Below are positions 1-49,603 of a stretch of 49,603 nucleotides of DNA, in pieces. The notes beneath the pieces are model-generated. The model had not been told where the DNA came from. It saw only the letters and a list, made by a program, of their open reading frames with translations, and searched no databases. Source of the DNA: Girardia tigrina. Taxonomy: Eukaryota. Within the stretch, counting starts at the first letter, position 1. Each line of letters begins with the position of its first letter. The DNA lies in the NCBI GenBank assembly GCA_001938485.1, contig MQRK01201053.1, positions 52,745-102,347 of the forward strand, read 5' to 3'. Made by a program: the position numbers and the translations under genes.

Positions 1-276
1 TTTATTTCAAAAATTATTTAAACTATTTTCAAAATCAATATTTAAAATTGCTTAAAAATAAATATTTAATATTTTTGTTTTCTTGACATTTTTAATTCTA
101 AGATATTTTTTATTTTTAAGTAAATATTTTACTTTTTTTATGATTTTCATTTATTATATAATTTTTAATTTTTAAAAATATTTAACAAGCAAATTAATAT
201 AAAAATATTTTACCCTTTAAATTAAAAAATAATAAACTATTCAGGCGAGATGAAAAATTAAAATTAACCCCTCATA
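1..276 (-). mobile_element. Ty3/gypsy LTR (related to the LTR at 2385-2601)
   Basis: ~210-276 closely matches 2534-2601; both read TATGAGGGGTTAATTT on the minus strand. Confidence 0.65.
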
Positions 277-347
277 TTTCTCAATAACAAACTACAGTCT
301 AGAACGGAGGTCGACAATCTTTTAACTTGGAAGAGCCAAAATAATAA

Positions 348-2601
348 TTAAGAATAATTAATAAAGTAATAATTGCAAATTCCAAGGAAACTTCTTAGAT
401 TCTTTACACATTTCGGTTTTTCAAATGTCTTTATGACTTCTAATTTATATGGGTCCGTCTTTATACCTTTATCATTAATTACATGTCGCAAAAATTTAAC
501 TTCCGTTTTTAAGATATGGCACTTTTTCGGATTAATTCTTAAACCTGCTTTCCCGATTTGGTACAATACTTTATCCAAAGTTTCGTAATGTTGTTCTAAC
601 GATTTTGAAAATATAAGAATGTCATATAAATATACCACTGTCTGTTCTATGCCTCCGAGCACCTTTGTCATGAGTTCCTGAAACGTTACCGGTGCCACTG
701 CTATACCAAACAGCATTCTATTGAAACAAAATTGTCCTAGCTTTGTGGAGAATGCTGTTTTTAGCTTTGAATCTTTCTCTAGTTCGACCGGGTAGTATGC
801 ATTGCCTAAATCAATTGATGTGAAATATCTGGTTCCATACAATCTGTCCATCATTTCTATCATATTTGGCATAGGAAATGCATCTTGCACCTGTGTCTAA
901 TAAACAATCATCCACGTTACATTATTCATCAACTTTATACTCGGCCGGCCTTGCATTCTATCATACGATATATTTTCTGCTTTCCATTCATCTATTGACA
1001 AAATCCTGACATTTTCTTCTGTGTTCTTTTCTTCAATTGTTACCATTAAACTTCGTCCAAGCTTGTCCTCAAAAGTTTCTTTCTTTATAAATTTCCGTAC
1101 TTTATCATTTACTCTTGCTTCGCTTATCTCAACATTCCTTTCATCGTGTATCACTACGTCTATAATATTTGATATATTACTTCTACTATAAATACCAATA
1201 CTTTGGAAGTTGCTGGTATCTTTTAATTTATTGCCCCGACTGGCTCCACTTCTGTCAAGGCATTGCCTTTTGGGTGTTCACTTCCTGTAACCGATTCTTC
1301 ATATTTTTCATCAATGTTATTCACGAATCTTCGATTATCTACTCGTCTTCTGTCTTCTCTATCTCTTTATCTTTGTTGATTGTATCCCGATCCTCAATAG
1401 TTATTGTCCCCTGTATTTTGCTGTCTTCTTCTGCCATTTAAATTTGTATAACATTCACTTTCACTGTGCCCTTTATCTTGACATCTTTTGCATTCGATGT
1501 TTGGACAGTTTCTTTTTACGTGTCCATGTTGTCCACAACCATAACCTTTTATTGGTCTCCTTTCCGAACAGTTTCTTATCATGTATCCTTCTTTTCCACC
1601 TCCGAAACACTTGATTGGTTTTCTTTGTCTATACGTTTCACTTATGTGACCTACTTTTTCACAATTTCTACATTTGACCGCTTTCATGCCTTGAGTGTAT
1701 TCTGTAGTATTTCTACCAACCCCTGTCTGATTTTGTCCGTATTTACTGTCGCCTGTTACTGCTTCTCTGTAGCTCCGGCATCTGTTTTGCATCCTCTGGT
1801 CTCTTACTACATTCACGTCTTCTGTCACACTTTTGACGTCATGTACTGGCCTTTATCTTTTCTTTTATCTCATTTATTCCTTTCACTTTGTTAAGTCTCA
1901 CTTCCTTTTTTATGTCCACATCATCACAACAATGTAACAATAATGCTTCCGTGAGGGCGTCTTTTGACAAGTCATGTTTCAAGATCTTGGCTGCGAGCTT
2001 TTCTACTTTCTCAAAAATACTTCCGGTATATCTTCCTTCATCCTGTACCGGTATGCCTCAGTTAGGTCTTCGAATAGTGAGGAAGTTCGAGAGAATGCCT
2101 TTCTCAATCGGTCTTTATAACCTACTATTGTCTTATCTACCGCTTTGTATCGATCTTTCAGATCTCTCTCCAACAAACAAACGACTATTGTCTCTTGTTT
2201 GGCCTTCGCTATTCCTGCAAAATTAAAGAATGATTCACATTCTTCAATAAATGTCTCCACATTATCGCCTTTTCTGTACTTTTCAGGTAACATTTGACCC
2301 GTGAAGATATCCATTGCAGTGTTAGTCGCCCTGTGAGAGGTGGTTACAACATCAATATCAGAATTCATTTTTTAACACCAAAATTTATTATATCATTTTT
2401 AATTTTTAAAATATTTAAAAAACACATTAAAACATATTTTATTTTTAAATACGTACTTGATTTTTAATAGTTGTTTTATTATATCATTTTTAATTTTAAA
2501 ATATTTAATAAGCATATTAACATTAAAATATTTTACCTTTTAAATTAAAAAAAAGTAATAAACTATTGTGGCGAGATGCAAATTTAAATTAACCCCTCAT
2601 A
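348..2601 (-). mobile_element. Internally deleted Ty3/gypsy retrotransposon: LTR, gag (CCHC knuckles), protease stub, partial RT
   Basis: LTR ~2385-2601. gag 2368-~1170 with CRNCEKVGH, CGQHGHVKRNC, CKRCQDKGHSESEC. Protease DCLLDTGA at ~886-910. RT 348-890 with DLGNAYY, KTAF, YLYD (YLDD decayed), LRSFLGICNYY. Frameshifted; no RNaseH or integrase. Confidence 0.92.
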
Positions 2602-2899
2602 AGTTTAATAATGAAAAATAATTATCAATTTTATTATCGAAATGTAAACTCTTTATTACAAGGGATACGAATAAAGCGTCGTGCTTCGCAATAACATTCG
2701 ATTCATCAAGTCAATCCACACCACATATAAACTTAATGCGTTATAGATTTCAAAAAATAAAAAGAAATTTAACCATTAAATCTGTGGATAAAAATGAATT
2801 TATTGGTAAAATGTTTTTTAAATATTTATTTAAATTATTATTTTTAAAGTAATATTCTCAATGATAATTTTAATGTCGTTTTAAAATTAAAAAAAACAG

Positions 2900-3426
2900 G
2901 TGATCGCCTCAAAAAAGCCTCTAATAATTGTCACTACGAAAAACGATATCCTCTCACAGACAGTTCACGAAAAATTCAGATCGATAATTGATAAAAAACC
3001 ATACAACAAGTATCCCGTCGTCGAAACTTCATCTAAACTCGATATAAATATCGATCATATTTACGATTTGGCAGTGACATTTTGCGATCAAAATGGCATG
3101 AAATTTACAAAACAAGTCACTTATCAATATTCTGAAGGATGTTTGAATCGTGAAAAAGAGAACGAAACACATCGACGAGAATTCGAAAAATTGGTTGAGG
3201 AATATTTGTCAGGGGACAATTTGTTTGAGGAATGGGAGCAGTTTATAAAAGTCGATCAAGTTGGGTTTTATTTGCGTTGGTTTCCTCAAGATAATTTGAG
3301 AGAAATATTTCGAGAAAAACAGCATGACTTTATGTTGAAGAGACGTGGCCTCAATAGTCACCGGTTCAAAGAGATTTTATCTTCGCTTTTGCGTGAATTC
3401 GATCACTTGATTTCTCTGGAAGAGGA
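2900..3426 (+). CDS. RhoGAPp190: p190RhoGAP (ARHGAP5/35 family) exon: C-terminal half of N-terminal GTPase domain plus first FF repeats
   Basis: Acceptor cag at 2897-2899, donor gtaagg at 3427. KKPLIIVTTKND and VVETSSKLDINID match p190 GTPase G4/G5 (human KKPIVVVLTKCD, VVETSARSNVNVD). FF-like RREFEKLVEEY...W follows. Ends phase 2. Confidence 0.88.
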
Positions 3427-3689
3427 GTAAGGATATTTTATCATTAAGAATTTTATTATAATTTTGTTATATTGTATAATTATAACTTGTGACCCTAGAA
3501 AATTTTAATTCAGTTCTTAAAAAACGCTTTCTAATTTTCGTTTGTCTAGAATTCACAATAAAAATAGATTATAATCGTAATGGACTCTTAATCATTTAGA
3601 AATATGTGATTTGAGTGTATCCGCATATATAAATAATAAAAGAAAGCATACTTGAAAATGGGACATGTAACGGTGGTATGCTACCGTGA

Positions 3690-3975
3690 GCCCGGTCTTT
3701 ATAGAGGTTGCCACTGTCTCTTTTGATCGGAGTGGGTGACGCTCGAAAGATCCACCGATGTAACCAAAACGACGATCAATTTGCGCGGCGATAGATGGGA
3801 TTTAATTGAGAAAAAATCCAACGCGGCCTCTGTATTCGGCCCACCAGAAAGGTTTGAGCGCCACAATTTGATATCGATCAGTCGAGTACCAGTAATCGAC
3901 CGGCAATAAATCAATGACGGTCGGCGGCGGCTTATTGTTAACAACGATGAAATTATCCACAGTCATCGATTGAAT
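3690..3975 (-). pseudogene. GC/CpG-rich coding-like gene fragment, possibly VWA-domain derived
   Basis: Composition is far above the intronic background. LSGGPNTEAALDFF...RKLIVVLVT resembles VWA GGTNTxxAL...KVIILITDG. Frame is broken. Confidence 0.3.
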
Positions 3976-4344
3976 TGAAGCACAGTAACGATTTCAAATG
4001 ATATCATTTTTTGAAAGCAGAAAAAATATGTAATTCAAAGGAAATTTATTAGAATTTAAAATTTACACAAAAGTGCTTCAAATAAAAACTTTTATCATAA
4101 AAGCCGAGTAAAAAAAGAAACGATTACATAAATAATCACACGGTAAAAAATTTCAATTGTCATTAAAATAGGCGATAATTATAAAAGCATGTTTTTCTAT
4201 AAATAATGATATAGAATTTCATTATATTCTATAGTATAGAAATATATTTATAAATATTAATATTTTATTTTTGTTCACTACAGGATTGTTTTTGTCCAAT
4301 CTGTCTCCACTTTCCAATCACGAATTTTGGCCTTGAAGAGGGCC

Positions 4345-4632
4345 GTATGTCTTTCGCAATTCTTAGAAGCCCTTGAGGAACCTCCGATGAAATAATCGGG
4401 TTGAAAGAATTTCCCAAGGTTCGAATTCAGTACATAATCGAGAATGATACTATTCAATTCAACCATGACGCTGATTGGCACACATTTTCCATGAATCCCA
4501 AAAGTAAAGTAAACGTAAATTCTCGGTAATTGCCAATCACTGTCGCCTTCGTAAATACCAGTGGTCGGTTTGATTCCGTGTTCATTAGTGATTATTTTCC
4601 AAAACATCGTTCCAATATTGTTTCCACAACTT
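4345..4632 (-). pseudogene. TUBB: Truncated, divergent beta-tubulin pseudogene fragment (N-terminal ~100 aa)
   Basis: CGNNIGTMFWKIITNEHGIKPTTGIYEGDSDWQLPRIYVYF...GKCVP...FQPDYFIGG aligns to beta-tubulin [40 protein letters not shown]...FRPDNFVFG. No MREI start; truncated. Confidence 0.9.
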
Positions 4633-4880
4633 TCATATTCTCATCAATTCATACCATGGTTCATAAATGCCTCCACATGTCTTGATAAAATATTCTGCAT
4701 TAAAAATATAGCCAAAAGGCAAAGTTATCTATCCGTTTAAATTACGCATCCAATCTCAAAAATAATAAAGAAATCGATATTGATATATAACTTTATTTAG
4801 CTATCCCAGAACTAACAATAATAATTCATTTAAACAAACGAATTTCTGATAATAATTTTTTAATTATAACTTTACATATT

Positions 4881-4884
<4 letters not shown>

Positions 4885-4916
<32 letters not shown>
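4885..4916. repeat. (TA)n microsatellite
   Basis: Direct inspection. Confidence 0.9.
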
Positions 4917-4920
<4 letters not shown>

Positions 4921-6157
4921 TATAGATGTTGCATTAATATTTTTTTTATTAAACATATTTTTTTACATGAATCCAATTTTATTTATTTTTCAATTTTGAT
5001 AATTTTTTAATTCATTCTGAAACAGTGATATTTACTGCAGTTGTTTACTTATATTATTTTCTCTTCCTGTGATTGTAAATACCAATCAATTCACAAGTCA
5101 GCTAGACATGTATCATTCTTAAAAGAACTTCTTCAGGGGGTTCATCCAATGAAAGATCAAAATTTCCAAACATAAATATAAATGGATAGTATCTGATTGT
5201 TGAAGATTCAGTATCAGATCGTCAAGACGAGAAGTTTTATGTATAGAATGAAGAGTATTGCACCATGTAGTAATTTACGTGACATAAATTTCGAGATTAG
5301 ATGGACTCATCTGATGCACTTCTCAAATTTGATTCTAAATATCAAATGCTTAAAAAGCGTATGTAAAAGATATCAATTGATTAAACCCCTCTCATAGCTA
5401 TTTGTCAATTTATAAGTGAAACTTCTGCTTTCTCATACCTGTGTCTCAGTGTTGATAAAAGTATTCAAATACTTGTAAGAAAAGTTATTAATTTGTTAAG
5501 AGAGTTTTTATTTTGGCAAAGGAATAAATATAGTGTGTAATATTGGTTCTCAAGTTCTACAAACTTCGATCAGCAGCAGACATCAGGAAATGCAAGAACC
5601 AATTTTGATCTCAAACAAAATTAATCGCATACGTTAACGATAAATTGCCGACATCAGAAGCTTATCGCTACAATGAATCATTATGATCAACATAGATTTT
5701 TTATCCGTACATTATCCAAATACAGACAATAAGCGAAGTAACTGTTGTTCAACAATTCAAATTTGAGAAAAAATTAATTATCTAAACAATCCGTAGTATC
5801 GCTTTCATATGTTGACATCTTTTTGATTGAAAAATAAGAGTTTAAAAGTCTTTTAATTCGAATAAATATTAATGATGACATTTTTGTAGTTTAATTTAAT
5901 AATAAATATTTTTTCAAATTAACGACATTTAATCATTTCTTTAATAATAAATAATTTTTCAAGTTAAATTGGATTTAATAAAATAAAATCATGATTGGAA
6001 ATTTTAAATTATATTCGAATAATGGGGATAGTATAACATTAAAAATTATCATTCGACTTTCTGATCAGGAGACACTACAGTAATGACAATTTATCTCTCC
6101 AATGTACGAGTTATTATACCCATGGCAATTAAATTTATATAAGATTAGCTTTCATTG

Positions 6158-6426
6158 TGTGAGGAATATTTTGTGTTTGAATGTTGTGTGTTGATTTGGA
6201 ATTGTGTCTCTCATAAACCTTTTCTTTCATAAAATATTTTAATTCTTATTATCTGAAAATATGTAATGTTTAAATTTATTTCTAATTTCAAATAATTGTA
6301 AAATTTTAAATAACTTTATTAATTTTATTTACAATTTTTAAATAAATAAATTGAATTAATATTTTTTAAATAATTAATAATCATTTTAATTTTTAAACAA
6401 TAAAATTCTGAATAAATATTTAAACA
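6158..6426 (+). mobile_element. Solo LTR (TGTGAGGAAT family)
   Basis: Starts TGTGAGGAAT; shares TTGTGTCTCT and the AT-rich tail with copies at 21917, 30162 and 31045 (the last follows an integrase PPT). Confidence 0.6.
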
Positions 6427-6963
6427 ATTTTTTAAATTCTCCATTTGCTCAGATAATAAGATTAAAGTCATTAATCAATTAGTTAGAATGCAACCGTACG
6501 AAGGTTTTGACAAAGATTGCCTTGAGGATAATCAAACTTGTTATGTTAATAAAAATATGAAAAGTCAAATTTGTGTTCTTAATAATTGCACAGTCAGATC
6601 TTGATTTTACTATAGTAATCTTTATCTGAATATTCCTGACACTGAATATTGACTATTAAAATAACTAATATGGTTTTCATAATTTTTCCAAATAACACAA
6701 TTTGAATTGTTTTAGGGACATTTCTCAATTTAAATTTATATTTTTATAGAACTCGTTAATTTTTTTTCAATTAATCAATCAACTTATAAAAATATTTGAA
6801 AACATATCTAATTAATTTATTAAAACTTAATTTAGTAACTATTAACAACATCAATATGAGTTTTGCAACATTTATTAATACCACAAGCGCATTCAATATT
6901 TGACATTGTTCTTGATCAATATATTTCTGAATTCATACTAATTATTTTCAATAAGTGAAAATC

Positions 6964-7212
6964 TGTTAATAAAAATTATTAATTATAAAAAAATCGAATT
7001 GGTTAAAATTAAATCTAAACATTTTTAAAAAAGTACATGTTAAATTAAAATTTTAAATTACATTAAAAATTAATTAATACATTCAAAAATTATTTTAAAT
7101 CTTTTTACTTTAAAATTAAATTAAATTATTTTTAATTAGTAGGAATCAAAGAAAATACCGACCATCCAAATACATGCACAATATCAGCACACAATTCAAA
7201 ACATTCCTCATA
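6964..7212 (-). mobile_element. Solo LTR (TGTGAGGAAT family)
   Basis: Minus strand TATGAGGAATGTTTTGAATT...GATGG...TTCCTACTA matches the copy at 30162. Confidence 0.55.
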
Positions 7213-8277
7213 CTAACTATTTTATTTTCTAAAATTCATTTTATTAAAATATTTGAAATATATTTTATAATATTTATTAAAAATTTTATTTGCATTTTAA
7301 ATTTTAACATTAATCATTATTTCATAATCATTCAAACTTTATCAGGTTATTAATACAAATCCTATTAAAATCTATTAAATTAAATTATTAAATTAAATCT
7401 ATTAAATTAAATCCTATTATTTATATAATTAGTACCATAAAACACCAATTTTCCAATGTGGTAGTAGAATCTCAATCATATCACAACCATTTAATAATTA
7501 AAAAATCATCATACTAACATAAAAATACATTTATTACCGTGCCTACTGGGTTCCTTTTTGTCTTAGACTTCTAGACCGCGAAAACCAACTATATTCCACA
7601 TTAAAAAACAATAAAAATCCAGAAAAGTATTCTTTCAGGCCTTAATAATGGGAATCAGTATATGGCTGTATAATGGTTAATAAATATTTATAATGAATTA
7701 CTTTTGTGTTTTACGAGAACACGAGATGTTATTGTAAGAAATGTTATTGTTATTATAAGAAATGGAGAATGAGAATCGAGTGAGAATTCATTGAAGTAAT
7801 ATAAAATATTTGCAAACTTCATACATGTTCGCTAACGTAGCATCAAATCCGTTTTATCCAGCATTTTTTAATAATAACTATGTGGATAAATAATTACATT
7901 CGATCCAAAATTCTAAAAGAATTTATTAATAAAATAAAACATTATCATAAAAACCTTTCTTAAGACATTTTCAGAAATGTATTGTAAAACATTTTCTGAA
8001 CTCCGTTTTGAAAGTGACGAAATTTAGTAAATAAATATTATTTTACACAGCATAAATAATTTATGCTTTACCGTTTATATTATAATCAAGTAGGGACAAC
8101 GACCCAAAACACTTAATAACAACGAATATTTTAGTTCCCTATCACAGAAGCTGTTCATTTTCAATCTTTTTAATGAAGCACAGGGGTTTCATCAACAATA
8201 TTATCAATTTCCATAGATTTTATAATATGATTTTTGACGAATAATTGAAACGCTTCATTGAAGATATGTTTATTTAG

Positions 8278-8605
8278 GTCGATCGAGAACATTGTTAAGA
8301 ATCTCCAAAACGAGAAAGCATTTATTTCTCATTTTATAGATTTTGATTCAAAAATAGAATATTTCAAGTTTAATGAGAAATCTTCCGACTCAGACCTTAT
8401 TCCATTATGTTTATTAGATGCCAACTATGAAGACAATTTATTACATTATATAAGCCAATATGCCCAACAGAAAAGGTTGGAGCATCAGTTGTTGAATCAT
8501 TTGTCCGAAGACTGTCAGAAATATTTCAGGAAATCACTGAGAGAAGTCAGAGACGATCTTTTCAAATACTTTAAACATTTTATTCCTGATAAAGTTGTCA
8601 AAAAT
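8278..8605 (+). CDS. RhoGAPp190: p190RhoGAP exon (FF-repeat region)
   Basis: Acceptor tttag 8273-8277. Phase 2 joins the previous exon (GA+G=Glu). Donor gttagt at 8606, phase 0. Contains LIPLCLL, similar to p190 IPFDL. Confidence 0.8.
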
Positions 8606-8839
8606 GTTAGTTATTTATAATTAATTCAATAAAATTATTATATAAATTATTATATAATACATTTCTAAAAGGTTTCGTAATCAGCTATTCATACTTGATA
8701 AGTTATTACATTTTAATATATCATGAGTTAAATATTCTTTTAAGTCCTAAGACTCACATATAAAAAAAGGCTAGAAGGAATATGAGAAGGAAGAGGTAGA
8801 GTTTAAATGAAATATCACTTCTTTTATGGTTAGGTGTTT

Positions 8840-10210
8840 ATTGAAAACATGTTCAACGGTATGGACCTTCAAAAATCAATCACCAATATTTCTCCAACTC
8901 GAGGTATCTGCCCTTTTACTTTTATTCCGAATTTATCCAAGAAATCTATACCTGCGATCATTGATCACTGCGATTCTTTGACCACATAAATCTCTATCAA
9001 CTTCTGTGTTCCTTCAATAGCAACATTCAATTGAACGATTCCATAATTGATCAGTTCTGAGTCATTTGCGCAATGGATATGTTTTTTCGTTTCTCTGATT
9101 TTAATATCTTTCATATTTTTAATTATCTCCACCTTAATTACATTTACTCTGACTCCGGTGTCCAAAAGGCAATGAACTTTTCTATCTTTCACGTAAAAAT
9201 CCACACTTGGACGTCCTTTCAATTCTTTATAATTTATCTTAAGCTTTGAAATCTTCAGTATTTCCTCTGTACAGTTTAGTTTCTATCATTGTCTTGAGTT
9301 TTCACACTGTTTTCATATTACACTGTTCTCGATTTCCAATATGTTCACAATCAAGTTCCCAAATCTCTTGAACAAAATTTTCATACGTAAAAGCAAACAT
9401 ACAATCACACACACACACATTCATACATACAATCAAACATACATTTACATTGGTTTCCTAATGAAGCACACTGTATCCTCGTTTCCCTGTTTGTGTCTAA
9501 ATCTTATTTTACCTCTAGAATACAGTAGTTTCTTATTATATTCTCTTCTTTTTTATCAGAAATTTCCGATCTCCTGTCCATTTCATCATCCCTGTCTTCT
9601 AAATCCACCAAATCCATCAAATCTTATTCATATATACCGGCCGTTCTCTATATTTTTGATCAGAGTAATGTCTCCTTTCATTCAAAAATTTCTATTATTG
9701 TTCCTTTTCCGTTGGTCGCAGTCGTTAAACCTATTTGGGTTTTCATAACATTGTGTTCGTAGATGTCCTCTTCTTTGACAGTGGCTTCACTCTACGTTTG
9801 GATATTCTCTTCAAACATGACATTCCTGATGACTTGCCAAACAAATAATTTTTCTGACTTTATAATTTCGACTTGTATCTTTTCTTTTTATTTCTTCGTT
9901 CCGTAGTTTTGGTGTACTTCTTTTATTCTCCACAGTTTTTCACATATTTTCTTTCTATGTTTTAAATACCGCTATCGGAGAATTCCTTTTCTTTTTACCG
10001 TATTCATACATCCTCATTTGTATGATTTCGATCTCCTCTGCTTCTGTTACACCTCGAATCGCTATCTCTTAATTGACGTTATCATCCTCAATCATATTAT
10101 CATAAACCAAATTTGATAGTTCCTTCTTACCAAACTTTTTATCCACTAGTTTTTCGATTATCCCATCTGCTTTGCGGAACGCAGATTTCAATGACGTCGA
10201 ACTTACTTCA
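8840..10210 (-). mobile_element. Decayed Ty3/gypsy fragment: gag knuckles, protease, integrase tail
   Basis: Protease LLDTGVRVNVI (8965-9222); knuckle remnant CQKRGHLRTQC ~9750-9790; FEGPY integrase-tail motif at ~8860. Confidence 0.8.
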
Positions 10211-10543
10211 TATTATCTAAGAATTTCACGTTTCTGTTTATTATACTAACGTTTTGTGTCTTTTGTTCATGACACAGAAAAGAGTTATGTTTCATGTCCT
10301 TAGAATATCTAAACCATTTAAATGATTTTTAGGCATTTGCTTTGATTTTTAAAATAAAAACTTAGCTGTAATATTTTCCTTTTTTTGTATAAGAATCAAT
10401 GCGTTATAGATTCATTATAGTATTTAATCAACAATAATTCAAAAGATATACTTTCATTTTCGACAGTCTGAGCTGGAAGAATCACAAATGAATCCCTGAA
10501 ACGAATACGGTTCTATTTTTTTAACACATCCAATGATCTAAAG

Positions 10544-10689
10544 CAAAGGTTCCCAAACTTTTTTCACTCGTAGACCCCTTGCCATGATTTTCGGTTTTAA
10601 GTAGACCCCCCATTTTTTTCGCCCACGTAGACCCTTTGGGGGTTTATATCGACTCCAGGGGTCGATACAGACACCTTTGGGAACCTATG
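10544..10689. mobile_element. hAT (Buster/Charlie-type) MITE, 146 bp
   Basis: TIRs CAAAGGTTCCCAAA / TTTGGGAACCTATG. Perfect 8-bp TSD ATCTAAAG (10536-43, 10690-97) with central TA. Internal GTAGACCC repeats. Confidence 0.9.
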
Positions 10690-11199
10690 ATCTAAAGCCG
10701 TAACTTTATCTAGAATTTATTCGAATTATGTGCAAACAATGTTAAAAAAAATATTAGGTTTGATTCATGTTTTTAAAGAGATTTATTTACTATAAATTGT
10801 TTAATTAAATTTATTGATATTTTTTCTGACCTAATATTTAGAAATAAAACAATTAGCAGAAAGAAATTTCTATAAAATTTCTTATTTTCTTTTCATTATT
10901 TTTTAATACAAATTAATTTTGTACCATAAAAATGTCAATCCCGGGACACCGTAAACATGCTTAGTACATGTAACATACAAATGTTCATATGAATAGGAAA
11001 TCATAAAATTATTTCGTTCCTTTTCTCCAGTGGTAAATTATTTTATAGATTAGAAATTTTTAAGCTTTATTTTTTTTGATTTAATCTTTGAAATAATTTG
11101 TATATATTTAAGACAAATAAATTAATACCCTTCTGAAAATTTTCAAAAAATTATGTGGTTTTTTGGAAGAAAGTTTATTCTAGTAATGAAAATGAGTTT

Positions 11200-12022
11200 A
11201 CTCTTCCATCGTGATCAACTGATCCGGTAGCCAACATAATTTTTCCACATTTATGTTTCCCGCCTGAAAAATTTTAGTGATAGTCCGCATTTTTATATTA
11301 GCATTGATAGTGCTGCCAAAGTCGCGTCCTATTAAGATGATTTTCCCTTTATGATCAGTTAGATTCACAATTAATATTTCATTTATATTATTGCTAATGC
11401 TGATGAACGTGCGACTTATTTAGACAATTCCATGCCAACTATGGACACCTCCCCTTTCGATTTCTTCGCGCTTTCTGCTGGTAAAATGGCTAAAGCTACT
11501 ACATTTTTTTTTAATTCTGAACTTTCTTTGCTAATCTAAAAATTTCAGCAGCATATTCATTGATTCTATCGAAAATGGATAGTTCATTTCTTTCAGTTTA
11601 CGGTACGCTTCACGAGATTTCATACCATAAGCAGCATCTAAATCTCGAAAAATTTTGGACTTACTTCTTTGTCTTGCTTCCAAAAGCTCAATATAAAGAC
11701 TGAGAAGTGATCCACCTAACAAAAATGGAAAAAACCATAGATATTTCCTTCACCTACTGAATTACCACCATCATTTTAAATTGCCTTTTTCATATCTCCC
11801 ATGAATTATTTCCATTACATTTTTCTAAGCACCCTGAAATTAATTTTACGCTTGACATGACAGGATAACTTGTAATGTCAGAGTAAATTGAAATAAGTAA
11901 ATTTTATTTAAAATACAAATTATGTTTCTGTATATAACAATAATCAAGCACTTATTAGTTAATGAAAACATTCTATTATTAAACTAATATTCGTTAATAA
12001 AATATTTTAATATATTTCCACA
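11200..12022 (-). mobile_element. Old LTR-retrotransposon 5' remnant (LTR plus gag-like)
   Basis: TGT...ACA-bounded segment 11871-12022 followed by broken gag-like frames (WEIWKRQFKMM). Confidence 0.35.
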
Positions 12023-12249
12023 CAGATATCGATCAAAATAAAATTTAAGAATTTTCGGAGTGAGGAATTTGAGTTTACCCAAAATTAATTTGAATATGAG
12101 CTTGAACCAAATATGTAATTATTTTAATACTTAAATCAATTCTCGACGTTGAAATCGAGGACAAGCTTCTTGGTTTGATACATTGTCTTGGGAAACATTA
12201 GGATTGAAATCAATTATTTATTTTCGATCAATTAAACACTTATTTTTAA

Positions 12250-12900
12250 AGAATTTCAATATTGTTTAATTTACTGAAGGAAATGTCATTTCCAACAAGA
12301 TCAGACATTCTAGAGTGTATAACTAAGTGTAAATCCAAGCAGGAATCATTTAGCGTCTAAAAATACATAATTATCAAATTGCATTTCTACATTTACAACT
12401 GTTTTGCAAGCCAAATCGTCTGCTTTCGTGATGGTAAGAAAATATTTATTATAAAATTTTAGAATCAGACCAATTTTCCATTGCTTGCAATATATAAATA
12501 AATTTTTGATAGTTTAATGGGATATGCTCTTCTTTTAATGCTCCTCTTCCACTGGATTATGTTGTTAAAATTAATTTAAACAAATCCAAAAGTATCTTAA
12601 AAATTGACATATTTCCATATATTTATCTTGTAAGATATTGATGCTTTGAATGTTGACTTGATTTAATATTTGGTCTTAAAATGCTCCAAGTTTCTTTGAT
12701 TCATTCTCGTTGTTCTTGATCTGCATAGTTGTTAATAGTTATAAACAGAGGCAAGTAGGTCAATGTATTATGTACTCAAGTCATTCAAAGACCCATCTTA
12801 ATTTTACATCTTCACTACAGTGTAATGTTCATATTAGCGTTGGAAATAATCCCTTTAATATAGATGTCACCATGGGGAAATCTCATTTTCGCAAAGTATG
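12250..12900 (-). mobile_element. Possible highly decayed non-LTR reverse transcriptase remnant
   Basis: Minus-strand ADDL (~12410-12425) downstream of a QWKR motif (~12545); many stops. Confidence 0.25.
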
Positions 12901-14279
12901 GAACCAATCCGCCCTGAACAGTTAAATAAGTCCTCTTGCTATAATGAGGCTTTTAAAAGTTTATTTTAGCTTTTCAATAAGTTCAAAATAATTATCTTTG
13001 ATAGGGAGTGTTTATTAGAATTAAACGATGACAAGAGGTATAATAAATACTTTCTTAGAAAAATTATATCAAAAGATTCTAAAGTTTTACAAATTATGCT
13101 TATTACGCTTATATTTGTCAAAAAAAAATCATGAAATAAAAAACGGCGATTCAGCCACCTGATATTTACAGACAATAAAAAATAATCTTATGAATTCGAA
13201 TAATATTTTTAATCTGTTAACCGGGCGTTCTTCTCTGCTATTATGTTATTTATAATGGTCTCGCATTTATTTTAAGTACGTTTTAAGCTAGTATCTTTTA
13301 AATACGCAAAACTGACTTAATTATGTTTTATTCTTTGCAAGTTTAAGAGCACAGCATATATTTTGAGGGCAACTAAATACGTTCTTCCTATTTGTCACTA
13401 TACACGTATATACAGGTTAAATAAATCGTCAGACCAAGTTTAATTTTGATTATTTAAAATTTAAAAACAATTAATAGTCAATATTAAACCAAAAGTAGAT
13501 TCTATAAGCTTTTCTTCACCCGTTTTGTTTTCCTTTCCTCCATTTTCATCAATTAATCAAAATAGTTTCGTCTTTCACTGCATTTATAAGTTTTCAAGGT
13601 TGTGTGATTTTCACAAGTTTTAATATTAATCAAAACTTTATCTCTTCATCTATCCTGTTCATAGAACAAAATGTGGATATCTGGTTAAATTTATAAGATT
13701 CCAAGAATACGTTTCATCTGGATAATAATGCTATAAGAAGTTTTTTTAATATAAATCTATAGATTCTTGTATCTTGATACTTTCCAATGATAAGTTAATA
13801 ATAGATTTAAGTGATCTTTGAACTCAATTATGCATATTTAAAAGCAACAATTATAATCTTTTTTCCTTAATCATATTGTGAGGGATATTGGAATGATATT
13901 TGAATGATGTTGAGTGATGGTTGAATGAGTTTTCAAATATTTTTGAGACTGGTTAATTTTTGAAGCATGACATCTCTCCCTATACAATTGAAGTCAATTA
14001 TTGTCGAATTTTAAAATGTCTATTACTAATCGTATAATAAATTAATTGTTATTTAGCAATTAATAAAAATACAATTGTTTCAATCATAGTCAATTTTGTC
14101 AAATTTTTGAAGATTCAATAGAAGCAACAAATCATGCCCCAGACGCTGATAACAGATTATTTTATTCTTAATAAATCTTGTAATAAAACTTCGTTTGTTA
14201 ATTTATTTTAATACATATTATAACAGGCAATTTTAATTACCACAAAACATAATAATTCACATTTATGCCCTCACTCCCA

Positions 14280-14285
<6 letters not shown>

Positions 14286-14335
<50 letters not shown>

Positions 14336-14385
14336 NNNNNNNNNNNNNNNNNNNNNNNNNNNNNNNNNNNNNNNNNNNNNNNNNN

Positions 14386-14422
<37 letters not shown>
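14286..14422. repeat. (TA)n microsatellite containing an N-gap
   Basis: Direct inspection. Confidence 0.9.
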
Positions 14423-14425
<3 letters not shown>

Positions 14426-15026
14426 TCAGGTGCAAAAGTTTCTGAACGTTTGTTGTTAAATTGTCATATATATTCATAATGCTTGCAGAAGGCAACATGA
14501 TCTGAAATATGTTTTGCAGATAGCAATGGTTTTTTGGCTGACTTTGATGACTTGAGACCTTCATCAGCCAATCTGCGACGGATTGCAACTGCTGCAACAG
14601 CCTACTGCGAAGTTGCACTGCTGTAACATGAGGGGTTCTTTTAGCCTCCTGTAAAATTTTTCTGTCGTCTCTTTCACTGGTTGACCTTGGACGACCAGAT
14701 CGAGATCTTGAACATAAGGAATCAGTCTCCCTTTTTCTCTGAACAGTCCAATAGAAACATTAGGAGTTGTAGATATTTGTCGATAAGAAACGCCGTGCTT
14801 CTGCAATGTCAAAACTGCTGCACACTGTTCTGTTGTTAGCTCCTTGCCACGGACAGGCATGATTATAAAATAAATAATGACAATTTATAACTTGAAAATT
14901 AATAAAAATAAAATATGCATTTAATCATTTAAATGGTTTATGTATACTTAACAAGGAATACACAAACATGCAGTGCAACAACAAAAAGCAGTATAGAAAC
15001 AAGCGTTCACAAACTTTTGCATCTGA

Positions 15027-15029
<3 letters not shown>
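14423..15029 (-). mobile_element. Internally deleted Tc1 element inserted in a (TA)n tract
   Basis: TIRs CAGTCAGGTGCAAAAGTTTCTGAACG / CGTTCACAAACTTTTGCATCTGACTG. Paired-like HTH MPVRGKELTTEQ...GVSYRQIS. (TA)n on both sides. No DDE domain. Confidence 0.9.
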
Positions 15030-15062
<33 letters not shown>

Positions 15063-18000
15063 CAGTAATGATAATAATCGAATCATCCGAGTTAATCGTT
15101 CTATAGTCACCTCACAAGACAATGAATTAGATATTAAATTCATAAATTTGTGATAGATTTTCAAGTGAGAACGATCTGAATATTATCATCCTTAAATTGT
15201 CACATTTTATTGAATTTGTGATCCAGTTTTCGCCTTATGTCCCCATATTCCCAGCTCCATTTCTGGTACAAAGTTGCTACACAGTCCCGAATGAAAGGCA
15301 AATAGTATATATGTAAGTCATCTAATCCAAAGTGCTATATTTAGAAAAACAAGATAAAATAAATATATTAGATTGCAATTCGTTTTTTCTAAAGTAACTG
15401 ATGCAAGTGTTTCATTAGCTTTGTCATATTTTATTCCGTCTTGTCCGTTTTCTAGTTTTATTGAGTTTATTTTATTCGGTGTCACACACTTCAAGACACC
15501 ATTTAGGGTTAGCTTTCTTTTTTAATTGTACTATAATGGACTCGCTACTTGATCGTTTCAACGTCATTCTTCCAAAGTCTTATTGTTCAAAGGTCAATCA
15601 AAATATCGTTTCTTTAGGTTACACTAGGTTTTCTTTGAGTAGTAAATTTGATAAAAGTTCCATAACAACGCAACTGACAATGAAGAAATGTAATATGCGA
15701 TCGAATCTCCAAGTAATATTATAAAAGAGGAATATCGGGCATTCCATAGATATTTAGTATAATAAAAATGAATTGTTTCTTTGAGAATAAAAATGCATTT
15801 TTATATTTTAATTAGCAACTTTTTACTCATCTTCGATTCATCTTGAAGATTTCAGTTTTGTAGAATAATTTCGATCAGATTTTTGTTGTTCTATATGAAG
15901 TCTCTAAGAGGAAACTCTGGAATTTCTCTTCTATAGTATTTTTAGATTTGGATGTACTTTGACAATAGTAAATATTGTAAAATTCGGCCCTCCCTAATAA
16001 TGTATATTGGGTACGTAACGAGAGATAAATAATTACAATCAACATGTTTTATCAGATATAGTTTTAATATTTTTTTGTTATTTTAATACACGTATTCAAT
16101 GATGAATAAATATGACAGGAATAAAAATATAAATAAATAAAATAATCTCATTTAAATATTTGTATAAAAAATTAATTAAATGAAAATAAGATTGCGATTG
16201 AAAACAAATATAGAATCATTCATCGATGAGCTTTGTGTGGGAAAAATTCATTCTTCCGACACATGCACACAGACGCACACACAGACCCGCATACACACCT
16301 TTACCGTGTTTTGTGACATGATCTGGCAGCTGCCATGTCATCCAGGCACATGTGCTTTCTGGGCACTTTTCACCGGTTGCTATGACTGGCCAGGTACACT
16401 GAATGATGTCTGAGTTTATGGCTGGTTATAGAGTGGTGTCTTTATCGAGTTCACACTTGCATTTCCTACATCAGAATCTGTGTGCCCCAATATTTGTACT
16501 TATTTGTGTTATGTTAGGCGATCATATTGTATCAATATTGTATTCCATTGAATTCTTTGTTATCATTTCAACAACTCTTCATTGAAAGAAAAAATTAATA
16601 TTTAATTGTCTTAAGTTACTGATTTATCTTCTGTAAAGTAGTTTTCTAAAAGATTATTTTCAAATCGATTTATTAATATTTTAGGACACCTATCCCTCAG
16701 ATTTCGTTGTTACCTCACCCAGACTCTTCCGTCCTTTTCTCCACACACTTTAGCTTCTTATATAAAATTCTTTTTTGTCCAGTTTTAATTTATTTAAAAA
16801 ATACATTATATTCGAAAACTTAGATTTTATATGATGAAAAATCGGAATTATTTTTAAGGGAGGATTTATCAGTTAATTAATTTAGTAAAATATTTTTTAA
16901 TAATATCAATGGTGTGAGATATTATAAAATTAAACTTAAATTAATTAAATAAAATATTACATAATCAACAAATTTAGAATAATTCTAAATTTGTATTATA
17001 TAACTATTACGGGGTCGAGAGCAGAGTTAACTTTTGACTCTCCTTTTATTCTGTATGTAACTGATGTATGTGTGTTTGTGATTTTATTAAATATATTTTA
17101 GTGCAGATCTTTTGTCTTCTAACAAAAGGAAAGGAAATGAAGCATTTTGAAACTTTTGTTGTTCCTCTTTTTTCCTTTTTTACTTAATTACTTTTTATTA
17201 AACAATTCTTCGACGTTTTGGTGGTTTTCTTTTTTTATTTTTTTAAAACTTGTTATACTTTTAGATTGAAATCTTTCAACGACAATAATATGTGAATTAG
17301 TGTTATTATTAATTTTTAATTTATTATTGTTTTTCAATCACCATAAAGTAATTTGAACATTATTTATTTTTGATTAACATGACAACCTACTTTATTTTTC
17401 TTATAATAAATATATTGATGTTTAAAAAACAATTAATTGCATTTGATAAACATCATAGAAAAAACAATATATAAAAGGAAATGTTATAAAAAATATGAAA
17501 CCTAAAATATAAATTTGTAATAAAAAATAGATGTTATTACTAATTGATGTTCATCTATGGTCTCATAAGGATATAAATATTTATTTAATGGTTTCTTTTA
17601 TTACGAAAATAATAAAATTTCATTATCTTTTTAGGTGAATGAAAGGGAAATAGTTTTCTAAATTTGTATCGTTTTTGCAATGTATAAAAGTCTGAGAATT
17701 AATTATTAATTTAAAATGAATGAAAAATAAATTTTTATTCATTAATTCAGGGAACTGATTTTAATTTGTATTTTTACTATATAACCATTTTCTAATAATT
17801 TATTTATTTTTATAATACTTTATTCCTTGGTGTCATTCAGAAATTTGTTCTGAAATTGTAATTATCGTTTCAATTCTTTATTATAGGATGTATAGATCAT
17901 TTTTTATAACATTTTCCATTTATAAAATAGTCATAATCCATCATGGACCGTCAAAAACAAAAGAATAAAGTTGTTAAATAAACATTTGTTGTATACTTTA

Positions 18001-18169
18001 AGTTTATGTATAATTTACAAAAGATTTACCGTATGTTGCTATCAAGATTAATCACTGATTTTTTTATATCATGTTTCGAGATCTATGTTATTTATATTTT
18101 ATAGTAAATTGCAAAAATTGTTTTATAAATAAAACTTCGATTTAACATTTTAGTTTCAAGGTTCTTGTA

Positions 18170-19483
18170 TTAGGTTGTCCCAGAAGTTTGCGGAATATAT
18201 TTTGTTTGCTTTTTAATGGCTTTGCATAAATGCCATGATTAGGACACGATTTTTGTTGCAATTAAGTTCTTTTCTCGAGACGTTTTGTGAACGTATGGCT
18301 TGTATATGAAAATATTTTAAAACAATTTGCGTAATTTTTATGCTATTTTATCATTTTCTTTACTCTGTTAGGTTATTTTTCCATATTTTTGAGTTCTAAA
18401 TTTATGATTCAAAAAATAATTTTAATTTATCAACCCATATTATAAATTGTTTTTACATATTAGTGTAAAAGATGTGAATATTTCAAATGAATTTGTACTT
18501 TATATCAAGCTCGTAGTACGAAAATATTGCTTGAAATACTAAAAGTAAAGCCGTCTGCATCGCAACACTTGCATAATTTAGCAAATCAAGTTGGAACAGA
18601 TAAATTCTTAACTGATAAGTGAATGGTTTAAGCGTTTTAAAGACGGCGATTTAAATCTAGAAAACGAACCTCGTTCAGGCCGACCAAAACATCGTTAATT
18701 TTTTCATTTAATCACTCACAGATTTATTAGTTGAATTTAAAATTTTCAAAGAAACAATCATTCCTTACTTTTAGAGGCATGATTTCGCCTTGCGAAGATC
18801 TCTACGAATTCACGGAAGCACAGGTCGTCTAAAGAGTCGATCTATCTGAATTTTCTAAAAGTCTAAATGACAGGTTTTCAATGAAAAGTAATGAAGAATG
18901 TAAAATGTGTCTTATTGATCAATTACAAATAACAATTCCAGTGATGGACATTGTGGAGTAAATATTATGCCATGATAGAGTTTGCAAGAAATTTATAATC
19001 TGTTTTTGGGAAACTTTGATAGACTGTTACTTCTTACATTGATGCAGAGGTTTACTACCAACAATTGTAAAGAGTCAACTACAAACTTGTGCAGAAGTAT
19101 CAAGGTATTGTTTCAAGGAAGGGTGCTCTGTTTCTGAAAGACATTACCCAGCCACACACAACGAGAAAAGCAAATATAAAATTAAAAAAACTGAGTGTCC
19201 TTAAGATTCTGTAACATTCAATCTGTAGTCCAGATGCTACTCCATCAGATTAAAATCTTCCGCTTAATAGAACACTTTCTTGAATTTCAAAATGTTAAGG
19301 AAGCATACCAAGAATATTTTGATTCAAAAGACTCAGAGGGGTTTATTCACCAGATTCTGAAGATTCATGATATATTGCAAAAAGTAGCAGATAATGAAGC
19401 GTTATATTTGGAAGTTCTATTTGTTTGCAAATAAATTATTAAATATATTTTTTTAATTTCTGTGGAGTTGTTGGACAGTATTA
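18170..19483 (+). mobile_element. Full-length but degenerate mariner (~1.3 kb)
   Basis: Left TIR TTAGGTTGTCCCAGAAGTTTGCGGAA; degenerate right TIR ~19458-19483. WFKRFKDGDLNLENEPRSGRP and HSICSPDATPSD (YSPDL motif) plus mariner C-terminus. Confidence 0.85.
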
Positions 19484-19669
19484 TATTTAGATTGCGAGTC
19501 TGTCACAATGACTTTGATTGAAGTTTTATTATGATTCCATTGTCTCACTCCTAAAGCTTTCTTCCTGTCTTTCATTTGTTAATCTGATTTACAAAATCCG
19601 TTTTTGTTTTCATTAATTGGTTCTTCTGAATTTAAGTAAAATAATATCATACCAAAAAAATTTTTGGTG

Positions 19670-20338
19670 TACAAGCTTTTATAATTTGTCATATATTTGC
19701 GGTTCTGTATCTATTTCACCCACTTCCCACATTTCTTTGACTGAATTATCAAAGCCTACTAGGCGAAAACCCACTTTCTATTTGCATTTAGATGTAGCAA
19801 ATTTCAAAGCCTACTACTGAAGAAAACATGAGAACGACACTTTAATTACTTTTTTGCGGCCAAACTAAAGGCGGTAGATGAGCAGTGACAGTGAAAAAGT
19901 GTATTGTCACCTAGAATACATCCATCCTGAAAGTTTCATGTNNNNNNNNNNNNNNNNNNNNNNNNNNNNNNNNNNNNNNNNNNNNNNNNNNNNNNCAGAC
20001 AGACAAACAAATGAAACGTAATAAAAGCTTGTAATAATAATAATTATTATGATTTGGTAATTTGGTAGAGTTTGAATTTTATTCATGAAAATAAACAAAA
20101 GGATTGCTATGTAATACAGTGTATAAATTTGTAGATAACCGTAAGTGGTTTTTTTGCAAAATAAATTAAAAAAAATATTTTTTTTCAAAAATTTTCCAGG
20201 AAAAGTGTATTGTCATCTAGAATACATCACTCCTGAAAATATCAAGTCACCAGCACAACGGGAAGTCCGGTGAAATTTCGATCGCAAGATTTGATCCATA
20301 CAGACAAACAAACAAACGAAACGTAATAAAAGCTTGTA
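19670..20338 (+). mobile_element. Non-autonomous element resembling Helentron/DINE-1-type (HINE), with a duplicated 3' module
   Basis: Inverted repeats TACAAGCTTTTA (19670) / TAAAAGCTTGTA (20022 and 20327). CAGA/CAAA microsatellite before each 3' copy. ~140-bp direct repeat 19893-20034 vs 20200-20339. Confidence 0.5.
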
Positions 20339-20890
20339 AAAAACGACTTCTAAATTGTTTTTAATAATATTTTTTTATTGTTTGTTTTATTTACAATTCA
20401 CTGTACTGTTTGCGATACAAAGGTTGCTGCTGGTGGCTGTCTTCGTTAACACAGATTGCAATCAACAACATTTTCTGGTCTCTCTTGTAAAGTTTCCTTT
20501 TTCCTTTACCAAAGTAATTTAAATGAAAAAGTATAATAAATGAAAGAAATTTAGTAAATCAGAAATGAAAAAATATTAGACATAATTAAAATAATTTTAT
20601 AAGATAAACCAATATGTAAATAATTTACACTATTTTTATTTAGATATTTTCAATGCAGTGTGTTGCTTCAAATAAATAATTGATTAATTTTCAATTAAAA
20701 TTAATTGTTATTAAAAAATAATATGAATGAATGAATGTTTTTTTTGAGGATGACATTCTATTATAGACATAAATTAGGTATTATTTGCGATTAATATTTA
20801 TTTTATTTTCATAATTACTTTAACCATTGAAATGATTATTAATAAAAAATGCTTTAATAAATCTATGAAATGTTATTTTTACAATTTTAG

Positions 20891-21451
20891 GTATATGAAA
20901 AATTTAAAAGACATTGCTTATCGAAATTGCAATGCAAATTTCTGGATGTCATCCACGAAAATCCGGATTTAATTTGGTCGCAAGCAATATTTAAATTGAT
21001 CGAAATACATCCTCATAAATCCTGGACCATAAATGGGGGAACAACACCCATCCATATAAATGGCAATAAACATTCAAATGATGCCAAACATGATGATAAT
21101 TCTTTTTTAAATAAAATGGTGAAGGAAATTAACAAACAAGTTGTTTTTGATGAGTTTCCGATTTCCCAAGATGACGCAAATATTCGTGAGGAATGGATTA
21201 AAGATTACTTGTCGTTTCTGGGATCTAAGAATGAATATGAATGCATAATTGAAGAGGTTGTCCACAAACCATGTAATGTAACTTTAATAAACCGAGCTCT
21301 CTCAGATAAAATCCCATCCAACAAAATTGAAGAACTCTCACACAATTCTCATCGATTTTTCATTGCCATTCTTGGAAATAATTCCAAAAATTATGTATCT
21401 TTCAAACATTTTGTTTCATCCCCTTTAACAAATCTACCTTTAAAAATATGC
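20891..21451 (+). CDS. RhoGAPp190: p190RhoGAP exon (last FF repeat and start of pseudoGTPase pG1)
   Basis: Acceptor ttttag ends 20890, phase 0. VYEKFKRHCLSKLQCKFLDVIHEN resembles the human FF3/FF4 junction; RFFIAILG resembles pG1 strand RINLVILG. Donor gtaagt at 21452. Confidence 0.82.
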
Positions 21452-21499
21452 GTAAGTAATTTTATATCTTTTTTATGATAATTTAATGGAATACTTTTG

Positions 21500-21710
21500 T
21501 CTCTTTATTATCTGTTTTAATGAAAAAAATTTTCTGATACTAAAATCAATGTACAAACTCCATCTTCAGATTTATTGAAAGTCTTTTATGATTTAGTTAA
21601 TACATAATAATTTAATGAACATCGTTTTAGTATATAAATGACGATATATAATTTATTTTAGTTTTATCTGAAGATGATGGCGAATCCATCGAAAATAATA
21701 GCAATATATT
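21500..21710 (+). mobile_element. Penelope-like element 3' end with decayed hammerhead
   Basis: DTKINVQTPSSDLLKVF (~21536-21590) is homologous to the GIY-YIG tail at ~29925. CTGAAGA-T-GATGG-cgaat-CCATC-GAAA at 21668-21694. Confidence 0.7.
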
Positions 21711-21916
21711 TTTCTGAGTATTATTGTACTTTTAAATTTTGTTTTAGTAGAATTCTTTGACATATTATGGATATTGATGTCAGTAATATTTTTAATTACA
21801 TCTAGCTTTTAATATTGACAATACGTGCTTTGTCAAATAAAGTGTTATGTGAAAATACGCAAATCCTAAATTAATTAATGACCGAATACGTGTTTTCACA
21901 ATACGTGTTTTCGTAT

Positions 21917-22207
21917 TGTGACGAATATTGGGAATGTTGATGTTTTTGTGTAGCGTTTGCATGTTTGAATGTTGTGTGTTCATTTGGGATTGTGTCTCTT
22001 CTAATCAGATGGATGATCAATATTTTAATTCTTATAATGTGAAACTAATTTATTCAAATTTTTAATTTTTATTATTGTAAATTTTAAATAATTTTATTAA
22101 TTTTATTTTTGTAATTTTTGAAATAATTAAATCAAATTTGTGTTTTTAAATGATTATAAAAAGTAATTTTATTTTAACCAATAAATTTACAGTAAATATT
22201 TTAAATA
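21917..22207 (+). mobile_element. Solo LTR (TGTGAGGAAT family)
   Basis: Colinear similarity with 6158-6426 (TTTGAATGTTGTGTGTT, TTGTGTCTCT, AT-rich tail). Confidence 0.6.
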
Positions 22208-22493
22208 AAATAATTCTTTTCAAATTAGTTCAGATTTGGGATGAGAAGTATTAAACATTGAGTAATTTAAGTGAGAGCAAAAATATTTATTGTCATAGAG
22301 ATGATCAAAATTGTGAATGTAATAAATGTTCTATCAAATGTGTGAGTTTTCTTAACACGTATAATCCAAAATCACAGTTTCATTTCTTCTATCGAGAATC
22401 TGTAAAATATCCTTAAAGTTTTCAGTTACAAATAAAACGTTTGACATTTATTTTACAAATTAAAATAACATATTTTTTAGGCAGGTCGCAATT

Positions 22494-24190
22494 AGGGTAT
22501 GGGGAGACTCGGATATACCAGACTCATTGAGTCCGAGTCCAATTATGTCAGACTCGCCGAGTCAGAGTCTGAGACCGATTCTTTTACTTTTGTTCTATCA
22601 AGAATCAATTTTTAAAACATATTCTTTTTTTTGGAAACAGAAAAAGTTCTTTCAGCATTTTTTGACGTTGGTTTATGTATTGATTTATATTATTTTTCCA
22701 AAAAATTCATTCTTTGTTTGGAAAATATCTCAATACATGCAAAAAAAATGTTTTGTTTAAAAATTAAATTTAGGTGGGGAAGTAAATAAATTAAACCAAA
22801 GCCTTTTTAAACAGTATTTATTAAAATTCATATTTAAAAGAATATTGAAATAAAATAATACAGAATCATTTCAAACAGTACAATTTATATTTAAAATAAC
22901 AAGTGAATAAAATAATACAAGTCTTTTTATACAGGATTGTTAAATTGTTTATTTTTATTTAAAAAGTAAAATTTTAAGAACACTAATGCATTTAACGATT
23001 CATCTGATAATCGTGATCGGATTTTGCTGCAAAACTTGGTGGCAGCAGAAAAGGTTCTTTCAGCATTTATAGATTTTGATTTAATAGTTAATATTGCATT
23101 ATTTAATTTTTCTAATAAATCCGTTGTTTGTTTGGTACTGTTGAATAATCAAAATTCTTTGTTTCCAGCTGCTCAAGTTTTCCTCATAATATGTGCATGT
23201 AGGAGAATTAACATATTTCAACAAATTGTCTAGATCCTTTTCCAACGTAATTACAGGTACATTATCATTTGAGGTACTAGAACTAGGTTTCTCAATGATG
23301 TTTTCTGATGGAAAATCTTTGTTGTCATCAAACAATCTTTTGCCTATCTTAATATTGTATAAAAGTATTTGTTTTGAAGGCATAGTGCCTTTAGTCAGAC
23401 ATTCTAATAATTCTTCTAATTTCTTGTTCTTTTGACAATTTAATCGAAATTGCATTGCAGTTAAAATCTCTTTACTTAAAGTATCATTTATTTCTTGTAA
23501 TTTTTCCAGCATAAATGTTATTACTAATCGTCCAGTAGAAATGTTAGGATTATCTCTGCTAAGGACTTCCACTGTTAATTTAATCGGTTTTAAACATTTT
23601 TTCAACTCCTAACAATGGAATATTAATGTTTTTTAATAAAATCAAATTAAGTCTTTGAGGGTTTCTTTAAAAACAGGAAATACGTTTAAAACACTGTAAT
23701 CATCTCTAATAATAAATTCCATCTAAGACTAATTGCAATTCTGATCCTCTGCTTTTTTTTAAATGTTCTTGTAGAATATCTTTTCGCATTGTGGATTTTT
23801 TAAAGTATTTGATGATTTTCCTAACGGTTTCAATATTATAATATAAATCACAAGTTTGTTACTTAAAATTTCTCTTTCTCTTCAGCTTCACAGCCATCAG
23901 TTTCTTCGGAATAAAAATTTTTTACTGTATAATATTTTTTAGCGAAACATTTTCTGTTGATATTTAGACTACTTTTAATATAATTTCATTGTGATTAGCG
24001 TCATTTATAATATTTTTAACTTTTGAAAAATTAAAAAGTGAAAAGTTTGCAAAAGTAAAAAAAATGCATATATAATTTATGCATGCACTTTCAAATTTTA
24101 ACAAAAACCCGGACTCGATGAGTCTTAGACCGAGTATGGGTCCGAGTACTCAGACCCGAAAAGTCATTTTGTGACTCGCAAAGTCATTTT
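22494..24190 (-). mobile_element. Deleted hAT DNA transposon with transposase C-terminal and dimerization remnant
   Basis: ORF 23099-23605 (CLKPIKLTVEVLSR) and SINAERTFSAATKFCSKIRSRLSDESLNALVFLK at ~22975-23075. TAGGG end at 22495. GACTC/GAGTC subterminal repeats at both ends. Confidence 0.85.
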
Positions 24191-24234
24191 GCTTTTTTTA
24201 ATGAAATACTATTTTTATAGTGTATAAACATTTT

Positions 24235-24560
24235 ATTCAATTATATATTCTTCATTTTTGACCAATACCTTTTACCATCTTTCGGGTAGGAGAATGATTT
24301 CACGCTCATAAATCTTCTTATCTCCACCGGTAAAAAATTGATCCAAGTGATATTTGATGTCCTGATTTGAAGTGAAGGTCTTCCAGTCCGAAATCTTTTC
24401 CTGATATCGCAAAATGTAATAGTCTGAAAGTTATGTGAAGAATATATTGGATGTGATACTACATGTTCGTTTAAAAGTTTAGTGAGTTACCGAACTTGTT
24501 AGACATGATAAAACACTATACTTTTTCTAATGATCAATTTTGGATTTTAAAGTGACTTTT
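24235..24560 (-). mobile_element. mariner transposase C-terminal remnant
   Basis: KTFTSNQDIKYHLDQFF...LLPERW*KVL..NEEYI; HPIYS motif. Confidence 0.75.
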
Positions 24561-24714
24561 TTGCAACTGATGTGCTTTTATTTGGAGACAATCTGTTATT
24601 TATTGCGTTAAAATAACTCGTAAAGGTGAATCAGATTAACGATTGAGTTATGTTTCCCATTATTTATTAACGATTTATTAACTGAAGAAATTATACAACT
24701 TCTAATTTTAGGCT

Positions 24715-25630
24715 GATTACCAGAAAATAGATTAGCAATCAAAAACAAAAATGTACACTGTGGAAAAGAAACCAAAAGATAGAATTGCAGTTCTTGTCTG
24801 TGCTAGTATTACCGGTGAAAAGCTTTCCTTTCTGGTAATTTGGGCACCTGAAAAAAACTCGCTGCTTCAAAGGAGTGTCGAAATTGCCAGTATCATACTA
24901 AGCAAACCGGAAAAGAGATATGTCTAGTTTATTGTTTGACAAGTGCCTGAGGAAATTAGATCCCAAGATGATGAGGCGCAGCAGGAAGATAAAAAGCGGA
25001 GCCCATCCACGCATCCAAGACCTTGAAAATGTCGAACAATCTACACTTTCAAGTTTCATTACAAGAAGAGAGTACGGTTAAAAAAATTAACATCGTTTGA
25101 GACGAATTGAAACTTTTTCTTCTCTCTACTTGATGCCATCTTTGCATTACGTCTAGCATGTAACATCATTCCATCAACTGATTTCCTCTTTGTCACTGTC
25201 AAGTTCCAAACAACGATGAACCTTTATAGCAATATGCTTCTCTTCGGTGGCAGTGATGCAGAGGATATGAACGCATCTGGAAATATTTTTGAGACTATAC
25301 GAATGCTTCTCAATATTCCTCCTTTATTTCCTCAAGGGATATATAGAGGCAGAAGATCAATTGGAAGTTAGTTCTCTCTTGACTGAGGAAGAAATTGTTA
25401 AGAGCATGATGGCTCCTGATGATATGTTAGATGATGAAGTTGATGTTGGTGATGCAGAAGAGATTCCATTGACCAGATCCTTGACTCACTCTTCATCATG
25501 CAAACCTGATCAAAGAAAGCGGAAGGAGTTACACTGCAAAGACTTAATGTTCTCACTTACCTTGAGAATTTGTAATCGAACACAATAAAATACTAAACAA
25601 AAAGTGATCACGGAGTATTTTGTAAATAAT
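24715..25630 (+). mobile_element. Tigger/pogo-family (DDE_1) transposase remnant
   Basis: DRIAVLVCASITGEKL..LVI, RCFKGVSKLPVSY*AN, acidic C-terminus LTEEEIVKSM. Frameshifts and deletions. Confidence 0.8.
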
Positions 25631-26728
25631 GTTGGAAATTGGTTCGAATTATCTTTGTTGGATTTGATATTTATTTTCATTTTTTCTTATTAGAAGTGTA
25701 TGAACTATTCTGATGTAGTTTCCCTTTTTAAAGCCTAATGTTTCACTAAAATGACTTTTTTCTATCTTCAATTCGAAATAATTATTATTTTCAAAAAATA
25801 TTTTAGTAAACTGCGGTTAAGTTAACTGCTCTTTCTTCGCTTCTACAGACGAGTTATTAAATCCAATCATTAGTAAATTTAGTGAAATCTTTCTATTTCA
25901 AACAGTTTTCAAAGTACTGTTTAAAATTATATTTAAAAAAAAGTCATGTACAATTGAAATCATTGATTGTTATACTGTACAAGAGTAATTATCCATTAGC
26001 GAAGAATCAATTAAGTGCAAATCATTCTTCTTGGTACGTAAATTTCTGTTCAGTTCAAACTGCTAATCATCGTCACCAAAAGTACCTGTTGTCCGCCATG
26101 ATCTCTCTACCTGTTAACATTCTTGATTAGTCATTTCTACGTTTCATTAAGTACGCATGTTTTTGGCACTGACTGATTTTCATCGACACTGTTTTGCATA
26201 TTTTGTATAATGACTTTGAATTTCAGATATTCTATATTTTATCTTATAACCATATTTTAAAATATAAGACTAAGTCTAATCGGTGTGATTTTTAAAAATG
26301 AAACTTGGTAAACAAGGCAGTTAAATTAGCTTTATAACAAATTTAATCAAATAAATCTTTGACCTTAAAATCATTTTCCTAAATATTTTATAATCTTCTT
26401 TTTTGTTATTATTTTATATCACAAAATAACTGGAGTTAGGTCAGTTGTAACAACTCACAGTTGTTGATAATACTTCTTTTATTCTTCCCTTCATTATTAT
26501 TGCAGATGAAGATAGGTTGACGAAGCAAACTGTGGTATGCTGACTGATTGAATGAACTCTAACAAAAGTTTGGTTTCATATAAAGAAGTTTTTCATTTAA
26601 TAATCTTTGGTCTACTTATAATGAATATCAAGACTTTGATAACAACAGAAATTAGTATAATTGCATAATCTAATAACAATTTTCAAATACCAGTGAAATT
26701 TTTATAAACTTATTGTTATATGTATGTA

Positions 26729-28378
26729 TAGGGGCTGGCAAAAAGCATTGCGTTTTTCTATGTCTGTTAAAATATTATCGAAATCTAAAACAAATATAAT
26801 TTAAAACATTTATTTGTGTGAAACATTTATTTTGCCTAAACAAAGTCCCCAGCAGCTTTGATGACAGTCTGGATGAGACTTGTAAATTTTTGAAACTCGC
26901 TTTGTGAGTTCGGCCTTCGATGTTGATTCCAAATATTTTCGAAAATCATTGATTGCCTCTCCTAAATTACCGAATTTGTTTCACAGCGGTAGCATTCGTA
27001 GTTTCAAAAGATAAAGCAATTAATAGCGTTTATGTCGGGGGAGTAGATCGGTTGCTTTAATAGAGACACTTGATTTTGTTGAAACCAAAGTCGAATTAAC
27101 TGTGCTGTCTGAGGTCTGATATTGTAATGAATGACATTACCAAACAGCTTGAAATCATATTCTACAGCAGTGGTTCTTAACCTTTTTAGCTACCGGCACC
27201 CTTAAAATTTTCAAACAATATTCTCGCACCCCTTACCCGAAATTATTGAATTATAAAAATTGAAAAACAAACATTATTCATNNNNNNNNNNNNNNNNNNN
27301 NNNNNNNNNNNNNNNNNNNNNNNNNNNNNNNNNNNNNNNNNNNGAAATAACCAATTATAAATGATCAAAATTTATATTAATGGCTTTTTTGTTGTTGCTT
27401 TTCCTCAATTATTTTTGAAAACCGGGGAATCTTTTTTGAAATAGCCACACGCATATCATTACTAGAATTTTTAAGTTTAGTTTTTTATTTTACTAGCTAC
27501 ACGTGCATTTGTATAATTATAGTTTCGCACCCCCAGATATTCTAGCTCGCACCCCTAAGGGGTGCGTGCACCACCGGTTAAGAACCACTGTTCTACAGAA
27601 ATTGTAAATATCTCCAAGTGTTAATGGATCCACCGTCGTGAAAAAGTTTGCAATCAGATATTCTTCGCCTAGTAATAGTTGGACGATAACCTGTGTCATT
27701 CACCCAAACATGGTCGCATTTTTGTGGAGGTATGTCTCAAAGATAAATCCATTTTTCATCGATCACAATGATATTTTCCTTAGCTCTTGTTGCTGAATAA
27801 AAATTCAACATTTCTTGTCAGAAAATGACTCTGATTCTCTTGTTATTGTTAGTTAAAATGTGAGGAACCCATCTACTGCATAGAGACTTCTTTCCAAGTT
27901 CTTGTTTCGATTTCCAATAATCACTCGTTTCTTCTATGTTTTGTCTCTTGAAATGGCTGACCAGCTTAAGTACCAACATTCTTCAATCATTTAACGAGCG
28001 TTTAGGATTTTCTCTTCTGTAGTGCTCATTCTTGGTCTTCCTGAACCTTCTTTTTGCTCAAAAAGTGTTTACTATTAGAAACTCTAGCGATCTACTGTAT
28101 TCTCCAAAGTCTGACTAAGTTATCTACTCCCTAACTTTTCACAAGAAAGCGATGAATTTCTGTAGCGGAAAAGTTATTTCGTGTTAAAGTTGCAATGAAT
28201 CACATAAGCTTACAATTCATTTTCGGCTGAATCATATAATCAACTCTAATTTATTTATATAAATTTAAATCTTGAACATTTCTGTCTTTTTAATAATCAA
28301 CCTTAGATAATTTACCTAATAAAAATCTACCAAGAAAGTTAAACTTTGATCTTCAGATATTTTTACTGGGCCTTGAAT
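26729..28378 (-). mobile_element. Degenerate mariner-family element interrupted by a hAT MITE
   Basis: TIR-like GGGGCTGGCAAAAAGCATTGCG at ~26731. Minus-strand NIIVIDEKWIY (~27750-27775) and YSPDIN (~27030-27048). The far end is approximate. Confidence 0.7.
27168..27590. mobile_element. hAT (Buster-type) non-autonomous element nested in a mariner
   Basis: Perfect TIR CAGTGGTTCTTAACC / GGTTAAGAACCACTG. 8-bp TSD TTCTACAG (27160-67, 27591-98). GCACCC subterminal repeats. Confidence 0.92.
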
Positions 28379-28711
28379 ATATAAATCTAGAAAAATATGA
28401 TTTTCTTTTCATGAGAAGAAATATTTACTTTTAGAAAAGAATAAAAGATATAGATAAAAAAAATAAAACTTCAACATAATTATCAAACTAAAATTTCCCA
28501 TATATAATGTTAATACTATAAAGATGTTTAGAATAAGAGGTAATAATAATAATAAATGTTAATGAGCATGCTCATTTATTTGGTTACAATAGCCATCAGA
28601 GTAGCTAAGTCTTAATTATGTTGCTTCAGAAAGTAATGCGCTGAGTTATCTATGAATAATAATAATGACTAATGATTATTTTGCTAAATTGGTTTAACGT
28701 TAACTTATCAG

Positions 28712-28989
28712 AAGGTCCATTCAAAAAAATATGAAGTGGAAGTCATATCAGAATTGAGCATGGTAAAACAAATATTTTTGAACTTGACCGAAACGAATGA
28801 CAGATGCTCCATTTTATGTGTCATCGTTCTGGTTGATGTGACCAATGAAGTAGAGCCAGACATGAAGGAGTTAGAGAACTTTCTTGCGAATAACGATTCA
28901 GATATTCTGTTGGTGAAGTATTTAATATGTGATATTGACATTTCCGATCCAGATTCACATGATTTAGAGTTCATGGATTTCATGGAAAA
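28712..28989 (+). CDS. RhoGAPp190: p190RhoGAP exon (pG1)
   Basis: Acceptor cag ends 28711, phase 0. KVHSKKYEVEV resembles human VIDGKMYELSL. Donor gtaaga at 28990, phase 2. Confidence 0.75.
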
Positions 28990-29113
28990 GTAAGATTGAT
29001 CGACCTTATTGTTTTACCACATGCTTAACCATATGTGTGATATATAAATAATTGTTTTAGTCATATTTATGATAATGAAAAAAGTGTTTTGAGTGCATTT
29101 AAATGGCTATGTA

Positions 29114-29284
29114 TGTAACATCAGTGTGGTGACGGCGGATGCTGCAGGTACAAGCACCGATACCGGCACCGGCACCTGAGTGCGCTCTTCAGTTTTCTAT
29201 TTATTAAAATCAAATGTGATATTATTTTATTTGTTTACTTGAATTGTTTATATAAATGATTGTCTAAAATACATTTACTCTACA
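29114..29284 (+). mobile_element. Probable short solo LTR
   Basis: TGT...ACA ends; GC-rich 5' half; ATTAAAATCAAATGT shared with the similar TGT...ACA segment at 34378-34441. No clear TSD. Confidence 0.35.
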
Positions 29285-29687
29285 AATTTTTTAATTGATG
29301 TGAACAGTCATGACAATGTTTCTGTGAGTAAGATATGACATCTCAAAGATTAACAAGAAACTACAGTCATTGGACAGAATACAACCTAATTTTTAGAGAT
29401 TGGAGATTTGAGACTGTTGACGTGTATTATCAAGGTTGCTCAAATATTTATTAATCACACAAATAGAGCTCTCTATTTCAACAATTATTAAAACCTTCTA
29501 AATTATTTTTCATTCTTGTTTGATGTATACGTATATGATGCTAGGTCGTTTCATTACTGTTTGCTTTGATAGAATCAGATTTAAATTTGCTATTTCATGT
29601 AATTTAATAATCATTTAGTAAATTATAAAATAATTGCACATAATATATGAAAACAAATGAACGCCATTTAAAAATATATTTTTTTTC

Positions 29688-29726
29688 ATAATATATTTTG
29701 ACGGTTTAACCGTCATCATCAGATCC
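29688..29726 (-). ncRNA. Inverted hammerhead copy, catalytic G12 mutated to A
   Basis: Minus strand CUGAUGA-U-GACGG(UUAAA)CCGUC-AAAA-UAUAUU. Confidence 0.65.
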
Positions 29727-30048
29727 CTGATTATTTTCTTTTTTATTGCTTTTATCTGCAAACGAGTCCAAGAACACAGTCAAAGAGGTAAAAGAGTAAA
29801 ATTGCTGAGCATAAAAAAACGTGTAACTGTATTATGAACATAAATGATTTTAAGATTTTGTGCAAGCATTTTAAAAATTATTGGGAAAGTGTATCATGTG
29901 AAGCATTGTTGATAAGTTGATGTGATCCAAAATCAATGTTCAAACAGCACTCTCAACTAATTTGTTAAGAGTTTTCGATTAGATTTACGTAAGTGATTGC
30001 ACAATCATTCATTTCTTATATAAAAGCAATAAAAAAGAACATAATCAG

Positions 30049-30089
30049 TGATCTGATGATGACGGTTATACCGTCGAAATATATTATTA
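30049..30089 (+). ncRNA. Minimal type I hammerhead ribozyme (PLE-associated), intact core
   Basis: UGAU-CUGAUGA-U-GACGG(UUAUA)CCGUC-GAAA-U(AU)A-UU^AUUA. Stem I is 4 bp; stem III lies in the palindrome AAUAUAUU; predicted cleavage after 30085. Confidence 0.8.
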
Positions 30090-30161
30090 AAAACCACGAA
30101 AGTTGAACCTTAACACAATAAGACAAGATGGTCCATTTAATGTGAGCTCTTTTATCGATGG

Positions 30162-30355
30162 TGTGAGGAATGTTCTGAATTATTTGTTATTTTACATTTT
30201 GTATGCTGATTCGGATTGTGTCTCTCCTACCCAGATGGCTGATTGGTACATTCTTTAATTCCTACTATTTGAAAGTAATTTAATTTTAAAGGACAATTAT
30301 TTAAAATATATTTCAAATGTATTAATAAAATTTTCAAATTTAATATTTAGTTTTT
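30162..30355 (+). mobile_element. LTR (TGTGAGGAAT family) abutting an integrase fragment
   Basis: TGTGAGGAATG...TTGTGTCTCTCCTACCCAGATGG is shared with other copies. Confidence 0.55.
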
Positions 30356-30359
30356 GATA

Positions 30360-31355
30360 TGAATGGATACCAATACATTTTAGCAATAATCGATCTACTT
30401 ATTAGGTCCATCAGCTTGACCGCAGTGGCCCTGTAAGACGAGAAGACTACACGAAAGGTACTATTTGATAAATTGATTTGGAAATTCGGACCACCAAAAC
30501 AGATACACGTTGATAGATGGAAAACTTTCGAATCAACACTCTTTAAAGAAACGACAAAAATATTTAAGACGGAAATAGTCTATTCAAGTCCTTATCACCA
30601 CAACACTAACGGGATTATAGAAAGACAATTCAGAACAATAAGAGACGCAATGAATATACGATTGAAGGATAATATGCATAGAGATTGGGTAGAAATGTTG
30701 GCAAAAATAGAATTCATGTCAAATGGTACAATTCAAACAACAACTGGAATATCTCCAGTCGAGATAATCTTCGGAAGAAAACTAAGACATCGGTGGAAAA
30801 ACACCACAGAAGGAAAAAGCGGTGAAAAAGAAAATAAAAATACAAATGAAACACACCGAATATTTCAGGTCGGTGATAAAGTCTTGATAAAGAAAGTTAA
30901 CCCAACAAAAGATGATGACCGTTATATGGGACCAGTTAAAATTATAAAGCAAAGACACGAAATAAGTTATGAGATACAACTAGAGGACGATAGGATTTTG
31001 ATCAGAAATGTAGAATGGCTAAAGCCATTTAATCCGAGGGGGATGTAAGGAATATTTTAAATTGTTTGAATGTGTTAATGTACTGATGATGTATGTTGAT
31101 TTGAGTATGCTGAACTTAGAATGGTGATTCTCCCACCCAGATTGAAATTTGTATTTTTTAAATTTAAAGTGATCGAATATTCGAACATAATTAAAATAAT
31201 AAGTTTTTATTTTTTTAAATTCACAATTTAAATTAAGTTTAATATTTTTTAAGAATAGAAAAACATTTAATTAAATTTAAATAAATTTAATAAGATTTAA
31301 ATTAAATTTATTTTACTAATTTGATAACATTTTATAATTTTGTGTTTTTATTACA
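30360..31355 (+). mobile_element. Ty3/gypsy 3' fragment: integrase core and C-terminus, PPT, 3' LTR
   Basis: YILAIID, FGPPKQIHVDR, SSPYHHNTNGIIER, YMGP, RNVEWLKPF. PPT GAGGGGGA immediately before TGTAAGG at ~31045. Confidence 0.9.
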
Positions 31356-32469
31356 AAGGATTTAAATTATTATTTTTTAATTAATATTTTTAAAAATTAT
31401 GTATTTTTAAAAGACGTAGAAAAATTGTTTGAATAATCATGATTAAAGACAGAAATAACGAAACCAATTAGAGCGATGTAAAACGATGAAAGATCTTCTG
31501 AGAGTCGTAATGACTCTAAATGTTGTAGTAATAAAAATTCAAATGAGACTTGTTTTTAATATGGTTCAAAATATTTCCATTGCTTGACCATTTTTCTTTA
31601 ATGGGTTGTTCGATATATTTTTGAAAGAACTACGTATAACTTCGATTATTCAAATTAATAATTTATTTTTTTTTAATTATTGAATTTGTAATTTAACTCC
31701 AAAAGAATTAAATTACGTTTAAATAGTTAATGCAAATATCATTCAACCATATAATTCAGTATTCCTCACAGAGGTTAATAAGTCACTATGTTATTATGCC
31801 ATTTAATAGGGTCTGTTAAAAATATTGGTGACATAAAACATACTACATAAGGAAATAAATATCTATTTAATATATAATTATGGATAGAAATAAAAATAAG
31901 AATGCGTAAACAATCTCCAGATTCAAAATTTATTAAAAATGAATGTACCTTGCTGAAATTCCAACATATTTGTGTAGCAATGATTACTATCCACAACAAA
32001 TATTATCTTTTCAAAATGTACTTCCAATGTCTTCTTATCTAAAAATTAAGTTGAATTTTTCTCGAAAATGAAGACTATTTTTTTAATTTTTGTAAATTTG
32101 TTATAAATTTATCGTAAACAATGAAACGTTAAAAATTGCTTTCTTTTTAGTGCAAAATTATTAGTAAATCTAATAATTTCTTTCCTGATATCAATGAATT
32201 CTGTGCTCTACTCTACTTCTTATCTTGTTTTAAATCGGGTGGACAACAACTCATTGAAAAACTGAAGCAAGTTTTGAGATTATATGTTACAGAGATCATA
32301 GCTAGTTTCTAGTCGATTGGAAAAGCGTAAAAAAATTGGTAAAAAAAATTTTTTAAAAGAAAGCGTTCGAGAACTTAGGCAAATAATAATATTCCTTTTA
32401 GAAGTAACTGGCAAAGTTTTGTAACTGAAAGAGGTTAAAAGAGTTTTAAATTCTGAAATGGTTTTGAAC

Positions 32470-32750
32470 AATTACAAAGTTTGTGGCCGTAAAAAGCATA
32501 TGCTCTGGGTCTTCGGACACTAAGATGACTTTGCAGAATGTAAAGAGTGCTTAATTTGATAGGGGTTCTTGAAAACCATCAGGAATACAAATATCTGCTT
32601 AAAGACACAGTAACCGAAAAACTGTAAGGGACTGTTGAACAAGGAAGTGAATATCTGAAAATGCTTAAACCGCATATGAAAGTATCAAGCTGTATATATA
32701 AAGAATAGACATTTGGACACGGCGCCTCAACGATAGAGGGATGTATCTTT
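32470..32750 (+). mobile_element. Possible Merlin/IS1016-like transposase remnant
   Basis: WVFG (~32507) and GHGASTIEG (~32715-32741) recall Merlin WVFG...HTNTIEG motifs. Heavily decayed. Confidence 0.35.
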
Positions 32751-33442
32751 TATTAATGCTCCATAGAGAACTCACATTTATAACGCATAGAGGTATATTA
32801 ACATTTCACTTTCATCGTTGCAATAAATGCACTTGTTACGAATTGATCGAATATTTGTATATATTTAATTTTTTGTTGTTAAAAGGTATAGTAGAAAAAA
32901 TCTTTATATATATTTATAAAATTATTTTGATAATTGTAATTAAAAAGGAAAAAAATCGTTCGATTCTGGAAAAAAATCCAGTTAAATTGTAATATTTTAT
33001 TTTGAGATTGAAAAATGATATTTTTGATAATTGTAAAATTCAAAAAAATGACCTTGAGTTTGTTTTGTTGTGTTGAATTGAAATACATGTAAATACGACA
33101 GAGTTTTGATTATTGATGAAAATAAATTCGATACGTGACGTTATCGTTTTCAATTGATTAAAAAAGTCAATTTCTTTTCTGGATGCTGAATTGTGCTAAT
33201 CGCGATGTTAAAAAAGACTGCAAATATTAAAATTATAAAAACATTGAATGATACGATTTTCGATGCGCTGAGTCTTCTCGCCGATATTATCAAACTCGAA
33301 TCGATTTTAAATCGAAATTTGAATAGAAATAATCAAATAAACGGCGCAGTGTTTCTGTGTGATCGGCGATTAGGAATTGTTCTAATAAGATTGGTTTTTA
33401 CAATGAGAAATGTTTATCAATCAATTTGAAAATCGATACAAA

Positions 33443-34130
33443 ATGGTTAAAGTATTCTGTGAAAGATTCGAAAGATTTAACGACAAATTGAATTCGATAA
33501 ACGTTATTTTTCAAACGCTTCATCCATTCAAATCGTCATCGACTAAATACACGAAAAACATCCGATATAATGCAATCGATTGTCGGGCCGGATTATTGGC
33601 GTCGATCGCCAATAACGATGTGAATTTCTGCAAAATCTCCTCGAACGAGAGAGCGAGTGTTGAATCGGTCGACTTGAAAGACAAATTCGTGAGTGTCGAT
33701 CCAATTTTCTCGATTAAATTCCGGTTGAGTGTTGCCTGGATCGAGTTCAGTTGCGGTGGATCGATTCTGCTGGTCGCCTTGGTGACCGATGATTGTCTAT
33801 TGGTGACTGTCGGGCTGTTCCGTGTCGAGAGATCGCTGCTGGAGAATGGAGAATCGAAATTTTGTGAATATAAACCGAATACCGAGAGCCAGTTGGTCGA
33901 TTTGCGGTGGCATCCAAATGAGAAAGAGTCATTTTTAGTGGTTTTGAACGATACGGTCTCACGGTGTTGTGTGAAAGAAAACAAAATCGATATTATAAAT
34001 CAGAAATCGAATGCGTTTTATGTATCCTGGAGTCCGAAGGGATTTGTCATTTATCAGTACGACAATTTGATGAATGAAAAGCGCTCGAGTGCGATCATAG
34101 ACATTTTTGGCTCTCTCAGAGCATCTCTAT
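33443..34130 (+). pseudogene. NUP214: Nup214 (CAN) N-terminal beta-propeller fragment, intronless and disrupted
   Basis: LVDLRWHP, VSWSPKG and YQY..L.EK resemble Nup214 (MKWNP, VCWSPKGKQL, VQYLPTLQEK). About 10 residues after WSPKG are missing. A 1-nt frameshift at 34104-34108 restores DIFWLS (cf. DVLWIG). Confidence 0.7.
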
Positions 34131-35599
34131 GGGCCCAGATGCTCCGTTCTTCCGGACAATTCGGAAACAGCACTTATACAGCGAAGGTCTTACAAAACCA
34201 AGATAAAGGGATCATGATTGGTCATTTTTAGAAGTCAACTGATCGGTGCCCGTGCACTGAAGGCATCCAAAGCCGTGTGAGAAGATCAGAAGTTATTGTA
34301 TTTTTTCAGGTTTTCACCCGATACAGAGTAAATGATTCAATACCCTGTGTGCAAATGCTGAGTATCGTAGTTTACTATGTCACAGTCGGGGGAGGCTTAG
34401 CTTTAGTAAAATATTAAAATCAAATGTTAGTTGTTATTACATAATACTATAGGTCGAATTTGGATTTTCGCTGAATAGTATAAAATAGTACTTTGGCTTC
34501 ATTAGCATTTCTTATAAAAGTTGGTAAAAACATTGTCAATTTTTTACTTATTTAATAATTAATAATTTGAGGATTCAAGTTTTACATTTCATTGAAGAAT
34601 AATTTTGATTTTGGTAGACGACAGACGAACAAACGGACGTGTTCATTATTGCAAAACTCATTTGAGTTTAGTTTCGTCTTACACATATTTCGAAATTTCT
34701 TTTCTCGATCTTTGATAGTCTATTGCTAAAGGATATTTGGGGGGGGAGTATTTTCTCTCTTGCAATACATTTTCTTGATCACATCTCAGGCTTAAGAACG
34801 GTTCAATTCTGTTTATCTGTTTAAATTAAATGTCAATTATTTACAACAATTATTAATATCGTACTTTCCAATTGTCGATATTTAGAATGAATGTGTAATT
34901 CATACATCACTCACCGGTCTCAGTTTCGTTATCTAATTATAATTTATATAGCATTGGCAACTGTGATTTATGGAAGCAATTCTAGATTTCACATTCCAAT
35001 TATTCGTGAATTTATTGAAGTATTAAATTAACATTTGAAAGACATTGTAGATGATTTATTACAGTATTTGTGTAGCAAGCATTCATATGTAATTATTATA
35101 CATTAATCTTGAAGAAACTAACCCCTTGTCTATGTGCCTGACTACTTGTATCTAATACGAGAAGTGACACTTCTAAGGCATAATTTGTAAATTCATTCTA
35201 TGAATAAACAAATTTAGAATGTTTGAATTATAACTTATTATAATCGGTCTCTTCTTTCTATTTGTGATACTTATTCCTTAACTAATATGTGACTACCTAA
35301 TCGCATTGTAACACAATTTATAAATTGAATGCCATTTTAATTAACCTTTTACTTCATACTGTGCCTATTTTTCATTCCTCCAAACGATTATTAAGAGACA
35401 GTTAATTTAGAAATTCAGTTTTTACTATTTGTCAAGTTTTACTTTTTTACTAAAATTACAACTAAAAAGTGTTGTTTTTTTATATTTTACAAATTATTCC
35501 TCAAAATCAGTATTTCTATTTTATTAAAAGCAAAGTTTAAAAAACAGTATCCAGAAAACTCATATTTTAAATGAAAACTATTTATTAAAAAATTAAGAT

Positions 35600-36817
35600 T
35601 TGGTCTTCCATCCATCTTGTTATAATTCATTTGTAATTGTTCCAATACTGTGTCTTTCATCTATTTCGTTCTCAACATTTAAATTTACATACATACAATC
35701 CAGATCCTCCATTAATATAAAAATTTATTGGATCACCGACAGAAAAACCAAGTCAATACTGAAAATATTTATTTATCCGAATTTTTCACTTCACCCCACA
35801 GTATTTGAACAACAACTGTTCATAACAATGTTTCTGAGAAACTTTTTTTGTAATTTTTATCGAACTTAAACCGGAAAAAAATATTTATTAATAGTGAATT
35901 TTAATTTCGTTTTGTAAATTTTAGTTTCACCAAAATTTTTCTCGAATCTTTTATTGCTTTTTTTCATTCTAAATTCTTGTTATCTTTAATAAATAATTTC
36001 AATGATCTTTAATTTGGATTCAGAAATTTTATATTTCTAGTTGTCTATATCTTCAAGAATTTCCCACCTGATCTTGAGTTCTTAACACATTGATTAATAG
36101 TCTTATCAAAATCTTAAGATTCTAACATACACATTCTTTTTCCAGTAAATGCCATTCTTCGGTAAACTTCCAGATATGACGATCCTAATTTTTTTCATGA
36201 ATCTTCGCCATTTGATATCGATTTAATTTTTTATTTATGCCAAATATTTCTGTCTTTCATTGAATTCTTAATCATTTTCATATAATTGTATCTAATAATA
36301 ACTTTTCCTGCTACAGAACAAACATCTTATCTTTGTACAGTCTCTCCGCATGTTTCCTCCTCGCAACATGCCTGCTTATAATAACTAGTTGTTTGAATTT
36401 TTGACTTACTTTATAGTTCTTCTGTTTCAGCTTTCTCCATAAATTGATAATATCGCTCAAAATCTTTAATAAAGGTTTCCAAACGAGCATTGTCTCCATC
36501 GAAATTAACTAGACATTTGATTATGATGTTTATTTTTGAAGTGGTCACCGTGTTAATAACTCGGCACGTTTCTGTGTCCTTTTTAAAGTCGCTAGACTCT
36601 TTATGAAACTTCATTTATTTCAAAGCAATAAAATGTGACAAGAACTTTAAATTACTAACGCGATACAAACTGAATATTCAAACAAATACAAATATTGGTT
36701 ATATATTTATTATAACACTAAATAATTTAAATTAAAATCGTAAAATAAACAAAAATAAATAAACAAAATAAACAAATTTCAATCAAAATACAACAATTAT
36801 CAAACAAACCCCTCATA
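35600..36817 (-). mobile_element. Ty3/gypsy 5' remnant (LTR plus decayed gag)
   Basis: LTR start TATGAGGGG at 36817, as at 276 and 2601. gag FDGDNARLETFIKDFERYY is homologous to KGDNVETFIEECESFF at 2003-2368. Confidence 0.65.
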
Positions 36818-36940
36818 ATTTGAATTCACAATTAGGAAAAAAAACTACATCAATGAAATAAATTATCAAAAATAAAAAGCAGAAATTTATTACATGCAAT
36901 ATTTATTTATATTAATATTTTATATTGTTCTACAATACAG

Positions 36941-37307
36941 TGTTGAATTCAGTCATAAATCAGTTCATTGTGAAAATGTTTTTGTCTTTTGGGACTGTCC
37001 AATCTTTGATTTTAGTTTCAGGGAGAAGTATACCGTTATGTCTTTCCATGCTGAGAGTCATCATCGAATTATCGATCGGATTGTGTCAAGTGCTCAGAAG
37101 TTAACAGAACAAAGTGTTATTTGGTTAATCACAGTCTGTGGAGACTCATATGATTATGATGCAGTTGTAAAGTTCTTATTGAATTCGATCAAAGACTTCT
37201 TTCTGCCATGGCCGTACGCCGCAACTAAAAACGATATAACAATTGTGGGCTCATCAAATGAAATGATTATACACTGTTACCGAGTGGTATTCATGTCGTA
37301 TCATCAG
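36941..37307 (+). CDS. RhoGAPp190: p190RhoGAP exon (end of pG1, start of pG2)
   Basis: Acceptor tacag ends 36940, phase 2 (AA+T=Asn). IWLITVCGDSYDYDAVV resembles pG2 IVMCLMCGDPFSADDIL; VFMSYH resembles LLSYH. Donor gttcgc at 37308. Confidence 0.85.
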
Positions 37308-37676
37308 GTTCGCATTAATTTGACTTTCAATTATTTTTTGCTCATACGTTATTAAATCAACCCATAAACAATGGTTTTTAAATTATATTTTTCATATATT
37401 TTCTCGTAATTATGTTGCCAAGAAGCCAATGCTGTCTGAGATTATAAAAGGATTAGTTTATGAGTCTCATGACCTTAAGTATCATTGAGTCGTGTTGGTC
37501 GGTACAGATTAATGTTTTGTTCGTTTTTTTTCTCTTTGTAATATAATTTGATCTAGAACTTATATTTATTTCTTCGATTAAAAAACAGTTAAATGAATAT
37601 TTTCATTGATACTCAAAAAAGGAATCTAAAATTTACTTAAACTTTAATATATGAATACAACAAATATGACAAACAA

Positions 37677-38404
37677 ATATGAATGAAAATCAAAAGAACC
37701 GACGCTATGAAATTTGTTCTGCCAATCATCTTCGCAATAAAAAGGATCCATTTCTTGATTGTATTGTTATCGGTGATGAGAGATGGATCCTGTATGATAA
37801 CCGATGTCGATCTGCACAGTGGTTGGACAAAGATGAAGTACCGAAACACTTTCCAAAACCGAAACTAACACCCCGTAAGGTTATGGTGACAGTTTGGTGG
37901 TNNNNNNNNNNNNNNNNNNNNNNNNNNNNNNNNNNNNNNNNNNNNNNNNNNNNNNNNNNNNNNNNNNNNNNNNNNNNNNNNNNNNNNNNNNNNNNNNNNN
38001 NNNNNNNNNNNNNNNNNNNNNNNNNNNNNNNNNTGATAACGCTAGACCTCATATTTCAAAAGTGACTCTTCAAAAGCTTAATGAGTTTGGCTATGAAACC
38101 CTGCCTCATCCACCATATTCACCAGACCTCTCGCCAACGGACTTCTACTTTTCAGGCATTTGTAGAACTTCCTTCGTGAAAAACTTTTCAAAAACCAAAA
38201 TGATGCTCAAAATGCCTTCCAAGAATTCGTTGCTTCGAGAACCGATACATTTTATGCTGATGGAATAAAACAACTTGTTTCTCGTTGGCAAAAATGTATT
38301 GATGCCAACGGTTCATACTTTGATTAATAAACTTTTGTTTCTGTGAATTTGCACGTCTTTGAAGTTTGTGTCCCAAAACCGCCATTATTTTTCGACCAAC
38401 CTAA
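37677..38404 (+). mobile_element. 5'-truncated mariner transposase (D,D34D) with 3' TIR
   Basis: IVIGDERWILYDN, KVMVTVWW, DNARPH, HPPYSPDLSPTDF. TIR ...TTTTCGACCAACCTAA-TA. Contains an N-gap. Confidence 0.92.
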
Positions 38405-38559
38405 TATTATAAAAATATCCCCTACATCATGTTTATAAATTTATGATTAATACAATCATTTAGATTTAAAGATGGAGGAGATATTTAGTAGCTAAAGTCG
38501 TAGCTAATCTAGAATTCATAGCTACATTATCAACTTTGACATACCGTTCATTATTGAAT

Positions 38560-38925
38560 AAAAATCTGTACTTCCATGTAGTAATCTGGAATCTAGATCA
38601 TGTAAGATAGAGAGTTGGTTCAGAAATAAATCTTTCACTCTAACTGCGATATTAGTTTCTCAATATAAATGTAATGAATGTGACGCAACATACATCAAAG
38701 AGACTTGTCGTCATCTCTATAAATGATTACAGGAACATAATAAAATGGAAATTCATATTAATATTGTTCAACATAGAAAGAATTGCTTAAAACACAATCT
38801 TATTCAACTTTATTGAAAGTGTTTTGAAATTACATAAACAATGTTTAAGTATATAAATGTAAATATATCATTTTTATTTTAGCCTGAAGACAACACTTAA
38901 TCTATGAAATTGATAATAATAAATT
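38560..38925 (+). mobile_element. Penelope-like GIY-YIG remnant with decayed hammerhead
   Basis: QYKCNECDATYIKETCRHL..LQEH (38662-38740). CTGAAGA...GAAATTGATA at 38884-38915 with stems broken. Confidence 0.7.
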
Positions 38926-39015
38926 ATGATAAGCGTTTTTTTGTGTTTTAATTTTATTTTGATTTTTTGTAAACTTTACTATGTCTGAACAGGAAAATAA
39001 TTAATTTTCTTCTAG

Positions 39016-39265
39016 GTTGTCAAATTAATGGTCCGATCTTCTTCACCGCCAACCGTAGACGCTATGATATTAATTTGTTCATTGGATAGATTGGCTTCTG
39101 TAAACACTTGTTTTGCTATCAAGAAATATTTGCCCTCTGACATTGTATCATCATGCCACTGTATGCTGCTTGGTGTTGGTCAAGCTTCAAACCCTTGTAT
39201 TGAACATATTTCGATTAGATCGAGACATTCAGAGATGGAATTCGGACTTTATGATACGAGTCATG
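39016..39265 (+). CDS. RhoGAPp190: p190RhoGAP exon (pG2)
   Basis: Acceptor ttcttctag ends 39015, phase 0. VDAMILICSLDRLASV resembles VHGYIVFYSAKRKASL. Donor gttggt at 39266, phase 1. Confidence 0.8.
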
Positions 39266-39691
39266 GTTGGTTCAATTACAAATTTTGAAATTAGTATTAT
39301 TATTCGAATTTCATTTGAAAAAGAATCATTTTTAAAATAAACAATAGCTTTGATTTTAAATATTATTTTGGATAAATTTAATGTTCAAAATCATTTCAAG
39401 ATATTACTCTAGAATTTAGAAGGTTTTGATATAGAAAATTATGTAAGTTGCAATTAATACAGCATTATTACGAGTCTCATTTCCTTACAAGTGTTAATTG
39501 AGGAAATTTCGCATTTATTTTCCTGCTGTAAACCGTAATGCTAAATGGCACACTTTTAAGTGTTTCTCCTCATATGAAGGTTTTGTAAAGTGTCCTCATT
39601 GTATAACTTTTACTATTCTTAATTGTTCTATCTTTATATTGTTCTACAAATAGTTAATATAATATTGTATAAAAATAACAAGTACCTTTAG

Positions 39692-39803
39692 ATTCTGTCG
39701 CAACTGAAGAAGTCAAAGGCAGATTATTCAATTTCTTCAAAGGAATCTTAAATAATTGTGGAACACTGGAGTCCATCAACACTATCACTTCAAATGCCTC
39801 TTC
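39692..39803 (+). CDS. RhoGAPp190: p190RhoGAP exon (end of pG2)
   Basis: Acceptor ctttag ends 39691, phase 1. Open frame DSVATEEVKGRLFNFFKGILNN resembles human IFHPFFKDVV. Donor gtgaga at 39804. Too short for the ORF track. Confidence 0.72.
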
Positions 39804-39849
39804 GTGAGACATCTCTTTACAATCCTATTATTTTTATATTTTCCTTTAG

Positions 39850-39899
39850 ATTTCTAAAATGTTTGAATAAGACTGACGACAGTATACCCAGATACCTCA
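39850..39899 (+). CDS. RhoGAPp190: p190RhoGAP small exon after a 46-nt intron
   Basis: Strong polypyrimidine tract plus ag at 39848-9; phase 2 compatible; reads (S)FLKCLNKTDDSIPRYL; donor gttagt at 39900. Confidence 0.6.
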
Positions 39900-40124
39900 G
39901 TTAGTTATTCGTTTTGAATTTCCATAAATACTTTTATCATTCAACTTGTATTATAATTATAATTAAATAATTGAATCTTGTTGATAAACATCAATTTAAA
40001 TTACTGTATTTCTATACCCAACAATGTATGTCATGTATGAGAATTTGTAAGAGTTCCTAGCAGTAAGGCTCATTACTTTGCGGAATTAGGATTTTTGTGG
40101 GTTCCCAAACATTTGAACAATTTA

Positions 40125-41068
40125 TTGGGTTGGCCAAAAAGTCATTGCATTTTTTACTAAAATATTTATTATCAAAAAATAACATGGATGCACAAATATT
40201 TTTACACGATATACTGTCCATTATTTTCAATCACTTTCTTCCACCTTTCCGGTAGCTTCATTATTCCTGATTCATAAAAACCTTTGCCTTTGTCAGCAAA
40301 AAAACCGCCTAGGAACGATTTGATGTCATCATCACTGGCGAATGTTTTTTCTGTTTAAGGAATTCTGCAGTGATCTAAATAAGTGAAAATCCGTTAGGGC
40401 CAAGTCTGTAGAATACGGTGGTTACGGCAAAACCTCCCAACCCAGTGATAAGAGTTTCTGGCGAGTGGTCAAACTTGTATGCGGTCTTGCGTTATCATGC
40501 TGAATTACAACTCCTTTTCGATTTGCCAATTCAGGACGTTCCTGTTGAATTGAATGAGCCAATTTCTCCAGCTGACCACAATATCTGTCTGAATTGATGG
40601 TTTCATTCCTCGGAAGGAGTTCAAAAAACACAATTCCTTTAAAATCCCACCAGATGGAAAGCATAACCTTCTTTTGGTGAATTTCTGTTTTTGTGATCGT
40701 TTTGGCAGGCTCACCACGTTTTGTTCATGATCGTCGGTGTTCCCCATTGTTGTAAACAATCCATTTTTCGTCACCCCTAATCAAGCACTTCAAAAATGGA
40801 TCACTTTGTTCTCGCTTCAAAAGAGAATCGCAAATGTCTATACGTTTCACCAAATGAATTTGAACAAAACATGACGAATATGCTTATTTTGATTTTCCAT
40901 TTCGAAATTAATAAATTAAAACAAAATCAATTAATATTTTGTATAAACAGTCTGAAAATTGAGGTTTCAGAATATATAATTGAATTTAAATTTTATCACA
41001 TCGTTTTATATTTTCAAGCTTTTTATTAGGACGTACTCAAAAACGCAATGACTTTTTGGCCAACCAAA
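40125..41068 (-). mobile_element. Internally deleted mariner with both TIRs and TA TSD
   Basis: TIRs TTGGGTTGGCCAAAAAGTCATTGC / GCAATGACTTTTTGGCCAACCAAA. GDEKWIVY, MLSIWWD, HDNARPH, YSTDLAL. N-terminal HTH deleted. Confidence 0.93.
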
Positions 41069-41331
41069 TAATTATGAATTCGCCGAAACTAGTATTAATT
41101 GAATATTAATTAAATTATGTACTAACTGTTTTATAATTACTACTTTATTAGCAAATCAACTTTTTAATAGCTGCATATAAATATCATATATAAAAAATAT
41201 TTAAATAAAATAAACATAAGATAAAGACACAATAAGAAATTAAATTAACTAACGTGACACTTAACTACGTAGTCTAACATTACTTGCCATTCATTGTTTC
41301 TGTGTCTCACTTGCTTTATATACTAAACATA

Positions 41332-41620
41332 AAGTGTTTTTCAGTTGAAATGCGACACTTTTGCATTTGAAATGCGACACTTTTGCATTTGAAATGCGAC
41401 ACTTTTATCGGCATATGTTGATCTTATTACCGAAAAATTATCGAAGAGGACAAATAAAAAGTCTGAATCCTATGGGTTTTAACTTTTTAATTGTCTTGTG
41501 TCATATGTTTTTTATTGCTTTTCTAATTTTTTATTTCAACACAACTATGATGTATTTTTTATTTTTGTTTATTTGGCATTTCTAGTAAAAAAAATATCGC
41601 ATTTCAACTGAAAAACCCTG
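41332..41620. mobile_element. Tc1/mariner-superfamily MITE with internal 22-bp tandem repeat
   Basis: 24-bp TIRs (A/C)AG(T/G)GTTTTTCAGTTGAAATGCGA, TA flanks. TTGAAATGCGACACTTTTGCAT about 2.8 copies at 41345-41406. Confidence 0.8.
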
Positions 41621-41866
41621 TAATATCTATCATGAAGATCTGCAGTTTTTGATAGTTTTATATCCATGCAAACTCACATCTCACATGAAGATTAAATTCT
41701 GTCAAAACTTTCCAAACATAAATCGCGATGACAGTCATTCTTCCTTAGAATAGATTAAATATTGAACAAAAGAAAAACTGTACATCAGAACTAACATCAT
41801 CCATCAATAACAGTCTTCGCCGTTGTTAATGATTGAACAGTCTCTGTTTTTAATAGATTGATATTA

Positions 41867-42057
41867 CCCTAATTTACTGCGGATGACTCACACCCGTGTA
41901 TAATCCGCATCTCAATTTTTGATCATTATGTTCCTTTTGAAAATAATAATGTAATGTAAATAATAAATAATGTAAATAATAACCCGCACCCATAAATTTT
42001 TCGAAAAATCGTCTCTTTCCACCGTATTACCCGCGAGTTATCCACAGTAAATTATGG
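41867..42057. mobile_element. pogo/Tc2-type MITE
   Basis: TIRs CCCTAATTTACTGCGGATGACTCAC vs (reverse complement) CCATAATTTACTGTGGATAACTCGC; flanks TA/TG. Confidence 0.7.
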
Positions 42058-42341
42058 TGTATTTATTTAATAATTTTTTTAGTAGTTTAAAATCAAAATA
42101 TCTTCATTTTAATGTTTATAGCGTTTTTTATTTAAATTAAAAAGTTATTCTTTTAAAAATGTTTTAGAGTTTGGTGAATTTTGAAATTTTATTAATAAGT
42201 AACAATATGATAATATATAATCTGTAATTGAATATGGATTAATCGTGTATAGTTTTGGGTTAACGGTATTGTTCTTTCAATGGACCAAACATATCATTAA
42301 ATGATTATTGATCATTTTAGAACGAAATATGTCATGAATAT

Positions 42342-42670
42342 TTTTTGGTACCGTAGCCGTTGGGCCGTGGGTGCACTCAATTATGCACAATCATTTATGG
42401 CTTGGTTTTACATATTTTTGAGTGTCTCAGTAGGCAAGGAACCTGGTGGCACCTATCTCCTCTCCAGTCATGGATGGCCGTTGACTCCAAGGAGCTCATC
42501 CGCCTTTTTGCTGGGTTTTGTTTTTCATCCTGCTAGGTGTCCACACACCCTCCTCACCCAGGTTGCTCTGGGCGAGGGAGCCGGTTTAGTTGCCAACCAT
42601 TCGACAATGGGACAGGTATTACGGTTTACATGATACCTGTAGCCGACAGCTAGTCTGACCTGACCTGTGA
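42342..42670 (-). mobile_element. Retroposed non-coding SINE-like element, probably derived from an RTE-clade LINE 5' UTR plus 3' end
   Basis: TSD ATGAATAT (42334-41 / 42671-78); short poly(A) at 42342-46 on the minus strand; much higher GC than the flanks. 5' CAGGTCAGGTCAGAC and GGCGGATGA...GGAGTCAACGGCCA motifs are recalled from RTE 5' UTRs. Confidence 0.7.
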
Positions 42671-43369
42671 ATGAATATAATCATAAATATAATAAATGAT
42701 TATTGTAGTTATATTTTCTTCTTTCAAAAAAAATAAGGAGTTAGAGACGATAAACATGTATAATATGTAACTAGAGAAATCAAAGGAAAAATTACTTTCG
42801 AAAAATCAAACCTCCATTTAAACCCTTAAACCTGAAATAACGTTACTTTGGTCTGTTTAAACTGGCGAAGTCAATTATAGAAATAAATTAAAATCTAACA
42901 TTTGAATTGCGTTAATTTATATTTTTTTATAAATAAAACTTACGTCAAGGAGAAGTATTAAAAAATTGAATGATTAAATGGAAAAATTGTTTTTGATGGA
43001 CATTTCTGCAAATTGTAATCTCTATATCATTGGAAGACCTTTAGAACTAAAGAGTATGTAAGGGGGTCAAGAAAATCATTAGAACACTAGAAGAAAATGG
43101 GAAACGGTAGTTGATGAATGGAAATTTTGTAATATAATGACATATCTTCGTCAACTTTGCATTAATTAACTAACATGGATTTTTAGCGTTTGGTTTAATA
43201 GGACTTATATTGTAGTTCTAATTTCTATATATTTTAAAAGACCTGTATCTTGAAAATAAATAGGAAAAGGTTGTACAGATTAAATTAAAGTTTGTATATT
43301 TAGTAAGAAAAAATCTTGATTTAGATAATGTTTAAAAGATATTTTAAACTCAAATATATTTGTGGCCAA

Positions 43370-44472
43370 TATTTACCGGAAAAATACAATAAAGCGTACT
43401 ACTTCATGAAAAATGAATATGATATGGAAGAATTCGCAAAACAAGTAGAAGTAATTGTTCGGAGTTGTGTAACATGTCAAACATCAAAAACATATACAGG
43501 AGCCACCAAAGAAACAATAATAAACTTGGTTTCCCAACAGCCGTTCGACGACATTTATATCGATTTTTGTGGGCCTCTACCCGTTACAGAGGGAAAGAAA
43601 TACATTTTGGGCATTATTGATAGATTCAGCCGATACATCGTACTAACAGCCGTGAGCAATCAAGATGAAGCGACAGTGATGAATACGATTCAGTAAAAGT
43701 GGATATTCAGATTCGATGCACCAGGATGTATACATGTGGATCGAGGTAAAGTTTTCGAATCTAGATTTTAAAGTTTTCGAGTATCCTAGATCCATGTTAA
43801 TTGAGATACGGTTTTCAAGTCCATATCACCATAGTGCGAATGGGATAATCGAGCGCCAATTTTGAACGATTCTGGATGCATTAAATGCCTCTCTGAAAGG
43901 AAAAAATGGAAGAAACTGGGTGGATTTACTCCCAGAAATCGAATTTAGTATGAATGCATCCATACAAAAGACTATTGGATGCAGTCCGACAGAAATTATT
44001 CTGGGAAAAAGGATAACACTAGATGGTTCGCGTCATTATGAGTTAGACAACACGAAAGTAATTGAAAAAGTCCTAATAATTGAAACAGAGTCACCAATGT
44101 CAGTAAAACCGAGGCACGAATTTAAAGAAGGTGATTTAGTTTTAGTAAGAATAGAAAACAGACAAAAAGGAACGGACTGGTATGAAGGGCCGTATGAGAT
44201 TATTAAAAAACAACATGATCGTTGTGTAGAAATGAAGAATAAGACGGGTCGAATAATTTGTAGGAATATAGAATGGCTAAAGCCTTTTAAGGAAGGGGAG
44301 TATAAGGATGACTAATTATAAACAATCTATATTATATTAAATACATATTGATATTTATATTTAAAAAGGATTCACAATATTTTTATTAATTCTCCTGAAT
44401 TGTTGTTTAAATAATATGGTATAATTGTGGATATAAATAAATCTTTGAAAAGGACTTGTGTGCCTCCTTACA
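43370..44472 (+). mobile_element. Ty3/gypsy 3' fragment: integrase (zinc-binding CxxC, core, GPY), PPT, 3' LTR
   Basis: CVTCQ, IYIDFCGPLP, IIDRFSRY, SSPYHHSANGIIER, YEGPYEII, RNIEWLKPF. PPT GGAAGGGGAG before the LTR 44301-44472 (TA...CA). Stops and frameshifts. Confidence 0.92.
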
Positions 44473-44684
44473 ATTTAAATTTTTGATATTAAAATTTTAA
44501 AAGTTTTTTAAATATCTTATGCTGTAATTTAAAATGCAAATTATGCTCGAATAATTATTCATCGCGAACACCCAAAATACCAATTCTCCATCTGGGTGGG
44601 AGAAACACATTTCCAAATACTAAACTCATCATACAAAATTCAACATACCAATTTCAACACATCAATTTAAAAAAATGCTTCACA
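44473..44684 (-). mobile_element. Solo LTR (TGTGAGGAAT family)
   Basis: Minus strand TGTGAAGCAT...TTCTCCCACCCAGAT matches the LTR at 31045. Confidence 0.55.
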
Positions 44685-45270
44685 AGGCCCAATAGAACTT
44701 CATCATCGAACCACATTGCTTTGGTACCAATTTCATTCCTCTTTGTCTTTTTCAAAATCAAATCACAAAAAATCATTGTTATTATCATTATGAAATTCAT
44801 AAAAGAGTTTGGTTGAATGATTTTCATTCTGTCATTCATAAAATAATCGATATTCTACTACCAGTTGATATAGTTCAATTAGGCTTTATGAGATATTATT
44901 TTACTACATTTGTCATAGACGTAATCTTGCATGTTTATGTTAAGTTGTACTTTTACTTATCTAGTAAATCTGTGCTCGCTACCACTAATGTGTTACACTA
45001 ATGTGCTACCGCACTCTGCTATCTTCAATGTGTAACCTTTGCTAGTACCCTTTATTGAAGGTTGTTATCGATTATTTAAGTTGTCAAACAGTTCATTATT
45101 TTAGTCAAATAATTTTTAGTATTTTCGGTTTCCTGATCGGATTTCCGAATTTGTAATTATTTTAATACTTATTAAAACGTTTATCGCAAAGAATTTGTTT
45201 TTAATTTTCATTGATGAAATGTTTTCTTTATTTTTTGTTGGTAAAAGTCACGAATATATGTTTGGTTTAG

Positions 45271-45314
45271 ACAAACCAATGTGCCAGGCGTGTTTTGATT
45301 CATATCAGAGCGAT
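45271..45314 (+). CDS. Candidate p190RhoGAP micro-exon (linker region)
   Basis: tttag acceptor, gtaagt donor, phase 1 compatible, reads (N)KPMCQACFDSYQSD. No recognisable homology. Confidence 0.4.
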
Positions 45315-45674
45315 GTAAGTCATGATTTATTTATATTTGTAGAATAATAATCGAAATTATTATTGTTAATTGTACTTCTTACTAGTGATTACTTTATTTT
45401 CTTGAAAGTATTCATTGATAAACCGGTAAATTTAGATTTTACAAATATTCCGTGAATGAGTTTATGAAGTGGTAATATAATGTAGTAATAGTATTTACAA
45501 TCGGTACTGTTTTATTTTTGTACGTAGTTTAAATGAGTAACATATTAATCACCTAGAATTAGTTATTCACAAGTTCAATTTGATTTTTAAAATTATTTTT
45601 ATTATTTATATCTATTATACTCTTAATAAATTTGAAAATTAAAGTTAAGTGTCTACGACAATTCCTATTTCAAG

Positions 45675-45728
45675 AAGTTCATATTCGAGTCTGGGTCTTA
45701 CGACGAGGTTCTCGGAGACGTGAATGAA
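45675..45728 (+). CDS. Candidate p190RhoGAP micro-exon (linker region)
   Basis: tttcaag acceptor, gtaggt donor, phase 0, reads KFIFESGSYDEVLGDVNE. GC-richer island. No recognisable homology. Confidence 0.3.
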
Positions 45729-46629
45729 GTAGGTCTGTTCGTTTAACTAAGAGTAAATGTGAGGCTCGCTGGATTTTAAGCATAATTTTATGACATTAAA
45801 TATATATATTTTATGTATTTTTGGCTATTTATTTGGATATAATTAGACATAGCTTAACTTTTGTTAGGGGTTTTTGGTGAACTTTAAATTTTTGAATATT
45901 TAAAATGTAAAATTATATTTCTAGTTAAAATTACTAGTTAAAATAAGTTCAAATAATTTTTATATAAGTTTATAGAAAATCTATTTGAAAAGGGAAATTC
46001 TAATTAAAATATTTTTTTATAATTAAAGTTCAAAATCGGAAAAACGGAAATAAATATTTTCATAAAAATTAATTTTACAATGGAATTTATATTAAAAAAT
46101 ATTTTGATAATTAATATTTTTAAAAATCAAAATGGAAATAAATATTATTTTGAAATTAATTTTACATTAGAATCCCTTTAAAAATATTTTTTAATTAAAG
46201 GTTTAAAAATCATATAAAAGTTTAATAAAATTTGTAAAAAAATAAAATGTAATTTATATCAAAACTTACCAAAATAAAAATTACTTATATCGATATTTAT
46301 ATTTATATTTAGAATTTTGAAATCTAGTTTATGCAAACTGGAAATATTGTTCCTCATAAATTGGTTTGCATCATAGAAGTTGTAGTATAAATAAAATTTA
46401 GTCAGAAATCTTGATCTTAATCTCGAACCCAACAACTTTGAATATCTATTATTTCTAAAAATAATTTTAAAATTTCAAACACCATGCCTTTAAGATTTGA
46501 TTAATTATTTTAAAGCATAAATTAAACTCAAGTTTGATCAACAGAAATCTATTTTATCTATGTTACACAACATTTTTAAGCTTGTTTGTTTCTTTAGTTA
46601 TAAAAATTAGTGTCTTTAAACTTTATTTG

Positions 46630-46862
46630 TATGATATAAAGATAAAGTTTAAGTAAAGTGATCGTCCTGGTCGAAAATCTGGCTTTGATGAAGAAAATTT
46701 TAACGACTATTTATTTCATTCAAGCCTTTGTTAAACCTAACGTGATTTGGATGAAGAAATGGAGTGTGACCACTTAACTATTATTCTTTATCTAAAAAAT
46801 CGATGGGAAAGGTTCAAAAATTTGATAAATGGATCATGTATTCATTAAATGAAAACAACAAA
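46630..46862 (+). mobile_element. mariner N-terminal remnant cut by a second mariner
   Basis: DRPGR and MGKVQKFDKWIMYSLNENNK (WVPHEL-motif region). Confidence 0.6.
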
Positions 46863-46864
46863 TA

Positions 46865-47990
46865 CGTGGTGCGCTTAATAAATCGTGAGACTAATATAAA
46901 AATAATAATAGTAAAAAAATTGATACATATATATTTAAACTTCAATATAAATATGTTAAGAAAATTTATTTCGTTTTAATAATCCATTATTGTTTAAGTC
47001 AATTTTTACGAATATTCGAAAAATACCACTGGAAACTATTCTATATTGTAGCATTATTCGGTTTCTCTTTCTGAAAGGAAATATAGAGAATAGGTTCTTT
47101 CTGAACTGAAAACTGTTTACCTACAAGAGTGCCCATCCACTGTAACAATTTATCGTTGGTCCAATTACTTTCAGACTAGTAGAACCTCTGTGGTTGATGA
47201 AGAAAGATTTGGAGGAGCCTCGGAAATTGATGAAAACATAGCTCAAAAGCTGCAAACAATCGTGTAAAACGAGAGAAGAATAACGACGAGAGAGCTCACA
47301 AGCCGTCTAAATGTAAACAAAGACATTCTTCATAGTCTCCTTACTGAAAATGGTATTCGAAAATTATGTTCGCATTTTGTGCAACACTTCTTAACAGTGG
47401 AAATGTGACAACGACGTTAGTAATGCAGCTTGGAGAATCTGCAGATCAGGACAAATGTTAGAGATTGTTTCATTGATAATATTATCACTGTGGACGAGAC
47501 GCTGTTGTCCCTTTATATCCCTGAATCTAAAAGAGAGTCGTAAGAATGGAAACTGCCAGGAGAAAGCAGCTCGCTGAAAAAGCATTCCTGAACTTGACTT
47601 CGAAAGGCTCTCATGCTGACGGTGTCTTAGGACGTCATTCTAACTGACTTTGCTGAATCTGGCATGAAGATCAATAGTTCTTACTATTCCAACATCGTGC
47701 AGCATGCAAGGAAGGCACGACGCAAGAGCAGAGTGTGTGATCTCTAATCCACACCAGCAGCGTTCCCATGGCCAAAATTGAGCGTTTCATGTTTAATTTA
47801 CCCCCCCTCCCATCCACAAAACAGCCCCGATTAGGTTCCCTCCGATTTTTCCTGTTTAACCATCTTAATAAGCATCTACGGGGTCAGGTGTTTGCCAACA
47901 AATATGATTTGAGAGTCACCGTGGAGGGTTTTCTGGGAGAAAAGCCCCCAGAATTCTTCAAAAACCTCGTTATAAGCTGGGAAAATTGTA
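46865..47990 (+). mobile_element. Degenerate mariner with left TIR
   Basis: TA-CGTGGTGCGCTTAATAAATCGTGAGACT left TIR; TIYRW, IITVDETLLSLYIPESKRES*EW, FFLFNHLNKHLRG. No right TIR seen. Confidence 0.85.
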
Positions 47991-48059
47991 CGTTACATAT
48001 TATCGGTTAACAATTAAACTTCTTTCTTTGTATGATGTCGTTACTTTCGTCAAAAGCAT

Positions 48060-48350
48060 CAATTATGTTTGTAGGGTATAGTCACAGGAGATGAAAACAC
48101 GTGTCATTATACCAATCACAAACAAAGAAATGAGTAGATAAGTTCAGATAAACAAACGACTCAGTGTGGAAAATAAGATCTTCTGACACCATATGTAGTA
48201 CGAATAAAAAAGAGTTATTTATTATGATTTTTTCCTACGAATGTAACAATGACAATTATGAACACTTCTATTGACTTCATGCAGCAATGCTATTTAAAAA
48301 ACGAAATTAAATGACCTTGCAACACAAAAATGCCAAAACTAGACTGAAAT
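48060..48350 (+). mobile_element. Old mariner remnant
   Basis: IVTGDENTCHY at ~48078. Confidence 0.5.
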
Positions 48351-48591
48351 AATCACTAAACAGATTGTTTCATAGAGAAATTATTTGTGATTTATTATCA
48401 TGATAAATTTTAATTTATTGTGCGATTACTGTTGTTTGCGGTGTTTGTGTTTTCTTTATATAAATAATTTAATAATAAATAATAATAAATTGAATTAACA
48501 ATTAAATAATTAAATAAAGAAATTAAAAAGTAAAAAATAATAATAAATAATAAAAGTTAAATAATAATTAATTTAAAAGGCTGATAATTAT

Positions 48592-49037
48592 TGTGGCACC
48601 GGTGGGGTGTCCCTTTTCTGGAGAATTTTCAAAATAATTGAGAATGATAATGATGCGATATAGCGTGATTGATTTCAATATAAAAATTAATTGGGCCAGG
48701 AAAGACGAGCTCTGATTGGCTGGCTAATCAGAGCCGTCGTGTTGGTACAATATATGGTGGAAACCGTTGTTTTTGTTCTTGATTATGAGAATTTAGTTTG
48801 TATTTGTCGGTGATGAATTTTGGAAAGTTATTGACGTGAAAGATTTTCGATTGTGATTTAATTATTCTTGAAAAAGATTTTGAATTTAAAAATTGGATTG
48901 GACAACTATTAATTTTGAGCAATTGGAAATTTTATAAAGTTTATTGGAAAGTTATTCCGGTTAAAGAATTTTAGTTGTTGTAAAAAATTAAAATTATTTT
49001 TCGTTTGTTTGTATCAAATTAATAAACCTTGTAAACA
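48592..49037 (+). mobile_element. Probable solo LTR with internal palindrome
   Basis: TGT...AATAAA...ACA boundaries; 35-nt hairpin 48704-48738. No TSD confirmed. Confidence 0.4.
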
Positions 49038-49077
49038 GTTGATAAATTATCTTGAGATTTTTACGTACGTGACTTAA

Positions 49078-49196
49078 CACGTTGACGGACAGTTGCGTCT
49101 ATAGCCGTCAAGTTCAAGTTCACTATGTGACATGACGGCAATAGCCGTCCAATACGAAACGGTCGTTTTTAGACACTGCGGCTGTAGCAGCACAAA
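49078..49196. mobile_element. piggyBac-type element end
   Basis: TTAA followed by CACGTTGAC; internal TGACGG / ATAGCCGTC repeats; runs into an N-gap; other end not seen. Confidence 0.5.
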
Positions 49197-49603
49197 NNNN
49201 NNNNNNNNNNNNNNNNNNNNNNNNNNNNNNNNNNNNNNNNNNNNNNNNNNNNNNNNNNNNNNNNNNNNNNNNNNNNNNNNNNNNNNNNNNNNNNNNNNNN
49301 NNNNNNNNNNNNNNNNNNNNNNNNNNNNNNNNNNNNTATTGATACATTTAACGATATTTTTTGTTTATACTGGTAAGTATTTGTTTATGATTGATTTTAC
49401 ACTTTAAATAGAAATAAAAAAATTTAAATTTAGCATTTTTTGATTCATTTAGCGATATTTATAGTTATACTGTTTACTTTTTGTTTTTTTATGATATTAC
49501 ATTTGAAATATAAAAACAATAATGTAAATAATAAATGTATAAATAATATACAATAAATAATAATATAAAATAAAATTGATTGTTTTATTCAATATTTATA
49601 GAA

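Follow-up and report, generated by a model that had tools for sequence, protein, structure and literature searches.

The analysed window, a stretch of 49,603 nucleotides from Girardia tigrina (contig MQRK01201053.1, forward strand), consists of AT-rich eukaryotic DNA (21-33% GC) with many transposon remnants and carries exons of a host gene, between two of which lies a short Penelope-like insertion with a hammerhead motif (Table 1). The exons were placed by means of P0002, the protein of a relative and the sole match, which maps in order to 20891-21451, 28712-28989 and about 37022-37310 and continues from the second of these exons into 37002-37310 (E 4e-24). The intron behind this exon ends in an AG acceptor at 37020-21 of matching phase. 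In two DNA runs, single contigs at single-copy depth span the region from the upstream exon to the left arm of the insertion (28500-29714/5), and the left junction is thus seen in both DNA samples. Taken together, the exon order in P0002, the splice sites and the spanning contigs place the element in an intron, on the sense strand of the host gene. The upstream exon is also found inside longer contigs of runs X3 and X4 (positions 200-477 of 1339 and 1633-1910 of 1940), which are termed RNA-like here, their RNA nature being a guess. The host gene is expressed in these RNA-like runs, where spliced contigs exist, although the source animals may be without this insertion.

The name of the host gene follows from a more distant exon at 2900-3424, which is 55% identical to P0001, a protein that in turn matches the ARHGAP35 chain 6d4g_A (E 2e-36). 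The gene is likely p190RhoGAP, the link of this exon to those flanking the insertion being inferred from strand and order. P0002 gave no informative match in Pfam, the PDB or the Atlas (best Atlas score 0.85, at lead level only), motif searches of the window returned no RhoGAP motif, and word and PDB searches with 28712-28987 were without a match. An earlier reading of the window, made from its letters alone (referred to below as the sequence-only reading), had placed the element in sense orientation in an intron of p190RhoGAP; the intron and the strand are borne out by P0002 and the DNA contigs, whereas the gene name is carried over from the exon at 2900-3424 by strand and order.

Table 1. 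Features of the host gene, the Penelope-like insertion and its hammerhead motif (positions in the window).
Feature	Position	Strand	Remarks
Upstream host exon	28712..28989	+	AG acceptor, GTAAGA donor at 28990; 43-45% identical to P0002
Host intron holding the insertion	28990..37021	+	about 8.0 kb
Downstream host exon	37022..37310	+	3' end approximate; P0002 match
Whole Penelope-like insertion	29650..30093	+	444 bp; ends approximate (29650-29655, 30089-30093), from depth jump and loose ends
Inverted copy of element 3' end	29650..29755	-	106 nt: pLTR end, damaged hammerhead, tail
One-sided tail	29650..29681	-	32 nt past the right-arm end, about 36 nt past stem I
Damaged hammerhead copy	29686..29726	-	G12 to A (29699); stem I broken (29726, 29687); antisense to host transcript
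GIY-YIG C-terminal remnant	29756..29982	+	stops and frameshifts; stop codon 29980-29982; from six-frame translation
Local hairpin	30044-48 with 30053-57	+	pairs first five core bases, rivals stem I; present in both arms
Stem I	30049-30052 with 30086-30089	+	4 bp, one G.U
CUGAUGA box	30053-30059	+	
AUG	30059	+	26 nt upstream of the cut site
Unpaired U after A9	30060	+	absent from the sequence-only reading
Stem II	30061-65 with 30071-75	+	5 bp (6 with a U.G)
GAAA box	30076-79	+	
A/U-only 6-nt palindrome (stem III)	30079-30084	+	
AUU triplet	30083-85	+	U17 = 30085; cut 30085/30086

Several other elements are found around the insertion. The same host intron holds, on the same strand, an open frame of 274 codons at 33407-34228 with a beta-propeller-like sequence (Pfam THOC3 propeller, E 0.016), which we take to resemble the N-terminus of Nup214; it is either a nested gene or a retrocopy. 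An open reading frame at 36876-37352 had been considered as part of this beta-propeller gene, a view that was discarded, as P0002 shows the frame to be the next host exon. Remnants of LTR retrotransposons (integrase; gag and pol pieces) occur at 30437-31045, 43325-44312 and 99-2601, one of them about 70 bp to the right of the Penelope stub, and mariner-like pieces at 37670-38324 and 40425-40780. A degenerate frame on the minus strand at 4281-4640, inside a host intron, is presumably tubulin-like and likely a pseudogene.

The insertion is composed of a sense body of 338 nt, which ends at stem I, and of the element's 3' end, which stands in front of this body in inverted orientation. The inverted repeat of about 72 bp described in the sequence-only reading was found, its arms (29682-29755 and 30020-30093) being 74 nt long with five differences (93% identity), and the change of G12 to A in the left arm was recovered as well. 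The left arm, however, reaches further than had been described, to about 29650, as the tail of the element. Family contigs have loose ends at 29650/29651 and at 29755, and those that continue past 30087 carry letters matching the reverse complement of 29652-29687, which shows that the left arm carries a tail of 32-36 nt and that the right end is without one; a family variant at 29659 provides further evidence for the tail. As in other PLE insertions, an inverted 5'-truncated copy is thus present at the 5' end and a tail of 30-40 bp at one end only. As a separate observation, the tail-less end (30089-30093) coincides with the 3' edge of stem I, 4-8 nt beyond the cut site. A search for a target-site duplication gave only one possible 5-mer (29650-54 and 30090-94) in A-rich DNA. 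A direct repeat of 8 bp (29664-71 and 30133-40), which would place the tail on the right, was rejected as a target duplication because its left copy lies inside family sequence. Among the 15 listed of 136 joints there was no empty allele; six of the 15 change strand, two of which reflect the mapping of the tail between the arms, while the other four, with other breakpoints, point to other inverted copies of the family.

The family is abundant. In the two DNA runs, the depth over 29639-30107 amounts to 3e5-2e6, as opposed to 95 and 51 in the flanks, and the bin containing the hammerhead exceeds the single-copy flank about 8,800-fold and 10,000-fold, rough ratios that are not copy numbers; roughly, the family likely comprises thousands of copies. 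The letters of the loose ends before 29755 (41 and 35 contigs, about 30 letters each) translate as a YIG motif, and since other copies run on upstream of this point with YIG, the present copy is cut inside the GIY-YIG endonuclease. Behind the family YIG motif, the remnant at this locus continues as R..EH-type, an assignment made by motif. The GIY-YIG remnant that the sequence-only reading had seen between the arms is therefore upheld by the motif in other family copies just upstream of the truncation, but not by database matches: three stop-masked frames gave no Pfam match, and a word-based protein search with 29792-29917 found nothing. The hammerhead core starts 70 nt after the stop codon on the same strand, as a pLTR hammerhead downstream of the endonuclease. 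The endonuclease motif, the tail and the inverted-copy layout all support the Penelope origin proposed earlier. The clade of the element cannot be assigned from the present copy, as the telomerase-like reverse transcriptase was lost by the 5' truncation, and the CCHH zinc-finger cysteines expected between GIY and YIG would likewise fall upstream of the cut point; the family might figure among the consensus families of PMC4209133 or PMC8557442.

The plus strand, which is the sense strand of the host, carries a complete minimal type I hammerhead at 30049-30089. It is the sole complete match to the descriptor on both strands of the whole window, against a background of 0.005 complete matches per window in 200 simulated windows of matched dinucleotide make-up. 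Every element of the core listed in the sequence-only reading (CUGAUGA, 5-bp stem II, GAAA, AUU triplet and 4-bp stem I) is present, as are the features that characterise minimal PLE hammerheads, namely an NUH triplet, the CUGANGA and GAAA boxes, an extra base between 9 and 10.1, the pair G10.1-C11.1, a short helix I and a palindromic helix III. The palindrome itself exists, but the 8-mer quoted for stem III is not the working one, because it includes A14 and U17, which are unpaired in the active fold; this role falls to the 6-mer. An Infernal scan of 27000-33000 against Rfam, which had been proposed as a check of the motif, returned no hammerhead family at E values up to 5, which weakens only the claim of a canonical hammerhead type, and a snoRNA match in the same scan (E 3.8) is attributed to chance.

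Two further observations concern the edges of the motif. The 5' edge of stem I, beside the local hairpin 30044-30057, coincides exactly with the end of a CAG, and the intron of Penelope in Drosophila virilis ends at the same place (PMC4209133). The DNA upstream of the CAG is A-rich, unlike a usual splice acceptor, and no joint among the 15 listed of 136 ends at this edge. At the other side, 20 contigs of run X3 follow the window up to the cut site, part from it directly behind 30085 and continue with a different 3' strand of stem I and then with letters resembling the tail (agreement 0.65); they most likely represent a subfamily and are no proof of cleavage.

The layout can be compared with published systems. 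PLEs with a C-terminal endonuclease (Penelope/Poseidon, Neptune, Nematis) show an inverted, 5'-truncated copy at the 5' end and flanking inverted repeats (PMC8557442), and a tail of 30-40 bp at one end has been described (PMC8557442; PMC11167929). The Girardia copy shares with the units described in PMC8557442 the 5' truncation, the inverted 5' copy, the one-end tail and a pLTR hammerhead behind a C-terminal GIY-YIG domain, and differs from them in that only 444 bp and no reverse transcriptase are kept. Pairs of minimal hammerheads on opposite strands, 100-700 bp apart, are likewise on record (PMC4209133). With the minimal hammerheads of metazoan PLEs (Cervera and De la Pena 2014, PMC4209133) the motif has in common the type I arrangement, a helix I of 4-5 bp, a palindromic helix III, the unpaired base between 9 and 10.1 and the pair G10.1-C11.1. 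In contrast, its helix II has 5 bp (6 with the U.G) instead of the 7-8 bp given for Schistosoma (PMC4209133), its palindrome consists of A and U only, a U occupies position 17, and the G.U in stem I is private to this copy. The Poseidon element PAc of Anolis (PMC11167929) likewise has its start codon at the beginning of stem II, directly behind the part of the core that contains C3 and G8, a cut site 26 nt past the start codon and a tail at one end. In PAc, reverse-transcription starts located 111-118 bp into the ORF flank the tail (PMC11167929), whereas the tail-less end of the present insertion coincides with the 3' edge of stem I and is thereby only about 30 nt into the frame. The intronic position on the host sense strand is shared with the amniote intronic hammerheads and CPEB3, which are candidates for a host role in pre-mRNA processing (PMC6765202); unlike these, the present motif belongs to one decaying copy of a mass repeat and shows no sign of selection.

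The state of the two arms was compared with the family majority, which has G12, the same base as the right arm at 30049 and a Watson-Crick pair at 30050/30088. The left hammerhead copy deviates from it at 29699, 29726 and 29687, and the G.U in stem I of the right copy is a decay private to this copy and differs from the family state. Both arms carry a change at 30088/29687; the two changes differ and do not compensate each other, which weakens stem I and adds a mismatch to the hairpin. None of the five arm differences is compensatory, four of them being mismatches and one a G.U in the hairpin. The 338-nt body has at least 13 changes and the 106-nt inverted piece at least 4, about 3.8% each, as estimated from 40 of 105 rows with depth-weighted majority letters over mixed subfamilies. 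At 3.4-4% divergence, the 13 core bases would stay intact by chance with P 0.59-0.64; G12, which is part of a CG dinucleotide, is replaced by another base in 6-14% of the family depth in four runs. One intact and one mutated core are what neutral decay of about 4% would be expected to give, and nothing observed requires selection.

When metagenome contigs were searched for this core together with its stem II, the search yielded 23 loci, not all of which are shown to be Penelope-like and several of which have short upstream flanks; none of the 23 belongs to this Penelope family beyond 27-49 nt of core. An inverted copy of the locus's own hammerhead was found upstream in five of the 23 (L005, L007, L010, L014, L021), four of them distinct, since L007 and L021 are the same element. 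The inverted copy lies upstream in all five loci and is damaged in the core or stem II in four of them (in L014 the CG including G12 is lost) and truncated in the fifth. As the search pattern required an intact core, this asymmetry between intact and damaged copies is built in, and the same applies to the way in which the sequence-only reading came to notice the present locus. Together with the layouts described in PMC8557442 and PMC4209133, these five loci mark the inverted arm as the usual by-product of a Penelope insertion. Within the window itself, a second Penelope-like remnant lies in the preceding intron (21540-21720), likewise in host-sense orientation, with similarity to the endonuclease end, a CUGAAGA core, the extra U, a 5-bp stem II and GAAA; its motif at 21668 is without palindrome, stem I or inverted partner. 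A more decayed Penelope-like relative is located at 38828-38960.

Folding was evaluated with nearest-neighbour energies, which omit the tertiary core and proteins and are indicative only. With the left arm included, 63 of the 74 arm pairs are predicted at a probability above 0.9 and stems I and II drop to 0, the long hairpin fold having -130.9 kcal/mol and a z-score of -9.5. The long hairpin with the upstream arm, as postulated in the sequence-only reading, is accordingly predicted to form and to hide the ribozyme. The further proposal that pairing with this arm could neutralise cleavage is not supported, as the prediction gives a misfolded ribozyme in the absence of the arm as well, so that there is likely little cleavage to neutralise. 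In the model without the left arm, the probability of stem I is only 0.0002-0.0015, because 30044-48 pairs with 30053-57, a local hairpin with a pair probability of 0.6-0.9; the long hairpin is thus probably not needed to silence the ribozyme. Compared with two free monomers, the double-hammerhead fold is less favourable by about 15.5 kcal/mol, and the duplex of the palindrome contributes -0.8 kcal/mol. However, the family-state stem I is also unfavourable in the same model, by about 12.2 kcal/mol, which means that the model discriminates poorly between active and inactive copies. The transcribed strand has kept core and stem II intact, which counts against an inert ribozyme, and the protein of an active element could act in trans. 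The folding estimates agree with published activities of minimal hammerheads and PAc: single minimal hammerheads did not cleave and dimer activity was low (PMC4209133), and the PAc hammerhead of Anolis requires the protein of the element (PMC11167929).

With a probability of roughly 85%, we read the locus as a 5'-truncated copy of an abundant Penelope-like retroelement that was inserted, together with its own inverted 3' end, into a host intron, and that is likely dead and decaying neutrally, with a hammerhead that likely does not cut the host pre-mRNA. Both pieces would have been laid down in one insertion event by the reverse transcriptase and endonuclease of the element, with a putative template switch at 29755/29756. 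In the pre-mRNA, the arms are expected to zip into a 74-bp hairpin with the four mismatches and one G.U, which would incidentally hide the ribozyme. Even without this hairpin the ribozyme would be off, owing to a 4-bp stem I with a decayed G.U and a core paired by the local hairpin, and activity would need a second copy joined via the 6-bp A/U palindrome, or the protein of the element.

A different view would see the inverted arm as an antisense guard in cis: the ribozyme is capable of cleavage, either in dimeric form or with the protein of the element, the arm transcribed first zips it shut, and the insertion was for this reason tolerated and spread. The predicted loss of stems I and II in the presence of the arm and the strong z-score fit this view, as do the transcription of the left arm about 260 nt earlier, the change of G12 to A, which leaves a G.U pair and the hairpin unbroken, and the left junction in both DNA samples. 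It is nevertheless unlikely, since the arrangement arises mechanically in this class of PLEs and recurs at other loci, the arms have four non-compensated mismatches, and the ribozyme is predicted to be off without the arm; the sense-strand remnant at 21668 with core, stem II and GAAA, moreover, has no inverted partner, although it is a weak control because its stem I and palindrome are lost. A selected silencing role of the inverted arm is accordingly an unlikely one. A broader form of the idea is just as doubtful: the inverted pLTR would be a built-in antisense lock, sense-intronic insertions would survive mainly with an upstream arm, and the local anti-core hairpin with the CAG may be a second switch released by splicing or by the protein of the element.

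The ribozyme could also be irrelevant and the hairpin matter as dsRNA, through ADAR editing, siRNAs that silence the family, or altered splicing of the host. The predicted 74-bp hairpin is near-perfect and the host gene is expressed in the RNA-like runs; in transgenic Drosophila, Penelope siRNAs mapped precisely to inverted regions (PMC3681739), and by analogy it is plausible that the predicted hairpin gives dsRNA or siRNA. As an explanation of the locus this is somewhat more doubtful still, as it is one locus among thousands, so that its own share would be small, and its hairpin is decaying. The nearest donor is, moreover, about 660 nt away from the insertion, and the acceptor 6.9 kb. The RNA-like runs (12, 12) and the DNA runs (10, 11) have A>G places in similar numbers, a weak comparison in which the contigs pool all copies, and the RNA-like contigs over the unique intron DNA 29103-29504 amount to zero, which says nothing on editing either way. 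The 74-bp terminal inverted repeats and the high abundance would also suit a MITE-like, non-autonomous mobile unit that is copied whole. This is very improbable, because most contigs at 29755 run into the endonuclease and not into the inverted arm (41 and 35 loose ends) and the breakpoints differ from one inversion to another. The two ends of the insertion are also dissimilar, only one of them carrying a tail, and the search for a target duplication gave no clear case.

For the decayed retroelement copy preferred here, the general layout, the opposite-strand hammerhead pairs and the siRNA from Penelope inverted repeats are already published. A literature search that covered titles, the beginnings of abstracts and passages of the papers cited here found no paper that tests the silencing of Penelope ribozymes in introns by an inverted arm. 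As found, the locus matters little, being one of likely thousands of scraps with a published layout, and its use is that of a test case. In the literature, the function of the Penelope hammerhead is called unclear (PMC8557442) and cleavage is dispensable for insertion in vitro (PMC11167929). If inverted arms were enriched genome-wide among intact cores in sense-intronic position, this would speak indirectly for cleavage by Penelope hammerheads in vivo.
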